Made by a program: the position numbers and the translations under genes. This document shows positions 1-64,000 of a DNA stretch of 64,000 nucleotides, one piece after another. This DNA is from a virus (Duplodnaviria; Caudoviricetes): IMG/VR virus record IMGVR_UViG_3300044708_000053, positions 604 through 64,603 of that record. One strand, 5' to 3'. Every line of letters begins with the position of its first letter. Within the stretch, counting starts at the first letter, position 1. The notes under the pieces were generated by a model. The model ran no database searches and had not been told where the DNA came from. It saw only the letters and a list, made by a program, of their open reading frames with translations.

Positions 1-366
1 CTCTTCGCAGGATCCCACAAAGCGAACGCCGACGATATGATACGCAAAGGTCGCTCGGCTGTCGGCGATAGGAACGGGATGAGAAAACACCCTGAGCGCA
101 CAAGCCCAGGCGAGAAAAATGGATATGCGAAGCTTACGGATGCTGAAGTGCGAGAGATTTGCCGTGCCTATGATGCGGGAGAAGCCAATCAGTATCAATT
201 AGCGGCGCAGTTTCACGTTTGGCAGATGACTATTAGCCGCATTGTTCGACGCATTTCACGCAAGTCAGCGCATTTCACTGATTCACAAAGATATGAAAAC
301 AGCGACATTGATCGAGTCCAGCGCAAGACGGCGACGGGGCGGGTTCAAGGTCTTCTTCATCTGTAG
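1..366 (+). CDS. HNH endonuclease, C-terminal part with trailing HTH; 5' end lies outside the window
   Basis: Frame is open from base 1: LFAGSHKANADDMIRKGR matches the HNH_3 tail (HLxxGTxxDNxxDMxxKGR), followed by GEKNGYAKLTDAEVREI...QLAAQFHV helix-turn-helix. Confidence 0.75.
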   Translation, partial: LFAGSHKANADDMIRKGRSAVGDRNGMRKHPERTSPGEKNGYAKLTDAEVREICRAYDAGEANQYQLAAQFHVWQMTISRIVRRISRKSAHFTDSQRYENSDIDRVQRKTATGRVQGLLHL

Positions 367-1249
367 ACTCCTCACCGTCAAACGATGCACATGGGTCACA
401 TACATTCTGGTCCAATAATGCGCTGTAAACCACTTTTGACCAATCGTCTTTACGGTTTTCAGCCTCGTCACTTCTACCTATATTGATTACTTTTGAGGCT
501 AAACCCCGGGCCGCGCGGTCGATATAACTCACTGAGCCGCCCGCCATTTCGCTTTCTACGGCGCTCAGAAGCTCTTTTCCTGATAATCCGAGCAAGGAGT
601 AGCGTGTGGTTGCGTCGACGATTCTGGCTTGAACGTCGTTCGCTACACGGCTCTCTGTGAGAGAGGTTAGATCATCCAGTTCATCGAATTCGTCTTCAGC
701 GGCGGCTTTGAATCCCCGGCAGGTACAGCAGCCGCCGTCATCGAATAGGTAACAATCAAGCGCATGGGAATGAAATTGAGGCGCGGCTTTCTCGGGTCCG
801 CTTGTCAATTCATCAATAACCAGCAATCGTCCCCTACGATGCACTTTGATGAGACGATCTCTCAGGTCGCTGTAGGATTCTTTGGAGGGGGATAGAATTA
901 GCTCGTGCAGATTTTTGGGGTTGAGTTTCTTGATACCCGAGAGACCGTCTGTGATCAATTCCTCCCTCAGTGAGAGAAGAATCTTGCCGATTGCTTCCTG
1001 AGATGATTCCTGAGCTTGAGCCACGCCTTTGACAGCGATCTTCTCGTGCTCCTTTGGTTCACGGGAGAGGGTGAGGCCGTCCCATTCGACGGATGACTTC
1101 GTTTCGAGATGATTCAGCCCGAGGTAACTGTAGAAGGCGGTTGCTTTAACTTCGCCATGTTCATCGATAGCCTTCTGCCAGAATGAGGCGTGACGCGCGG
1201 CTACAAGAGCGTCGAGTTTGAGCTTGAGTATCTTTTGTTGCAGGCTCAC
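275..1249 (-). CDS. Head morphogenesis protein (MuF/SPP1 gp7-like)
   Basis: Follows the portal; C-terminal LDQNVCDPC...DG...P...C...CRC Cys pattern typical of this family. Confidence 0.6.
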   Translation of the reverse strand: MSLQQKILKLKLDALVAARHASFWQKAIDEHGEVKATAFYSYLGLNHLETKSSVEWDGLTLSREPKEHEKIAVKGVAQAQESSQEAIGKILLSLREELITDGLSGIKKLNPKNLHELILSPSKESYSDLRDRLIKVHRRGRLLVIDELTSGPEKAAPQFHSHALDCYLFDDGGCCTCRGFKAAAEDEFDELDDLTSLTESRVANDVQARIVDATTRYSLLGLSGKELLSAVESEMAGGSVSYIDRAARGLASKVINIGRSDEAENRKDDWSKVVYSALLDQNVCDPCASFDGEESTDEEDLEPAPSPSCAGLDQCRCFHIFVNQ

Positions 1250-1545
1250 TCGTCTATGCGAACCTCGAAGTGTAAAAGGTCTTTAAGTTCTCGTGCGTCG
1301 CCCTCAAAGATTGCGTTAATGAATCCCGCGCCATTAGCGCGCACTCCACACAGGCCATTCAAAATCCCCAACAGGCCGACATGGAATCCGCCGTGCTGCG
1401 CTCCGGCCTGTAACGTGGAATGATCAGCGAGTAACTGATTGCAAGGTACGCGATTAGCGATCAGGCAAGCTATGGCGTTCCGATCCAATAGTAGTAAATC
1501 GTTGAGATAATCACAGACTCTTTGCGCCAGCACGGGATCGTTCAT
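1246..1545 (-). CDS. Hypothetical protein (99 aa) between portal and MuF-like gene
   Basis: Overlaps both neighbours by 4 nt, indicating translational coupling. Confidence 0.7.
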   Translation of the reverse strand: MNDPVLAQRVCDYLNDLLLLDRNAIACLIANRVPCNQLLADHSTLQAGAQHGGFHVGLLGILNGLCGVRANGAGFINAIFEGDARELKDLLHFEVRIDE

Positions 1546-3146
1546 GATTGCACCTGAAACCCTTTCATCTGTTGCTCCATCTCCGCAAACATGCGCTCCA
1601 TGTCCGCAAACTTCGCCAGTGACGCCGGATCAATCGGTTGCGGCTCGGGTTTAGGTGTCATATCACTCGCAGTAGCTTCCAGCTTCTCAGGAGACATGGG
1701 GGTGGAAGTAGAGGGAATGAGGCGAACACTGCCGAGCGGTTCACCTACAGGTTCCTTGCCTAGTGAGACGAGATACTGATCGAAAGTGACGCCGCCGGAG
1801 CGGAGGGCTTCTGATTCACGCTTGTAGAGTGCGTCACGATCTTCTTGGAGCACTCTTACCTTCGTGATGTCAAATGCGAATCTTGCTCCCTTCGTGTTGT
1901 CAATCTCCGGCAACACTTGCCAAGTCAAATCCTCTGACAAATGATTCTGAATCGGGATGATCACATTCTCATATCCCTGTTGTCGGGCCTGTTCGTAAGC
2001 TGCGCCATAGTGACCATTCTCCAACCCGACTATGTACTGCAATACAATCGCTGGAATACCCGTCACGCCCGCAATGCGCGATTCAGGGACGTTGCGGAGT
2101 TTGCTGAGATCGAGTTCGTCTGGGGAGAATCCAAGCTTAGTAGCTTCAATCGGCACTGGATTCACCATCGGCGTATTTGCGTTGTCACCTGTTGAAAGTT
2201 GAATCCAACGCTGCTTAATATGCATGGCTTGTTCTTCACCTACGTGCCCGCCATCTTTAGGAGAGAGCAGATACTGAACCATGCCCATGTTTTTCATGAT
2301 CTGGGCGGAGAATCTCGCTACGGCGTTGTCACCATACAACTCCTCCAGCACGCCATCCCACACCCCGGCCCCTTTGCGTGGATTGTCTGCACATACTCCA
2401 CGCTTGATGTGAACCATGTCGGCGCGTTTGATCAGCACCGGAGCCTTGCCCGGCTGGTTGTACTGGAAGTGAGTGAGGAAGGTGTTGTCAGCTTCGTCGA
2501 GTGGGACTGTCGGCGTGCCTCCATCCCCCGGCCAGCGCGGTTGTACGAGGAAGTGCGGAATATGCCACAGTTCGACTATCTGCCCAGCGATATTCCGCAC
2601 CTTCTTGAGATAGAAGTTCCCCATCCACCACTCGAAACCCAGCATAAGACAGTAATCGGCCCAGATCGAGAAGGGGTTAGGGCGACGAATGAGATCCGCG
2701 GCAATGTGCTCAGGTTCGACTTGTTGCGCCCCTTTGCCATCGGGCTTAGTTACGACTGGCAATGCTTCAGCGAGACTTATTCCTGTGTAATTCGCCACTG
2801 CCATCACGAGGGAAGAGCCGTCGAGTCGCCCGAGATCCTGTCGGCGATCCACTGAGCGATAATTCGGCCACTGCGTCCAGTAGTAGTCACTCCAGCCTTG
2901 AGCACGACCGTAGTCAGGACGCTCATCAGCGCGCACTTGTGAGGCTTTCGTTTCGATATCGCCGAGCATCTTCTGAGGAATAGGATCGCGCAGCTCGGTT
3001 ACAGCATCACTAATCTTCTGAAAGAACGACCGCTTGCCCTCGAAGTCGAGTACCTCACTTACAGGCGGGCGATTCTCGAAGGCGTCAGGGATGCCGTTGC
3101 TGTTCGAGTCCGGGTATTGAGTCTTTGCTATTGAGTTGCGTGGCAT
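1542..3146 (-). CDS. Portal protein (HK97 family)
   Basis: LIRRPNP, GNFYLKKVRN...ELWHIP, DMVHIK, IAGVTGIP...L motifs; directly downstream of TerL. Confidence 0.92.
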   Translation of the reverse strand: MPRNSIAKTQYPDSNSNGIPDAFENRPPVSEVLDFEGKRSFFQKISDAVTELRDPIPQKMLGDIETKASQVRADERPDYGRAQGWSDYYWTQWPNYRSVDRRQDLGRLDGSSLVMAVANYTGISLAEALPVVTKPDGKGAQQVEPEHIAADLIRRPNPFSIWADYCLMLGFEWWMGNFYLKKVRNIAGQIVELWHIPHFLVQPRWPGDGGTPTVPLDEADNTFLTHFQYNQPGKAPVLIKRADMVHIKRGVCADNPRKGAGVWDGVLEELYGDNAVARFSAQIMKNMGMVQYLLSPKDGGHVGEEQAMHIKQRWIQLSTGDNANTPMVNPVPIEATKLGFSPDELDLSKLRNVPESRIAGVTGIPAIVLQYIVGLENGHYGAAYEQARQQGYENVIIPIQNHLSEDLTWQVLPEIDNTKGARFAFDITKVRVLQEDRDALYKRESEALRSGGVTFDQYLVSLGKEPVGEPLGSVRLIPSTSTPMSPEKLEATASDMTPKPEPQPIDPASLAKFADMERMFAEMEQQMKGFQVQS

Positions 3147-3192
3147 TTGCGTATCACCGCGTTAGTTAGTTTCTCTATGAAGTTTCGGGGCA

Positions 3193-4677
3193 TTAGTAGA
3201 TAGTTGACCAATCAGGACGCGCTAGTTTGGAAAACGCTCCGCTCGCAGCGTCAACTTGGTCATCATGCGCGCCGTTTGGAAATCCTGTCAATTCATTTCT
3301 AAACGGCACATTCCACGAAGCTTTAACAATTCGGACGTTTTTAGCTTCACACTGCGAGGCTAAAGGATCGGCGCGTGTGGTCTTGTCCGCCTTCGCCATT
3401 TCAGTGTGAACACTGTAGCCAGCCAGAAAGCGGACAATGTTATCGATCATTTCAACTGCTAACCCGGGTACTTTCTCAATCCATAGTGGAATTTGTCCGT
3501 ATTTATCGAGATCTGCCTCAGCTACGTCTTTGATTTTCTGATTACGATCCATCGGAGACCACTGCCCACGCTCGACATTCTCTATATAGAAAATGCCCTC
3601 GTGTTCTGCCATCAGGCATCCCACTGTGTAGTCGGCCTTTTTGCTGTCGCTGCCGCCAAGATCCCAATAACGTACCCGTTTCGCCTTGACGGGAACCGCG
3701 CTAACTTCGTGAGCGAGATCGGCTAGTTTGAACATTCCGCCCTCACGCGCCGTGGGACGTTGGCGATAGAGCGCATTCCAGTAGTACGAGCCGATGCGCT
3801 TCTCAATCTTGCGTAGTTTCTTAATCGGATAACGTTCTGGGCAAAGGGCTTCGCCGACTTTACGATCATCAGGTTCCAATGTGCAGGTAGGCGGAATTAT
3901 TATCTGATCCTCTTCCTTGATCGCCTCCAGACAGATGATGTGCCAGTGTTCGGGTTCCTCTTCAAATTCCTGCGACAGAAGCCAGCCTGGCAAATCCATC
4001 TCATTCCAGCGCGTGGCTTGCAGCACGATTGCTCCGTTGGGTTCCTCGCGCGTGTAAAAAGTTGATGGATACCAGTCCTGATGATCCTTGCGCGTCGCTT
4101 CTGATTGTGCTTCTTTGGCGTTTTTCAGCGGGTCGTCAATAATTCCCAGATGAAAACCTTTACCTGTAATTGGCCCTCCCACACCGGCAGACCATAATCC
4201 CCCACCTTTGGCTGTTTCCCAATGTTTTACCGCCCGCGCAGACTCGCGCATAACACTGCCACTGCTTAGATAGTTGTCGCGTGAGTTTCTGGAAAGCGTG
4301 TAGGCGAGCTCGGCGGCGTAAGAATTGATGCCTGCCCAGCGTTCCGGGTAGAGACTCAGGTAATAAGCCGAGAATAAGCGGGAGAGTAACTCTGACTTAC
4401 CATGCCGCGGCGGGGCGAAAATCATTACCCGATTAAGTTCGCCGAGTGCGACGCGAATCAGTACGCGTGCGATCTTTATGCAGTGCGGATACCACCGAAA
4501 ACGAGGGTTGGCGATGGTGACGAAGGACTGAAATCCCTCAAGGCTCGGCTGACGACTCTTGGCCGTTCGCAGTGGCTCGATGGGCTGCTTCGAGAAGTCG
4601 AATTGCTTTGTCTGCCATGACTCCGTGGAGAACGGCAAACTCACCGGCGGGCTGTTTTGTAACGTATTCTCTCTCAC
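3193..4677 (-). CDS. terL: Terminase large subunit (start uncertain)
   Basis: Walker A APPRHGKSEL, Walker B IIDDP, coupling motif ATRW, nuclease domain WDLG...ADYTVG and HDDQVDA. Confidence 0.95.
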   Translation of the reverse strand: MRENTLQNSPPVSLPFSTESWQTKQFDFSKQPIEPLRTAKSRQPSLEGFQSFVTIANPRFRWYPHCIKIARVLIRVALGELNRVMIFAPPRHGKSELLSRLFSAYYLSLYPERWAGINSYAAELAYTLSRNSRDNYLSSGSVMRESARAVKHWETAKGGGLWSAGVGGPITGKGFHLGIIDDPLKNAKEAQSEATRKDHQDWYPSTFYTREEPNGAIVLQATRWNEMDLPGWLLSQEFEEEPEHWHIICLEAIKEEDQIIIPPTCTLEPDDRKVGEALCPERYPIKKLRKIEKRIGSYYWNALYRQRPTAREGGMFKLADLAHEVSAVPVKAKRVRYWDLGGSDSKKADYTVGCLMAEHEGIFYIENVERGQWSPMDRNQKIKDVAEADLDKYGQIPLWIEKVPGLAVEMIDNIVRFLAGYSVHTEMAKADKTTRADPLASQCEAKNVRIVKASWNVPFRNELTGFPNGAHDDQVDAASGAFSKLARPDWSTIY

Positions 4678-4927
4678 GCGCTAAGATTGTTTGCTCCTTG
4701 AGCGTGATGAGGGTCTCAGTGAGATACTCGAACAAAAGCCGTTCGATGTGCTCACCCTTTTTAGTTGCAACAACTTGCAATTGGTCATCAGGAATGGCGC
4801 TTCTCCATCGGCTAACTACTGAAGGATCAAGATTGTACTGACTTGCAACCTCTGTGACTCCCTGACCTACAAGAAGTGACGCGATAACTTGCGCGCGAAT
4901 GTCATCGGAATGTCTCTTACCACGCAT
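4538..4927 (-). CDS. Terminase small subunit (N-terminal HTH)
   Basis: HTH (GVTEVASQYNLDPSVVSRW); immediately upstream of and overlapping TerL. Confidence 0.7.
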   Translation of the reverse strand: MRGKRHSDDIRAQVIASLLVGQGVTEVASQYNLDPSVVSRWRSAIPDDQLQVVATKKGEHIERLLFEYLTETLITLKEQTILAREREYVTKQPAGEFAVLHGVMADKAIRLLEAAHRATANGQESSAEP

Positions 4928-4975
4928 GGAACAAATTTGCCGCTCGGGAGTTTAACCGATTAAACGAAGGTGGCG

Positions 4976-7300
4976 CTACCTATTCCTCACTAGCACATCC
5001 GCCACATAACCACTTCTCCCGTCATCGAAGCCGATAAAGATATACCAGAAGTCACTCGCTGGATCTTTCGTACGCGTTCCCGTTGTCCATCCTCGAGCGT
5101 TAATTTTTGCTGTCCCTATTGACGGAGCAGAGATAGTTGGCCCGCTGCGAATGTTGGCCTTAGCAATGATTTCCGCACGAGATAGGACTGACAGTGGTGG
5201 ACATGGCGTCGGAGATGGCGAGGGTTGGGGAGTTGGAGTTGGCGTCACTGTCGGTGCGACTGTCGGCGTCGGCGTACTGGTAGCTGTTACACTTGGACTT
5301 GTTGTCGGTGAAGGTAGTGAGACAGGACCACTACCAAAGATTGCAGACTTCAGCGCGTCAATGTCGGCGCCGAGATCAGTGCTATCACTCCCTTGTTTGT
5401 AGAATGGACTCGTGCTCAGTAAGCGATAGTTATCCAACGATGTGCCTGACAAATCCGGGTTAGTGAATCCTGCCGCAGCAAGTGATGCCACGAGGATGTT
5501 ATCGGGATAGGGCGTAGTCCAGGAGGTTTTGATATCCTCGTCCGTCCAGTCTGGAACCTTGATAAGCCCGTTACGCCGCACTTCCGCGCCAGGCCAACAG
5601 GCAGTGATCGGCGCTCCGGCAATCCCCGCAGAATCGGTAAAACAAATGTTTGGAGCAGCCAGATAGATGTTGTCCCGGTTGACAAATCCCTCTAGTCGAT
5701 TTGGCTTGTCGGCGTATGACGTGAACGCTCGATACTTGCCTACCAGTACAGTGTTGTGTGTGACGCTGATGTTGTCGCCGCCGCTCATCTGATTCGCGAT
5801 GACCTGAAAATAAGCATTGCTATCATCGTTGACATATAGTCGTTCAACTAGGTTGTTGTGATAACGAATGTTCTTCGACTTGTCCGTGAGATTCCGGCCA
5901 TCGTTGAAGTAGCCGGTAAAGGGAGCATTCCCATCCTTGTACCAATTGAAAGAGACTGAGAGCCCATCGTTGTCGTTCCACGGATCCGCGCCGGCCTGAT
6001 TGCGGGTAGTGATTGTTGGGCCAGTACAGCCTTCAAAGATATTCCCTTCAATCTTGACGTTCTTCGCGGACTTCAGCTCGTAGTAACCCTTGCCCCCACA
6101 GTTATTTCCCATGAGCGGTCCCCACTCGCGCGGGTGCTCGATAATGTTGTGTATTACATTAACATTCTGAATCTGATAGCCATCCCAGCGTGTTGGACTC
6201 CCATCGCTGGGGATCTGTTGCGGCGCCGTGCTCTTGAAGGGCAGACATTGATTATCGTTAGGGACATCGTTCCCGCTCCAGCATAACGGCGCTTCAAACT
6301 TCACTGTACTTCCATCGATTCCCGCTACTCGCATCGTGCCCCACGCTTCACGTGTAATCCCATTGCCATCGACGTAGGTATAGACGCGGATCGCCACGGC
6401 TTTGCCGATAGTGATTCCTTTCGTACTACTGAACACACAGGAGAGGGAAGTGCAACTGGAAACAGTTCCCATTCCATCAGCGCTTGCTATCCCTTTCGCT
6501 CCACCACCGAGAAACCATGAATAGGTCCAAGCTTGAATCAGGTTTCTTGAGATACTGATATCATCGGACCATGTACTCATCAGTACGCCAGCGGAAGCAG
6601 CACGAGTGCCATCAGGATAGCGGCGTAGAAACCCTTGAATAGCATTTTGCTCAATGTCAATCCGCGTGCCCTCCATATAGATCGCATTCTCAGCAGAGCG
6701 ATTGAGGGTTTCCTGCGTAGCCGGGACACCAGTCTCTTCCGGCGGGTGAATCCAATTCAGGCGAATCTTATCCCTATCCGGCCACTCGCTAATATCCGTT
6801 GGCTCCCTTTCTCCCAGCCCAACTAAGCGAACAGTGTTTGAACCAATCTCACTGGTAATATCGAGGCCCTCTACTACCCAGCACTTCGCTTTCGGATTCA
6901 CCCAGATCGCCGGAGATCCACTGGTAGTTACTACCTTTGGCATTCGAGCAGCCATTGCAGTAGTAATGACAACTTTCTGCGCCGGGTAGTTGGAAAGTGC
7001 TGGTGGAGTCCCAGTCGAGTCGCTGGTGGTAAGCAGTATCCTCTCATCACCACAGTCTCGAGCCGTGCTCGTGGGCGTTCCCTTGTCACCGAGATTGAAG
7101 CCAACTGAGGTTTTGAAAGTTGCGCCCGCTGCGAGATGAATCGTGTCGCCAAACTTCGCTGAGTTGAGCGCGGCCTGTAAATCATCTCCCGGCCCCACTT
7201 CGATCACATTCGACGACAGCAGCATAAACATCGCGACCGTCCCCGCGGTGAGCATTGCTGCGCCACCTGCAATAATTCCAGTTCGTTTAGAAATAGCCAT
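4976..7300 (-). CDS. Exported right-handed beta-helix (pectin-lyase-like) protein with P/T linker and C-terminal SH3b-like domain
   Basis: N-terminal hydrophobic segment, GDDLQAALNSAKFGDTIHL start, repeated IxxNxI beta-helix turns, TPTP linker, ANIRSGP...WY.I...G.SGYV SH3b pattern. ATG at 7300 preferred over the track start at 7354, which lies in a terminator. Confidence 0.75.
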   Translation of the reverse strand: MAISKRTGIIAGGAAMLTAGTVAMFMLLSSNVIEVGPGDDLQAALNSAKFGDTIHLAAGATFKTSVGFNLGDKGTPTSTARDCGDERILLTTSDSTGTPPALSNYPAQKVVITTAMAARMPKVVTTSGSPAIWVNPKAKCWVVEGLDITSEIGSNTVRLVGLGEREPTDISEWPDRDKIRLNWIHPPEETGVPATQETLNRSAENAIYMEGTRIDIEQNAIQGFLRRYPDGTRAASAGVLMSTWSDDISISRNLIQAWTYSWFLGGGAKGIASADGMGTVSSCTSLSCVFSSTKGITIGKAVAIRVYTYVDGNGITREAWGTMRVAGIDGSTVKFEAPLCWSGNDVPNDNQCLPFKSTAPQQIPSDGSPTRWDGYQIQNVNVIHNIIEHPREWGPLMGNNCGGKGYYELKSAKNVKIEGNIFEGCTGPTITTRNQAGADPWNDNDGLSVSFNWYKDGNAPFTGYFNDGRNLTDKSKNIRYHNNLVERLYVNDDSNAYFQVIANQMSGGDNISVTHNTVLVGKYRAFTSYADKPNRLEGFVNRDNIYLAAPNICFTDSAGIAGAPITACWPGAEVRRNGLIKVPDWTDEDIKTSWTTPYPDNILVASLAAAGFTNPDLSGTSLDNYRLLSTSPFYKQGSDSTDLGADIDALKSAIFGSGPVSLPSPTTSPSVTATSTPTPTVAPTVTPTPTPQPSPSPTPCPPLSVLSRAEIIAKANIRSGPTISAPSIGTAKINARGWTTGTRTKDPASDFWYIFIGFDDGRSGYVADVLVRNR

Positions 7301-7331
7301 AGAGGATTCCTTTGATAGCAGTCTAAAGAGA

Positions 7332-7376
7332 GGAAAAACGAGGCTGAGTCTCAATGCCCCTTACAGGCTCAGCCTC
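7332..7376 (-). terminator. Rho-independent terminator-like hairpin
   Basis: GAGGCTGAG/CTCAGCCTC 9-bp stem followed by GTTTTT on the minus strand. Confidence 0.7.
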
Positions 7377-7481
7377 AACACAGGAGGTCCGAGTGATCTG
7401 CGTCACTTGGAGGGGAATATATCACGGAATTGTTACTTTGTTGCGGTTTTTGTCTAAGAAGAGACTTGCAAGGTTTGCTTT

Positions 7482-7928
7482 TCATCCCTTCGACTGCCGC
7501 TTAGTTAAGTTCTCATAGGCTTCCACCATCTTCTTTACGTCGTGGTGTTCAGCGGTGTGGAAGGGGATCGAATGGAAGGCGAGCAAGGCGATCGCCTTTT
7601 TAAGATCCAAGCGCATCATATCTTCCCCGAGCTTATCCTGCTCCAGTTGGAAGTTCTTCCCTTGTAGTTCGTGAATCGTGTCGCCTGCTTCAATTAAGGC
7701 GCTCAATAACTTGCCTACGCCTTCGCCGGCCGCAATGCTGTCTCTGAATTCAGTACTGCGCGCGTTCACGCGAGCGAGCTCAGCCCGAGCCTCAATCTCT
7801 TTATTCTCTAAGTCCGTTTTTTTTCTATTGCGGTAACTGGTTACGAGAAAGGGAATTAAACCAATAGAAGCGGCAATGAGGAGGCGAAACACTTCGGTCC
7901 ATGTAATCGGAGAGGGTGAGAGTTGCAT
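7482..7928 (-). CDS. Membrane protein (N-terminal TM plus coiled coil), holin/lysis-cassette-like
   Basis: LLIAASIGLIPFLV hydrophobic helix then charged heptads. Confidence 0.5.
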   Translation of the reverse strand: MQLSPSPITWTEVFRLLIAASIGLIPFLVTSYRNRKKTDLENKEIEARAELARVNARSTEFRDSIAAGEGVGKLLSALIEAGDTIHELQGKNFQLEQDKLGEDMMRLDLKKAIALLAFHSIPFHTAEHHDVKKMVEAYENLTKRQSKG

Positions 7929-7938
7929 TTCATCGTCT

Positions 7939-8448
7939 TCAAGGAGAATTCTCTGTTGTATTCCGGGCTGATTTGATTATTTGCAATAGTCGTGTCGCCT
8001 CTTCTTCCAACACTCGCAGTTGACTGACTGGCACCGCGACAGTCGCCGCCCTCAAGTTTTCATAAAGTTCGGTAGCGTCTGAGCCGGGAAACTGATGCGC
8101 CCATTCGCCAAATACTACTTCATCCGGGAGAACGGAGTCGATCGGAACCTTTGTATAGAACCAATTTGTGCCACGTTCCTTGCAGGCTTGATCTGCGAGA
8201 CCAAGACTGGTGAAGACGCCTTGAATCTCAACACAGTAGTCTGAGGCCCAGCCTGTGTCTGCGTAAGCGGCCCGTACCTGCACTTGTTTGTCTTCCGGCA
8301 GTTCTGAGATAGGCCGACGCTTGCCGACGACGTACAGGGCTCCTAGAGCACGAATTTCCCGCACTAGGACATCTCGCAGTAGGGTTACTTCATTAACTGA
8401 AGCGAGCAGTCTCTTTCCATCGGCGGCAGTGGCGGGAAATGCGCTCAT
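7939..8448 (-). CDS. Hypothetical protein
   Basis: 169-aa ORF in operon orientation, abutting neighbours. Confidence 0.65.
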   Translation of the reverse strand: MSAFPATAADGKRLLASVNEVTLLRDVLVREIRALGALYVVGKRRPISELPEDKQVQVRAAYADTGWASDYCVEIQGVFTSLGLADQACKERGTNWFYTKVPIDSVLPDEVVFGEWAHQFPGSDATELYENLRAATVAVPVSQLRVLEEEATRLLQIIKSARNTTENSP

Positions 8449-8457
8449 AAGATGCCC

Positions 8458-8649
8458 CTACGGATTTTTGCCCGGGCCAACCGGAACACCGATAGGATCA
8501 TCGTCGCCTGTGGGTGTGCCCGGTTTTCCCGGCGGTGCTGGCGGCAACGGATCAGGCGGGCCAAGTGGAGACGGTCGCGAATCTGGTCTATCCGGTTTCT
8601 TATCATGTTTTGCCATTGGGAGGTTGCTCCTTGTTCTATGTGGTTTCAA
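8458..8649 (-). CDS. Small Pro/Gly-rich protein
   Basis: Fills the gap between coupled genes; PDPLPPAPPGKPG low-complexity sequence. Confidence 0.45.
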   Translation of the reverse strand: MKPHRTRSNLPMAKHDKKPDRPDSRPSPLGPPDPLPPAPPGKPGTPTGDDDPIGVPVGPGKNP

Positions 8650-9084
8650 CTACCTGCCTGTTAACTTCTGAAATGCATAAAGGATAATAGCGGATATCAG
8701 CGCCCCGACCACCAAACGCGACAGCCACATCATTGACGACTTCAATTCCGCGAGATCGGTTGCATTCGTCTTCACATCAGCCGCCATGCTTACTAGGCGC
8801 TCCCCGTCTACAACCCGCTGTCTTCTTAACTCTTCATGGGCCGGATGGTAGACATCGACTCTAACGAATTGAAGGCGGTCAGTCTCGACCGCTTTCCTCA
8901 GTTCGTTGAGCTCCCCGAGTCGTCTGTCCATCTGCGTCAATGCCACCTCCAGCGCCTTTTGTTGCGACACCTGATCTTTGACCATTAACTCTTTCAAGTG
9001 CGCGATTTCCCGATCCAGTTGCGCCGTAGTCAATACGGTCGGATCGGGGCGCGGGCGAATGTCTCTGTTGTCGACGGGCTCCAT
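8650..9084 (-). CDS. Coiled-coil protein with C-terminal TM (holin/spanin-like)
   Basis: Heptad pattern; ends WLSRLVVGALISAIILYAFQK. Confidence 0.55.
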   Translation of the reverse strand: MEPVDNRDIRPRPDPTVLTTAQLDREIAHLKELMVKDQVSQQKALEVALTQMDRRLGELNELRKAVETDRLQFVRVDVYHPAHEELRRQRVVDGERLVSMAADVKTNATDLAELKSSMMWLSRLVVGALISAIILYAFQKLTGR

Positions 9085-9102
9085 GCACTATTTGCACAGC
9101 TT

Positions 9103-9261
9103 TCAATACTTACCGTTCACCATCGAGTTGATCTTCTCATTCGTATCCGTCACTACTGCTTGGTTCTCACGGTGTTCCCGGTGACTAGACCAGCGGCTGA
9201 GTAAGGCGACGACGATGATCGTCAGGTTTGTAATCAAAGCGATCAGAACGCCGTCGCTCAT
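9103..9261 (-). CDS. Small single-TM protein (holin-like), not in ORF track
   Basis: Hand translation: MSDGVLIALITNLTIIVVALLSRWSSHREHRENQAVVTDTNEKINSMVNGKY*. Confidence 0.6.
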   Translation of the reverse strand: MSDGVLIALITNLTIIVVALLSRWSSHREHRENQAVVTDTNEKINSMVNGKY

Positions 9262-9264
9262 AGA

Positions 9265-9687
9265 TTAACCCTGTGCCGGGGGTTCCGTTGTGACGCCATT
9301 GATATCGTCGGCGATTCCCTTCACCGTTGACTCGATAGCAGAGATCTCGTCTTCCAGCGCCGGGTTCGCCGCTTTCAAATCAGCGATCTGTTGCTGTAAC
9401 GTATTGACACCATCCGCTACTCCGGTAAGCGCGGTCTGAATGCCTTGCAGTCTCTCTTCCTGTGTTGCCATAAATTCATCTACCTTTCTATTCAGATTGT
9501 TAATTGCATTGAGAACTTCTGAATTGTCACCTGTCTTACCACCTTGCGCGAGCGCGTCAAGTCCAGGTTTTAGGGTGCGCTCAATATGCGCTAGCTTGTT
9601 TTCCAGCGTAGTTGTGATATCGCCAACCAGCTTCTCGAGTTTGGCGAACTGCGCGGAGTCGAATGTAACTATCCTATGATCACTCAT
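9265..9687 (-). CDS. Coiled-coil hypothetical protein
   Basis: Strong heptad periodicity (LQGIQTALTGVADGVNTLQQQIADL). Confidence 0.65.
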   Translation of the reverse strand: MSDHRIVTFDSAQFAKLEKLVGDITTTLENKLAHIERTLKPGLDALAQGGKTGDNSEVLNAINNLNRKVDEFMATQEERLQGIQTALTGVADGVNTLQQQIADLKAANPALEDEISAIESTVKGIADDINGVTTEPPAQG

Positions 9688-9713
9688 AGTTGAAGTATCT
9701 CACACATTTATAC

Positions 9714-10031
9714 TCACGGTTCAATCGGTTGCTGCAAGGCGGGCCGGCGCCAGCGTCTTTGTTCTTTCAACGAACGCTTACGAATCTCTTCATTGTCCAC
9801 CACTGTAGCAGTTGGGAGCGGAAATACTTGCCCGTTAACGATCTCAGCGTTGTATTTGCCCGTGAGAAACGTCAACCCCCACACTTCACGCGGCCATTCG
9901 AAGTCGCGAATCTCGATCTGCTGTGGCCCTTCATTGCAAACGACACTCACCGGAGAGAGATTAACCACAGAGCAAGTAGTTGGTTGCTGTGCGAGCGCGA
10001 TGGCGAGAGCGTAGCCTGCGATGCCGATCAT
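9714..10031 (-). CDS. Putative secreted protein
   Basis: Signal-peptide-like N-terminus ending ALA. Confidence 0.55.
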   Translation of the reverse strand: MIGIAGYALAIALAQQPTTCSVVNLSPVSVVCNEGPQQIEIRDFEWPREVWGLTFLTGKYNAEIVNGQVFPLPTATVVDNEEIRKRSLKEQRRWRRPALQQPIEP

Positions 10032-10163
10032 TCAGTTGCTCCTTACGACGATAACTATCGTGGCTAGGACCACGAGCAGTGCGAGAACGAACGGTACAAG
10101 AATGGCGCTCCACGGTGTTTCTCGTAGAACCTGTTCAAAGGTTTTCTCTGATTCGTCAGCCAT
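10032..10163 (-). CDS. Small single-TM protein, not in ORF track
   Basis: Hand translation: MADESEKTFEQVLRETPWSAILVPFVLALLVVLATIVIVVRSN*. Confidence 0.55.
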   Translation of the reverse strand: MADESEKTFEQVLRETPWSAILVPFVLALLVVLATIVIVVRSN

Positions 10164-10412
10164 TTATTGATTAGGCCACCAGCAAAGGATGTTACGTTTC
10201 CATTCGGGCCATGAAGCTACAATCTTGCTTGACTCATCCAAATGCTGTTGGAAGCATTCGAAACACTTGTCAGTGTAGTATTCACCCCGACAACTCGGAT
10301 GAATGCATTCAGACATCTTAGCGCACTTCTCGCATTCATGTTTGTGGTAGTTCGGGTTTGGATGTCTCGCCATAAGTTCTACTTTGCCACTCGTAATCCT
10401 CACATCTTCCAT
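10164..10412 (-). CDS. Zn-finger protein with C-terminal WPEW motif
   Basis: CxxC/CxHxxC/CxxC; ends HLDESSKIVASWPEWKRNI. Confidence 0.65.
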   Translation of the reverse strand: MEDVRITSGKVELMARHPNPNYHKHECEKCAKMSECIHPSCRGEYYTDKCFECFQQHLDESSKIVASWPEWKRNILCWWPNQ

Positions 10413-10515
10413 CCGTAAATAAGAAGTTCAAGCGTCCGGCTCCAGCAGAGATGTGAGACGCAGTGTTTCGCATGGCGCGGTATTGGCGTATTGCAAACAA
10501 TGCAAATCCGTAGCG

Positions 10516-10755
10516 TCATTCTTCGCGGTTTACGCTTCCTGTGTTCTGGCGTTCCCAAAAGATATTACGCTCCCATTCGGGCCATGTTGCAACGACGCTC
10601 GATGCGTGGTTAAGGTGTTCGCGGAATTCTTCTCGCTGCAGTCTGTCGCGTTCGCGCTCAAGCCACTGTTCCAACTGGGCCACGCTCTCAAACTCGACTA
10701 CCTCGGACTCTTTGATCTCAATCGTTAGTGTCCTAGTTAAGCATTCTCGCGACAC
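10516..10755 (-). CDS. Hypothetical protein with C-terminal WPEW motif
   Basis: Ends HLNHASSVVATWPEWERNI, paralogous to 10164-10412. Confidence 0.6.
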   Translation of the reverse strand: MSRECLTRTLTIEIKESEVVEFESVAQLEQWLERERDRLQREEFREHLNHASSVVATWPEWERNIFWERQNTGSVNREE

Positions 10756-10917
10756 TACAAAGTTCTGTCCGAATCAAAAGGTCAAGGCGTGACCCGTAGC
10801 CTTCCTTCTGATTCGCAATGCAGTGTCGCGATTATCAATTCCTGCGGCATCGCCTGCCCCCGGTTACAAAGCGATCAATTCCAACACTGAGCGCTCCAAC
10901 CTGTTAAGCGATACCGC
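10747..10917 (-). ncRNA. Candidate structured RNA: two tandem long irregular hairpins
   Basis: Stems 10907-10917/10844-10854 (11 bp), 10819-10831/10747-10759 (13 bp) and 10804-10815/10770-10781 (12 bp) with nested shorter stems; non-Watson-Crick positions are G-U on the minus strand. Confidence 0.65.
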
Positions 10918-10925
10918 ATTATCAA

Positions 10926-11174
10926 TCAGCCGTCTGCTTCGTGGCCCATCTTTTTTAGGGCTGCATTCTCTGTCTTGAATTGTTGATAAGTCGCGGCGGC
11001 ATCCGCCAACACTTCCGCTCGGCTTTTCCCGCTTGTAGCCATGCGACGCCTGATTTCGTCCTCACCTAACTGGAGCAACTTGGCCGCGAGTGTGCCGAGC
11101 GCAGGGTTGCCAGTTATCCCGCCCAGTATCGGTAAGACCTTTTCCAGTTGGTCGAGAATATCTAAGAAGCTCAT
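10926..11174 (-). CDS. Hypothetical protein
   Basis: 82 aa, 4-nt overlap with the upstream gene. Confidence 0.65.
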   Translation of the reverse strand: MSFLDILDQLEKVLPILGGITGNPALGTLAAKLLQLGEDEIRRRMATSGKSRAEVLADAAATYQQFKTENAALKKMGHEADG

Positions 11175-11626
11175 TTCACCACCTTTTCGATCGTGGTCAA
11201 GTCTTTACCCAGCGCACTTACCGCCTTCTGTGCCTTAAATGGCAGAAGATCGGCGAGGATCTCCGTGTATAGCTGTTTCAACTCGCTCAGATTATCGCGG
11301 ACAAACTGTACATCCTGTGGCGGTAGTGTTCCCTGCGGATACTTCTTGTCGAGATCGATCAAGATGTTGTTGAACTTCTGGCCCTTCTCGCCGATGACTC
11401 CAAGCTTACCCGCTAGCTTGTCCTTCGCTGCGAGCGGCATTTTCCCTGCGGTGTAGAAGTCAGCCACGAACCGATTTGCCAGCAAGACATCATGCGCGAG
11501 CTCGTTTGATGCTTTGGCTGCGCTGTCGAGATCGTTTGACGAGGGGCAAGACTTAAACCCTGCTGTCACGGCTACGAGCAGAATGACTATAGCCAGGCGT
11601 CGACTCTGAAGTGTTCTACGGTTCAC
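11171..11626 (-). CDS. Exported protein, possible lipoprotein
   Basis: Basic n-region, hydrophobic h-region, then Cys (AGFKSC, imperfect lipobox); AAGGAG ribosome-binding site upstream. Confidence 0.6.
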   Translation of the reverse strand: MNRRTLQSRRLAIVILLVAVTAGFKSCPSSNDLDSAAKASNELAHDVLLANRFVADFYTAGKMPLAAKDKLAGKLGVIGEKGQKFNNILIDLDKKYPQGTLPPQDVQFVRDNLSELKQLYTEILADLLPFKAQKAVSALGKDLTTIEKVVK

Positions 11627-11667
11627 AAAGGGCTCCTTTACGGAAAGCGGAAGGATTACAGAGGACC

Positions 11668-11697
11668 ATAATAGACTAGTACGGTACTTGCTGGCAA
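11668..11697 (-). promoter_or_regulatory. Putative sigma70-type promoter
   Basis: TTGCCA-18 nt-TATTAT in an intergenic gap. Confidence 0.5.
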
Positions 11698-11704
11698 AGA
11701 ATTA

Positions 11705-11857
11705 TCAGGAGCGTTTTAACTCAAGCCGCTTTTGCTTGCGAACTCGCCTCTTGATACGGAGTCGCATACGTCCGCGGCTCCCATTTGCGGTTTTGGTCTT
11801 TTCCGCTTCGCCTGGGATCGGCGGATGCCCGCCGTAATGATAAATTCTTCGAGACAT
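11705..11857 (-). CDS. Small Arg/Lys-rich protein (50 aa), not in ORF track
   Basis: AGGAG RBS; MSRRIYHYGGHPPIPGEAEKTKTANGSRGRMRLRIKRRVRKQKRLELKRS*. Confidence 0.55.
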   Translation of the reverse strand: MSRRIYHYGGHPPIPGEAEKTKTANGSRGRMRLRIKRRVRKQKRLELKRS

Positions 11858-11891
11858 TTCATTCTCCTATGACGCAGGGCGTCAAAACGTT

Positions 11892-12152
11892 TCAATCAAA
11901 TGAATAACTTTCCGCGCCCTCAAAACGTCGTTTACACCCGTGCCTGTTACGCATTGACTCACGGCTGATTACGTTGGTTTTCTGGCGATGCGTTTCGCAG
12001 TGGAACGCTGTCACGGCTTGTTCGCCGCAGATAACGCACTTGCGTAGTTTTCGCTTGCGGAGTTGGTACTTTCGCTGCCTAGAGACATTTAGCATTGTAA
12101 ACTCGTCAATAATCTCCTCTGGCATGATCGTCCTCCCGCGCTTTTCTCTCAA
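11892..12152 (-). CDS. Basic Zn-finger protein
   Basis: KCVICG...HCETH motif. Confidence 0.6.
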   Translation of the reverse strand: MREKRGRTIMPEEIIDEFTMLNVSRQRKYQLRKRKLRKCVICGEQAVTAFHCETHRQKTNVISRESMRNRHGCKRRFEGAESYSFD

Positions 12153-12330
12153 GTATTACGGCTAGTCTCTGATGTGCTGCGGCTGCATCACGGTAAGCGT
12201 TAGCCAGATTTCCTTCGTAAAGAGCAGCGAATTCACGATACTGTGCGCTTAATTGCGCGTGTCGCGCGGCGAGATCGATGAAGTTAAATCGACCTGTGGT
12301 TTCATCTTGCGTCATCGCGACTCTTTGCAC
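12106..12330 (-). CDS. Hypothetical helical protein
   Basis: In-operon ORF. Confidence 0.5.
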   Translation of the reverse strand: MQRVAMTQDETTGRFNFIDLAARHAQLSAQYREFAALYEGNLANAYRDAAAAHQRLAVILERKAREDDHARGDY

Positions 12331-12738
12331 CTACTTCAAATGACGCTCTTGGCGCTGATCGCTAGGGCAGACAGTGTTGAGTTTCTGCGCCAAGTCAGCG
12401 CAAAACTTGCACGGTGCACAGGTGTTAAAGCAGTACTCAAATTCTGCGTTACCACAGTTGCATTCTTCCCCTGGATGATCTCGCAGGCAGACAAGGTAAA
12501 TTGCCGTCGCAGTGCCCGTGCAGTCACGGCAATAATCGAAGAGCGATGGGGCGATTACGGCCAACTCGCCAGTAAGTTTTTCCGGGGTAGTAAAAACCGG
12601 CGGGAGCAGTCGCTGGACTGCGCACGAGGGCAGTTGTTTGTTTTCTGTCCAGTTGTAGCGTAACGGTCTCGCCTGTGCGTATGTTGCTGTTAGCAGTAAC
12701 AAGGTTAGAGCTATGAGATTCACTGCGCATTTCTTCAT
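12331..12738 (-). CDS. Cys-rich secreted protein
   Basis: Signal peptide (LIALTLLLLTATYAQA); about ten Cys in the mature part. Confidence 0.6.
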   Translation of the reverse strand: MKKCAVNLIALTLLLLTATYAQARPLRYNWTENKQLPSCAVQRLLPPVFTTPEKLTGELAVIAPSLFDYCRDCTGTATAIYLVCLRDHPGEECNCGNAEFEYCFNTCAPCKFCADLAQKLNTVCPSDQRQERHLK

Positions 12739-12784
12739 CGTTTTTATCCTTTCAGGTTTGACTTCGTTCCATTGCCTCTTGTGC

Positions 12785-13276
12785 TCAGCTTGCGAATCGT
12801 AATGCTGAGTCGTGCGCTTGCTTTAGTTTGATAAAGGCTTGGTGACTCCCACCAAGATCGGGGTGCGTGGTCTTTGCTAGCCGTTTGTATGCGCGACGCA
12901 CATCGGCCTTTGTGTACGGTGTTGACAGACCCAGCGTCGCAAGACAATCGCCGCTAAAGTTTGGTATCACGAAGTTGGGTTTGTTACCAGCCCAGTTCCA
13001 CTCTCTCGATTCAGGTGCTGGCTTTTTGGCGTAGAAGTATTCATGGAATCGTGAGTGATACTGCTTTCCATCGCGCTCCATCGCTTTGCGGTTTAATTGA
13101 ACGCGCGTGTCTTTGTGCTCAACGTGAATGCGGGCGGCTGTAATTTTCGTGATCCGATACGGCAGATAGAGCGTGTTCCAGCCAAGCACTTCGCCCGGAT
13201 CTAGACCTTCCGATTTCCAATAACGCCAGCCGTGATAAACAGTTTGTCCGACTTGGAAAGTACGACTCACCTGCAC
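12785..13276 (-). CDS. J-domain (DnaJ-like) protein
   Basis: C-terminal LGL...DVRRAYKRLAKTTHPDLGGSHQAFIKLKQAH with intact HPD. Confidence 0.85.
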   Translation of the reverse strand: MQVSRTFQVGQTVYHGWRYWKSEGLDPGEVLGWNTLYLPYRITKITAARIHVEHKDTRVQLNRKAMERDGKQYHSRFHEYFYAKKPAPESREWNWAGNKPNFVIPNFSGDCLATLGLSTPYTKADVRRAYKRLAKTTHPDLGGSHQAFIKLKQAHDSALRFAS

Positions 13277-13530
13277 GCCTCCTGTTGCGCCTCTTGTGCT
13301 CTTTCAAGGCCAAGAGGGGTCAAGCTTAGCGATATGATGCCATCGTGCCCTGAGCGCACCGTTGTCACAAGTTGCTGTTCCTCCAATGTCTTGATTAAAA
13401 CGAACATCTCAGACGTTGGGATTGGCGGGCTTCCTAGATTCTTTACAAAGTCATCCGCGTAAACCCGGTTTGTGCATCCAATAGCGCGGAGGATACGAAT
13501 TGTGCTGCTCATAAGTCTCACTTCTCCCAC
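13267..13530 (-). CDS. Putative winged-helix protein
   Basis: LIKTLEEQQLVTTVRS...LSLTPLG wHTH wing pattern. Confidence 0.5.
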   Translation of the reverse strand: MGEVRLMSSTIRILRAIGCTNRVYADDFVKNLGSPPIPTSEMFVLIKTLEEQQLVTTVRSGHDGIISLSLTPLGLERAQEAQQEACR

Positions 13531-14177
13531 GGCATACGCCCCTCTCGATTTGCTTCAAATAGCGCTCCCGCACTCAGGCCCATTCTGATCTTTCTGCCGG
13601 CCTCGGCGATCAGAAGCGCGTCGGCGATTTTGTGTGTGATCTGGAGTGTTGGAAATAGTTGTTGCGCTCTCGCTTTAGAGACGTTCTTATTACCTCGCGT
13701 CATGCAACCTAAAAGCTTCTGCCATGCTTGCGGGCGAATGTCCTCAACCGGGATGCCGATTGAGATCAAACAGCCGCGCAGAAAGCCGTAATGCTTCATG
13801 AAGTTGCCGATTTGATTCAATCCTGGATTAACCTCCTCGCGCGTCTCGCCCTCCAGACCTTTCGACCGCTTGATAATCGGCATAGGCTGAATGTGCTCAA
13901 GAAAACAAATAATCTCAATCTCTTCCTTTTGCGCTTCCTGTTGCATGGACCACAGATAATCAGCTATCGCACGTTCACTTGTCGGCATTGGCAGGGCGGA
14001 TGGATACCAGCTCGCGCCTTCTTGTTTCAATCGTGCGATCCCTCCCGACATGCCCGGATCCACGCCGAGAATGATCAACGGCTGATTACTATTGCCGTTT
14101 GGAGGCTGCGCTCTTTTTGCATTGTAGTTAGCAAGCCATTCTTCGGTGTATCGATCGGTCATTGCTGTGGTTTCCAT
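13518..14177 (-). CDS. RuvC-like Holliday junction resolvase
   Basis: ILGVDPGMSGGIA, FLEH, PQAWQK and ADALLIA motifs. Confidence 0.85.
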   Translation of the reverse strand: METTAMTDRYTEEWLANYNAKRAQPPNGNSNQPLIILGVDPGMSGGIARLKQEGASWYPSALPMPTSERAIADYLWSMQQEAQKEEIEIICFLEHIQPMPIIKRSKGLEGETREEVNPGLNQIGNFMKHYGFLRGCLISIGIPVEDIRPQAWQKLLGCMTRGNKNVSKARAQQLFPTLQITHKIADALLIAEAGRKIRMGLSAGALFEANREGRMPWEK

Positions 14178-15076
14178 GCTCTTGCAATGTGCTGTGCCAA
14201 TACAAACGGAATTTTAGCGATCGCGGCGGATGCGGCCTTGCGGGCATTGCTCTTTGATCCACACCTGCGACCCAATGTGTTTTTTCCAAGCGGTTGTCCG
14301 TTTGGCGTGAAGCCCTTCACCCCGTCTTCGCTGACTTGAAAGTTGTTCGGATCAAGGTGGGGATACCGTGGATCGTGTCTGATTTTCCCTCCGCGTGGCC
14401 CCTTGGCTTCACCATTAACCGGGTTCTTTCCGTGACCGCTGTCTTTATTGTGCGCCACGTTGAACCATGACCCGCCGCTGTTTTTTGTCGCCCCTTCGTG
14501 ATGAAACGCGCTGGCATTGCCGTCATTCAGTCGTATATAGTCCCGATCCTTCCACAGTCTAGGCCCGCAATGTGCAGGGAACTTCATACGTTGCGTGATA
14601 ACAACTGGCATGAGCGCGGGCACATCTCCCCACAAGTAGAACGAGCCATAATGCCATGCCGCCCGACCCACCCATTTCTGAGCACCTTTGACGTTTTCAA
14701 CAACTAACGGGATATGTCGCCCTGCCGCTTCGCTCGCCTCGCGTTGGATTCGGAAACAAGCATCAAACAACGCCGTAAGCCGCTTTTGTTCGGCGGGGTC
14801 GCTCTCAATGAGACGCTGCTTTTCCTTCGCTAACGTCCACGGCATTGCCATATAAGAAAACTCCTGACAGGGCGGACTCGCAACGATTAAAGCCGCATCT
14901 TTGAACTGAGAACCGTGTATCGTCAAAACGTCTTGGATTACCATTTGTGCCCGATATCTTGCGTTGCCGTATTCATGTCTCTCAACATCGAAGCCAACCA
15001 CTCGATAACCTTCTGCGAGCAGTCCCTCGGTCCAGCCGCCAAGCCCGCAATACAGGTCAATTGCTAACGGTTCCAT
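14159..15076 (-). CDS. DNA cytosine-C5 methyltransferase
   Basis: DLYCGLGG (motif I), SPPCQEFS (catalytic PC), ENV (motif VI). Confidence 0.88.
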   Translation of the reverse strand: MEPLAIDLYCGLGGWTEGLLAEGYRVVGFDVERHEYGNARYRAQMVIQDVLTIHGSQFKDAALIVASPPCQEFSYMAMPWTLAKEKQRLIESDPAEQKRLTALFDACFRIQREASEAAGRHIPLVVENVKGAQKWVGRAAWHYGSFYLWGDVPALMPVVITQRMKFPAHCGPRLWKDRDYIRLNDGNASAFHHEGATKNSGGSWFNVAHNKDSGHGKNPVNGEAKGPRGGKIRHDPRYPHLDPNNFQVSEDGVKGFTPNGQPLGKNTLGRRCGSKSNARKAASAAIAKIPFVLAQHIARAWKPQQ

Positions 15077-15320
15077 TTTCCCTCTTTCGCTTCTGTGCTG
15101 CCTCGATTGGTTTCCAGCCTATCGGATCGTCAATTTGCACGTAACCGTATTCGGGGTGTGTCTTTGAGCGTTGTTTGAACCAACCCTTGAACGGTGGCTG
15201 CGCTTCGCCGCTCAGGTCTTGAGCAAAATGAGCGACCAGAATCTCGCCGGACTTTAGCTTAACTCTCACAGTGCGGCCCTTTGGCGCATCGTCCATTGAT
15301 TGCCAGTTCATATCCCTCAC
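15057..15320 (-). CDS. DUF551-like phage protein
   Basis: WQSMDDAPKG start and terminal P..W.P. Confidence 0.5.
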   Translation of the reverse strand: MRDMNWQSMDDAPKGRTVRVKLKSGEILVAHFAQDLSGEAQPPFKGWFKQRSKTHPEYGYVQIDDPIGWKPIEAAQKRKRENGTVSN

Positions 15321-15604
15321 GCCTTTCTAATTCTTGAAAACAGTTGCGGGCGTTCCAAGAGTTTCGCGTGAACATCGGGCGGCAGTTTCCCCGCGGCCAC
15401 AAAAAGCCCATCTGCATCTTTCTGCTGTAGGTCGAGCGCCTTAACGATTCTCTTTAAGGTGTCGAGGTTAGGAACGTATTGCTGGTGGTCGTGCTCAACG
15501 CGGGAGAGGTAGGCTGGATCCATGTCCAACAGTTCCGCTAATCGTCTCTGTGAAACTTCCCGTGCGCTCCGTAAATATCGCAAATGCTGTCCAAATGTTC
15601 GCAT
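15317..15604 (-). CDS. XRE-family HTH regulator
   Basis: FGQHLRYLR...SQRRLAELL...YLSRVE. Confidence 0.88.
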   Translation of the reverse strand: MRTFGQHLRYLRSAREVSQRRLAELLDMDPAYLSRVEHDHQQYVPNLDTLKRIVKALDLQQKDADGLFVAAGKLPPDVHAKLLERPQLFSRIRKA

Positions 15605-15616
15605 TGACGGTGTGTA

Positions 15617-16048
15617 TCATTTATTGAGCGCGGCTGTCAACTGTTTCTTGGCGAGTTCGTATGATATCCCGCCCAGCAATCCTTGCGCTTTAGCCTGCTT
15701 TCGTCCCTCAACTGTGTCTGAAAATGAGTGGTGATATCGGCACAAAGCCGCGCCGTTCGTGAGCTCTCTTTTCAAGTCTGGCCTTTGCGATCTTTTTGCT
15801 ACATGATGCGCGTCGAGGTTCTCTTTGCCGCGCACTTCGCATCGCTTTCCTGTCCGCTGGTCTACCCACTGACAGCAATATCCTGCTCGTTCTAAAACAC
15901 CGTTTCTCCATTCTACTTCTTCTGGGGACATTCGGTGGCGCTTCATTCTCGATCGAGGTTTGGGAGTGCTGGCGCGGGAGCGCATGGCCGATCTGCGCAT
16001 CGGTTTGTAACGCGCTTTTGCTTCGGCGTAGTTAGACGGTCTAAACAT
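15617..16048 (-). CDS. HNH endonuclease
   Basis: LDAHH...NGAALCRYHH. Confidence 0.8.
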   Translation of the reverse strand: MFRPSNYAEAKARYKPMRRSAMRSRASTPKPRSRMKRHRMSPEEVEWRNGVLERAGYCCQWVDQRTGKRCEVRGKENLDAHHVAKRSQRPDLKRELTNGAALCRYHHSFSDTVEGRKQAKAQGLLGGISYELAKKQLTAALNK

Positions 16049-16424
16049 CGGATTCTGAGCGTGATTTGTCGAGATCTCTTCTGTATGGCGCTATCACTTC
16101 AATATGCGGAGTGCACAACTTTGTCAGCGGCCATGCCTGCTCGCCCACAAAGAAGCCGCACGATTCCTCAATCCATCTTACCTCGTGCTCTTCGCCATAC
16201 TTGTGATGCTTCACGATATCGCCTTCGTAAACATCCACGCCGTTCTGATCTTTCACTCCGGTGAACTGCTCAATGACGATGTTGTTCAGTTCCAGTAGAC
16301 CATAGCCTGAAAACAGTCCGGCGAGCAGCATGGACTCGCCAAGAATATGAAACCCATAGCCGCCCTCAACCCATTGCCGCTGTACGCGGTCATATGCTCT
16401 GAATTTAATGTCTCTCTCGCTCAT
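16041..16424 (-). CDS. YopX-family protein
   Basis: IKFRAYD...EQFTGVKDQNGVDVYEGDIV. Confidence 0.88.
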   Translation of the reverse strand: MSERDIKFRAYDRVQRQWVEGGYGFHILGESMLLAGLFSGYGLLELNNIVIEQFTGVKDQNGVDVYEGDIVKHHKYGEEHEVRWIEESCGFFVGEQAWPLTKLCTPHIEVIAPYRRDLDKSRSESDV

Positions 16425-16636
16425 TTGATTCTCTTTGGTGCTTTGTAGCGCGCGTCTGTTCGTGGTCCTTTGCGTAGATCATCAGTAGTGCTGAACATCT
16501 TATCTAAACATGGCGTACAGGCTGCGCTTCCTGCTCTCATGTAAACGGCTCCCAGATCTTCATTGAAGTCGAAGACGTGTCCAGTGATTGCACAACGGAC
16601 TGGCTTTTTAGTTTCTGACATCAGACTATTCGCCAA
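16421..16636 (-). CDS. Hypothetical protein
   Basis: Coupled small ORF. Confidence 0.5.
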   Translation of the reverse strand: MANSLMSETKKPVRCAITGHVFDFNEDLGAVYMRAGSAACTPCLDKMFSTTDDLRKGPRTDARYKAPKRIK

Positions 16637-17606
16637 CCGTTGCGGCTTCAGAGAACAACGGATTCTGCTCGACTTCGACTTGTTTCAGAGCCTCAATTAA
16701 GTTTTTCTCCGCTTGCTTGTAGTACGACGGTTTTAACTCCATGCCGAGCGCTTTGCGCCCCGCCTTAACCGCACCATAAACCTCGGAGCCGACACCCATG
16801 AATGGCGTCAACACTGTCTCGCCTTTGTTCGACCATAGTGTGATTACTCGATCAATCACGTCTAACTGTAAGGGGTGGACGTGTTTTTCGTCATCCTCAC
16901 TTTTGGAAGGCAAGAACGGGAGCACGCGCTCAATTCTGATATCGTCCCAAAAGGCAGAGGCGTACTGTCGCCAAATCCAATGGGAATAGCGATTCTCAAT
17001 CTGGTTCCCGGTCCAGCCCTTGTACTTGAGCACTTCTCGCGGCGGCATTCTCTCCCCGGCATATTCCAAGAGTCCAACTGGATGCTCAATCGGAATCTTG
17101 TTTTCTCCCTTGCGGCGAAATACTACAAGGTAATCTGCCGATGCTACAGAGCAACGGGACGAATCCTCAACGATGGTTTTGTGGGCCAGGTTCTTCGCCA
17201 TCGTGCGATTACGAACTGCTAGCGGCTCTTTCCATATTGCGTATCGAGCGATGTAGTTGAATCCCTCTTGCTCATGTAGGCGAATAATGTCACCGGGAAA
17301 GTCCCTGAGATAATCCGTGCCACTATTACCGCTCGGCACGTCCATGCAATGTACAGCGGTCATACGTCCCGGCATTGTTAGGCGCGCTATTTCACGGACC
17401 ACAAAGGCGTAGTGTTCGAAGAACTGCTCGTAACTCTTGCAGTTTGAAAGATCCTTTTCACTTGATGAGTAATGATATAAGCCGCCGAAAGGGGGCGAGT
17501 AAATTGACAGGTGTACCTTCTTAGATGGCAAACTCTGCATTAGCTCAACACAGTCAGCGTTATAGATAGCGTAATCTTCCGTTGTTTTTTGTTCGATTAC
17601 AGCCAT
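16626..17606 (-). CDS. DNA amino-methyltransferase (N4-C/N6-A)
   Basis: SPPF catalytic motif; HVHPLQL; PFMGVGSE SAM-binding motif. Confidence 0.9.
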   Translation of the reverse strand: MAVIEQKTTEDYAIYNADCVELMQSLPSKKVHLSIYSPPFGGLYHYSSSEKDLSNCKSYEQFFEHYAFVVREIARLTMPGRMTAVHCMDVPSGNSGTDYLRDFPGDIIRLHEQEGFNYIARYAIWKEPLAVRNRTMAKNLAHKTIVEDSSRCSVASADYLVVFRRKGENKIPIEHPVGLLEYAGERMPPREVLKYKGWTGNQIENRYSHWIWRQYASAFWDDIRIERVLPFLPSKSEDDEKHVHPLQLDVIDRVITLWSNKGETVLTPFMGVGSEVYGAVKAGRKALGMELKPSYYKQAEKNLIEALKQVEVEQNPLFSEAATVGE

Positions 17607-18988
17607 GATGGTAACGACTCCTTTTCAGTAAACCGATGCGATTGACGGTCTATGCCAAGCGCTTCGTTCATGTATTCCACCAGCACAGAAAACATCTTAT
17701 CGGCGGCGTCTGACTTTCTCATCAGATTCTGCATGACTGCGCGCTCTCCCTCAGTCATCACCACATCTACGGTCACGGGTCTTGTTTGACCAAACCGCCA
17801 GAAGCGACGCACGCCTTGATAGAACTGCTCATAGGAATGTGACGGAAAGAAGGTTGTATGCGCGCAGTGTTGTAGATTCAATCCCCATGCGCCAATCTTC
17901 GGTTTAGTCACCAGCACGCGGGCCTCACCTGAAATGAAGGCCAAAAACTTTTCTTCTTTTTCTTCATCCGAATCAGAGCCGCTAATTTGAATCGCGCCGG
18001 GAATGAGATGCGTTAACAAGTCGCCCTCATCATTTAGATGGCACCATGTAAGGGCGGGCTGACCAGTATCAGAAACCAGGCTGGCGACCTTCTCACACCT
18101 TTCTTTTATGGTCCTTCGCTTTTCCTCCCTTTGCTCTTGAAAGTTTCGCGCGGCAACCGAGAATAGAAACCCCTCGGGCAGAGACTCCGCCTTAACTACA
18201 TGCTCTATGATATTCAACTCGGGCAAAATAAATGGCCCGTCATCAAACCCGAGGTCAGATGGTTTCCGGATCGCGCGCGCCCATGATGCAACCCAGCGCC
18301 AAAACGGGCGTTCGGCGTGGCCTTTGAATCGCCACTTAACTACCTCTCCGTACATCCTCCCTGTCGCCGAATTGTTATTGTCGTTTTTGAAAAAGCGGTT
18401 GAGCATGTCTGTATAACCCATTTCGCCCAACGCTTCTGCTGACGTTCCGAGCTCAATGTAATCGTTAGGTGCCGCAGTAGCCGTTGCTAGTAATCGATAA
18501 GGCGTCTTCAGCATAAACTCTGTTACGGCTAGTCTAGTTGCGCCATCGAAGGACTTCAGGATACTGGACTCATCACATACCACTCCCGCAAACTCTTTAG
18601 GGTCGAAGTAGTGGAGCTTTTCGTAGTTTGTAACTACGACTCCGGACGGAATCTTGCCATTGTTTGAGCGCTGGCAATCAATCCCGAATTTCTCAGCTTC
18701 TCGTACTGTTTGTAGAGACACCGCTAAGGGTGTGAGAATCAAAACAGGCCGCTTCGTCTTGCGAAAGACATTTTCAGCCCACACTAATTGCTGAGGCGTT
18801 TTGCCTAAGCCACAATCTTCAAATATCCCGCCTCTGCCTTTTCCGATGGACCACTCCACCATTGAACGCTGGAAATCAAATAAGAAGTCCGGCATCCACA
18901 GAGGTTCAAAGCCGTGCGTCTCGGATAGTTGGGATTTACTGTTTAGAAAATCCGAATAGGATGATGTGTTAGACTTATTTACAAGCAA
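17597..18988 (-). CDS. SNF2-like superfamily 2 helicase
   Basis: DCGLGKT, DESS, TATAAPND, YQGVRRFWRFGQ. Confidence 0.9.
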   Translation of the reverse strand: MLVNKSNTSSYSDFLNSKSQLSETHGFEPLWMPDFLFDFQRSMVEWSIGKGRGGIFEDCGLGKTPQQLVWAENVFRKTKRPVLILTPLAVSLQTVREAEKFGIDCQRSNNGKIPSGVVVTNYEKLHYFDPKEFAGVVCDESSILKSFDGATRLAVTEFMLKTPYRLLATATAAPNDYIELGTSAEALGEMGYTDMLNRFFKNDNNNSATGRMYGEVVKWRFKGHAERPFWRWVASWARAIRKPSDLGFDDGPFILPELNIIEHVVKAESLPEGFLFSVAARNFQEQREEKRRTIKERCEKVASLVSDTGQPALTWCHLNDEGDLLTHLIPGAIQISGSDSDEEKEEKFLAFISGEARVLVTKPKIGAWGLNLQHCAHTTFFPSHSYEQFYQGVRRFWRFGQTRPVTVDVVMTEGERAVMQNLMRKSDAADKMFSVLVEYMNEALGIDRQSHRFTEKESLPSWL

Positions 18989-19033
18989 GAGCGATCTCCA
19001 ATCAGATAGCTTGAGCTAGAATCGGCGGGGTGT

Positions 19034-19942
19034 TCATAGCGCCCTGCCGATTTGCATTTTAGCATGTTTCAATGAACTCTTACGAATGAATTGCAGGGTA
19101 ACCCACGCCCCGGCCAAACTCCAGCTATACGCCAGAAACGTCCTTCCCTGATAGATGGCAAAACTCAGCGGACGCTTCCCGTCATGCGTTTTGTATCTCT
19201 GAGGGATTATGTAAAGTCGCTTGCGTCTCATTCGTCTACAGTCTCCACCATTGGCGCTCCGCAGTTCTCGCACTTCTCTTTGCTGAAACCTACGATGTTG
19301 CCAGTACATTCGCATTCGTACTTTGAAAACTTGTCCGTGCTTTCACCGAGACAGAGACAAAGCGGTTGAGTGTCACAAACTAAATGAGTATCCATATCAA
19401 TCATCCTCAATATGCAGGTGCTTTATCTGGGTCTTCCATAGTCATGCGTTCGTTACAGTGGTAGGGCCACGTATGGTCCACAATCATCACTGCTGCTTCA
19501 TCAAGTCCGTACTCCTGAAATGAGTTACAGTTTTTGCACAGCGCAATCACGCCGCTCGGAAATCCTTTCTCCAGAATCTTCATCATGTTCGCTACTCGCT
19601 TGTCACCTTCGTTTGGATCTTTAGGTGGCTGACCAAGTGTTATTGTGTGAACTGATTCCATTAGATTTCAGTCCCGGCAAAGTAGCACGGGAATTCATGG
19701 TCTATCGCTATCAGGTGATCCAGATATTCCGCGAAAGTTTGCCTGACTTCCTCTGGTCCGTCTTCGAAGATGATCAACTTTGACATTCCCGCCTCGCCAA
19801 CCGCGTGGGGATTGTCAAAGCCCTCATCCGAATCCGGGTCGATTCCAGTGTGCTCCTTGTAAGCATTGCGGATGCTTTCCAGATCAACTCCTGCCCACCA
19901 CTCGTAGTCGTTCACTTTGAAGACCTTGATTTCTTCTGGCAT
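19034..19942 (-). other. Run of four small hypothetical ORFs (19034-19315, 19228-19410, 19407-19661, 19661-19942), two with CxxC pairs
   Basis: Overlapping start/stop junctions, all on the minus strand. Confidence 0.55.
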
Positions 19943-19992
19943 CGTTTAGCCTTTCTTCTCTGTCAGTTATGTAATCAGTGGTTGATCGTTCG

Positions 19993-20439
19993 TCAGTGTT
20001 TACAAGGTCGGGCGCCGATAACCACGCCCTGATCGTTGCGTACAACTTCGGTGTTGGTCGAGTTGCATTTAGGACAGAAACCCGACGTTAGTTGATGGCT
20101 CTCAGGTGCTCGCTTGTGCATTTCTGATTCTCTGATCTCATTCCAGGCGGCGCATAAATCATTCGGTTCGACTGGAAATGAATTTGTCTTATTTCGTGAT
20201 GCTAAAACATAACAGTCATTCAATCGGCGCTCAGGGATGACGCCGTAGAGAATCTCAACCCAACAACCTGTAGCGAAGTCCCGCTCCTTGTCGCCCATCT
20301 GTGGCCGGCCGATGCGAGACTTAATGAGAATCGCCTGAACCGCTGCGGCGTAGCTGCCCGACTGATTCAATATTTCTGATGAGTTGTTGTTCGTTTCGTT
20401 CGCTTGCGCTAAGTGCCCGAGTGGGTGTGTCTTGTCCAT
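19993..20439 (-). CDS. Putative helicase loader/inhibitor-like replication protein
   Basis: Position after a replication-like ORF; W.EIL....ERRL...Y.........FP..PNDL pattern and C-terminal CxxC. Confidence 0.4.
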   Translation of the reverse strand: MDKTHPLGHLAQANETNNNSSEILNQSGSYAAAVQAILIKSRIGRPQMGDKERDFATGCWVEILYGVIPERRLNDCYVLASRNKTNSFPVEPNDLCAAWNEIRESEMHKRAPESHQLTSGFCPKCNSTNTEVVRNDQGVVIGARPCKH

Positions 20440-20917
20440 TTCGCGCTAACCATCCTCCGATATCACTCTTTACACTGATCCAACTCACCCTATTTCGCCA
20501 GTGTTCCGTGGTCTGGAATTCGTAACACCGCCTTAGAACATCTGGCGAATACTGATTTAATAGCCACTTCAACGCGGCTCCTTGTGCTGCGCCATCACCA
20601 ATGCCTCCTTTGATGTGATCGTGGTGAAACCTCATCAATTCACTATGTGCGTTGCTGTTTCCGTTGGCTTGAGGCGGAGCGATCTGCTGAGATGTGATTC
20701 TCCCCGTCTTCAACTTCGCAATGTAGCCGTTGGTGAACCTTAACCCGTTGCGCATCGCTTCATCGTTGACTAGCTCGACTTCCGCCATGATGCGCAGGAT
20801 CTTCTTGTCGCGCTTTGGTCCGTGCTCCTGGGCCATTGTCTTCTTGAGCGCATTCAAAGCTTTTTGCAAAGTAGTTGCAAGAGTTTGAAGTGATGAGCGT
20901 TCAAGGGAATCGGTCAC
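20321..20917 (-). CDS. Putative replication-initiation-associated protein
   Basis: Position and helical C-terminal domain resembling phage initiator C-termini; weak call. Confidence 0.35.
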   Translation of the reverse strand: MTDSLERSSLQTLATTLQKALNALKKTMAQEHGPKRDKKILRIMAEVELVNDEAMRNGLRFTNGYIAKLKTGRITSQQIAPPQANGNSNAHSELMRFHHDHIKGGIGDGAAQGAALKWLLNQYSPDVLRRCYEFQTTEHWRNRVSWISVKSDIGGWLARNGQDTPTRALSASERNEQQLIRNIESVGQLRRSGSGDSH

Positions 20918-20920
20918 GGT

Positions 20921-21393
20921 TTACGCTCCGATCTCTTGAATCATCTTGAGATTATCGTCACTCACGAGCATCGTATCGCTGATCACCGTGCCAGTCGGTT
21001 TGTAGGTGGCGGCGTGGTCCACGCATAACATTACGAATTCGGCATCTGCGATATCGGGGCCGATTGGTAACTCCACGATCATTCTCACAGGCAACTTCTT
21101 ACAGCCAAGTGTTGATGCGTAGCATTGAGTCATTTCGTTGGCGAACAATTCGGCATCTTCAGGTTTCATTGCAGTATTTGCCCCTTCACTTAATCGTTTC
21201 GTTCGTAATGTGCGCTCGGATGTGGAGTACTGGCGAAATCAAAGTCTGCATCGATCTCAATTCCTATCTCCCAATACACTGCATCTGGAAACGCTTCCTT
21301 AAACTTCGCTTCTGCTTCAAATAGCGATTCAGCATCTACTTCTGTGGTCTTTACTGGTCCCTGCGCTTCGTTGTAGATAACGTCAAATGTCAC
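20921..21393 (-). other. Two small hypothetical ORFs (20921-21169, 21190-21393)
   Basis: In-operon ORFs. Confidence 0.55.
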
Positions 21394-21773
21394 TGCGCTG
21401 CCTTTTTATCGCAAACATCTTCTATAAACCTGATCGCCATCGCGGCCACCTGGATAGCCTCTTTGCGCATGTCGGCCCGTTTGCGCGAGCGTTCACGCTC
21501 AACATTCTGCGGCTCTTTACCGAAGATATGATTTGCGTGAGTGTTCCGTTTGCAGACTTCCCACAGTTCGTCTAATTCTTCGAGAATGACTGCGTAGCCC
21601 TCGTGATGACCATTCATCGGTGCGTGAGTTGCGCGAGCTTTAGCCAGTTCTTTCGCTACCTCAAGCAAAACCCCTGCTTGTAAGTACGAAGGCTCAGATT
21701 GAAGTGTCGGCGGCGTGTTATCCCGAATTCGATATCCGTGAAGTTCAGCCATTGCGTCTTCTGCGTATCCCAT
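21390..21773 (-). CDS. MazG-like (all-alpha) NTP pyrophosphohydrolase
   Basis: EGYAVILEELDELWE and KEAIQVAAMAIRF acidic helices. Confidence 0.65.
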   Translation of the reverse strand: MGYAEDAMAELHGYRIRDNTPPTLQSEPSYLQAGVLLEVAKELAKARATHAPMNGHHEGYAVILEELDELWEVCKRNTHANHIFGKEPQNVERERSRKRADMRKEAIQVAAMAIRFIEDVCDKKAAQ

Positions 21774-21787
21774 CTTCTTCTCCTTTT

Positions 21788-22024
21788 TCAGTGGTTAACA
21801 ACTGACTGCGACGTTCCAAGCGCTGATTCGTCGCCATCGAAACATGCCTCGTTTTGCGCAATAATTAGCAGCTCGCGCATTTTCTCGATATCAACTTTTG
21901 AGTCAATTAGATCCTCTTCATTCATTACTTCGTAGAGCAAGTTTATCCAAGTTCCGCCAGTCATCTTTGATTTCCTATCACGTTTAGTTGGTGAACGGTG
22001 GACACACAAGTAACCTTCCCGCAA
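21788..22024 (-). CDS. Small hypothetical protein (true start probably the ATG of MTGGTW near 21964)
   Basis: The track's upstream part runs through a hairpin. Confidence 0.45.
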   Translation of the reverse strand: MREGYLCVHRSPTKRDRKSKMTGGTWINLLYEVMNEEDLIDSKVDIEKMRELLIIAQNEACFDGDESALGTSQSVVNH

Positions 22025-22320
22025 GGTTACTCAGAATTACGTCCAGCCGGAGCCACGGAGTTGTTTCTGAAACAGGTTCTTCTTGATCCGGTTTAATTCG
22101 CCAGTGCTCTGCGAACGGGCCAGTTTAACGTGCCGTCAAGAAAGCAGGGCCGAACGCCGTTTCAACCGGAATGCGCAGCCCTTCCGAACCACGGCTTACA
22201 ATATGTTGGTTGTAGAAACGGGTGATTGTCGGCTTCATGTGCTGCAAGCTCTTCCCTCAACACGGCCTGATGGTGGATTCTCTTTAGGTAGGAATCCTCT
22301 ATTTCAAGCAATTCAAGCAC
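22010..22320 (-). ncRNA. Candidate multi-domain structured RNA between a promoter and a terminal hairpin
   Basis: Stems 22275-80/22292-97; 22263-69/22145-52; 22208-21/22157-67; 22136-42/22080-86; 22065-71/22030-36; perfect 8-bp hairpin 22010-22030. Confidence 0.55.
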
Positions 22321-22324
22321 TAGC

Positions 22325-22354
22325 AATATAACTCCGAGTAAATCATTTGTGCAA
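22325..22354 (-). promoter_or_regulatory. Putative sigma70-type promoter
   Basis: TTGCAC-18 nt-TATATT; two GCAATAT copies (plus strand) overlap the -10 and -35 boxes. Confidence 0.55.
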
Positions 22355-22422
22355 TATCTTTTTGCGTGTTATCCTTAGCGCGTCCACTTTTCGGGCACTC
22401 AAGCACGGCTCGCGCCTCTTCC

Positions 22423-22623
22423 TTAACCGGGAGAGGCGTTGCTGTTTCTAGCACGTGTCACACACGCAACTGTAGTTATCTTGTGCGGCTCCACGAAAAA
22501 CTGAGCCTCTATGTCGCCCATGCTCTCGACTTCTGGTAATAGCAAGTCCAGACACTTTCGCGCACTCGCAACTCGTTCTGCTGGTGAAAGTATCCCGTCA
22601 CGGTTGAAGGCTGGTTTGGTCAT
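22423..22623 (-). CDS. Hypothetical protein
   Basis: Coupled to the upstream DUF1643 gene. Confidence 0.45.
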   Translation of the reverse strand: MTKPAFNRDGILSPAERVASARKCLDLLLPEVESMGDIEAQFFVEPHKITTVACVTRARNSNASPG

Positions 22624-23113
22624 AGGTGTCTCTGTGCAGCGTAAATCGCTCTAGTGGAGTAGAATAAGGCAGCATTAGCGTATGGCGCGGGCTTCCGTCT
22701 GGATTGCGACCAAAGCACCACAACTCAGGAAAGGCTTCAATAATGCGCTTGCATTGTCCGATTGCGTAATTCCCATTCTTGCCCCATGCCGCAATCGTCT
22801 TCTCAACTTTGAACTGCTCGGCATAAGCGACAAGATGCTCTGCGGTGTTCTCAGCGCCGATCCTGTCCCATCCCTTTCGCCACACGCGCGGGTCAGTTGC
22901 ACGCAACGCGCCCACGTTCAACTTTAGCAAGCCGCCATAGTTGAGACGCCGCGCGAATCCGATGTCTTTGCGAATCGTGGGATCGTTTTCCTTCTCATCA
23001 GCGGTAGAAGGATTAACGCCGATGTTGGCTACAATCGGCAGGGATTCATCCCAAATGCGAATCAGCCAATACCGATGTTTTCTATCCGTTGAAAAATAAG
23101 CGTCTGTCTTCAT
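22598..23113 (-). CDS. DUF1643-family protein
   Basis: RYWLIRIWD, GVNPSTADEKENDPTIRK, AAWG, NPDGSPRH. Confidence 0.85.
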   Translation of the reverse strand: MKTDAYFSTDRKHRYWLIRIWDESLPIVANIGVNPSTADEKENDPTIRKDIGFARRLNYGGLLKLNVGALRATDPRVWRKGWDRIGAENTAEHLVAYAEQFKVEKTIAAWGKNGNYAIGQCKRIIEAFPELWCFGRNPDGSPRHTLMLPYSTPLERFTLHRDTYDQTSLQP

Positions 23114-23167
23114 TTTTACTTCACTATCTGAAATTTTCCCCTTGCGCCCATGCGCTGGTTGCTTGAT

Positions 23168-23371
23168 TTACTCCCGTGCTATCAGTGCTTCGTTATACCT
23201 TCCAGCTTCATAGGCTATATCGCCCGCTGTCTCTACGATGGTCTTCACCACAGTCGCAGCCTGAATAACATCATCATTGGCGATTGACTTCTCAAGAAAC
23301 GTAAGCATAGCTCGTTGCAGTTCGCACTTTCGCAGGAGAGATTCTATTCGTTCACGCGTTGATTCGTTCAT
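23168..23371 (-). CDS. Hypothetical protein
   Basis: In-operon ORF, flanked by a 15-bp direct repeat. Confidence 0.55.
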   Translation of the reverse strand: MNESTRERIESLLRKCELQRAMLTFLEKSIANDDVIQAATVVKTIVETAGDIAYEAGRYNEALIARE

Positions 23372-23383
23372 CGGTTCGCCTTT

Positions 23384-24220
23384 CTACTTAATTACTGTTA
23401 ATGATCGCTTCTTGCGCCCATGCGCCACACCGGGCTTTCTGGCGAGCGCGATCGACTCCTCAAGCTTCTTCGTTAGACCATCCTGAATCTCACGATCGAG
23501 AAAGATGAATCCTGATAAGGCTCGCTCTTGCAGGTCCGCCGCTAACTTCTCAACCTCTACAAGAAACTCCTGACCGCGTTGCTCAATCTCTGCTATTCGC
23601 TGTTGATGGTCCTCACGATAGAACCGTCTCACAAAGAGATCTAATCCTGCCGGCGCACGAGAATCGTAGCTCACGTAATCGCACCACTCTGCCCATTCCG
23701 CACATGCCAGTTCAGTTAGAACCTGGTCAACGTCTCCGGTTGGAACCTTCAAGCTTCTCAGTAGGTCGAAGTGAATGTTTGTCTTGCGGTTCTTTACTTC
23801 GAGTAGCCCGACTTTACCGATCACTCTGTCCGGCGATGCTCCAAACTTGGTTATTGATGAATGCTGTACAAAACCGATCTGCTTTATTTCAAGATTGCGG
23901 CGTACAGCAAACAATCCGTATGCTTTGACTGCCGCATCTTCTTCCTCTTTGCCCCGATCCATGTAAGAGTTTTGATAGCCTTCGTAGGCAACACCGTTGA
24001 GACGTTCGCAGATTAGTTCCGCCTGATAATTCAGTCGAGTAATGCCCGGGCCGGTTCCTTGTCGATTCTTGGCGAGAGCATCTGATATTCTCGAAGCGGT
24101 TAAAGCGCCCAAACGAGATCTGTGCCACGCCTCCGATCCCTGCTCAACACTCATGGCGCACTCACGGCAGAAGACCACTTTGATCTCGTCTTCGTCGTAC
24201 TGGCAGGCGCAGGAATTCAC
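23384..24220 (-). CDS. YqaJ/lambda-exonuclease-family nuclease
   Basis: QGSEAWHRSRLGALTAS, MDRGKEEE, GASPD, LLEVK. Confidence 0.9.
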   Translation of the reverse strand: MNSCACQYDEDEIKVVFCRECAMSVEQGSEAWHRSRLGALTASRISDALAKNRQGTGPGITRLNYQAELICERLNGVAYEGYQNSYMDRGKEEEDAAVKAYGLFAVRRNLEIKQIGFVQHSSITKFGASPDRVIGKVGLLEVKNRKTNIHFDLLRSLKVPTGDVDQVLTELACAEWAEWCDYVSYDSRAPAGLDLFVRRFYREDHQQRIAEIEQRGQEFLVEVEKLAADLQERALSGFIFLDREIQDGLTKKLEESIALARKPGVAHGRKKRSLTVIK

Positions 24221-24390
24221 TTTGACTTACTACCTTTCACTTGCTGGTAGATCGCCCCTAATACTAAGGCGAGGCCGTATACAAAGACGCCGCTTGCTGC
24301 GGCCCATGCGCGCACGCCGACCATGTATCCAATTAACAACGCGTAGAAGATTCCGCCGAACACAAAAACCAGTGGTGGTCTATTGCTCAC
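24217..24390 (-). CDS. Small two-TM membrane protein, not in ORF track
   Basis: Hand translation from GTG: MSNRPPLVFVFGGIFYALLIGYMVGVRAWAAASGVFVYGLALVLGAIYQQVKGSKSK*. Confidence 0.55.
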   Translation of the reverse strand: MSNRPPLVFVFGGIFYALLIGYMVGVRAWAAASGVFVYGLALVLGAIYQQVKGSKSK

Positions 24391-24396
24391 GATGAT

Positions 24397-24960
24397 TCAC
24401 CGCCTTCCCTCTCTGCGCGGGACTTGGCCCAAGTGCTCCGGTAACGGCAAGTAATGACTTGGCTTGATGCGCGTATCGTAACTTCGGGACGTGTGCCACC
24501 CGCCACGCCAGTACATTGCTCGATACCACCAAAGCAACTGGTCGTCACTAATCTTTCCGACAACACGCCATTCCTCAGTGTGGGGCGCAGTCTCAATCGG
24601 CTGCCACGCTGCTTCTACTGTTAATCCCTCAGCGCGAGGAGTGGCGGATAACATCGCGGCAATCTGATCCTCAAGTCGATCCACTTCTTGCGGTTGAGAG
24701 AAGCAGCGCGTTTCGACCACGACGGGCGATGCAAACACAGCGTCAATGATTTGCCGTGCGCGTTTCTTTAACGTGTGGACAAGCGGGCAGTCCTGATGAT
24801 GTGGTGGCAGCATTCCGCAGCCCACGCAGAATTGACAGTGCGGACAATAAGGCAGCGGCAGTCGCTCCGGTGGTTGCGCCTGTGGTTCAGTCGTAGCACC
24901 AGCGTGACCCGCTCGACAGGGCAAAATCTCGCCATATCTCTTTTTGTCATTCATTCGCAT
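24397..24960 (-). CDS. Zn-finger plus DUF551-like protein
   Basis: CPHCQFCVGC; WQPIETAP...PSHYLPLP. Confidence 0.55.
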   Translation of the reverse strand: MRMNDKKRYGEILPCRAGHAGATTEPQAQPPERLPLPYCPHCQFCVGCGMLPPHHQDCPLVHTLKKRARQIIDAVFASPVVVETRCFSQPQEVDRLEDQIAAMLSATPRAEGLTVEAAWQPIETAPHTEEWRVVGKISDDQLLWWYRAMYWRGGWHTSRSYDTRIKPSHYLPLPEHLGQVPRREGRR

Positions 24961-24963
24961 CCC

Positions 24964-26022
24964 CTACTTTCGTCTCTGTTGCTCCAACCATTTCAACGCA
25001 TCAGGATATTTAGCGGTCGGCAGCTCGCCTATTTTCTTGATCTTGAAGGCTGTCAGAAACTCCGCTTTGCAGTTCTTCCCAATGCCCTCGATTACCTCTT
25101 GAAGTGTGGTGACTTGCACGTCGATAATGCGGGCGCTAACTTCCGCTTCCGCCTTTTCTGCCGCTTCTTTGTTGAGTGCTCTTCCGAGTGTGGTTTCAGC
25201 ATGTTTGTATCTATGCGCCGGGATGTCGTCAATAGTCTTAATTTCCTGTTTGTAAGCGGTGGTCAAAAACGCTAACACCTCAATTCGTTTTGCTTCACTT
25301 AACTGATCGAAGAGATAACGGAGTTTCTTTTTCTGGGGTTCGCTAACGGGCGGATCCGTCGAGACCGGTGCCGTATCATCATTCAAGTAGCCATCTGGCA
25401 AGTCCTCAACATCCTGCGTAAAGATTTCTGACGCCGCCATTGCGGTTAAGCAGAAGTCAACCTGAGCTCGCTTCTTGGCGCGCTTCAGGACTGCGTTCGC
25501 AGCATCAGCAGTCGGGACTTTTATCTGCTCTACTTTGATAATCGTTGGGCGCCCTCTGTCCCACTCTTTCTTGTACTTAAGGCGGCGCTGGTCTTCTGGC
25601 GTATCGTTGTACTCCTCTTTGCTGAGCGCTGCCCTCCAAAGGAACTTTTCTTCATTGCTGGAGCATTCCCCCACCCCGGCGCCCATAAATGAATCTGTGG
25701 GCACGTGGCGTCCAATGGCCCGTATTCTGTAGCGAATTTCGTCCGGCGTTGACAGGTCTGTAATCTCAGGGTCAATAGCCACACGGAAAGTTAGCAGGAG
25801 AATCTCGGACCCCGGCTTGTAGAGCGTTGGCTTTTTGGTTCCCGGAATGACGCCATAATGCACGTCTTTCTTCATTTGTTTCGCCATTATCCGGTGAATA
25901 GCGTCAACTCTCTGCTTTACATCTTGCAGGTCGAACACGTGAGCATCGCTGTACGGTACGATCTCAACTTCCTGCTGCGGTTGGCGCTCGAGCGCGAGTG
26001 TCTCTTCTTTAGTTGCCGACAT
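24964..26022 (-). CDS. Putative ssDNA-annealing recombinase, partner of the exonuclease
   Basis: HYGVIPGTKKPTLYKPGSE motif, KRAKKRA, and position next to the YqaJ gene. Confidence 0.55.
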   Translation of the reverse strand: MSATKEETLALERQPQQEVEIVPYSDAHVFDLQDVKQRVDAIHRIMAKQMKKDVHYGVIPGTKKPTLYKPGSEILLLTFRVAIDPEITDLSTPDEIRYRIRAIGRHVPTDSFMGAGVGECSSNEEKFLWRAALSKEEYNDTPEDQRRLKYKKEWDRGRPTIIKVEQIKVPTADAANAVLKRAKKRAQVDFCLTAMAASEIFTQDVEDLPDGYLNDDTAPVSTDPPVSEPQKKKLRYLFDQLSEAKRIEVLAFLTTAYKQEIKTIDDIPAHRYKHAETTLGRALNKEAAEKAEAEVSARIIDVQVTTLQEVIEGIGKNCKAEFLTAFKIKKIGELPTAKYPDALKWLEQQRRK

Positions 26023-26798
26023 TTATTGTTTACCTTCCAGTTCTTCCAGTGTGGATCTAAGCCTGCTCATTGCAAGCGCATGAGTAGAGATTCGCGCCTT
26101 CACTTCTCGCAGCGCCGACGCCCGCATTTCGAGTTTAGCTTCGCGTAAAGTCTTCGCAGTGAATTGCCACACTTCGCCCTGATCATTTGGCTTGCCGATG
26201 CGACAGCCGCCGAGCCATAGAGTAAATTCCCCGCGTTTAGGACTTTTGATCTGATAACTAAACGGGCCGAATGATTCCTCGTGGACCGTCTTTCCGAACA
26301 TGCTATTAGTTGACATTTGATTTACCTCTGATGGCCGATGCGTCACAGACTTCAACGTGCATGTCCGACTCGCGATAGTGTCGCCATTCTTCGTGATGCC
26401 AGATTGGTTTGTTGTAATCAGCGTTTCTGCACCATTGACAAAGCAGCCGACAACACCGTTCGCGCTCAGCGAGTACCGCCGCATCTAAATCGCTTTGCTT
26501 GTAAATCGTCGCGTTAATTAATCGAAGGGGATCTGTTTCTGTGGTCATGATTGCTCCGTTACTCGCGAGTGAGCACCGCATGGCCCACGTACTCGAAATC
26601 GTCAGTGTTCAGTCGAATGTAGGCATCGCGCACGTCGCCGACGTTGTCGTGCGGTATAGAGATGTAGCCTTGACAGCCGAAGGTTTTAGGCTCGCTTACC
26701 ACAATGAGACAACCGAACCAGTGATGATCTTGATTCGTGATTTGCACAACGTCGCCCGACGCGAGCACGCGTTCCTGCCCTGTGGTTGAGTCGATCAT
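26023..26798 (-). other. Three small hypothetical ORFs (26023-about 26337, 26306-26581, 26559-26798)
   Basis: Coupled ORFs; the track start at 26484 is probably too far upstream. Confidence 0.55.
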
Positions 26799-27193
26799 GA
26801 TTGCGTCATTTCCTTTCCAAAGTCTGGTTTTCGTTCAAGCATGTCCGCGAGCACAGCGCGAACATGGCGACACTTCCTCTGACCCAACTCGCTTGCCTTA
26901 CAGTTACAAAACGAGCAGATTGACCCGACATCGCTCATAAAGATTTCTGTCTCATACGTCTGCCCTGAATCGCTCTTGACGCTGTAGGCGAAGACTTGGC
27001 GCTCGCTGTGTGCTGAGCGCATCGCGGACCAATCGGTCAGAAACTGAATCTCCAGCTTCTCGTCTGGTAGCGCATCTTCAAGTTCGAGGATTAGTACGCT
27101 CACGTAGTGCCCTTTCCGCCTAGTGCGGCGCACGATCGCAGTAGTTGTTCTTTCTGCATCGGTGTTAGTCCCGCGGATTGAAACCTCCACCAC
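26795..27193 (-). CDS. SWIM Zn-finger protein
   Basis: YSVKSDSG..Y...FCNC...KCRHV (CxC-xn-CxH). Confidence 0.7.
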   Translation of the reverse strand: MVEVSIRGTNTDAERTTTAIVRRTRRKGHYVSVLILELEDALPDEKLEIQFLTDWSAMRSAHSERQVFAYSVKSDSGQTYETEIFMSDVGSICSFCNCKASELGQRKCRHVRAVLADMLERKPDFGKEMTQS

Positions 27194-27930
27194 ATATCAT
27201 CGAACTGCGATACAGGCGTGAAGTATCCAATATCACTCTTGATGTCGCCTAAGCACATAAGTACGGCGTCTTCAAGGCGTATCCCGCGGCTTCGGACGTA
27301 ATGAACGCGATCGCCGAATTCCATTCGCCCTATGCCTTGATTCGGAGTAAACCGCAACGTCCCATCCTGCACTAAGTACCAAAGATGATCGGGCGCGAGG
27401 ACCACGTACTCATCGGGGAACAACCACGCCGGGCCTCTTTCGGTCTGGATAGTCACTAAAAACTGTCCGTACCGCGTCCAACCCTCGTTAGTATCAGGAG
27501 CCCACTTAGCAAAATAAGTTTCGCCGGGGCGAAGCGTACTGTGAGCCCCCTCCACGGCTTGCACGCTTCCCACGAACGTCACGTAAGCACCGCTCTCGTC
27601 AATCACCTGAGTTTCCAGCGGGTCATAACGAAGCAGTTCCCGTGAATTGTGGCTATGGACCGTCATCTCTAAGGCGATTGCCTCAGACGTTAGACGGTTA
27701 CTACCAGAAGACACGTAGCGATTTACAATCCTGCGCGGACGGCGACTCTCATGGGGTTTAGATAAGATTCTGCCAGTCTTTCTGACCTTACACGATTCTC
27801 CTGACGATGCCCCGCAGACGTAGCAGTAAGAGGCAATAGCGGTCTCATCAGACGAGGGTAGTACGAGAGTATCGTTTCGATGAAATGCTTGCGGAGTTGC
27901 GCTGTCCGCTGTTGCCTGACTATTCCTCAT
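27100..27930 (-). CDS. Zn-finger protein carrying a SufB/SufD C-terminal-like motif
   Basis: CYVCGASSGESC...H..R at the N-terminus; GIGRMEFGDRVHYVRSRGIRLEDAVLMCLG at 27247-27339. Confidence 0.55.
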   Translation of the reverse strand: MRNSQATADSATPQAFHRNDTLVLPSSDETAIASYCYVCGASSGESCKVRKTGRILSKPHESRRPRRIVNRYVSSGSNRLTSEAIALEMTVHSHNSRELLRYDPLETQVIDESGAYVTFVGSVQAVEGAHSTLRPGETYFAKWAPDTNEGWTRYGQFLVTIQTERGPAWLFPDEYVVLAPDHLWYLVQDGTLRFTPNQGIGRMEFGDRVHYVRSRGIRLEDAVLMCLGDIKSDIGYFTPVSQFDDMWWRFQSAGLTPMQKEQLLRSCAALGGKGTT

Positions 27931-28265
27931 TGTTGTTTCCTTCCCATGCTTGCGAGTTTGCGTGGTGACTCTCCGTGCTCAAGCATCAACACACTCCCGG
28001 CGTGGAAGCAAGGCGTCGGATCTAATGGAATCGTCGCTGCCTCGCAGTCACACGAAACTTGCTCGTCTCCGTATTCATCACACCAGCGACGAACGACATG
28101 TGCGTGATGGCCTTCCTGAGCCACTCTATAGAACCTCTCTCCATACACCGTACCAATCAGAACCACGTCAGGATTGATATCCATTGCCTTGTCGCACGCT
28201 CTCCAGTGGCGCGAACCTCTGGAAGCTTCGGCATAGGCTGATAATGGGATGCTAGCGGTTCTCAT
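27927..28265 (-). CDS. SWIM Zn-finger protein
   Basis: YRV...SCDC...PCFH. Confidence 0.65.
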   Translation of the reverse strand: MRTASIPLSAYAEASRGSRHWRACDKAMDINPDVVLIGTVYGERFYRVAQEGHHAHVVRRWCDEYGDEQVSCDCEAATIPLDPTPCFHAGSVLMLEHGESPRKLASMGRKQQ

Positions 28266-28634
28266 CTAAGCGCTCTTCCCCTCAAACTGCGCCTTGAGCC
28301 GTTCGTAATCTTCGCGCTCTTCGAATCGTCGTCTTCGCTCAACGCCTGAGATTAGCCGCTCTGCTTCACATGCAGAACAAACATTTGAAGAGTGATGTGG
28401 TAGAGATTCTCGGATGTGTCTGTTGCACAAATCCTGGAGTTTAGGAAACTTGAAGTTAGCCTGTAAGTCCTCAATCGCACTCACTACTGCATCAGCAAAG
28501 CGGTGGCGCCGTTCAGTTTCTTCGTCGCTCTCATCTTGAGCGAATATCCAAGGATCGCCTTTATCGCCAGCGTCGATTACGTCAAAGATCGCAGATGTGA
28601 TGGTTGACTTGCTTGCAAAAAGTTCTTTGGGCAT
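28266..28634 (-). CDS. Hypothetical protein
   Basis: In-operon ORF. Confidence 0.55.
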   Translation of the reverse strand: MPKELFASKSTITSAIFDVIDAGDKGDPWIFAQDESDEETERRHRFADAVVSAIEDLQANFKFPKLQDLCNRHIRESLPHHSSNVCSACEAERLISGVERRRRFEEREDYERLKAQFEGKSA

Positions 28635-28638
28635 TTAG

Positions 28639-29406
28639 TTACTCCTCGATGTAGGAATAGCGTCCGTCAGGCTCGGGCCTCATGTATTCCGGGACTACGC
28701 CCCCGTGAATCAGATCCATCGCGATCCTGTGCGCCTCGACGCCTTCGTTTGTTGCGGGGCCACCAACGAATGAGCCATCGGAATTGACGGTAATCGCCCC
28801 TGCGTTGTTACCGAAATCTTCATCAGCCCATCGCATCGAAATGCGTTCGCCGGGAAACTTATCAATCAACTTTTCAAACCACTTAGCGGGCATACTCCAT
28901 GCGGTCTGGAACTTGATCACCGTGTCGGAGACGCGTTCGACTTGGTACGCGTTCCACTTTGTTCCCCAATTGGCGATACTCCATTCGTACCAACTCGTAT
29001 GACCGTATTCCTTCAGGCAGCGCATACATCGAAGTAGCTGCTCGAAATCCTCTGCGCTCCAGTCGATCGGGTATGGCCCTTCTTGCATTTGCCGAATTGC
29101 GTTCGACTGCTCCAGTCGCTTGCTTGCAGCGCCGTAATTGCCCGACTTGAACGCAGACACAGGATCAGGAGTTGGAGCGGAGAGCGTCTTGAGATTTATG
29201 ATGCCCATCGCGATTTCCGCCCATTGCGTTATCCCCGAATGCGGCTCGCCTTTAAGGAGTTCAGGCATAGGAACAATTGTCTCGAAGTCTAATTCCGACT
29301 CAGCGGACTTTAGCGAGTCGATTACGTCTTTAGGTGCGGTTAGTTCGTTTGTTACATGATTAGGCATAGCTTTAATCCCTTTCCTGTTAATCCAACGTAG
29401 AAACAA
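28639..29406 (-). CDS. DUF1281/YubB-like ferredoxin-fold protein
   Basis: MPNHVTNEL, LDFETIVPMP, WYEWSIANWGTKWNA, FQTAWSMP, WADED. Confidence 0.8.
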   Translation of the reverse strand: MFLRWINRKGIKAMPNHVTNELTAPKDVIDSLKSAESELDFETIVPMPELLKGEPHSGITQWAEIAMGIINLKTLSAPTPDPVSAFKSGNYGAASKRLEQSNAIRQMQEGPYPIDWSAEDFEQLLRCMRCLKEYGHTSWYEWSIANWGTKWNAYQVERVSDTVIKFQTAWSMPAKWFEKLIDKFPGERISMRWADEDFGNNAGAITVNSDGSFVGGPATNEGVEAHRIAMDLIHGGVVPEYMRPEPDGRYSYIEE

Positions 29407-31144
29407 TAACCTCTGAAATTATGAAGAGCGCCGCAAAGAAAGCGATGGCTAAGATAGCTACTATCAAGCCTCGCACGACTAACCTGAGCCACCAGAATCT
29501 CTTCTTGCTGCGCCGGTCTTCGCCCTTGACTGCGGAGCGCATTTGCGTCTTGTTTGGGGAGTAGTAGTCGCTCATCGCAATAATCCTCGCTCCATTCTGA
29601 TCATTTCTTACCGCCTTCGATAATGAGCATTAGCGTAGCAGGGTCAAAGCGGGACAGAGCGCTATTCAACTCCGCGAATTGCTTGAACTTGTCTTTCGTG
29701 TAAGAGTAATCGGGATTCGTTCCGATGGCTTCACCAAACCTGTCTAAGTTCAACTTCCACGAAGCCGTTCCAATCGCTTGCTGAAACTCTTTGATATCTT
29801 CTGTAGTCATCGCTCATTCTCCTGTTTGTGTGGATCTACTGCTCCTCCAAGTACGCTGCCCTCGTGGAATTCTTTGCATTCCTCGCAGTAGAACTTTTGG
29901 ACCTTCTCTCCCGGTCGTGGATTCATCTTGCTGAGCGGGCCATCGTTCGTATACTTGCCCCGCACTAATGGTTTACCATCGTTCAGATCGTCCATAACTC
30001 GCTGCACGACTCCGCGTAACAGCGCATCTTTCTCAATCTTATCCAGTTCGTAAAGCATTCCCATCGTTTTCAACTCCTTTGGTTAGTCGTTACTTGCTAT
30101 AGTCGACCGCTAACTGCTTATCGAATTGTACCGGACGATCAAATGCGTCCTCGATAGTCTCAGTTACGAAGTTGATCGCGTCGTCTTCGGTTTCTGCTTC
30201 AACGTCTGGAACGTAGACAGTTACCGCTACCTCGTATGCCATCGTTTCAACTCCCTTCACTGTCAGTGAGTTAGCCGTTTTCCATAAGACAAAGTGCAAT
30301 GCTGATTAGTGCATTCACCTGCGCTCGTGGCACATCCTCATAGATCATGTCTAACGCGGTGTTGCAGTGATATGCCGCCGCATCTCTGCTTTGAGCGGAA
30401 TCAATCAACTTCTTTAATGGCTCACTAAAACGCAACGCTTGTTTGGCGGCATACGAAGCGTCAGGCGCACCATCCGCGATACCGTCAAAATGTTCGTAGA
30501 TATCTCTTAGCAGTTGCAGGTGCTTATTGTTCATCTCAATCTCTCCTGTTCATTCAGCCTTGACCGCATTTGTTAATGCCTCAATTGCCGTTTCTTTGAA
30601 TGCGGAAGCGCGCGTAAAGTTTTGCACGTTGTTGTTAACGGGTAATCCGGTCACGATTTGAATCGCCCGCTTTAATCCTTCTACGCGAAGGGAAGTCGTA
30701 AGATCCTCCAGCGATACAAACTTATGCTCGTAATCGTGGCCGTCCCAGCGTTGGGCGCGTCCGCAATACCAGCCCGCTTCGTCATCAAGTAATGCGAAGC
30801 ACGCGGGACCACCGTTCATCACCACTTGTTGCCAGTCTAGTTTCGGTTCAACCATTGTCACTCCCCATCATTCAAGATTTTCCGCCGCTTCGTGGCCTGC
30901 TTCATTGCCTGATCGTTTGTCATTTTTAGTCTCCGTCTGGATAGTAGTCAGCGCCTTCCGCCTCAATCTCACGCCGACAGCGGGTACACAGTTCGCCAAA
31001 TTGGTTAGGCGTTTCACATTCAGGACAGAAGTTGACAGAGTCATCTACATCGGGCGGCTCATCGTAATCCTCTTCATAGGCGAATAGCGCCAGTTCATGT
31101 TCGTCCATCGGTTGCTGTGTAAGCCAGTCGTTAAGTGTCGCCAT
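29387..31144 (-). other. Cluster of small early ORFs (29387-29575 TM, 29601-29810, 29807-30073, 30090-30299, 30271-30534, 30550-30861, 30926-31144)
   Basis: Tightly packed minus-strand ORFs immediately downstream of the leftward promoter. Confidence 0.6.
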
Positions 31145-31171
31145 GTGTCAATTTCTCCTTATTGAAGTTGT

Positions 31172-31279
31172 CGCCTCCCGGGGCAGCGCGGCGAATCCAA
31201 AACCCCCTCTTTAGGACTCGCTATTATCGGCAGTGCCTCTTGATTCACTGCCGCCCCTCGCTGCTGCCCTCGGGAAGCG
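31172..31279 (-). ncRNA. Candidate three-way-junction leader RNA
   Basis: 16-bp closing stem (31263-79/31172-87, one bulge, one G-U) enclosing two 8-bp hairpins (31246-53/31228-35 and 31214-21/31191-98). Confidence 0.7.
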
Positions 31280-31292
31280 TCCCACACGAGAA

Positions 31293-31321
31293 AGAATAAG
31301 CTAAGCCGGAATAGATGTCAA
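31293..31321 (-). promoter_or_regulatory. Leftward early promoter
   Basis: TTGACA-17 nt-TATTCT, near consensus. Confidence 0.8.
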
Positions 31322-31340
31322 CAAGTATTTCGTTGTTGAC
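31317..31340. promoter_or_regulatory. Inverted repeat spanning both -35 boxes (candidate operator)
   Basis: GTCAACAA-GTATTTCG-TTGTTGAC; part of the symmetry comes simply from back-to-back TTGAC boxes. Confidence 0.45.
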
Positions 31341-31365
31341 TTTGGAGACGTTGATATTTTATATT
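31336..31365 (+). promoter_or_regulatory. Rightward promoter, probably giving a leaderless mRNA
   Basis: TTGACT-18 nt-TATATT; ATG 7 nt after the -10 box, no Shine-Dalgarno. Confidence 0.7.
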
Positions 31366-31372
31366 GTGCCGC

Positions 31373-31561
31373 ATGGGACGAACAGCATCACCAGACACAA
31401 AAGTGCAGATTGCCGGACGCGTGGCCCCGGTCATTAAATTGCTCATTGACGAAATAGCCAGCAAGGAGCAGCGGACGGCCTCTCAAGCTCTGGAAATCCT
31501 GCTAAAAGAGTCGCCGCGCGTAAAGGCGAGGCTGCGCGAGGCGCGTAATGGCAAATACTGA
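31373..31561 (+). CDS. Ribbon-helix-helix (Arc/CopG-like) regulator
   Basis: Alternating beta strand KVQIAGRV followed by two helices (VIKLLIDEIASKEQRT; ASQALEILLKE). Confidence 0.65.
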   Translation: MGRTASPDTKVQIAGRVAPVIKLLIDEIASKEQRTASQALEILLKESPRVKARLREARNGKY

Positions 31562-31964
31562 ATACGGCATCGATTTAGATCTATGCCTGAGTCTGCCTTT
31601 CGGGCCAAGGCGGGCGGCGGTGAATCACTTTCCGTCGTGTGCGGCGGTCTATCTTATTTACTGGCCACCCGACACCGTCCTATATATCGGGGCAACAATC
31701 TGTCTAAGAAACCGATGTCGGCAGCACGGCTCTGTATTTGCCAAAATACGCGGGATCAGAGTGGCATGGTTTCCGTTACCCCGAAAACTACACCATGAAA
31801 CCGAGAGAAGGTTGATTGAGTTGATTAAGCCCGTTCTGAATACGCAGTACATCCCAAAGGATGTCGAGCAGACACGTAGACGTGTGTATTACAACGCAAA
31901 GGCGGTCAGAAACTTCCTGAAATCTCAGGCCAAAAAGAACGGTAATAAGAAAGCGGGGAAATAA
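31548..31964 (+). CDS. GIY-YIG nuclease
   Basis: AVYLI...LYIGAT..LRNR..QH...E..LI....P.LN. Confidence 0.85.
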   Translation: MANTEYGIDLDLCLSLPFGPRRAAVNHFPSCAAVYLIYWPPDTVLYIGATICLRNRCRQHGSVFAKIRGIRVAWFPLPRKLHHETERRLIELIKPVLNTQYIPKDVEQTRRRVYYNAKAVRNFLKSQAKKNGNKKAGK

Positions 31965-32060
31965 GATGAAGAACTTTCTTCGATCACTAATTCCGTGGCC
32001 GTGGTGGACATGTCCGGTTTGCAAGACCACACGAACACGGCGACCAACGCTCTGTAATGA

Positions 32061-32351
32061 ATGCGCTCATCTGGCTCAAGTAATGAGCGACATGACTCAA
32101 TAGAAAAGGCGGACTCTCAAGTGTGGAGAGAAATAGAATCGGCCCCTAAAGACGGCACGCGCATTGTAGGGCGGCGCACTTATGCCGATCAGTACTCTGG
32201 AAAGTTGCGCTACGAGAAACATAAAACATCGTGGGGTAAAACGTCACATATCCCGATGTACGGATGGACTTACGGGCGCGATCCAGAAAATATCAACCTT
32301 TGGCAGCCGACACACTGGATACCAATTAACCGACTAGACGTGGACAGGTGA
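32061..32351 (+). CDS. DUF551-like protein
   Basis: WREIESAPKDGT...QPTHWIP. Confidence 0.7.
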   Translation: MRSSGSSNERHDSIEKADSQVWREIESAPKDGTRIVGRRTYADQYSGKLRYEKHKTSWGKTSHIPMYGWTYGRDPENINLWQPTHWIPINRLDVDR

Positions 32352-32387
32352 TTTATCCTGAAATCCACTTCCCGAAAGGACACCTAA

Positions 32388-33062
32388 ATGCAATACGAGA
32401 TTAGTGCCGAAGTCGAGAAGGTCGCCAAAGGCGTTATCAAAGAACACCTGACCGACCTGAAAAGCAAAAAGATCGTCTATGTAACGATGGACAAAAAGGA
32501 CGATAAGACAGGCAATTCCGTAGCACAGATGCGCAAGGGCAAGCCAATCATCGGAGACATGAAGCTTGTCGGCGGGCTGAATGCGTTTCTAGCCTCTGGT
32601 GAAACTCGCACGGATTACGATGGCCCGACGCCGTTTGCGGTGCTAGTGGTCAGTCGTTTGGCGTGGGAGAAGCTGTCAGTTGAGCAGCGCCGCGCATGGG
32701 TGCATCAGCAACTGAATCGGCTGGACTACAACATCGACACCGGCAAGCCTACGCTGATCGACTTCGACGTTAAGGAATTCTCGATCATTGCCAAACTTTA
32801 CGGTGCCTGGAATGACGATCTCGGGTTGTTCCTGAAAACAGCGAAAGAACACCCTCTGTTTGATGATCTCGACAGTCGAAGCTTTGAGCCTGTTGTAGAG
32901 GAAGTAGGTGCAGAGGAAAAGGCTCCAAAGGTGGTTAAGGCCGGAAATGGTGCGGCGGACCATGTTGAAGAGGCTCCAGAAGCAGCCAAGCCAGCCGATC
33001 TTCCTTCAATCAAAGAACATGTGGCAAAGAAGCGCAGCAGACCATCGGCAAGCGCTCATTAG
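32388..33062 (+). CDS. Phage metallopeptidase-like protein with degenerate active site
   Basis: Family-like layout (W..LS.EQRRAWV, DVKEF...YG.W) but HQQLNR where HExxH is expected. Confidence 0.6.
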   Translation: MQYEISAEVEKVAKGVIKEHLTDLKSKKIVYVTMDKKDDKTGNSVAQMRKGKPIIGDMKLVGGLNAFLASGETRTDYDGPTPFAVLVVSRLAWEKLSVEQRRAWVHQQLNRLDYNIDTGKPTLIDFDVKEFSIIAKLYGAWNDDLGLFLKTAKEHPLFDDLDSRSFEPVVEEVGAEEKAPKVVKAGNGAADHVEEAPEAAKPADLPSIKEHVAKKRSRPSASAH

Positions 33063-33068
33063 TTCTCT

Positions 33069-33472
33069 TTGGTAGCGCTGGGGGCACTTTGATATTTGAG
33101 AATTGATTTTCCTGCGGCGAGCATGACGGTAATCATGCTGGTGTCGGCAGCAATGCCTAACGGTCTGGCTACGTTGGCGGCTGAAGACGAAGCGCGAATG
33201 GCGCATGAGAAAAGCCACAGTCAGGGTTTACGTGAACAACTTGATCGTTATCCCCAACTGCGGACATGCACATTCAAGATAGTAGGTTCAGCGCACGGAC
33301 ACACAGCGAAAGGGTGGGTAATCCACGATAACGAACGTAGACGTTTCTCCCGCCTGAGTCGGTATCCAATCCGGCCCGCAGGAATCCTTGATAGCGCTGG
33401 GGCGGTGACAAACCATTGGCGCTATCTTTGAGCAGGGGAGCGGATTGGTGAGGGTCCGCTCCGTTGCTCCCC
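33069..33472 (+). ncRNA. Candidate large structured RNA (about 280-nt core plus two 3' hairpins)
   Basis: Closing stem 33109-17/33376-84; hairpins 33120-39 and 33146-57 (GCAA loop); nested arm 33221-25/33353-57, 33226-32/33336-42, 33245-52/33327-34; hairpins 33390-33426 and 33430-33469. Confidence 0.65.
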
Positions 33473-33501
33473 AACTCGGTTTGGCAAGGAAGGAAAAATC
33501 A

Positions 33502-33753
33502 ATGGCACTTAAAGCAGTGAAAAAGACAAGCAAGGCGGAAGCGCGAAGCCAGAAACTTGCGGCAGCGATGCCAGAAGTGCGTGCTTTATGTGAAAAGCAC
33601 GGTCGTCCAATCGTAATGTCCTGCGTTACACGCATCGCGCAATATGAACAGATAGCCGCCAAAGCCGAGAGTTTGCGCCGTCAAGCTGCGGCACTAGAAA
33701 AGAAGTTGGTACCGGAATCTGACGCCGCCCGCAACTCAATCGGGAGTACCTAA
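33502..33753 (+). CDS. Basic helical hypothetical protein
   Basis: AAGGAAGG RBS before the ATG at 33502. Confidence 0.65.
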   Translation: MALKAVKKTSKAEARSQKLAAAMPEVRALCEKHGRPIVMSCVTRIAQYEQIAAKAESLRRQAAALEKKLVPESDAARNSIGST

Positions 33754-34220
33754 TGCCTTTACTTAACTACACTACTCAAGTTGAATCCCACAAATCCATT
33801 ACTGAAATCACTGGCATACTGAGCCGTTTCGGCGCACGAACTATCACGACGGATTATGACGAAAACGGATTCGTTAAGGGTCTTAGCTTTGTAATTATGA
33901 TCGAGGGCTTACCGCTGGCGATTCGGCTCCCAGCGAACGTAGAAGCCGTTTTCAAGGCGCTGTGCAACGCAGACGGCGTCCCACGTGCTAAACGCACGCG
34001 AGAGCAAGCGCGACGCGTCGCATGGCGCATTCTAAAAGACTGGCTGGAGGCGCAACTGGCTCTCTCTCAAGTTGGACAGGCTGAGATCGCACAAGTGCTG
34101 ATGCCTTACGCAGTCGATGCTCAAGGGCGCACCGCATACGAAGCTTTCAAAGAATCCCACATACGGCAACTAAATGCCGCACCGGATAACGTCTTAGACT
34201 TCAAAGCAGCCAACGAATAA
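33753..34220 (+). CDS. Conserved-looking phage hypothetical protein
   Basis: LNYTTQV, LPANVE, QARRVAWRILKDW; TAATG coupling with the upstream gene. Confidence 0.7.
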   Translation: MPLLNYTTQVESHKSITEITGILSRFGARTITTDYDENGFVKGLSFVIMIEGLPLAIRLPANVEAVFKALCNADGVPRAKRTREQARRVAWRILKDWLEAQLALSQVGQAEIAQVLMPYAVDAQGRTAYEAFKESHIRQLNAAPDNVLDFKAANE

Positions 34221-34251
34221 GGCATCGGTGATAACAGGAGTGAAGAACTAG

Positions 34252-34404
34252 ATGACGCATTGCTGGAAAGACTATCGCACGCACCTTGACGGATCAAACA
34301 AGACCTGTATGCGCGAAAGCGATCACGAAGGCGATCACGAATTCGTTAGCAATGATTCAATCGTTATCACGTTTGCAGGAGACAAGGAAAACCCATGCCA
34401 ATAA
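34252..34404 (+). CDS. Small His/Cys protein (50 aa), not in ORF track
   Basis: AGGAG RBS; MTHCWKDYRTHLDGSNKTCMRESDHEGDHEF... Confidence 0.5.
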   Translation: MTHCWKDYRTHLDGSNKTCMRESDHEGDHEFVSNDSIVITFAGDKENPCQ

Positions 34405-34673
34405 CACCTAAGCAAGTCCGAATTCTGCACTTCATTTCTGGCTATATTCAGAGCAACAAACTTGCTCCAACCATTGCCGAAATTGGCAAACACTTCGGAA
34501 TGCGCTCCTCTGCGAGCGTTCATCAGGTATTAGTAGCGCTGGAGCGTAACGGGTTGATTAAGCGGATACCCAACATCAGCCGGGGAATTCAGATAGTGGA
34601 GGATTGTCATGCCAACGGAAATTATAATGAGCAGGCTGCGTCAGTTTCAAACGGCCAAGGAACGACTCACTGA
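34395..34673 (+). CDS. LexA-type DNA-binding domain protein lacking the peptidase domain
   Basis: TPKQVRILHFI..Y.....APTIAEIGKHFGMRSSASVHQVLVALERNGLIKRIPNISRGI. Confidence 0.88.
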   Translation: MPITPKQVRILHFISGYIQSNKLAPTIAEIGKHFGMRSSASVHQVLVALERNGLIKRIPNISRGIQIVEDCHANGNYNEQAASVSNGQGTTH

Positions 34674-34944
34674 GGCCCGTCAACGCGAGTTTCCAGCAGG
34701 ACGCGGCGTCCGCGTAGTCCACGAGCGGTATAACGGTTACGGTATGGTAGTGGTTGACGACGGATGCCCTATAGACCAACTGGCCGTGAAGCTTGAGAAC
34801 GGAAACACATGGTGGTATCCATTAGATAGCTGCTCACTGGCTAATCGCGATACTTGCCCGCCTTGGTTGCAACGGTTAATGAGATTTGAGGCCCGCAGCG
34901 CAACCGTGCGACGGATGGTAGCCCGAGATTCAGAGATAGCGTGA
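34609..34944 (+). CDS. Hypothetical protein (SH3-like fold possible)
   Basis: Last ORF of the rightward block. Confidence 0.5.
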   Translation: MPTEIIMSRLRQFQTAKERLTEARQREFPAGRGVRVVHERYNGYGMVVVDDGCPIDQLAVKLENGNTWWYPLDSCSLANRDTCPPWLQRLMRFEARSATVRRMVARDSEIA

Positions 34945-35026
34945 GAAGTTAATTACGAGAGTGCCTAATGTTTCGCGCGGGATTCGACTCATAGACCAGC
35001 CTGTCAATCCAAGTTGAGAACGATCC

Positions 35027-37588
35027 TCAATCACCCTCATAAAGAAGTAATGCCTGGCTGAGTTTCTTTCCGGCTGTGTCGTCAGTTTGATGCGCTGCTA
35101 CAATGTTCTCATCCCACACTGCATCTGCTATCAATCCGCTTGTGGGGAATACCGGATCAACCACTGCGATTACAACTCCACACTCGTAGAGAAAGTAGTC
35201 AACACTCGTCCCCCCGGTGACCAGACCGATCGCAGCAGCAGCGGACGGGTAGACTGATTGGGTGACGCCTTTAACTACACCGGTCGGCGTGCTGCCGGGA
35301 ATACTGATTGAGTAATCAATTCCATCTACTGTAATCGAAGGAGAGCCCGCGCCAATGGCCGATGACTTCTTTACCCATAACCAGCCCATGCAGCCGAGCA
35401 CCAAGAGCCGCGAGATGTCAATATCACCAGACTCAGCGGATTCAAGGCCGTAGTTCTGTCGTGCCTGTGATGAGCCCGCCTGTTGACGATAGTTCGTTTC
35501 GCTCAGCGGTCGCTCATTAATCGCGCCTGTGCCTCCAGTAGTATCAAATTGATCTTCATTGACAGTTGTTGGAAACTTTGCCACACAGCGTATATCGCCG
35601 GGATCGGTCAAGTCTCCTAAGTCGTCAATGTATAAGTGACTGATCCAGCGGTTGGCATTGGAGCCGCTCGAGTCGCCGCCAAATAACAGGAAGCTTGTAA
35701 GTGAGGTCTGTCCATTTGTGAATTGATTGAACAAGGTCAATTCATTAACGCCGTCAACATATATCGCTACGTCTAAATCGTCAGCCCCGACAGCCATTAG
35801 CCACGAGATAGTAATGCGATAGAATGTGTTGACGGACAATGAACGAGTGCCGTCCGTTGTTCCCGCTCCCGCTGCCTGCCATTGCAGGACTCCAGCAGAA
35901 GTGATCGCCAGCGTTCCCAGTGCAGATCCCAACCCATTGTCGAGCGTGGCTATGGGCTCGGGAGTCCCCGAAGGGAGAGCGTCTGTGCGCCAGTAGAAAC
36001 TCAACCTACCCGGATCAACGCTGATACTTTTACGTCCGATATTGCTATCCGGTACAAGCTTCAACGATGAATGCGAATATGGGCCACTCGGTTTGATTGT
36101 CGTATCCCAGACGGGAGCACCTGTAACGCGATCATAAAGATGGGTTCCACCTGTTGCCGCCCCTCCCGGTTCAAGAAAGACGATATTGCCTCCCTTTCCA
36201 AACAAACCAGACCTGACCGCCGAAATAATCTGACTGGACGTGAGCGGAGTCCCGCCTGCGTTATCAGCCACTTCCTTCACCACGGAACCGCTGATCGCAT
36301 CAGCGTAAGTCTGGCCACTATCTGTTAAAAACATTCCTTCCGCGATTTGCGCCACTGTTGGGACATCTCCTACAGCAGCAGGAGCAGCAGGTAAGTTATC
36401 AGCCTTGGCTTTAATAGCGGCGGAGTCTGATTTTACTGCTGCGATATCCGCACTCACCGATGCTCCTGCTGGAGCGCCTAAACGAGCAAACGCGTCTCCG
36501 GTCATTGCTGGAGCGGTTGTGCCTTTCCAGTCAATCACGTTTGCATCGATCTGATTCGCGACGGTGAAAACTAATTGATCAGTCTTCGTCTTGATTGCGC
36601 CTGTATCACTCTTGGCAGCAGCAATGTCAGCACTAATTGAAGCCCCAACTGGAGCGCCGAGACGCACGTAAGCATCGCCTGTCAAGAAATCAATAATGCG
36701 TTTGGCGATTGATCCGGCAGTCGTCATATCAGAAGTCAACGCATTCCAGATATCGGCGACTGAGTGACTACTACGAGTTGAGATTGCAGCGTCAAGATTA
36801 TCCAGCTTTGCAGCTCGAGCATCGGTCCATACATCATCGACGAGTAGTCCGCCTGCTGCCCCGGGAACGGCATCAGGAAGAGAGTTTATCGTTCCGGTGG
36901 GGGTAGCCTTGTCGAAGAACTTCTTGAAAGCTGCCGCGATCTGTCCAGCAGTTTCAGTTAACGCCGTCCCGAGAATTTGCGAGAGATTGGATTTCACTAC
37001 ACCGGAAGTAAAATCAAGTTGACCTGCTCCTGTTCCAGTCGAGAGCAATACACTTGCCCCGATGTCTCTTGCGGTTACAGTCGTTCCACCAAACTTCGTA
37101 GTATTCACCGCTTGATCTGCCGCGAGGAGAACGCTTGTGCCGATATCTCTACCTGTCTGTGTAGTTCCGCCCAGTTTAACTGCATTGGCATCGACCTGTC
37201 CGTTCGCCGGTTGGTTGATCTGTCCTGCCCCCGTGCCGCGCGTGTAAAGCCCCCCAGCGGCCTCAGCAGCAGCATTAGGAAGAGCGGTTAATCCCAGTCT
37301 GACAGCATCGGTAGGATCGGCGGCTGTGGTGACGATGTTGACTGTCTGTGGGACTGCCCCTGTGCCGGTGAAGTTGAAGCCGATGTTATTGCCATTCGTA
37401 TCAGCTTGAGTCATTGCGTACTTATAAAATCCTGTGGTTCCGTCCTCAGTGACGGTTCCGCCGCCAGCTGCAAACGTGCCATCAATACAACGCCGCACGG
37501 TCCAAGTGACACCACTCTTGATCCCTCCCGTAGTGGCATCGACGCCTTGAAGGTGGATAAATTGACCGGCTACGTTCTTTCTAAACAC
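35027..37588 (-). CDS. Tail fibre/minor structural protein with internal repeats and a beta-sandwich domain
   Basis: Ala/Gly/Thr-rich, duplicated 26-34 aa blocks, end of the tail operon. Confidence 0.65.
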   Translation of the reverse strand: MFRKNVAGQFIHLQGVDATTGGIKSGVTWTVRRCIDGTFAAGGGTVTEDGTTGFYKYAMTQADTNGNNIGFNFTGTGAVPQTVNIVTTAADPTDAVRLGLTALPNAAAEAAGGLYTRGTGAGQINQPANGQVDANAVKLGGTTQTGRDIGTSVLLAADQAVNTTKFGGTTVTARDIGASVLLSTGTGAGQLDFTSGVVKSNLSQILGTALTETAGQIAAAFKKFFDKATPTGTINSLPDAVPGAAGGLLVDDVWTDARAAKLDNLDAAISTRSSHSVADIWNALTSDMTTAGSIAKRIIDFLTGDAYVRLGAPVGASISADIAAAKSDTGAIKTKTDQLVFTVANQIDANVIDWKGTTAPAMTGDAFARLGAPAGASVSADIAAVKSDSAAIKAKADNLPAAPAAVGDVPTVAQIAEGMFLTDSGQTYADAISGSVVKEVADNAGGTPLTSSQIISAVRSGLFGKGGNIVFLEPGGAATGGTHLYDRVTGAPVWDTTIKPSGPYSHSSLKLVPDSNIGRKSISVDPGRLSFYWRTDALPSGTPEPIATLDNGLGSALGTLAITSAGVLQWQAAGAGTTDGTRSLSVNTFYRITISWLMAVGADDLDVAIYVDGVNELTLFNQFTNGQTSLTSFLLFGGDSSGSNANRWISHLYIDDLGDLTDPGDIRCVAKFPTTVNEDQFDTTGGTGAINERPLSETNYRQQAGSSQARQNYGLESAESGDIDISRLLVLGCMGWLWVKKSSAIGAGSPSITVDGIDYSISIPGSTPTGVVKGVTQSVYPSAAAAIGLVTGGTSVDYFLYECGVVIAVVDPVFPTSGLIADAVWDENIVAAHQTDDTAGKKLSQALLLYEGD

Positions 37589-37589
37589 G

Positions 37590-38090
37590 TTAGAAAGCGC
37601 CTCCTATTGTCTTTGTGGCTCCGATGGCCCAACCCGGACTAAACGTTAAAACTGGCGCATCAATATAACTAGAACCGTTGACGGTAATCGTTCCGTTCTT
37701 ATTTCCAGTACCCGATGGTCTGCTATGCCACCATTCGAGTGCAAGTTGATCGTTGGCGTTCCACGCTCCCGAGTCCCATGAAATATTATCATCATAAGTA
37801 CCCGTTGCAGTGCGGGAGGTTCCAAAACTGGAAGTAGATTGAGCTACTCCTGACGAGTTGCGACGCACTAATCGCAGATGCATCGAATAAGGCGTCGTCA
37901 TGGCGGACACAACGTAGTGAATCGCCCAAGTCTGAGTACCGCTTTGCAATTCACCCGCCGATAACCCGGTGCGAACAAGCGTTAGAGCGAGCGTGTCGGT
38001 GGACGTGGCGACATTGCCTGAACCGATAGTTGTACCGCTCGGGGTGAGCGAGAGTGCGGTAGTTGAAACGAGATAGTTACGCTGGGCCAT
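37590..38090 (-). CDS. Minor tail protein (beta-rich)
   Basis: Ser/Thr/Gly-rich; operon position. Confidence 0.55.
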   Translation of the reverse strand: MAQRNYLVSTTALSLTPSGTTIGSGNVATSTDTLALTLVRTGLSAGELQSGTQTWAIHYVVSAMTTPYSMHLRLVRRNSSGVAQSTSSFGTSRTATGTYDDNISWDSGAWNANDQLALEWWHSRPSGTGNKNGTITVNGSSYIDAPVLTFSPGWAIGATKTIGGAF

Positions 38091-38330
38091 TTATCTCCAG
38101 ACGGTGAACTGCTCAGGGTCAGATTCGCTCGCTCTTAGATTGTCGCGCGTGCCGCAGTTTGGACAAGGCTTCTCTGTGATATGTAGCCAGTGGCCCTCGT
38201 GTTTTATGAGCTTCGTATGCGAGCGAAATGGGAAACCGGGGAATCCGCCACAGCGACAGAAGCAGGTCATTTCTGACATCCCTGCGAACTGGTTCCAATC
38301 GACTTCTGGTAGCGCCTCACTCATTGTCAC
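38091..38330 (-). CDS. Small Zn-ribbon protein inserted in the tail operon
   Basis: CFCRC...CPNC. Confidence 0.55.
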   Translation of the reverse strand: MTMSEALPEVDWNQFAGMSEMTCFCRCGGFPGFPFRSHTKLIKHEGHWLHITEKPCPNCGTRDNLRASESDPEQFTVWR

Positions 38331-38839
38331 CCCCTCTTAAAGACTGTGCCCTTCTTAAATTCAAGTACCGTAGCGCTGTACGATTTACCGACTCGCTGCA
38401 CAAGATTACCCGATCCTGTGGGTGCTGTGGCTGTTACTCCTCCCGGTATGGAAGCAGATAGGTATTGCTCCTCACCGCCTGTCAATCCTGAGAGTTGATT
38501 ATTCAGGCCTTGACTGTAAACCGTGGCCGGATCGCCTGAATCAACATCTGCCAGCACGAATCCATCAGCTTGCTTACCTGCGCTCGCGTCGGCTAATCGG
38601 GCTTTTGGTGTGCCTGAGTCATTCCAGATATTCACAAGATCTCCTGCGCCTAAAGCTTCTGAAGCGGTGAAATCGGTTCCTACCCCGGCGATATCATCAA
38701 GCAATGCAAAGGTTCCCGGCTTATTAGGAAGATCATACGTTCGTTCAGTAGAAAGCCCTGATGCGTCCACCACGGCCCGGTTAAAGCCGATGCGGAATGT
38801 CTCAGTTACCGTGCCTACTAATCGAAGCCAAAGTCCCAT
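38327..38839 (-). CDS. Minor structural protein (DUF2190/cement-like C-terminal domain)
   Basis: ASEALGAGDLV...ARLADA...ADGFV...GL.GG...YLS...G..T.TAP...VQRVG. Confidence 0.55.
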   Translation of the reverse strand: MGLWLRLVGTVTETFRIGFNRAVVDASGLSTERTYDLPNKPGTFALLDDIAGVGTDFTASEALGAGDLVNIWNDSGTPKARLADASAGKQADGFVLADVDSGDPATVYSQGLNNQLSGLTGGEEQYLSASIPGGVTATAPTGSGNLVQRVGKSYSATVLEFKKGTVFKRG

Positions 38840-39529
38840 TTAACTAGGAATCGCATAGAAGACTAAGAAGCGAGCGGAGCCTGCCGTCGCGCTTCCCGCC
38901 GCATAGGTGATAATCAAAGCCTCAGTACCGCCCGGGGCGGTTACGCCGGGATGGATCTCGATAACGGTGCCTGCGAGCTGAGTTAGATCGATATCGGTAG
39001 ATGCCACATACTTGGATACTGTTCCAGAGATCCCCACAGACGCGGACGGAGTTCCATCAAAGGCAGTGTCAATGATTACCTGAATCTTCTCGATGATGGC
39101 GCTCGCTGGCAAGGTAAACATAGCCAGAGGCGAAGTACTATCGAAAGCCAAAGTAGTCGTATCGGCTTTGTCGCTGGAGGCGGTACTCGCCGCGTCCTCG
39201 AAAGTCAACACCCCATTACCATCAGTAACGATGGCCTGACCGGGTGAGCCATCCGTAGGCGGCAATGTAAGCGTAACCGCGGCTCCCATTCCGCTCGAGG
39301 GGCGCTGCAAGGTGTACTTCCAGTCAGTCCCAGAACCTGCCGCATCGGAGTTTAGATCCACGATGTTCCCGCTGACATTCAGCTTCGACATGGTGACTTC
39401 CGCATCCGCTGAATCCCCGGGATTGCGGACCGCTAGATTGCCACTGGAGTTCTTCAACCGTGGGCCAGTGAAGCCAATGCGAAAGAACGCTTTCGTAGTG
39501 CCGAGTATGTCCTGCCAGATAGAAGCCAT
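38840..39529 (-). CDS. Minor tail protein
   Basis: Shares an N-terminal motif with 38327-38839 and a C-terminal domain with 39547-40053. Confidence 0.6.
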   Translation of the reverse strand: MASIWQDILGTTKAFFRIGFTGPRLKNSSGNLAVRNPGDSADAEVTMSKLNVSGNIVDLNSDAAGSGTDWKYTLQRPSSGMGAAVTLTLPPTDGSPGQAIVTDGNGVLTFEDAASTASSDKADTTTLAFDSTSPLAMFTLPASAIIEKIQVIIDTAFDGTPSASVGISGTVSKYVASTDIDLTQLAGTVIEIHPGVTAPGGTEALIITYAAGSATAGSARFLVFYAIPS

Positions 39530-39546
39530 CTTTATTTCTCCTTCGT

Positions 39547-40053
39547 TTATGTTTGCATTTCCACTACTACCAGCCCCGCTCCCTGAGACGCTCCTAATCC
39601 GGGGGTGATAAATAAGAGTACTTGAGTATCAGTGTCATAAGTCAGGTTCGGCGTTACCTGATAGGCCGCTGCTTCGCGAGGCTCATTTTCGAAAGCGGCC
39701 ATGAGTCTTTCCGATTCGTCCTCATCCCCGATTGTTAGAACTGGGCCTGTTCCGTCAAACGCTGTCTCAATGAAAATCGTAACTCGCTGAATTAACTTAT
39801 TCGCTTCTGCGAGAAACAATACTGCCGGAGTCGCATCACCAAACGAGAACGCAATCTCTATCCGCGGTGATCCACCCGGGCCTTGTGGTCCTACCGCTCC
39901 CGCTGGTCCGGGCTCACTGACTTCAAGAATCTCAACCCCAGTTTCTTCACTGACTACGAGGGTGACTTCCTCAACTACTTCAACCGTGCCTGCTTCCTCG
40001 ATGACGATTTCAAATTCATCGAGATCTACAACTACCTGTTCCCCAGTCGGCAT
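39547..40053 (-). CDS. Minor tail protein with short collagen-like segment
   Basis: Acidic N-terminus, GPAGAVGPQGPGG, IETAFDG domain. Confidence 0.6.
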   Translation of the reverse strand: MPTGEQVVVDLDEFEIVIEEAGTVEVVEEVTLVVSEETGVEILEVSEPGPAGAVGPQGPGGSPRIEIAFSFGDATPAVLFLAEANKLIQRVTIFIETAFDGTGPVLTIGDEDESERLMAAFENEPREAAAYQVTPNLTYDTDTQVLLFITPGLGASQGAGLVVVEMQT

Positions 40054-40415
40054 CAGACTTTCTTCTCAAGGGTCAGAGTCCCGCGCAGTTTGCGCAATAT
40101 GTTTCCGGCTGAATCGGTTACTTCAAAACGATAGGAAGCAGCATCCCATGTGTAGGTGTCGGTAACTTCGTCGGCAATGAAGATAGTGATCTTCTTGTTT
40201 GTGTAGTCGATGACGATGTTCTGATCCGCTGGGCCATCAGTGATGATCTGAATTGGCTCGCTGTTATCGGGGCGGATGAAAAACAGGGCCGAGTCCAGAC
40301 CGTCTAATGACAGCAACTCCCCAGCCTGATTGCGAAACTTGATGACACGAGTGAAGGATGCGCCCTGTTTGACAATGAAGTCCTTTTGCGGGGTTTTCTG
40401 GGGATCGGGTGTCAT
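40053..40415 (-). CDS. BppU N-terminal-like beta-sandwich tail protein
   Basis: IVKQGASF, ITIFI...T......Y..EVTD..G...R.LRG.L.L. Confidence 0.65.
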   Translation of the reverse strand: MTPDPQKTPQKDFIVKQGASFTRVIKFRNQAGELLSLDGLDSALFFIRPDNSEPIQIITDGPADQNIVIDYTNKKITIFIADEVTDTYTWDAASYRFEVTDSAGNILRKLRGTLTLEKKV

Positions 40416-40423
40416 CGCAGCGC

Positions 40424-40453
40424 AGTATAGCGTACTTGAATGCTAGGGCTTAA
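40424..40453 (-). promoter_or_regulatory. Possible internal promoter giving a leaderless mRNA
   Basis: TATACT 8 nt before the ATG at 40415, weak -35 (TTAAGC), AT-rich upstream tract. Confidence 0.4.
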
Positions 40454-40467
40454 TAATAATTTAAGCA

Positions 40468-42108
40468 TCAGAATGCCTGAATCTGCGTAGCGATAAGCGG
40501 AGCTACGATATCGTTACCAGCATCTGTGAGATGAACTAAATCGGAATAGTAAGTCGTATTCGTCTCGTCGCCTGTATCGCCTATTGTTGAGTTACCCGCA
40601 AGATTAGCTACCAGATAACCCTCCACAGCCGCATTCGAGGCGAGCAAACTATTAAACGATGCTCGCCAGGTTGCGAAATCGCCCGGCGTTCCTGAGTTGG
40701 AGCGCGGTAAGACGTTAGGGATGACTACATTAAAACCTACTTCCTGCGCCATGTGGCAGAGCGTCAGAATCGAAGCGAACGCTTGCGCCGCAGTCACTGA
40801 GGAGTCTGCATAGTGGTGGTTTGTGGCCTCCCACATTACATAGATGTTCTTCGATCGCTTTGGGTTATACAGAGGGGCGATCTGCGAGCCAAAATCCGCG
40901 ATCATTTGTGGCGTTGTTTGTCCTGACACGCCGAAGTTCTGCACCACAAACATAGACTCTAGTGGCGTTCCTGCCGCGCAGTTCCCCGCCAGACAGTTAT
41001 TGATCCTCACTTGTAGAGAATTGCTCATCAGGGAGTTGCCATCAAGCACCAGCAGCGGAGCCAGCACTCCGCTTTCTTCAAGCGCGTAGGTCTGCATGAA
41101 AAACTGGTTGACTCGCTTGATCGTCGCAGTTGTGTGCGCCTGATCGAACAACCATACATCATCATAATCACCGTCCCAGTAACGTCCCGTTGTTAATCGA
41201 TCTGAGCCGATCAATGAAGCGCGCAGGTTTCCGGTTGAACGGAATACGAAACACCTGACAGAGGTCGATTTAAGCAGGTTAATCGGCGCATCCTCAAATC
41301 CATTGACCCACGCCGCACCGTTTCGGAGATTTGAATTAGCGTTAGTTGAACTAATGAGCTTATTCCCATCGCCACCGTGGAAGTCAAAGTAAGTTGCCGG
41401 ACTACCGAGAAACCCGGCGCTATCCTGCGATCCGGTGCGGTGCTTCATTACGAAGTAGGCGGTCCTGATCGTCGTCACTTCTGTAAAACTTAGATAGTCG
41501 TTTGAGCCGTCCATTCGGATCGTAGGTTGGCCGTTCTGCTCATTAGTCTGGTATGACGGTTTATTCCCAGACGTTGCTTGGACTGCCGGATCGTTTGTAG
41601 TTGAAACGTCGGGAACGGACGCGATCGGATCCCCGTCGACCAGCGAGGTAATGTTTCTCGCGCTCCAGCCGCGCAGTAACCCCGGAGCCGATGCAGGATC
41701 AAGTGGCACTACTGTCTCTACTAATCCGTGTTGGCGCATGGTCCCTATGATGACGTTGTCTTTTTGCGCCAGTGAGTTGATGAGATTTTTAATAGCGGGT
41801 AGAACGTTGTTAACAAGATCATCGCGTAGGGCATCGACACTTGCCGGTGAGTCTCCCGGGTTCGGAATAATGGCTGCGGGGCTGTCTGCGAAGTCTGCTA
41901 TCGGAGGCTGCTGTTCAGTTACTACTCGTACACCGTCAACTGAATACGACTCGCTCACGTTGACGCTAACCACGTCGTAGATGCCATCCGCCGGTATCGG
42001 CAGCGAGTCTACATCGGCATCCACAGCCATGATCATATCGCGCACCGCTGGATGAATAGCCGCTGCCGGATCGGGAATCGGGTAGTTTCTATTGGGGGTG
42101 TCGCCCAC
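40468..42108 (-). CDS. Tail-associated protein with LamG-like domain and SGNH/GDSL esterase
   Basis: DGNSL (block I), NFGVSGQTT (II), EATNH (III), DLVH (V). Confidence 0.8.
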   Translation of the reverse strand: MGDTPNRNYPIPDPAAAIHPAVRDMIMAVDADVDSLPIPADGIYDVVSVNVSESYSVDGVRVVTEQQPPIADFADSPAAIIPNPGDSPASVDALRDDLVNNVLPAIKNLINSLAQKDNVIIGTMRQHGLVETVVPLDPASAPGLLRGWSARNITSLVDGDPIASVPDVSTTNDPAVQATSGNKPSYQTNEQNGQPTIRMDGSNDYLSFTEVTTIRTAYFVMKHRTGSQDSAGFLGSPATYFDFHGGDGNKLISSTNANSNLRNGAAWVNGFEDAPINLLKSTSVRCFVFRSTGNLRASLIGSDRLTTGRYWDGDYDDVWLFDQAHTTATIKRVNQFFMQTYALEESGVLAPLLVLDGNSLMSNSLQVRINNCLAGNCAAGTPLESMFVVQNFGVSGQTTPQMIADFGSQIAPLYNPKRSKNIYVMWEATNHHYADSSVTAAQAFASILTLCHMAQEVGFNVVIPNVLPRSNSGTPGDFATWRASFNSLLASNAAVEGYLVANLAGNSTIGDTGDETNTTYYSDLVHLTDAGNDIVAPLIATQIQAF

Positions 42109-45100
42109 TTAAAACACCCCCTTCACTGATAGACCTTTCTGGTTGGGAGCAAGGGGTGAGACCTGCCACATTTCCACTCGCAAATTGCCAGTTGCGATGC
42201 CTACACCGCTGTTGTCATTCTCTTGTTGCAGTAAGCTGTAAATTGTCTGTGGCAACTGAGCGCCGCCGAGCGTGATGTTTTCCACCTTAGCTACGCTTGC
42301 CCCGCTAGGTCCGCCATTGGTGAGAGCGACACGAAGGAAGGTTGGCCCGGTCGGTGCAATATCTTTGAGGATTACATTAGGTGCTGCCGCTGGGTTAATC
42401 GGAGATCCTGAAAACTGCCATCGTATCTCAGTGCCGGACCAGACAATTCGCACAAACACAACACCGTTGACTGTCGGCACATCTATGGCCGCTTCTTGAT
42501 TCGTGGACCAATCGAACACAAGGATATGCGTCTGCGTTGTCGAGCTGCCTACAAGGTCAAAGAGAGCCCCTGTAGCGGTCCCAAAGGGGTCAGTAAAATC
42601 ACTTGGCCCAAAACTCAACCCAACGTTACCGGGTAGAAACGGGCCTGATGGCGGCGTCAGAGTAACGCGAGCATTGATCTCACCACCTAGAGCAAACGGC
42701 TGTGTGACATACGCGGCAGAGGGATTGAGCGCTCCGATCACGTTGTTATTAGAAATAGTCGCATGCGTGGTGCTGGTCCACGTCCCGCCGCCTTCAGCGT
42801 GAATAATATGATCAAGGATTGCTGCCTGACGCACACCCGGCACAATAGGAATATTGCGCAAGAAAGTGTTGGTGGAATTGCGCGTTAGACGGGCCACGTA
42901 AGACTCAGGCCGTTGTGCTTCAGTCGGATGGCCCACTGCCGAGATGAGAAAATCGCCAGAACTGTCATGCATCGCATTGAGATCTGTAGGTGGCGCAGCT
43001 CGCAGCGATTGTCCGGTCCATGTAAACGAGATCGGCGTAGCGTCTCCGATGTCCTGATTTGTGGTGACGAATTTGTAGCTAAAGGGAATCCCAACCCGAT
43101 CAGGATTCATTTCCACGAACTTCTCTGCGCCGTTGATTAGCACTACGCGCTCACTTGCACCGTGCACCAAGCCTTCAACATCACTATGGAAGCGTCCGCG
43201 AAATAGATTACTGACCGTGATATTTGCGCCGGACCTGTTAACCGTCTTTGCCTGCACGTATTCATTTCCAATCAGTAGCAGGTTGCGATAAGGATTCGCT
43301 ACCAGATCGGCCTCAGTGCAAGTTACTAATGACGGGAATGGATCCTCGTACTTGAATGAGAACGTGACAGTGTTGGTTGTGTCGAGTGGGACGATATTCG
43401 CCACTGTGCCGAGTGTAGTTGACGCGACTCCGATTGACGCGGGCACATCGCCACTGGTGAGGAATGTATAACCATCTCCAAAGTCAGCCCACAACGCCCA
43501 GCCGGACCAGTCTCCATCGATACTGAGATCGTGTCCAGCAGAAATATAAAATCCTCGTTTGAGTAAATCTGCCTCTCTTGGCGTAGGAGTATCAATAAAC
43601 TCAGCTAACGTGTCTTTCGTTTGCACATATCTGAGTGTCGAAGCGAGCGGAATTCGATGTGCTCCCACATCATCAGAAAACATTGTGGTCGAATAACGTC
43701 TTGCTTGATTAACCAGTACATCGTGATTTGGCTTGATTCGCAAGTCCTCAATCCGCGTAACGACATTGACCAATCCACCTGAATCGTCAGAGGCGCAAAT
43801 TACGTCACCCTCTTCCAGCACCAGTCCTGCCGGACCTGTAGCGAGGGAATTAAACCAATCACCTTCACGGGACTTTGAAAGCTTCCATCCGGCCACTCGC
43901 GCCACCTGATGAACCGAATCAACCGCTGTGAGATCAAGCTTTTCTGAGAACACTTTCTTTACCTGCAACTGATGTGCTTTATCGTTGTAAGTGAAGGGCG
44001 TGAGGGCAAAGTCGTTCTTTGCATCCCGGAAGTCACCCTTGATTTGATTGATCGATTCCTGTCGTGAACCGAGCGGCCACTTGAACGAGTCTTTAACCAC
44101 ATTTGCTCGAGTGAGTCCGGCTTGCTGAAGAACAGTTGAGCCATCCTCGGTGAATGTCACTGTCCCACTGACAACTGTCCCGCCTGCTGAAGTAGGCCAC
44201 GAGGGTTCAGTGGTTCCGGTTGTGCCTGCTGTCGTGACTTTGTAACGATGACCATTGGCGATAGTTGGTAAGTAGATCTCATTCAGCACCGTTACACGCA
44301 ACTTAGACCACGCGGGAAATACATCTTGAGAATTCGTTGCGAACGACATTGCCACACGGATCAATTCCTCAGAAGTCGTATTTGAGCTCGGCGGAATTGC
44401 AGCGCCAGGATCTGGTAGTGCGTTGATTGAGAAATTCGAGTTATTTGTGCGCGTCGTAATAAATCGAAGATTGGTGGAATTCTCACGCTCGCTCATGTAG
44501 AAGTCACGCGCTACTCCAGCGAGAGCAGGAAGAGATGACACGTTAATTTGCTGATTCGCCGTGAGTACAACAGAGGCGAGAGCAGTCAATGCGGTCGAAC
44601 CGCTATTCGTCACATCAGCATAAGCGACTTTATAAGTACCCGCTGCTAATGAGCCGGAACCCGCCGCCGCTACGGTTGGCGCGGAAGTGGGGTCATTAAT
44701 ACCGATAGTATGCGCTTTCAACAATGCAGGGACGGTGAGCGCCCCGTGCAGGCAGACGATTGTGATAATCGTCGGGGATGCCGCGCTCCAGATGGCCCGG
44801 ATATATTTATTCAAACGTTGATTCGCGTTGATGTAGTGATGAAGCATGGCCGCGGTTGTTCCTGTCGTATCAATAGAGTCGAGAGTATAGCTTACTGCAA
44901 TGCCGTTGATTGTCACTGTGATGGTGTTACCTGTTGCCGGAGTGCCGCCGATCGTAATCGTCCCACTGGCCTGCACGGAAGTTGAGCCACCTGTGAGTGT
45001 CCCGCCTGATGCAGTAGCTGTCACTCCACCTGATGCGCTCGCGGCTAAGGTAATTGAATTGCCGGATGTTGAAAATACAGCAGCAGATGGCGTTCGCACT

Positions 45101-46839
45101 TCGCTCGTAGTCAAGCCAAAGCCCAGGAGAATTCTTCCCTGTAAGAGATCTGGTCCAGTTTTCCACGGAGTTACATCAAGTAGCGGAATTGAGGTATCGC
45201 CAATAGCTGTGGCAGTTCTCAATCGTGTTGAGTCAGAAGGATGTTCAGAGCGGATCTCGTAGCGGCCAAATTTATTCACCCGCATGTAGAGTTTCGCCGC
45301 TGGGAAGAGAGTTTTATAGAGCAGGTCCACCGCTGGCACGGTATCGGTGATCGGGAAATTTGCAGTGTAACGTTTCCTCAGCGGCTTCTGACTAATGAAC
45401 GTTGGATCGTTCGGATCAGACGGATCAGGTAGCGGATCGGACGGATCGATGCCGACATATGGACCATCTTCCAACTCAGGGACGATTGAACCATCGCCCA
45501 AATCGTTGAAGAGAATCAACCGCGAGTTAATAATCCCGGTTGGCAAATAACGAGTGAAGGCCGAGCCTGCCTGATTGATGTCCGGCCCGGCAACCGTGAT
45601 TACCTGTGTATTTGTATTGTCGACGAGTGGGAAATCGCAATGTTTCGCGGTCTCGACTAACACATCATCTTGCATGAATGCGGGATTGATATTGACCCAT
45701 TTCGGAGCAGTAAGGATGAACCTCGCAATATGAACCGGATTGTCCGTCCAGCCTTCGATAGTGTACTCGTTAGAACCATCAGGAAGCGGAACGATGCGCC
45801 CGCGAATGATCGCCGTGACTGTGACTGGTCCGTCTTCCGTACCTACTGCGGCCTCAGGATCCGGGGCGAGTGAAGCGCCATCGATGTATGCCAGGTGAGA
45901 GAATAGTAATCCCGCGCCGATATCAGGTTGACAAATATTACCCGTGTTTGTGCCTGTGCCGCCGGCGTCACCGAGATGGATGCCTGGCGGTGCACCGAGG
46001 AAGTTACATTCAGGATCAGACCAGCCTTCATTTCTGGTCTTGATGTTATCCATACTCGCGATCGGCCCTTTGCACGCCGCCATGAGGAAGCCGATATGCG
46101 ATCCCTTATCAGCCCACGCGATCGGAATAAGTTGCATCTGACAGCGCCCAAAAACTTCCGGGATGACCTGACCCAAAGGAGTCGCGTCGATACTTGACCA
46201 TTGCAGGGTTTTGTAAACCGTCTGATGGCGTCCAAAGAGCCGGCCAAAGAATGAGGTAGAAGGCTGTACCTGTGGAAAAGTGTTGGAGCCCTGAATAGCG
46301 TTAAAGGGAATACCTTCGAAGAGTGGATCACTTGGCAGGCGTCCATCAGGATCGTCAGCCTGAAACTTATCAGGTGGGACCGTGTTATTGATGTTGCCAA
46401 AGTCCTGATGCGCAGAAAGAGTGAATGATCCTTTGTCGATGTCTGAGGGCTTATCACACTTGCCGACAAATAGAACTAGGGAGTCTGTAGTCACCGAGGG
46501 AGCCACGCAGCGGATGACGAGGAAGAGCCCCTCAATCGGCGTCGTCTGCGCGAACGTAGCAAGATATCGCGAAATATTACTGAAGCTGAGTGTGACACTG
46601 TTTGTCTTCGCGTCCATGCTGCGCGAAATATCACCACGGCCTTTTAACTCTCGTCGGTAGGCAAACCCGTTCCACGTGATTTCTTCTGCCGCAAACTTTT
46701 CAATCGCATCGTTAGGGTCGAAGCCGCCGGGACCGGGAACATAGTCATAATCGTAGATTTCATACAAGTCGACCAGCACAATCGGGTCTACCTGGCCCTT
46801 ATCTAATTCAGCTTGTAGTGCGCTATTGATAGTCTGCAT
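42109..46839 (-). CDS. Tail tip/central fibre (hub) protein, 1576 aa
   Basis: Follows the TMP and Dit-like genes; PEVFGRCQ, IIRGRIV, NPVHIAR, L.EGDVI and LFRGRFHS motifs of gpJ-like hubs. Confidence 0.8.
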   Translation of the reverse strand: MQTINSALQAELDKGQVDPIVLVDLYEIYDYDYVPGPGGFDPNDAIEKFAAEEITWNGFAYRRELKGRGDISRSMDAKTNSVTLSFSNISRYLATFAQTTPIEGLFLVIRCVAPSVTTDSLVLFVGKCDKPSDIDKGSFTLSAHQDFGNINNTVPPDKFQADDPDGRLPSDPLFEGIPFNAIQGSNTFPQVQPSTSFFGRLFGRHQTVYKTLQWSSIDATPLGQVIPEVFGRCQMQLIPIAWADKGSHIGFLMAACKGPIASMDNIKTRNEGWSDPECNFLGAPPGIHLGDAGGTGTNTGNICQPDIGAGLLFSHLAYIDGASLAPDPEAAVGTEDGPVTVTAIIRGRIVPLPDGSNEYTIEGWTDNPVHIARFILTAPKWVNINPAFMQDDVLVETAKHCDFPLVDNTNTQVITVAGPDINQAGSAFTRYLPTGIINSRLILFNDLGDGSIVPELEDGPYVGIDPSDPLPDPSDPNDPTFISQKPLRKRYTANFPITDTVPAVDLLYKTLFPAAKLYMRVNKFGRYEIRSEHPSDSTRLRTATAIGDTSIPLLDVTPWKTGPDLLQGRILLGFGLTTSEVRTPSAAVFSTSGNSITLAASASGGVTATASGGTLTGGSTSVQASGTITIGGTPATGNTITVTINGIAVSYTLDSIDTTGTTAAMLHHYINANQRLNKYIRAIWSAASPTIITIVCLHGALTVPALLKAHTIGINDPTSAPTVAAAGSGSLAAGTYKVAYADVTNSGSTALTALASVVLTANQQINVSSLPALAGVARDFYMSERENSTNLRFITTRTNNSNFSINALPDPGAAIPPSSNTTSEELIRVAMSFATNSQDVFPAWSKLRVTVLNEIYLPTIANGHRYKVTTAGTTGTTEPSWPTSAGGTVVSGTVTFTEDGSTVLQQAGLTRANVVKDSFKWPLGSRQESINQIKGDFRDAKNDFALTPFTYNDKAHQLQVKKVFSEKLDLTAVDSVHQVARVAGWKLSKSREGDWFNSLATGPAGLVLEEGDVICASDDSGGLVNVVTRIEDLRIKPNHDVLVNQARRYSTTMFSDDVGAHRIPLASTLRYVQTKDTLAEFIDTPTPREADLLKRGFYISAGHDLSIDGDWSGWALWADFGDGYTFLTSGDVPASIGVASTTLGTVANIVPLDTTNTVTFSFKYEDPFPSLVTCTEADLVANPYRNLLLIGNEYVQAKTVNRSGANITVSNLFRGRFHSDVEGLVHGASERVVLINGAEKFVEMNPDRVGIPFSYKFVTTNQDIGDATPISFTWTGQSLRAAPPTDLNAMHDSSGDFLISAVGHPTEAQRPESYVARLTRNSTNTFLRNIPIVPGVRQAAILDHIIHAEGGGTWTSTTHATISNNNVIGALNPSAAYVTQPFALGGEINARVTLTPPSGPFLPGNVGLSFGPSDFTDPFGTATGALFDLVGSSTTQTHILVFDWSTNQEAAIDVPTVNGVVFVRIVWSGTEIRWQFSGSPINPAAAPNVILKDIAPTGPTFLRVALTNGGPSGASVAKVENITLGGAQLPQTIYSLLQQENDNSGVGIATGNLRVEMWQVSPLAPNQKGLSVKGVF

Positions 46840-47250
46840 CTAAGGCCGTTTCTCTAACAGGAATTCTCGCGCCTGTATGTCGACTCCTACGTGATTCTTG
46901 CGATACCCTCCCGGTGCTATATGAACATTCGCGTACAGCGTGCCGTTCGTACTGGTCCATGCTTCTCCGAAGATATGTTCGCGGAAGTTAGCGCCGAAAG
47001 CTGAGCCTTCATCTGCGTTGTAGCACATTGATAATGCCCACGCATCGAGGATGGCGGCTTGAGTCGTAGTTAGACCATCGTAGCGAACGATCCACGACTT
47101 CATTCCTGTTCCGCCAGCCTGTAGTTTGTAATCAGCGCCATTGTCGTCATAGATCGTCTTGCCGACTACAAACACTTCCATCTGCGCCTCGTAGAACAGA
47201 GGGATCGGGTAAGCTGAGTTGACTGAAGGGAAGGGGAACTCGCTTGGCAT
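46840..47250 (-). CDS. Distal-tail-like (Dit) protein
   Basis: Size and position directly after the tape measure gene. Confidence 0.55.
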   Translation of the reverse strand: MPSEFPFPSVNSAYPIPLFYEAQMEVFVVGKTIYDDNGADYKLQAGGTGMKSWIVRYDGLTTTQAAILDAWALSMCYNADEGSAFGANFREHIFGEAWTSTNGTLYANVHIAPGGYRKNHVGVDIQAREFLLEKRP

Positions 47251-50200
47251 TATCTGGTAATCTCCTTCACCATCATGTCGCGGATCTTTCCTCCATGATG
47301 CGCGTCGTCTACCACCACGTCTACGATTGATCCCGCATCGCGTATCACCGTCACGGTCATACTCATATTTATTGGAGGTGCTTGCGTGGGTCGATCCAAG
47401 TTCACAGGTTGAGGCTGCGTTGAGCCGGAGCGTTGACTACCAGTGGACCCGCCTGCTCCTGTCCTCGTCCCTGTCCCAGATGTCTGTGGTTTGAACAGAT
47501 CCCCCGCTACTGCTCGTCCAGCCACTGCCGCCACTCCGGCCACTGAGCCATATAGGGCCGCAGCTTGGAAATGCGCCCCAGCAGCGAGTGGGTCGACAAA
47601 GAGCAGGGCAAACCCTTCGGCTAATTCAAAAATGGCTTTAACAGCCGCTTCCGCCGCAAGGTGGGCTAGAATTTGGGCAAGTAGCTTCCGCAATACCGCC
47701 GGACCTGTCGTTCCCAGTAAAACGTAACTCTCAACAATCTGCCCCAGCCCCTGGGCGAGTGTGCCAAATGCCTCTGAGGCAAAGGAAGCGAAGTTCCCGG
47801 TATCCTTACTCATCTGCGCAAAAGCATCAGCGGCAGACTGCGCAAGAGCCTCAAAATTAGCTCGCAGGTTACTAATCGGCTCACCAGCATCTATAGCAGC
47901 CTGCTTTATTCTCTCAAGAATTTCCGCAAACGAATCGCCAAAGAGGGAGCGAGTACTGAGTGGATTTTCACGTTCGAGATCAGCATTACTCTTGTCTGTA
48001 ATTCCCCGTTGACGAGTATCGCTGCGAGACTTCTCTGCATCCTGCTGCGCTTTCAACTCACCGCGCTTAATACGTAGTTTTTCAAGTTCACGAATTAACC
48101 GCTCGTACTGTTCAATCTCCTCTGTTGTGCCGATCTTCAGCCCTTCAAGGTGACGCTCAATAACCCTGATCTGCTCATCCACTTCTCGCTGTTGTGCGCT
48201 GATCGAATCTCTTATCCGCTGGTGTCGCGCTGCTTCATCGGCAAGATCCAAATCACGCTGAGCGCGAATAATGTCCTTCCGCCTGGCGAAGTGCAGGACC
48301 ATGAGACGGATGACTTCTTCCGCTGCATCGCGTTCAATGTCCTGAGTGCGGCGTTTGATCTCAGCTAGATCATCTGCATACTGGCGTTCGTTATCGAGAT
48401 CCTCTTGTCGCTTCTCTTCAATCTCACGATTACCCTCAACCTGGATTGTTTTTCGTTGCTCAGTGAGGATCTTGATCTGATTGTTCAGTTCTGTTTGGAC
48501 ACGGATACGCTCGTCCTTATCCGCGATCGACTTAGACGCAGTGAGCTTTGCTTCTGTAGCCGCAATCTCATCATCAATCAGACCTAATCTAATTTGCAGG
48601 ATCTGCTTAGCCGCATCCTCTTCCGCAATGATCCGAGCCGCTGCGAGACTCTTAATCGAGTCAATCCGCCGCTCACCTGCGATCTGTTCTAACTGTATAA
48701 GCGCTTCGAGATTCGCAATTAGAATCTCACGATTACGCGCGGCTGCTTCCGCTTCGCGCTGGAGTCGTCGATTGCGCTGATCGTCGTCGAGTCGATCTTT
48801 GTCCTGTTGTAGCTTCTGGAGTTGCGCGTCGAGATCCTTCCGCTCCTGCACGGTGAGAAAGCCGATATCTTTCTGCTTCTGCAATGTCTCTAGTTGCGCG
48901 TCGAGCTTCTCATGCTCCAGTTGATCGATTGTCCTAAGTCCGGCCTCTTCCTCCTGTGAACCACGTTTAATCGCCGCCTCAATATCTTTGATCGTGCGAT
49001 CGAATTCTTTGACAAGAATGTCGCCTTCGTTCTGAAGTTGACCGCGGAGAGATTGCGCTCGTTCCTGTGCGGCCTTTGCTCGCAGGGCTCGTGAGGTAAC
49101 TTCGAATTCATTTTCCTTATCGAGTCGCTCCTGCTGAAGCTTGGCGACTTCCTTATTGATGGCGCGGTATTGATCGGTTTCGCGATTAACGATTTCGCCA
49201 CGTTTCTTCGCGGCCTCATCAAGCGCCTGAATCTCTCGCTCTTTTTGAGTTAGTAACGCGTCGATCCTCGCCTTATCGGCTTCCAGAACCTGCTTGTTGC
49301 TCGCAATGATATCCAGTGTTTGATTCTGGCGGTCAACGCGTCCCTTTTGAAAGGATTCATCAAGGGCCTGATTTGTCTGCGCCGCCTTGCGTTTTACTTC
49401 GGCCAGCACGGCTTCCGCAGAAGTCACGGCTTCATTTGAGATTTGCAGTGGCGTAGCCGCGCCGGGCAGTTGTACGGGAGTGATGGCCGGGACTTTGATC
49501 GGTTGAATCTCCGTGGAGCTGGCTTCGGCTACGTCCCTGATAGCTCGGGCAAATTCCACGTAATCCTTTGTGATCGCCGTGATAGCCAGTCGCAGTGCAT
49601 TAAACTGGCTCGTGAGAAACTCTGTTGTTGATCCCGCCAGCGTCCCGAATAATGAAACCAACGGTTTGACCGCGCGGATCAGTCCCTCGGATTCTTTTGC
49701 GAGTTGGACAAAGGCTGGAATTAGATCGCGCGCCAGCCGAGCTTCAAGGTCCTGCATTTGTAGATCGAGCAGGACCAATTCATCGTTAAGAATGTCGGCC
49801 GCGCGAGCGTCGTCTTCAGAGATCAGAATACCAAGTGACTCCAAGCGCTTGATCGTCGCGTCGAGATCCCCGTTTGTTTCTTTGAGAATTGCGAGGACTT
49901 GCTTGCCACCTCTCCCTCCAAATAACTCAGCCGCGGCGTTAGTCTGCGCGAATCCTTCCGGCATCTTTGCCAGCGCGGCGAAGGCGCTTCGTAACGAGGT
50001 CTCTGTATCGGAGGTATCAACTCCTAGTATGCGGAACTTCTCAGCGGTAGTACTTAGCGGATCCTGAGCATCGTCAAGCTTCTGTTGAAAAATAACTACG
50101 GCCTGTGTGACTGACCCTATCTCACCACCAGTAGTTTTCGCGGCGACTTCTAAAGCGCTTAGAGTCTTAACGCTGAGACCTGTCTGCTGGGCCAGATCGT

Positions 50201-50864
50201 ACATCTTGCCCTGAGCCTCCGCCGCTCGTTTGGTTAACTCAAACAGCTCACGAGCGGCGCTTACGGCAACAGCAGCCAATGCCGCAACCGCAATTACCGC
50301 AATCCCTATCGGCCCGGCCATTGAAGCTACCGCTGCTCCGGCAGACCCGGCCTCAGTAGCCAGTGCCGCCATCGAACTGCCCGCGCTTTCCAGTTCCGGA
50401 ATAAACTTCGCGGTCTTGTTACCTATTACATCAACCGAGCCTCCAAAGAACTTAAACGCCGCATCGTTTCGCGCAGTTTGTCCTTCCAGGCGTACAAAAG
50501 TCGATAAAAAGCGCGAGATTTCTGGAGCGGTCTTTCCGCTGGCCTTTGCAATTCCTTCAATCTGATCAGCCAATTTAGCGGTTTGAGGACCACCGCTTTT
50601 CAGTTCTTCCGTAAGCGTGTGCAACTCTCCGGTAATCTTAACAACGGCCCCTCCCACTAAGGGCAATCGCTCTCCCACGAAATCATTCAGACGATCGCCT
50701 AACTCAGCAAAAGATTTATTTGCAACCGTGACGCCCTGATTCAGATCGGTTCCCAGTGACTGCTTTAGCGAAGCCACGGCGGCGCGCGTCTCCGCAATCG
50801 CGGCCTTAGCCTGCACGTTATCCGCGCGTAACTTAAATAGCAGTGAGAGATCTTCGTCAGCCAT
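47250..50864 (-). CDS. Tape measure protein
   Basis: 1204 aa, Ala-rich helical, AAAELFGGRGG motif, long coiled coil; follows the tail chaperones. Confidence 0.92.
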   Translation of the reverse strand: MADEDLSLLFKLRADNVQAKAAIAETRAAVASLKQSLGTDLNQGVTVANKSFAELGDRLNDFVGERLPLVGGAVVKITGELHTLTEELKSGGPQTAKLADQIEGIAKASGKTAPEISRFLSTFVRLEGQTARNDAAFKFFGGSVDVIGNKTAKFIPELESAGSSMAALATEAGSAGAAVASMAGPIGIAVIAVAALAAVAVSAARELFELTKRAAEAQGKMYDLAQQTGLSVKTLSALEVAAKTTGGEIGSVTQAVVIFQQKLDDAQDPLSTTAEKFRILGVDTSDTETSLRSAFAALAKMPEGFAQTNAAAELFGGRGGKQVLAILKETNGDLDATIKRLESLGILISEDDARAADILNDELVLLDLQMQDLEARLARDLIPAFVQLAKESEGLIRAVKPLVSLFGTLAGSTTEFLTSQFNALRLAITAITKDYVEFARAIRDVAEASSTEIQPIKVPAITPVQLPGAATPLQISNEAVTSAEAVLAEVKRKAAQTNQALDESFQKGRVDRQNQTLDIIASNKQVLEADKARIDALLTQKEREIQALDEAAKKRGEIVNRETDQYRAINKEVAKLQQERLDKENEFEVTSRALRAKAAQERAQSLRGQLQNEGDILVKEFDRTIKDIEAAIKRGSQEEEAGLRTIDQLEHEKLDAQLETLQKQKDIGFLTVQERKDLDAQLQKLQQDKDRLDDDQRNRRLQREAEAAARNREILIANLEALIQLEQIAGERRIDSIKSLAAARIIAEEDAAKQILQIRLGLIDDEIAATEAKLTASKSIADKDERIRVQTELNNQIKILTEQRKTIQVEGNREIEEKRQEDLDNERQYADDLAEIKRRTQDIERDAAEEVIRLMVLHFARRKDIIRAQRDLDLADEAARHQRIRDSISAQQREVDEQIRVIERHLEGLKIGTTEEIEQYERLIRELEKLRIKRGELKAQQDAEKSRSDTRQRGITDKSNADLERENPLSTRSLFGDSFAEILERIKQAAIDAGEPISNLRANFEALAQSAADAFAQMSKDTGNFASFASEAFGTLAQGLGQIVESYVLLGTTGPAVLRKLLAQILAHLAAEAAVKAIFELAEGFALLFVDPLAAGAHFQAAALYGSVAGVAAVAGRAVAGDLFKPQTSGTGTRTGAGGSTGSQRSGSTQPQPVNLDRPTQAPPINMSMTVTVIRDAGSIVDVVVDDAHHGGKIRDMMVKEITR

Positions 50865-50867
50865 ATG

Positions 50868-50904
50868 AAATAGAAAAGCCCAGCCTCAACTAAGAAACTG
50901 GACT
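50868..50904 (-). terminator. Terminator-like hairpin directly upstream of the tape measure gene
   Basis: AGTCCAGTTTC/GAGGCTGGGCT 11-bp stem (3 G-U), then TTTCTATTT. Confidence 0.6.
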
Positions 50905-50932
50905 CACTAAAGGAATCACTCCGGTTAAATTG

Positions 50933-51091
50933 TCAGACACCCTTTTGTCGCTGCATCTCAAACACGAGCAGCTTCAGGTACTCAATCGTCAGAATGTTTT
51001 TGTGTTTGCTCGATCCATGTTTTGAGCCGATGTTGATTTCCCCATTTTCAATCTCCAGTATCGGCTTCTCGCAATGCTGGCAAATCAGCAC
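50933..51091 (-). CDS. Small CCHH Zn-binding protein (Com-like), GTG start
   Basis: MLICQHCEKPILEIENGEINIGSKHGSSKH... Confidence 0.55.
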   Translation of the reverse strand: MLICQHCEKPILEIENGEINIGSKHGSSKHKNILTIEYLKLLVFEMQRQKGV

Positions 51092-51095
51092 CGAC

Positions 51096-51392
51096 TTAGA
51101 ATCCCTGATCTCTAAAATTAGCCTGTGTAACGACTTCTCCGGTGTCGCGGAACGGGCTAGCTGTTGTTGTTTGCGTTCCAAGCGATCGACTCAGGGCTCC
51201 CATGCTCATCGCATCCAGTTTCAAGCGCTCCAGATCCGCATCATACAATCGCAACCGCGCTGTACAGGTTAGATCGAAGTCGAGCGCGGTGACATCATCT
51301 CTAATTTGCAGCAGTTGAGATGGTCTCTGTCCGAAGTTCCGACCCGTCAGCGCCAGTTGCAGCAGAATTTCGCCGCTTTCGTCCCTTACGAA
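51096..51392 (-). CDS. Tail assembly chaperone GT extension (no start codon of its own; +1 frame)
   Basis: Hand translation FVRDESGEILLQLALTGRNFGQRPSQLLQIRDDVTALDFDLTC...QGF*, overlapping the end of the G gene. Confidence 0.7.
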   Translation of the reverse strand, partial: FVRDESGEILLQLALTGRNFGQRPSQLLQIRDDVTALDFDLTCTARLRLYDADLERLKLDAMSMGALSRSLGTQTTTASPFRDTGEVVTQANFRDQGF

Positions 51393-51795
51393 ATTTACGC
51401 AAGCCTTCGGTGGCTGGCCCCTCCGGGGGCTTCATGGCCCAGTGGTAGATCTCATTGAAGTCTTCTTTGAGAAAGTACTTCGCGGTGGCTTCATTGAAGG
51501 GCGGACTCACACAAACATCCGCCACCACTTCGCGCATCAGGATGAGCCCGCGCTGCGTGTCCTTCATGCTCAGACTCAGCGAAGACTTCTCCTTGAGTCC
51601 ACCTGCTTCCCACGCCTTGACACCCTCTTCAAGTAGAGATTGGGGCACAAGGCCGAGAATCACGAGCCGCTCCAGATCGGGGCGGCGCAGTTCAAACACC
51701 GCCCCGCTCGAGAGGGTTTTGATCTCAGTAGGGCGTTCCTTGTCAACGTTCTCAGCGTGCGCGATATACTCAGCCGCGCTCATTGGTTTAGTCAT
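51301..51795 (-). CDS. Tail assembly chaperone (gpG-like)
   Basis: Lies between the tail tube and TMP genes; GGAG RBS before the ATG at 51795. Confidence 0.75.
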   Translation of the reverse strand: MTKPMSAAEYIAHAENVDKERPTEIKTLSSGAVFELRRPDLERLVILGLVPQSLLEEGVKAWEAGGLKEKSSLSLSMKDTQRGLILMREVVADVCVSPPFNEATAKYFLKEDFNEIYHWAMKPPEGPATEGLRKFRKGRKRRNSAATGADGSELRTETISTAAN

Positions 51796-51814
51796 TAGCT
51801 TGCTCCTGAAATCC

Positions 51815-52444
51815 TTACGAAGTACCAGACACTTGACGGAAGAAACGTGCGCTTTGATCTCCCGAAGTCCGTGTTGTGATCGCGTATCCATGAATCGCAA
51901 AGGGTGACGCGCCGAGCTTCTTGGAGCTCACCTGTGCGGCCATGCCAAGATCGTTGTAGCCTTTGTAGACATGGAACACGTGCCAGTGCGTCGTATCACC
52001 CTCAACAGGCCAGATGACCGCGAAGGAGCGAAACACAGGCGTTCCCTGCCCGCCCCACGTCAAGCCTTCAGAGCCGCCCACATCGGATCGTGTCGCAGTC
52101 GGATTCATCATTGCCATCACAGCCATGTCGCTGATCTGCAATAATGACCCGCTGATAACGATCTCCTCCGCGGTGATACGGGAAGCAATCGGCGTGGTGA
52201 ATTCGTCGGCAAAGAAGTCCTGTTTAGTCGGTTTTACGGACCACTCCTCCCCGCCCTCAGTCATGCCGAGATGGAGCGCGTTTGGATTCTGAGTTGCGTT
52301 GGGCGTACCGTCAGTGTCGAGCAATAGCCGGACACCAGCAGTCAGATCCCACGGCGCATTAGTTGTGCCGCCCAGATTGCCGTAGAGCTTGCCCGGCCCT
52401 AGTGCAATCCGTGTGCTTAACCAGTTATTTGCTGTGCCAGCCAT
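51815..52444 (-). CDS. Major tail tube protein
   Basis: IALGPGKLY, LGMTEGG, DFFADE; canonical position. Confidence 0.8.
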   Translation of the reverse strand: MAGTANNWLSTRIALGPGKLYGNLGGTTNAPWDLTAGVRLLLDTDGTPNATQNPNALHLGMTEGGEEWSVKPTKQDFFADEFTTPIASRITAEEIVISGSLLQISDMAVMAMMNPTATRSDVGGSEGLTWGGQGTPVFRSFAVIWPVEGDTTHWHVFHVYKGYNDLGMAAQVSSKKLGASPFAIHGYAITTRTSGDQSARFFRQVSGTS

Positions 52445-52458
52445 CGTGTGTTATCTCC

Positions 52459-52953
52459 TTATCGTTCGCGTATGTTGACCGTTACTTCTACTGCTGCCCC
52501 TCTTCCAATGATTGTTTCACTGGTCCGTACCAAGTCGTAAAAATGTTCAAAGTCGAGCACCACCCCGAAAGGGTTGCTCATTCCCGTGAAAAAGTCCGCT
52601 CTCGCATTCTGTAAAACCAAGTGCGCCACCCTCACGTACTTGAATAACTTCTCTGTTACTGCATCAGGACCATCAGCGGTAACGATCATGTAAAGTCGAA
52701 TGCGACAAACCTCAATCTGGTGCGAATTGTCATCTGCCTCCGTGATTGCATTCGTGCGAGGCTCGACTCCACAACAGGGGAATACGTTTCTGAGAGCTGG
52801 TCCAAGTACGAGCTCTTGAAAGTCAAGCAATCGCTCCCCGGGATAGTAATAATCGAGTGCGCCCTTGAAATCCCGCGCCAGAATAGTCTTGCAATTCGCT
52901 ACTACTGGTCCTTCAAAGAACGCCGCCGGCTCGCGCGGATTGGGCACCCACAT
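52459..52953 (-). CDS. Tail terminator-like protein
   Basis: Position immediately before the tube gene; FPCCGV strand pattern. Confidence 0.6.
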   Translation of the reverse strand: MWVPNPREPAAFFEGPVVANCKTILARDFKGALDYYYPGERLLDFQELVLGPALRNVFPCCGVEPRTNAITEADDNSHQIEVCRIRLYMIVTADGPDAVTEKLFKYVRVAHLVLQNARADFFTGMSNPFGVVLDFEHFYDLVRTSETIIGRGAAVEVTVNIRER

Positions 52954-53454
52954 TTAAGCCGCCCTCTCTTCAACCTGAAATCCGGCCTCTCTAACAAAAC
53001 GGACTAAGCCCGCTTGAATCGACTTCTGAATATCGCGCTTGTCACTTTCAGTAAACGAGAAGATCGGGCGAGCGGGTAATCGTCCTCCTCCGCGTTGATG
53101 TGCGCGAGCTTTTGGATCTTGTGTCCCGATGGTTAGTTGATCTGCTTCCGGTCGATAGACTGCGTCGGGAGCTTCAGGATCAGTAAGCGATTCATAAAGA
53201 TGATTCTCAGCTCGAAGGATCGGCTGATTGGGAAAGTGGACTGTTTTCCATTTCGCGTAAGGTGGAGTAAGCGCTTGCCACTTGCCTGCTGCGGTTGAGC
53301 CACCCTCAGTATCGAACACAGTGCCCAGAATGCGATAAATCACACCTGCTACATTGGGCCACAGTGGACGCAGATCGGAGATTTGCTGATCCACGCGATT
53401 GAAAGCGCGATCGAGTACAACTTCTCCTGATACCTCTGCGATAAATCGAATCAA
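52954..53454 (-). CDS. Phage virion morphogenesis (tail completion) protein
   Basis: WQALTPPY, PILR....LYESL, IGT...ARAHQRGG..LPARP. Confidence 0.85.
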   Translation of the reverse strand: MIRFIAEVSGEVVLDRAFNRVDQQISDLRPLWPNVAGVIYRILGTVFDTEGGSTAAGKWQALTPPYAKWKTVHFPNQPILRAENHLYESLTDPEAPDAVYRPEADQLTIGTQDPKARAHQRGGGRLPARPIFSFTESDKRDIQKSIQAGLVRFVREAGFQVEERAA

Positions 53455-54263
53455 ACCAGTACCGCTCCTGTAAATTTATACTTCTCAGCCACCAGCTTCA
53501 CCCGGGGCGGCATTCGCTCTCGTAAGGGCATTCCTTCCAGACTCATCATCTTTATCGAGGCTGGATCGACTTCCTTCACGAGATTGATCACAAACTCAAT
53601 GATCGCGTGTTGCACATCTGCCGGCGTCTCAGGAAAACCCCATACAGCGGTAACTGTGATCGGGACATTTGCATACCAGCCGCCACCAAAGGTCGGATTG
53701 AATGAGTTAATTACCCCGTTCAATGAACGAATCAAATAGCTATCGCTCTCGATGAATTCCTGTGCGGTATAGCCCTCGGGCACGATTAACGTCGTGTCCA
53801 ACGTGCCCGGAACATAAGGCGGGAGACTGAGTAGGTTCGTCCCGTCACCATAGACCGTCTTCGGTGTTGGTGCTACATCCGCTCCAGCCTCAGTGAATTC
53901 TACCGGGCCAATGTCCGGGCCTTCGGTTGTAATGATCACTGTCCCACTGGTAACGGTTGCGCCTGAAGTTGTGGGGAAGGTGGGTTCAGTCGATCCAGAT
54001 GTTCCCTCTTTAGTCACGCGGTAGATATGGCCGTTTCTCATAGTTGGCGTCACGATGTCACCTACGAGGTAATTGTGACCCGCTTCCCAGACCGGATAAT
54101 AGGCAGCTTCGAAATACCCATCCTCAACTCCGCATTCTTTGTCAAAGATGCGCGATGCACGCTCAATCACTTTACGCAATACTTCATCTGTCCAGGCAGT
54201 CGGCTGCGACGTAGCGGTGATCTGAACCGCAACCTCTCTGACTTCTTGTGGAGTGACGTACAT
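53451..54263 (-). CDS. Head-tail adaptor with an inserted carbohydrate-binding-like module
   Basis: MYVTPQEV, IERASRIFD.EC, TAVWGF.ETPADVQHAII. Confidence 0.8.
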   Translation of the reverse strand: MYVTPQEVREVAVQITATSQPTAWTDEVLRKVIERASRIFDKECGVEDGYFEAAYYPVWEAGHNYLVGDIVTPTMRNGHIYRVTKEGTSGSTEPTFPTTSGATVTSGTVIITTEGPDIGPVEFTEAGADVAPTPKTVYGDGTNLLSLPPYVPGTLDTTLIVPEGYTAQEFIESDSYLIRSLNGVINSFNPTFGGGWYANVPITVTAVWGFPETPADVQHAIIEFVINLVKEVDPASIKMMSLEGMPLRERMPPRVKLVAEKYKFTGAVLV

Positions 54264-54265
54264 AA

Positions 54266-55642
54266 TTAAGCGCTCTTGCGCTTCTTGTTTTCCTGCGGTG
54301 CGCTGATGGCTTTATTCTCAGCCGGACCTTCGATAGCTTTGGCTTGTGGTCGCGTATCAGGGATGAAGCCGTAGCGCATGGCAACTTCCTCAGGCATCTC
54401 ACCACCGATTCCAACCGCTAATCTCGTCGCGTTCTGCGGAATCCGCCCATTCACTTCGGCGACTAATCCATCTGTCGTCTCCCAGATGCGCCGATCACTT
54501 ACCCACATTTTCACTTTCGCCACCTCGTTTCGTTTCAGCCATATATCAGCCGTGGAAATCAAAGCTTCCTCCAAGCGATCATATTCAGATTCAGGATCTA
54601 GTGTAGAAGCAAGCTTGAGCGCGGCGTCTGATCGTGAACGATAGTAAACCTCGTCTGAATAGAGCCGCTCTATTTGTAACTGCCACGATTGCAAATCATC
54701 CCGATCACAGAAGATCCCCGCTCCAGATACCCAGCCACCTTTAAGCTGCTCAGGCGTCGGCGTGCGCTCGTTCTTCAGCTTTGCTCGCGTGAATTCAATT
54801 AGCCACTCGGGTCTATCCGCGCCAAGCGATTCCAGGAGTCCTTCAGTCGGATGCACTATCGCCGGAATCCCGGCACAGGCGGCTTCCACTGCAACCCGAC
54901 CATAGCTCTCGTACAATGACGGCATCAGCACTACTCGAGTCTTGCGGAACACTTCACGAATATCCGCCGTGTGCTGCATGAATTCCACGTTAGGGAAGTT
55001 CCCTGCCGGGATGGCCGGCGGAAAGACCTGCTCACCATAGACGCTCTTAACCACGAGGAATTGAGAGTCGCGCATCAGTCGCGAGAGTCCATAGAACGTT
55101 GCCTCACCTTTGCCGGGAGTCGGATTCACGAGGGTGATCTTCTCACCCTTTGGGCTGCAATAGCGTTCCGGCTCAATCACCGGATGGATGATAATTTGCG
55201 GCCCCTGCCAGTGTTGCGTCTCAGCAATCCATTGCGAGTTAAAGATTGCAAGTTGGCAGCGCAACGGAGACACGCGGTGGAAGTTGAGTTGGTCTGAGTT
55301 GTGAACAAAGTGGATCAGGGGTTTATCTGTATCCAACGCGGCCTGCATGGCCGTGAAGGTGAGATCCAAATGCGTGCAAATGAGATCGGGATCGTATTTG
55401 CGGATGTAATCAAGAATCCATGAGTGCAGATAGCGAAGATCCTCAGGCGGGCGGGTGACTTTAACTCCCTCATGCACATAGGTATCGAACTTCGGCTCCG
55501 ATTCGGCAGGCTTGCAAATAACTTCCGCAGAATGTCCTCGCTCAACCATAGACCGCATAAACCCGTGCGCTGTGGTCTCGCCACCAGCGTTGTGTAGAGG
55601 CGTCCATAGGTGCGCGATAAAGAGAAGTTTAAGTGGTTTCAT
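54266..55642 (-). CDS. GT4-family glycosyltransferase with an extra C-terminal small domain
   Basis: AGGETT, IFNS, TPGKG, VLMPSLYESYGRVAVEAACAGIP (ExxGxxxxEA). Confidence 0.88.
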   Translation of the reverse strand: MKPLKLLFIAHLWTPLHNAGGETTAHGFMRSMVERGHSAEVICKPAESEPKFDTYVHEGVKVTRPPEDLRYLHSWILDYIRKYDPDLICTHLDLTFTAMQAALDTDKPLIHFVHNSDQLNFHRVSPLRCQLAIFNSQWIAETQHWQGPQIIIHPVIEPERYCSPKGEKITLVNPTPGKGEATFYGLSRLMRDSQFLVVKSVYGEQVFPPAIPAGNFPNVEFMQHTADIREVFRKTRVVLMPSLYESYGRVAVEAACAGIPAIVHPTEGLLESLGADRPEWLIEFTRAKLKNERTPTPEQLKGGWVSGAGIFCDRDDLQSWQLQIERLYSDEVYYRSRSDAALKLASTLDPESEYDRLEEALISTADIWLKRNEVAKVKMWVSDRRIWETTDGLVAEVNGRIPQNATRLAVGIGGEMPEEVAMRYGFIPDTRPQAKAIEGPAENKAISAPQENKKRKSA

Positions 55643-55650
55643 TGTTTCAA

Positions 55651-55718
55651 GGCGGCTCCATCTCACGGGAGCAAGACAGAGCCGCCGCTTAACGTAACGG
55701 TGTGTTGTGCGCCGTTAC
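55651..55718 (-). terminator. Two hairpins after the capsid gene
   Basis: GTAACGG/CCGTTAC (55694-55718) and a 13-bp stem at 55651-55686; the U-tract is weak. Confidence 0.45.
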
Positions 55719-55730
55719 AGGAGACTGTTA

Positions 55731-57050
55731 TCAACTATTTGCGCCGACCACTAAATCGATCTTGACAATCGCCGCTGGTCTACGCACGCCAAAGGCCGCA
55801 CGAAGCTCAGTCAGGATCGCGATCAAGTTGTGGGTAAAGAAGTCACTATGGGAGTCCGTGATGCGCCGCGTTGGCTGCTCACGGTCCCACAGCTTCATTT
55901 GTTTGAGATCCCCTGTGTAAGCGGTTCCCTGTGGAATCACTTCCGACTCAGCCACAGGCAAACCCCAAAGTTGCTGAGTGCCCATGACGATCGGACCACC
56001 GAAGTAAAAATTTCCTGCAGTGGCGTTACGGAGCAGGTCAATGTCCTGCCAGTCGTAGGGATTAAACAAGAATCCGGTTGAACGAGCACGAGCCACGACC
56101 ATTGCCGTTGTGCGAGCCTTGCGCGTGGTCACGAGGAGGTCGGTGTCGCCCGCCAGTCGCGGATGCGGGGTGATGCCAGGAGTGTTTTCCAGGCCGCGAA
56201 AATGTGTCCCGCCCGTTCCTGTGATAATTTCCTCTTCGAGTGCGAGCAAGAGATCCTGTTCCTCGAAGTTGTCAATCTCAGACTCGAGCTGCGGCGCATC
56301 GGAGAGAATTTGTCGTGTGATCGGCATCCAAACCGCGATCGTCTTGACGCCTTCCTGGACGATCTCATAGCCCATGCTCGACTGAGGTTTCGCACCAGCC
56401 GTGTAACCCGCACCGGAAGTGTCAGTAACCTCGGGCACAACTGCCGCCGCGCGAGTCAGCCGATTGATACGCACGTACTCAACGAGGTTTGAACCCGTGC
56501 GACCTGTGGTAATCATGTCCACGATGGTGAGTGGCCGCAGCGGGAGCCCGACAAGCGTATCGTAATCACGCCGCACCAGCGCACCGCCCGAATCACTGCC
56601 GCTCATAATCACACCCTTCATCTCGGTGGGTTTAATTTCCACGGCGGGAGAATGAATCTTGATACCATCGGCGAGCTGTGCGCCCATGCCCTTCAACCCG
56701 AGCTCCTCTTCAATCCATTTTTTAATCTTTGGATCTTCAACAAACTCGCGTCCGGTTGACTTGCGACCATTGCGGGCGTCAGGTGCTTCCGTGTTGGCGT
56801 AGCCAGGACGATCGACAGGAGTGTTAAGCGCTGTACGCATCACGTCCTGCTGAGCACGGATGGCGTCATAGCCTTTCGCCTCTTCGATCTCGTCATTGAG
56901 TGTTTGCGCTTCCTTATTGAGCGTATCGATAGTCTGTTTCTGCTCATTGGTGAAGTCCTTGAGCTCGATATCTTTCGTATCATCCCAGAACTTCTTAATT
57001 GCAGCGAGCTTCGCCGTAAGCGCCGCTGCCTTTTCCTGTAATTTAGTCAT
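55731..57050 (-). CDS. Major capsid protein (HK97 fold)
   Basis: N-terminal coiled-coil delta domain, KTIAVWMPITRQILSDAP, GTG....GL, LWGLPVAES, RRPAAIV. Confidence 0.95.
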   Translation of the reverse strand: MTKLQEKAAALTAKLAAIKKFWDDTKDIELKDFTNEQKQTIDTLNKEAQTLNDEIEEAKGYDAIRAQQDVMRTALNTPVDRPGYANTEAPDARNGRKSTGREFVEDPKIKKWIEEELGLKGMGAQLADGIKIHSPAVEIKPTEMKGVIMSGSDSGGALVRRDYDTLVGLPLRPLTIVDMITTGRTGSNLVEYVRINRLTRAAAVVPEVTDTSGAGYTAGAKPQSSMGYEIVQEGVKTIAVWMPITRQILSDAPQLESEIDNFEEQDLLLALEEEIITGTGGTHFRGLENTPGITPHPRLAGDTDLLVTTRKARTTAMVVARARSTGFLFNPYDWQDIDLLRNATAGNFYFGGPIVMGTQQLWGLPVAESEVIPQGTAYTGDLKQMKLWDREQPTRRITDSHSDFFTHNLIAILTELRAAFGVRRPAAIVKIDLVVGANS

Positions 57051-57056
57051 TTTAAT

Positions 57057-58283
57057 TTAGCTCCTGGTTAGCACCTGCGATTGGACTCGCAGGCTTTGTG
57101 CTCGCAGAACTGCGGCGTCAAGCGTCGGCTGATCAGACTTCTCTTCAGGATCGTCATCGGCCTTCTCGTCTTTTTTCTTCGCCTTAGCAATGAGCGCGGC
57201 CATATCGCCGTGCATCGCCGAGACATCCTTTTTCAATTTCCCCATCGCGTCGTGGATGCGGGTCATGTGAGTAAGGTTAGAAGATGAGTAGACCGCGCCG
57301 GCCTTAGCTTCGCGCAGTTCCATAATTGACTTGCTGCGCTCCGAGTATCCCGAGAGGATCTCAATGAGCGCCGCGCTTCTGTTTGCGAACACTTCCACAG
57401 CACCTAGAGCTATTTCAGTGTGTTTAGCGAAGGGTAATCGTTCTCGAAGATCACCCTTGAAATCGATTGGTTGGCGAGAGGCAGCGGTTTCAATGATATC
57501 CGCCTCGTCGCCTACGACTGCCGCTCTCATGCGAGAGGTAAACTCGGAAAGAATCTGGTCTACGGCGGCGACATAGTTAAAATCCGCTGCACCGCCATAA
57601 TCGTTGAGATATTCAGCGGAGTAGAGGGCCGAGCAAAGAACATCGAAGAGAAAGTAGAAAGACTCCTCACGCTTGGCTAGCGTGTCCTCGAACATGCCTT
57701 TCTCTTCAACCTGCTCAGTGTTCGACTTTACTCCCGTCGCGGTTGCGAGTTTCTGCATGGGTGAAGTAACCAGCGAGTCCTCAATCGTCTCGCCTTTGAG
57801 CAAGATGCGGATGCGAGAGAACTCTTGGGCTTTCTTCATATTCGCGGCGAGGCGTTCAGGCTTGATGAATTGTGGGAGTTGCTCTTTGTAGTCTTTGGCT
57901 TCGACGTACTTCTTTTCAGTGACCGTGTAACCAAAGGAGAAGCCAACTGTTTTGCCTGCCTGCATACGCTCGCGCGCCTTCGTGCGGATATCTTGAGCGT
58001 CAGCGGTGGAGTGGAATTGAGATTTGACAAAGAAACCGTGCTCATCCTCTTTAGCTTCCACCGGGAAGCCTACGGATTCCTTAAAACTCCAGTCGTGTGA
58101 GTGGGCCGTGAAGCCGGACTCGAGGTAGTCTGAAATTCCATCCGCGAAGAAACCTTTGACTACAATGTCGCCACCTTCATCGATCTCGTTAAAAACACTA
58201 CGGTAGCCTTCGATGGTCCCTGAACCTTCGTCAGAAACCTTGAGGGCTTTGAGATCGATGAATTTGCGTTCAGTGTTCTTCAT
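57057..58283 (-). CDS. HK97-family prohead protease with long C-terminal extension
   Basis: IEGYRSVFNEIDEGGDIV, H.W....GF, GFSFGY, E.SLV; ATG at 58283. Confidence 0.9.
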   Translation of the reverse strand: MKNTERKFIDLKALKVSDEGSGTIEGYRSVFNEIDEGGDIVVKGFFADGISDYLESGFTAHSHDWSFKESVGFPVEAKEDEHGFFVKSQFHSTADAQDIRTKARERMQAGKTVGFSFGYTVTEKKYVEAKDYKEQLPQFIKPERLAANMKKAQEFSRIRILLKGETIEDSLVTSPMQKLATATGVKSNTEQVEEKGMFEDTLAKREESFYFLFDVLCSALYSAEYLNDYGGAADFNYVAAVDQILSEFTSRMRAAVVGDEADIIETAASRQPIDFKGDLRERLPFAKHTEIALGAVEVFANRSAALIEILSGYSERSKSIMELREAKAGAVYSSSNLTHMTRIHDAMGKLKKDVSAMHGDMAALIAKAKKKDEKADDDPEEKSDQPTLDAAVLRAQSLRVQSQVLTRS

Positions 58284-58301
58284 TTTGAAGGGCTCCGCAC
58301 C

Positions 58302-58341
58302 AAAAGAAAATCCCGCCAAATCCTCGAAAGGATCGGGCGGG
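58302..58341 (-). terminator. Rho-independent terminator upstream of the protease gene
   Basis: CCCGCC..ATCCT-TTCG-AGGAT..GGCGGG followed by ATTTTCTTTT. Confidence 0.75.
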
Positions 58342-58369
58342 CGGGAAACTGATTTGTTTCGCGGGCTCG

Positions 58370-58609
58370 CTACTTGGCTGTCAATCGTTCCAAACTGTCT
58401 AACTTCAGCAACGCGTTGTGGAGTGTGCGCCGGATACTGTCAATCGATGTCTTATGTCCCACGCTCTGCTGCTGTAGTGTGGACAAGGGAATGAATACAT
58501 TCTCGGGCACTTGCGGACAGGGCACGTACTCCATTCCGTGCAGCATCATCGCTTCGTGTTTCTCTTTACAAAAGGGGCAGTCAATCAATTTAGCGGCAAT
58601 CACACTCAT
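58370..58609 (-). CDS. Small Cys/His (Zn-binding) protein
   Basis: CPFC..H...H...CP. Confidence 0.55.
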   Translation of the reverse strand: MSVIAAKLIDCPFCKEKHEAMMLHGMEYVPCPQVPENVFIPLSTLQQQSVGHKTSIDSIRRTLHNALLKLDSLERLTAK

Positions 58610-58656
58610 CAGCCGCACACTTTAACACAATTCCGTTAAACGATTGCAAGCTATTC

Positions 58657-59019
58657 TTAGGATGTGGTGAGTAGCAATGGCTCACGCCAAGCTGGCAATA
58701 ACAGCACTTCGCGCTCGACTGGCTGCGCTTGCGTCTCCATATACTGCGCAATCAACTCCTGTTTGAAGCGTTGAAACTTGGCTGGACAACAGGGAGATTG
58801 CGGGAGGAGATTACCGCAGTAAGTGCAGAGCATGAGATCGTAGCTGATGTTATAGGTTCCGTCGCCGAAGTTGCGCAATGCGCCCTTGAAGTGCCCGACA
58901 CCTTGCCCCTGTTGGCGACTAAATTCGCAGGACATGTGAGCAAGATCAGCCCCATAATCCGCAAGGATGGTGAGCAGTTCCTTGTCGTGCCGGCTGAATA
59001 CTAGACCGTTCGCCATCAT
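58657..59019 (-). CDS. Hypothetical protein with Cys cluster
   Basis: CTYC...CC. Confidence 0.55.
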   Translation of the reverse strand: MMANGLVFSRHDKELLTILADYGADLAHMSCEFSRQQGQGVGHFKGALRNFGDGTYNISYDLMLCTYCGNLLPQSPCCPAKFQRFKQELIAQYMETQAQPVEREVLLLPAWREPLLLTTS

Positions 59020-59021
59020 CT

Positions 59022-59057
59022 GAAATCAAAGCCCTCCTACCGCGTGGCAAGAGGGCT
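59022..59057 (-). terminator. Terminator-like hairpin after the GT11 gene
   Basis: AGCCCTC/GAGGGCT stem extended by G-U pairs, then TTGATTTC. Confidence 0.5.
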
Positions 59058-59117
59058 AGGTCTTTGGAGAAGCTTCCTTTCTAAAGATTTCGCCGCTGTG
59101 GCGTGGGCTGTAGAATA

Positions 59118-59936
59118 TCACGCCTTAATCTCAATCACTCCCGTTTCCCAGTTCACTACGTGCCAGCCCTTGCTTGCGATATCGGATTCGTCCAACGTCC
59201 CTCGATATGGGCCACCAAACCACGGTGACGGACAGACCACTTGCTTATCGTTTCCATTTGAGAGAATTGCCGCCATGAGTGAAAAGCTGGAGTTGGCGAT
59301 AATGTAATGCCGACATGCCTTGAGTGCGCGAAAGTCGTCCAAGTCATCCGCCTGCTGCGAGTACTCGACGCGATCTCCGAATAGTTCTCGTGCGGCATCG
59401 AGATCGTCACTGAATACGAGAAACTTTTGATCACTTCCAAAGAGTTTCATTGCAGGTTCGTAGTAATCAAGCGCCATGCGCGGATGGAAAGCATTCCCCT
59501 GTGGTTTGTACTTTGTTGCCGCGGCGCCATAATCCCCAGCCCGATAATGAATCGCGCAATAATCATTTAGCGACTGCTCGCCCCGCATACGAAAGTACCA
59601 GCGCACTTCATCAATACTGTGAGAGAAATAGCGTTCGCTTTGGAAGTGGCCCAACAACGAAACACTGTGGCTGAGTATTACATCCTGATAACCAAAGGGT
59701 ACGCCATACTCAGGTAGCTCGGGGCCAGTGTAGACAGGGAGTGGATTAACGAAGCGATCCTGAACCTGAACTATGTTTGTTTGTCCGAAGTTAAGCGCAT
59801 CCGTGTTACGCCAAAAGGGGAAAGCGAAGTTGAATCCGTTGCGACGCGCAATGCCGATAGATGAAGCTATTTGGAAAGCTTGATTACAGAAGCGTCCGAA
59901 TGATCCGAGTTTAGCGAAGGTGACGAGGTTGCTCAT
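59118..59936 (-). CDS. GT11-family alpha-1,2-fucosyltransferase-like protein
   Basis: GRFCNQAFQ, HYRAGDY, FSDD, IIANSSFS, PSPWF. Confidence 0.88.
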   Translation of the reverse strand: MSNLVTFAKLGSFGRFCNQAFQIASSIGIARRNGFNFAFPFWRNTDALNFGQTNIVQVQDRFVNPLPVYTGPELPEYGVPFGYQDVILSHSVSLLGHFQSERYFSHSIDEVRWYFRMRGEQSLNDYCAIHYRAGDYGAAATKYKPQGNAFHPRMALDYYEPAMKLFGSDQKFLVFSDDLDAARELFGDRVEYSQQADDLDDFRALKACRHYIIANSSFSLMAAILSNGNDKQVVCPSPWFGGPYRGTLDESDIASKGWHVVNWETGVIEIKA

Positions 59937-60324
59937 TTAACTTTATGCAACCCCGCGGCCTCAAACGCTTCAGATACTTTACGATCACATTCTTCGTGAA
60001 ACGCTGAGCGGCCTTCAACGTACTCAATAAACTCCATTAATACTGATTTGCGGTGCGCGTGCGCCGTGCCGCCATATACCTTCTGCAAAAACTCTTCCAT
60101 CAGATCTCTTATGTTTTCACTCACGAGGCGTTCTCCCTTACCAGTTGATTGAATTCCATCATATTGCAAAAGTTGTCAAAACTGGATTGAGCTAGATGCT
60201 TCGTCACGCATAGCGCCGCGAGTAATTCATCGCGGTCTAACTCCGTTACCGGGACGCCATAGTAGGTGAGGCTCTCCGCGCCTTCCTTGTCGCGCTCGAC
60301 GATGTGTTTGGGGATGTTGCTCAT
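59933..60324 (-). other. Two small hypothetical ORFs (59933-60169, 60121-60324)
   Basis: Coupled ORFs between the glyco genes. Confidence 0.55.
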
Positions 60325-61013
60325 ACAGCGTTATCCTCCTTTAGCCACGCTCGATTAAAGTAGTACTCATAATCAATCAGAGGATGCCTACTCTTAACTT
60401 CTGGAAACAAGTGCTTGTACTGATAATCGATAAGCAGAAGATTTCCGCAATGGACCAGCAGGAAAAATCCCTTTTCTAATCCGAGTTCAACCCCGCGAAA
60501 GTAACCCGCTGCGCCATCTGAGTTGAACGATGGATCGGTAGGTGGAATGCTGGAGTCGATCTCCATGATTACGATTTTAGGCTTAGCCCTGAGTCCTTTG
60601 AAGACGTGGTAATCTGGGCCATCGGTATCCAAACTCAGGAGATCGCAGCTCTCGTCTACGAAAGCGTTGATATTGTACTCATCCACCTTGCAGCATTGAT
60701 GTCTGACTCTGCGATTGTCTTTCCAGTTCTCTTTCGACTTGAGATAGAGTTGGTAGTCATACTCAACAAAGAGGCCGTACCATGCGTGATCTTGGAGAAG
60801 AAGCGCCGTGTTGCTGCAAAACAGACCATCCGCGCCACCGATCTCGACGCACTTGCCCTCGTCGATAGCGAGACGTTTGACGACTTCGATTAAGATCCCC
60901 TCTTCACCATTCTGACTTGTGAAGTAGTTTGCGCCGTATTTGTGGAGGAAGTTAAGCATGAGAGTCTTGCTCGTCTCGGAAGATACCGAGTAGGGCCATG
61001 CGAATTGGACCAT
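60321..61013 (-). CDS. FkbM-like SAM-dependent methyltransferase
   Basis: SQNGEEGIL, VEIGGADG...SNT, DLLSLDTDG.DY, PKIVIME. Confidence 0.8.
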   Translation of the reverse strand: MVQFAWPYSVSSETSKTLMLNFLHKYGANYFTSQNGEEGILIEVVKRLAIDEGKCVEIGGADGLFCSNTALLLQDHAWYGLFVEYDYQLYLKSKENWKDNRRVRHQCCKVDEYNINAFVDESCDLLSLDTDGPDYHVFKGLRAKPKIVIMEIDSSIPPTDPSFNSDGAAGYFRGVELGLEKGFFLLVHCGNLLLIDYQYKHLFPEVKSRHPLIDYEYYFNRAWLKEDNAV

Positions 61014-61203
61014 TAGCTCTGATGTCTTCTATGACTGCCTCCTTTACTCGCCTACGAAAGCGTTCTTCTTCAGTTTCGACGCGACCTGGCCCAATGGACA
61101 TAAGCATTCCACAGGCGTCACATCTTTTCTGAACGGTTACACCCTCAGGTGTCTCAGTACGGTCTGTTTCTCTCCACGTATGATCATGTGTCCATGGATC
61201 CAT
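60952..61203 (-). CDS. Small hypothetical protein
   Basis: HDHTW...CDAC. Confidence 0.5.
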   Translation of the reverse strand: MDPWTHDHTWRETDRTETPEGVTVQKRCDACGMLMSIGPGRVETEEERFRRRVKEAVIEDIRANGPIRMALLGIFRDEQDSHA

Positions 61204-62092
61204 TTTTATTTACCTCAAAATCAGAATTACGAAATCTGTGGTGGTGAAAGAGCGCGGGGTAGTTATCGCTCTCGGGATAACCTTCTCTTGAATAAACAAA
61301 CTCCTGTCCGAGAAAGCGATTATACACCGCTGGCCATGCGTGCAATTTAATTCCTTCGCGATACGCCAGCGTCGTCAGAATCGCCTGATCATGTCGATTC
61401 TCTCTAAACTCAGGATGATTCGGTGCGCGTGAGGGTGAGTCATCAATCAATCTGCCTCCTTCAAAGAGACACCAGTCAAGCCACTCTTTTACAAACGCTC
61501 GCGAGTAGTCAGAGACGCGAAAGAAGATAACTGAGGCTTGGCACTGCTTATGGAAACGTTCCCACGCAAGGCGTCGGACATTGATCCAATGTTGCTCCCG
61601 ATTGTCCTTATGGAACCGGGAGAAAACAAACACGTCTTGATCGCCGTCCATGTTGAGCATTCGCCCGCGTTCCCACCACGGCCATACCGCTTCAACAATA
61701 TCTCTCTTACACCAGTGAGCATGTTCCCAGTTGTTTCCGAATAGAAAGATATCCTGATCCATGAGCTCGATGATGTGGGAGACGTTGTTGATGAACTCGA
61801 CGCCTGCGTCTGAGTAAATGAGGATGTCTCCTTTCTTCGGCATTACGACCGGACCAGATCCGCCTATTCCGTCAAGGAGTTTCAAGATGATCCAAGGCTT
61901 CCAAGCCCAATATCCGAGCCCGCGTGATTGGCTTGTTAGTGATTCATATTGCAAATAGAAGCCCGACTCCCGCAGCTTTGCTAAACTCCAATGTGTCGCG
62001 GTTCCGACGCCGTTATGGAGCGCCGACATAATGCAGAGATCGGCCGCGCGGCTCATGCTGGAATCTGAGAATGTCACGGCGTGGATTGTCAC
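61184..62092 (-). CDS. Putative GT-A-fold glycosyltransferase
   Basis: GYWAWKPWII, DxD-like YSDAG, RHDQAILT. Confidence 0.7.
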   Translation of the reverse strand: MTIHAVTFSDSSMSRAADLCIMSALHNGVGTATHWSLAKLRESGFYLQYESLTSQSRGLGYWAWKPWIILKLLDGIGGSGPVVMPKKGDILIYSDAGVEFINNVSHIIELMDQDIFLFGNNWEHAHWCKRDIVEAVWPWWERGRMLNMDGDQDVFVFSRFHKDNREQHWINVRRLAWERFHKQCQASVIFFRVSDYSRAFVKEWLDWCLFEGGRLIDDSPSRAPNHPEFRENRHDQAILTTLAYREGIKLHAWPAVYNRFLGQEFVYSREGYPESDNYPALFHHHRFRNSDFEVNKNGSMDT

Positions 62093-62232
62093 TTAGTTTT
62101 CTTTTCACTTAGGTGTATTGCCAACGCCATGAGGAGAAGGGCAAATATCCAAAAGACACCTAACGCTATAACTCCGCTACAGTCGGGACACTGCGGATCG
62201 GCCCAACAGGACGGACACTGAAACAGTAGCAT
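62089..62232 (-). CDS. Small Cys-rich single-TM protein, not in ORF track
   Basis: Hand translation: MLLFQCPSCWADPQCPDCSGVIALGVFWIFALLLMALAIHLSEKKTK*. Confidence 0.5.
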   Translation of the reverse strand: MLLFQCPSCWADPQCPDCSGVIALGVFWIFALLLMALAIHLSEKKTK

Positions 62233-62864
62233 CATTTCATCCTCTCTTCGCTCATCTGAAACAACTCAGTGTAATCATCAATCTCCCCCTTCTGCCAGAT
62301 CGAGCTAATTCGTGGACGTTGATATGCCACCATCGGCGCGATGCAGTAGGCGTTGAGTTGCGACAACTGAGTGCTGAGATAGTTGTCAAACATCTGCACG
62401 TTCAATCCCGGTTGATGCTCCAGTAAGTAAGGGACAACTTTCCGATTGAAAGCTATGCAGTGTGTCGTCCATGCAGCATAGACTCGAAACAAATGCTCAC
62501 TCACCCGCTCCGGCCATTGCTCGCCATTGTTCCAGCAGATGAGATTCGCGCCGAGATAGAGGATGTCCCATTCTGCCGGCAGTTCACTGATTGCTTGCTC
62601 TAAGTGCGAGAGATCGCGAAAGATACAATCCTCTTCCAGTAGTAGGAGAGTTTGCGAATCAGACGCAAGGAAGTCTTGCAATATCCTTCGCACTGAGCCA
62701 CTGAAGCTTTGATGCGGACCGAGGATCTCTTTGTCGTCGATGGGGAGAGCAGAGAACTCGAGATAGTTGTCGAGGCCGACGCGCACAAACTCTTCTTGCG
62801 CCAAACACCACTGTACATCGTCAGAGGTGAGTACTACTTTGCGTTGGAAGAAGGACCAGTTCAC
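62232..62864 (-). CDS. GT25-family glycosyltransferase
   Basis: G...S....L, LLLEEDC, LPAEWDILYLG, THCI....K, P.VAYQ. Confidence 0.8.
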   Translation of the reverse strand: MNWSFFQRKVVLTSDDVQWCLAQEEFVRVGLDNYLEFSALPIDDKEILGPHQSFSGSVRRILQDFLASDSQTLLLLEEDCIFRDLSHLEQAISELPAEWDILYLGANLICWNNGEQWPERVSEHLFRVYAAWTTHCIAFNRKVVPYLLEHQPGLNVQMFDNYLSTQLSQLNAYCIAPMVAYQRPRISSIWQKGEIDDYTELFQMSEERMK

Positions 62865-63967
62865 GCCATTATCTCCGTGTACTTCTTTACTAATTGCAAT
62901 CTTATTACGCCGCTCTTGAGATCTTTTGTCAGGCGAATCGGAGAATGCAGATGTGGGTATTTTGGGTACGCGGTAATCGACGCGTAAGGCTTTCCGTCAA
63001 CAAAGACTTGATAGGACTGTGAGGCTATTTCGGTGACCAATGGCTCATTATAATCCCCTAAACGTATATCAGTAATTTCAGGCTTAACTACAAGGCGGAT
63101 ATCGCCACTGGAAACAATTAGTTTCCGGCCAATGTATAATTCTGTCACCTTAATCGCAGTTGCGTAGTCGAGCATTGAGGTTCCCTCACTGCAATATCAA
63201 CGTGGGCTCAGGTGGTGGAATAATCTTACTCCCCCGCAACAACTCCGACTGCTCCTCGGTAAGCGGTTGAATAGCCCAACTAACTTGAGCCGCAGTCGCA
63301 ATGAAGCAATACTCCTGCCCGCACTTGAAACAGCGAATCGGCTTCTCATGCGGGGCGATGACGACTGAGGCGCGCAAATCATTCAGCACGCCGGGATCGG
63401 GAGGGGTAACAGAGAAGCGCTGACTGCATTTGGGGCAGGTGAAGGGGAATTTGTTCGAGTCTGACATTGGATTACTTTCGTTGCTGTAAATCTTCGCGCA
63501 GTTTATTGATCTGAAGTCGCCTGCTACACGTATCACTGATATTGCAAAGTATTAACGCCATAAGAATCACACAGACCGCGGTTATCACGTCGTTCAGTGT
63601 TGCCGGTCTATCGTCGTCGCTCATCTTCTCTCACTCTCTAACTGGCCTACCCGACGCTGAAGGTCGCGAGTTTCACTGCGCAATACGCGAATAGTAAGTA
63701 CCAATAGTGCCACTACTGATAAAAATATAAGCATTGGTTCCCACCATGCCGCGTATCTGCGATCCAGATCACTCACAACGCTCCTCCCTCTGTGCATCGT
63801 GGACATTCGCGCGGATCGTTTGTGTGCCCTGATGACTTACATTCAGAACAGATCGTAGCGAAGCGCTGGCCCGCAAATCGACTCCCGCAATGTCTGCATC
63901 GAGCGTTCTTTGGGCGATTGTCGATGATCGGGATGCTCGCCGATTGCTCAGAAACCTGCTCCTGCAC
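62861..63967 (-). other. Small hypothetical ORFs (62861-63175; 63186-63536 Zn-ribbon; 63621-63806 TM; 63773-63967 Zn-finger)
   Basis: Coupled minus-strand ORFs, several with CxxC pairs. Confidence 0.55.
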
Positions 63968-64000
63968 CTGCGGTGTGTCATGTCTTTCGCGTTGCTGACT

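Follow-up and report, generated by a model that had tools for sequence, protein, structure and literature searches.

The mycobacteriophage elements MPME1 and MPME2 are ultra-small mobile elements of about 440 bp that carry a small open reading frame (ORF) and terminal inverted repeats and occur in many phages. At the level of RNA, the oop and 6S late leader RNAs of phage lambda are known as short, abundant phage transcripts. Two further systems involve extra DNA in phage genomes: morons of the HK97/HK022 type (reviewed in PMC3594210), and the PeSL cassettes of T4-type phages, in which promoter and stem-loop motifs mediate modular shuffling (PMC2839356, PMC4122927). The locus described here shares features with each of these systems. 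We consider it probable that it combines a conserved junction stem-loop with a lineage-specific, orphan, moron-like cassette of about 0.3 kb at a recombination-prone junction, and that a discrete RNA of about 250-300 nt is made from it. On this reading the locus would show cleanly, in a phage that is not of the T4 group, how a cassette is gained at a stem-loop junction that is conserved and covaries; such junctions are thought to drive phage mosaicism.

The window, that is the whole 64,000-nt stretch of DNA analysed, represents almost the whole of a 64.6-kb IMG/VR virus record with an estimated completeness of 96%. Its annotated genes are those of a tailed phage and include portal, terminase, capsid, protease, helicase, methyltransferase and exonuclease genes. 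The minus strand carries nearly every gene, and the sole plus-strand island, at about 31.3-34.9 kb, contains the interval studied here. Two genes border this interval:

32388..33062, plus strand: putative phage metallopeptidase of 224 aa (PF18894, E 2.4e-11), with 52 homologues in the protein collection
33502..33753, plus strand: downstream 83-aa gene with nine homologues at 60-87% identity and a good Shine-Dalgarno site (duplex -7.6 kcal/mol)

The first-pass annotation had described the 440 nt between them as a gap between two genes. The interval is indeed intergenic to two supported genes, but it is not ORF-free, for it contains one co-oriented frame:

33123..33431, plus strand: ORF P0001, 102 codons (111 from TTG 33096), called as a gene by a public pipeline and ending inside the conserved stem-loop

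Near each end of the interval lies a copy, one partial and one intact, of an element that is also present in relatives of this phage. Accordingly, the interval can be divided into three parts:

33060..33083, plus strand: left junction copy, consisting of the stop codon and 21 nt that include repeat copy 1 (33066-33083); 24/24 nt identical to L084 2996-3019
33084..33384, no strand assigned: insert-specific sequence of 301 nt, missing at the homologous site of L084, L096, L104 and L105
33385..33437, plus strand: right junction copy, consisting of repeat copy 2 (33385-33402) and the intact stem-loop (33390-33426); 51/53 nt identical to L084

The direct repeat (33066-83 and 33385-402) is identical at 16 of 18 nt, where by our own estimate about 0.002 such repeats are expected in 440 nt, and both of its copies match the same element in the relatives. 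Of the conserved stem-loop, the left junction copy has the left arm and the 5' flank but neither the loop nor the right arm. At the uninterrupted sites of L084, L096, L104 and L105, the left flank of copy 1 joins the right flank of copy 2 directly, and the sequence present in the window and missing from all four amounts to about 319 nt (33084-33402).

These empty sites come from four contigs of four samples, namely L084/L088 from IMG/VR (also L094) and L096, L104 and L105 from three other sequencing runs. L084 was found by a pattern scan of IMG/VR with the ORF, which matched only the last 15 codons, while L096, L104 and L105 were reached by way of proteins homologous to the two that flank the interval. 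L096, L104 and L105 share the metallopeptidase as upstream gene; L084 has a different gene there, whose stop codon is followed by the 24 nt of the left junction and then immediately by the loop and right arm. Directly after the metallopeptidase gene come two hairpins in L096 and the first hairpin in L104 and L105. The filled site is found in identical form in a second JGI sample (L092) and is bridged by an identical DNA contig of another study (X2, 32912-34070). As judged from these alignments, the comparison shows a conserved stem-loop after the upstream stop codon with a lineage-specific insert of about 319 nt placed in front of it. The direct repeat is thus an insertion scar: when the insert arrived, 18 nt comprising the 5' flank and left arm of the stem-loop were duplicated.

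Of the two positions at which the repeat copies differ, one is informative: copy 1 has G there, as does L084, and copy 2 has A, as do L096, L104 and L105. Because each copy agrees with a different relative at this position, we infer that the repeat arose when diverged copies of the junction recombined, and not as a transposase-made or fresh target duplication. The cassette would then have arrived, by recombination between two such diverged copies, between the metallopeptidase stop codon and the stem-loop, duplicating 18 nt, and would since behave like a moron-type accessory that yields a discrete RNA of perhaps 250-300 nt.

Terminal inverted repeats are absent from the insert borders, similarity between the two junctions beyond the 18-nt repeat is at chance level (27% of shuffles score as high), and the GC content of the insert (0.52-0.53) does not differ from that of its surroundings (0.49-0.57). 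Among the assembled contigs of four runs, we found no read-level joints, mini-circles or deletion forms. A transposable element (IS or MITE) was considered and rejected, as the inverted repeat found in the gap is not at the borders, the direct repeat is only 16/18 identical and the insert is single-copy everywhere searched. Diversity-generating retroelement, retron, group I intron and transposon were set aside on the grounds of no second genome copy, no Rfam match and no terminal repeats; the annotated ORFs include no reverse transcriptase. Like MPME1/2, the insert is shorter than a kilobase, has an ORF of about 100 codons and is precisely absent from close relatives; it differs from them in having no terminal inverted repeats at its borders and in being single-copy wherever it was searched for.

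Searches for relatives of the insert gave no match in IMG/VR, JGI metagenome contigs, GTDB genomes or INPHARED phages, and no second copy within the window. Comparison of the gap with 83 loci around homologues of the 155-aa gene (blastn, nhmmer and tblastn) yielded nothing, and neither did blastn of the gap against INPHARED phages; tblastn against phages returned chance matches only. Peptide-pattern scans with the ORF over IMG/VR, JGI metagenome contigs and GTDB genomes recovered only the shared stem-loop in L084.

The conserved part of the interval can be examined independently of the insert. In this phage group the stem-loop at 33390-33426 comes after the stop codon that ends the upstream gene; five sequences retain it, and it folds better than shuffles (z -3.45). 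One of its pairs is compensatory, occurring as C-G, U-G and U-A, another occurs as A-U and G-U, and three invariant G-U pairs are possible only on the plus strand. It is followed by a further structure:

33430..33469, plus strand: second hairpin with a 16-bp stem, common to L096 (z -4.44, 0/200 shuffles)

Two one-sided changes in this second hairpin keep pairing via G-U on the plus strand. The 3' part of the gap that holds both hairpins (33380-33501) has a z of -3.73, with 0/200 shuffles as good, and is the only clearly structured portion. By this pattern of substitution, the two hairpins before the downstream gene are conserved plus-strand RNA structures. Neither has the U-tract of an intrinsic terminator, the tails within 33390-33469 being short or not U-rich, and a terminator scan calls neither. 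From its position, the stem-loop may serve between gene cassettes to terminate or attenuate transcription or to stabilise 3' ends. When the 20-nt core of the stem-loop was searched in metagenome contigs, one chance match inside a bacterial gene was returned; with the stem pattern and a free loop in IMG/VR, only L088 was real.

This arrangement resembles that of PeSL cassettes in several respects: variable orphan cassettes are bordered by a conserved intergenic stem-loop, the insertions, deletions and replacements that distinguish close relatives fall exactly at this motif, and a copy of it lies on each side of the extra cassette. Unlike in PeSL, the motif holds no sigma-70 promoter (none by scan; the best hexamer pairs by eye match 7 of 12), the genome has only two copies of the motif, one of them partial, the phage is of 64 kb and not T4-type, and contigs show no mini-circle or deletion joints.

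Comparison with L084/L088 places this junction in a wider context. Aligned with these contigs, the island shows genes without homology to theirs, and between the genes lie blocks of 24-114 nt that are 95-100% identical:

30239-77, 30531-56, 31172-285, 32362-90, 33060-83 and 33385-437: blocks shared with L084/L088, flanking unrelated genes

The block at 32362-90 comprises the ribosome-binding site and ATG of the metallopeptidase gene. From this alignment it appears that genes were exchanged whole, with the conserved junctions as the exact limits of each swap. The position 3' of the metallopeptidase gene is itself variable, with the hairpin only in L096, L104 and L105 and other genes in L002, L003 and L108. 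Two further contigs, L106 (1922-2588) and L107 (701-1476), whose metallopeptidase is 88% identical to that of the window, carry at this position an ORF-poor, GC-rich stretch of about 670 nt that is identical in the two samples. This stretch is unrelated to the insert, has no Rfam match and folds like shuffles (z -1.05 and -0.12). The stem-loop marks one of several short, near-identical junctions for the exchange of non-homologous genes among these phages.

Whether RNA is made from the insert was assessed in RNA libraries. A run index listed 21 runs, with X4, X6, X7, X13, X14 and X17 as the RNA runs that contain the insert, and four of the 21 were examined; all were assembled contigs, which report presence only, neither strand nor level. 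The resulting cover is confined to the insert:

33127..33375, no strand assigned: RNA-library cover, contigs of two soil studies matching the insert only

One contig (X4, 215 nt) lies at 33129-33343 and is 100% identical; the other (X6, 255 nt) lies at 33127-33375 with five differences (98% identical). Both end without passing into unlike sequence. The shares recorded in the index, 0.19 and 0.14 over 901 nt, agree with the presence of the insert alone, and the missing contig cover of the flanking genes over a 2-kb stretch is not proof of their silence or of differential expression. Both contigs begin 4-6 nt after ATG 33123, a near-common left end that hints weakly at a real RNA end. As the RNA contigs match just the insert, some discrete RNA is probably made there.

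No promoter or terminator in the gap passes a consensus scan; by eye, only 8-of-12 hexamer candidates are present, one per strand. As with lambda oop and 6S, a short discrete RNA would come from between genes in a phage region that is otherwise quiet, and it could be antisense or a terminated leader; unlike these, the insert has a promoter and terminator only as candidates, and it bears no sequence or Rfam relationship to them.

The likeness to morons can be stated on the same basis. As with morons, extra DNA lies between features that are adjacent in relatives (the four empty sites L084, L096, L104 and L105), the extra DNA is small and lineage-specific, and its expression is seemingly apart from that of its neighbours, as seen in contigs of two RNA studies that give neither level nor strand. 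Unlike morons, the insert has no clear promoter or terminator of its own and no GC difference, its protein product is putative and no integrase is found in 38 ORFs. Since none of the 38 window ORFs scanned against PHROGs is an integrase, expression from a repressed prophage, which is typical of morons, cannot be claimed here.

An orphan 0.3-kb sequence, and not its neighbours, is what appears in RNA libraries of independent soil studies. If a discrete and abundant RNA is truly made, it would be a new RNA or micro-gene carried by a soil phage that has not been cultured. A stronger version of this reading holds that the insert encodes a stable phage RNA of about 250 nt that is new and belongs to no family, and that its cassette travels from one phage to another at the conserved stem-loop junction; the RNA would be abundant enough to assemble from small soil metatranscriptomes, unlike the neighbouring genes. 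This version we regard as rather doubtful. That the RNA is specifically a plus-strand non-coding RNA is, in our estimation, quite unlikely.

A related proposal had been made from the letters alone. The first-pass annotation described a large plus-strand non-coding RNA or leader, closed by a long-range stem and capable of two folds through the two repeat copies. All of its motifs are present in the DNA: the 9-bp inverted repeat, the small hairpins, three nested helices, the direct repeat and its partner at 33418-26. The proposed closing stem is the following:

33109-17 / 33376-84, plus strand: 9-bp inverted repeat, present

Perfect 9-bp inverted repeats occur three times in 800 nt against about 1.2 expected by our own estimate, which is unremarkable, and this one has no flanking target duplication and is unlike transposon ends. 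The existence of the named helices favours the proposal, as does the position of the RNA contigs just inside the closing stem. So do the four listed differences of the X6 variant: two fall at unpaired positions of the plus-strand minimum-energy fold and the other two preserve pairing (A-U to G-U and U-G to C-G), although by our own estimate about one in six random four-change sets would be equally compatible with the structure; these differences are too few to be decisive.

Folding energies argue against one large structure. The plus-strand fold has a z of -1.62 for 33063-33503 (6/100 dinucleotide shuffles equal or better), -0.86 for 33100-33392 (39/200 as good) and +0.08 for 33127-33375 (101/200 as good), and the long three-helix arm is absent from the minimum-energy fold. 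A folding energy no better than shuffles is what the annotation itself had named as grounds for abandoning the idea, and on these grounds a large plus-strand structured RNA is not supported.

The conformational switch fares no better. A fold constrained to pair repeat copy 1 with 33419-33426 is less favourable by 8 kcal/mol and has an ensemble probability of about 2e-5, while the local hairpin has an ensemble probability of at least 0.99. Furthermore, the upstream copy is missing from the four relatives that keep the downstream hairpin. Since repeat copy 1 is a by-product of an insertion that these four relatives lack, the switch is not supported, and a riboswitch-like two-state switch is absent. 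The large switching RNA is thus close to refuted, and we consider it very improbable. The locus illustrates that hand-found helices together with a flanking repeat can mimic a riboswitch-type RNA and yet be an insertion scar; here, the empty-site comparison and the shuffle control settled the question.

What stands of the proposed phage RNA or leader are the RNA-library contigs that match just the insert and the two conserved plus-strand hairpins before the next gene, not the large fold or the switch. The absence of a known RNA family, also proposed from the letters, is borne out: Rfam 15 covariance models searched on 6 kb and on the gap alone, with E up to 10, gave only two chance snoRNA matches (E 1 and 3.9), both far below gathering scores and outside the insert. 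Rfam gave no match on either strand of the insert, and no tRNA or tmRNA genes were found.

The RNA could instead be a message. Under this explanation, the product is a small orphan protein of 98-111 aa with a hydrophobic, signal-peptide-like N-terminus, and the RNA is its weakly structured plus-strand mRNA, in line with a plus-strand fold z of about 0. The frame runs in the direction of the operon, takes up most of the gap and is called by a public gene caller, and the cassettes inserted in phages are usually small orphan genes (PMC3594210, PMC2839356). Its codon score of 0.03 is ambiguous: among chunks of true genes it ranks in the lowest 2.5%, and it exceeds 99% of the chunks from shadow frames. 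The frame scores far above the other five and on par with other small genes in the operon, but equally high scores occur in 6 of 39 spurious open frames of comparable length. As for a start, ATG 33123 has no Shine-Dalgarno site (-1.7 kcal/mol), whereas a G-run 12 nt upstream of TTG 33096 is predicted to form a -8.4 kcal/mol duplex with the anti-Shine-Dalgarno sequence.

Other evidence weighs against the protein. It has no homologue in 5.8 billion clusters, nor by HMMER in 1.84 billion representatives, whereas the neighbouring 83-aa gene has nine. A single HMMER match among the 1.84 billion proteins, to a repetitive coiled-coil protein, was spurious and discarded. All four listed X6 differences are non-synonymous in the frame (M>V, K>Q, S>N and W>R), the last 14 codons lie inside the conserved stem-loop, and the left ends of the RNA contigs just past the ATG hint, weakly, in the same direction. 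The AlphaFold2 model (pLDDT 41) and an equally poor ESM Atlas model are uninformative and lend the protein no support. We regard the small protein as a tentative possibility, short of an even chance.

Alternatively, a structured antisense RNA may run on the minus strand from about 33377 down to 33127 and affect the rightward operon or work in trans. Within the insert, the minus strand has a somewhat better fold than its shuffles (z -2.44 and -2.33, with 2/200 and 4/200 shuffles as good), though these values are modest given that two strands and several windows were tested. A weak 8-of-12 promoter candidate, its hexamers picked by eye and its -35 in the loop of the stem-loop, would give a start at about 33377, near the right end of X6, and the minus strand is the transcribed one over most of the genome; no terminator-like structure is found near 33127. 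The X6 change at 33198, the only confidently paired one, breaks an A-U pair on the minus strand and is retained as G-U on the plus strand, and the lack of an Rfam match on either strand also counts against a structured antisense RNA. We consider such an RNA unlikely.

Finally, the insert could be functionless debris, either the remnant of a decayed gene or a by-product of recombination, with the RNA arising from read-through or as a stable degradation fragment. This would fit a sequence that is orphan everywhere searched, whose codon score and fold are near null values, and which sits at a hotspot, since the position 3' of the metallopeptidase gene holds nothing, other genes or the ORF-poor stretch of about 670 nt. 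Debris would be less expected to stay identical in three DNA data sets (the window, L092 and X2) and 98% identical in the RNA variant, or to appear in RNA-library contigs of two studies without the flanking genes; moreover, an open frame of 111 codons in such a gap has, by our own estimate, about a 10% chance expectation. Debris is in our view about as improbable as the antisense RNA, and the moron-like cassette at a conserved junction stem-loop remains our preferred reading.

Several other observations concern the island and its relatives. The block at 31172-31285 is a 114-nt non-coding sequence after a divergent promoter region, 98% identical to L084 though the flanking genes differ. A small ORF at 31548-31964 has a weak GIY-YIG match (Pfam E 0.004; PHROG endonuclease 2.4e-7) and, by this similarity, could encode a homing endonuclease that stands free within the variable island; an uncalled ORF of L096 (3241-3703) is HNH-like by eye. 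The protein encoded at 34395-34673 has a LexA DNA-binding domain only (PF01726, 2e-17), without the peptidase domain, and is 82% identical to the L084 counterpart; the 3' end of its gene overlaps a 111-aa ORF (34609-34944) by 65 nt.

With regard to the host, the sole terminase relative in species-representative genomes, at 46% identity, lies on a 7.6-kb contig of a Blastocatellia MAG (L095), a weak hint that the host is possibly an acidobacterium. On a 73-kb contig (L097, at 1293-2426), a tyrosine integrase adjoins a more distant relative (66% identity) of the 83-aa gene, which indicates that some members of the pool sharing this gene are temperate.
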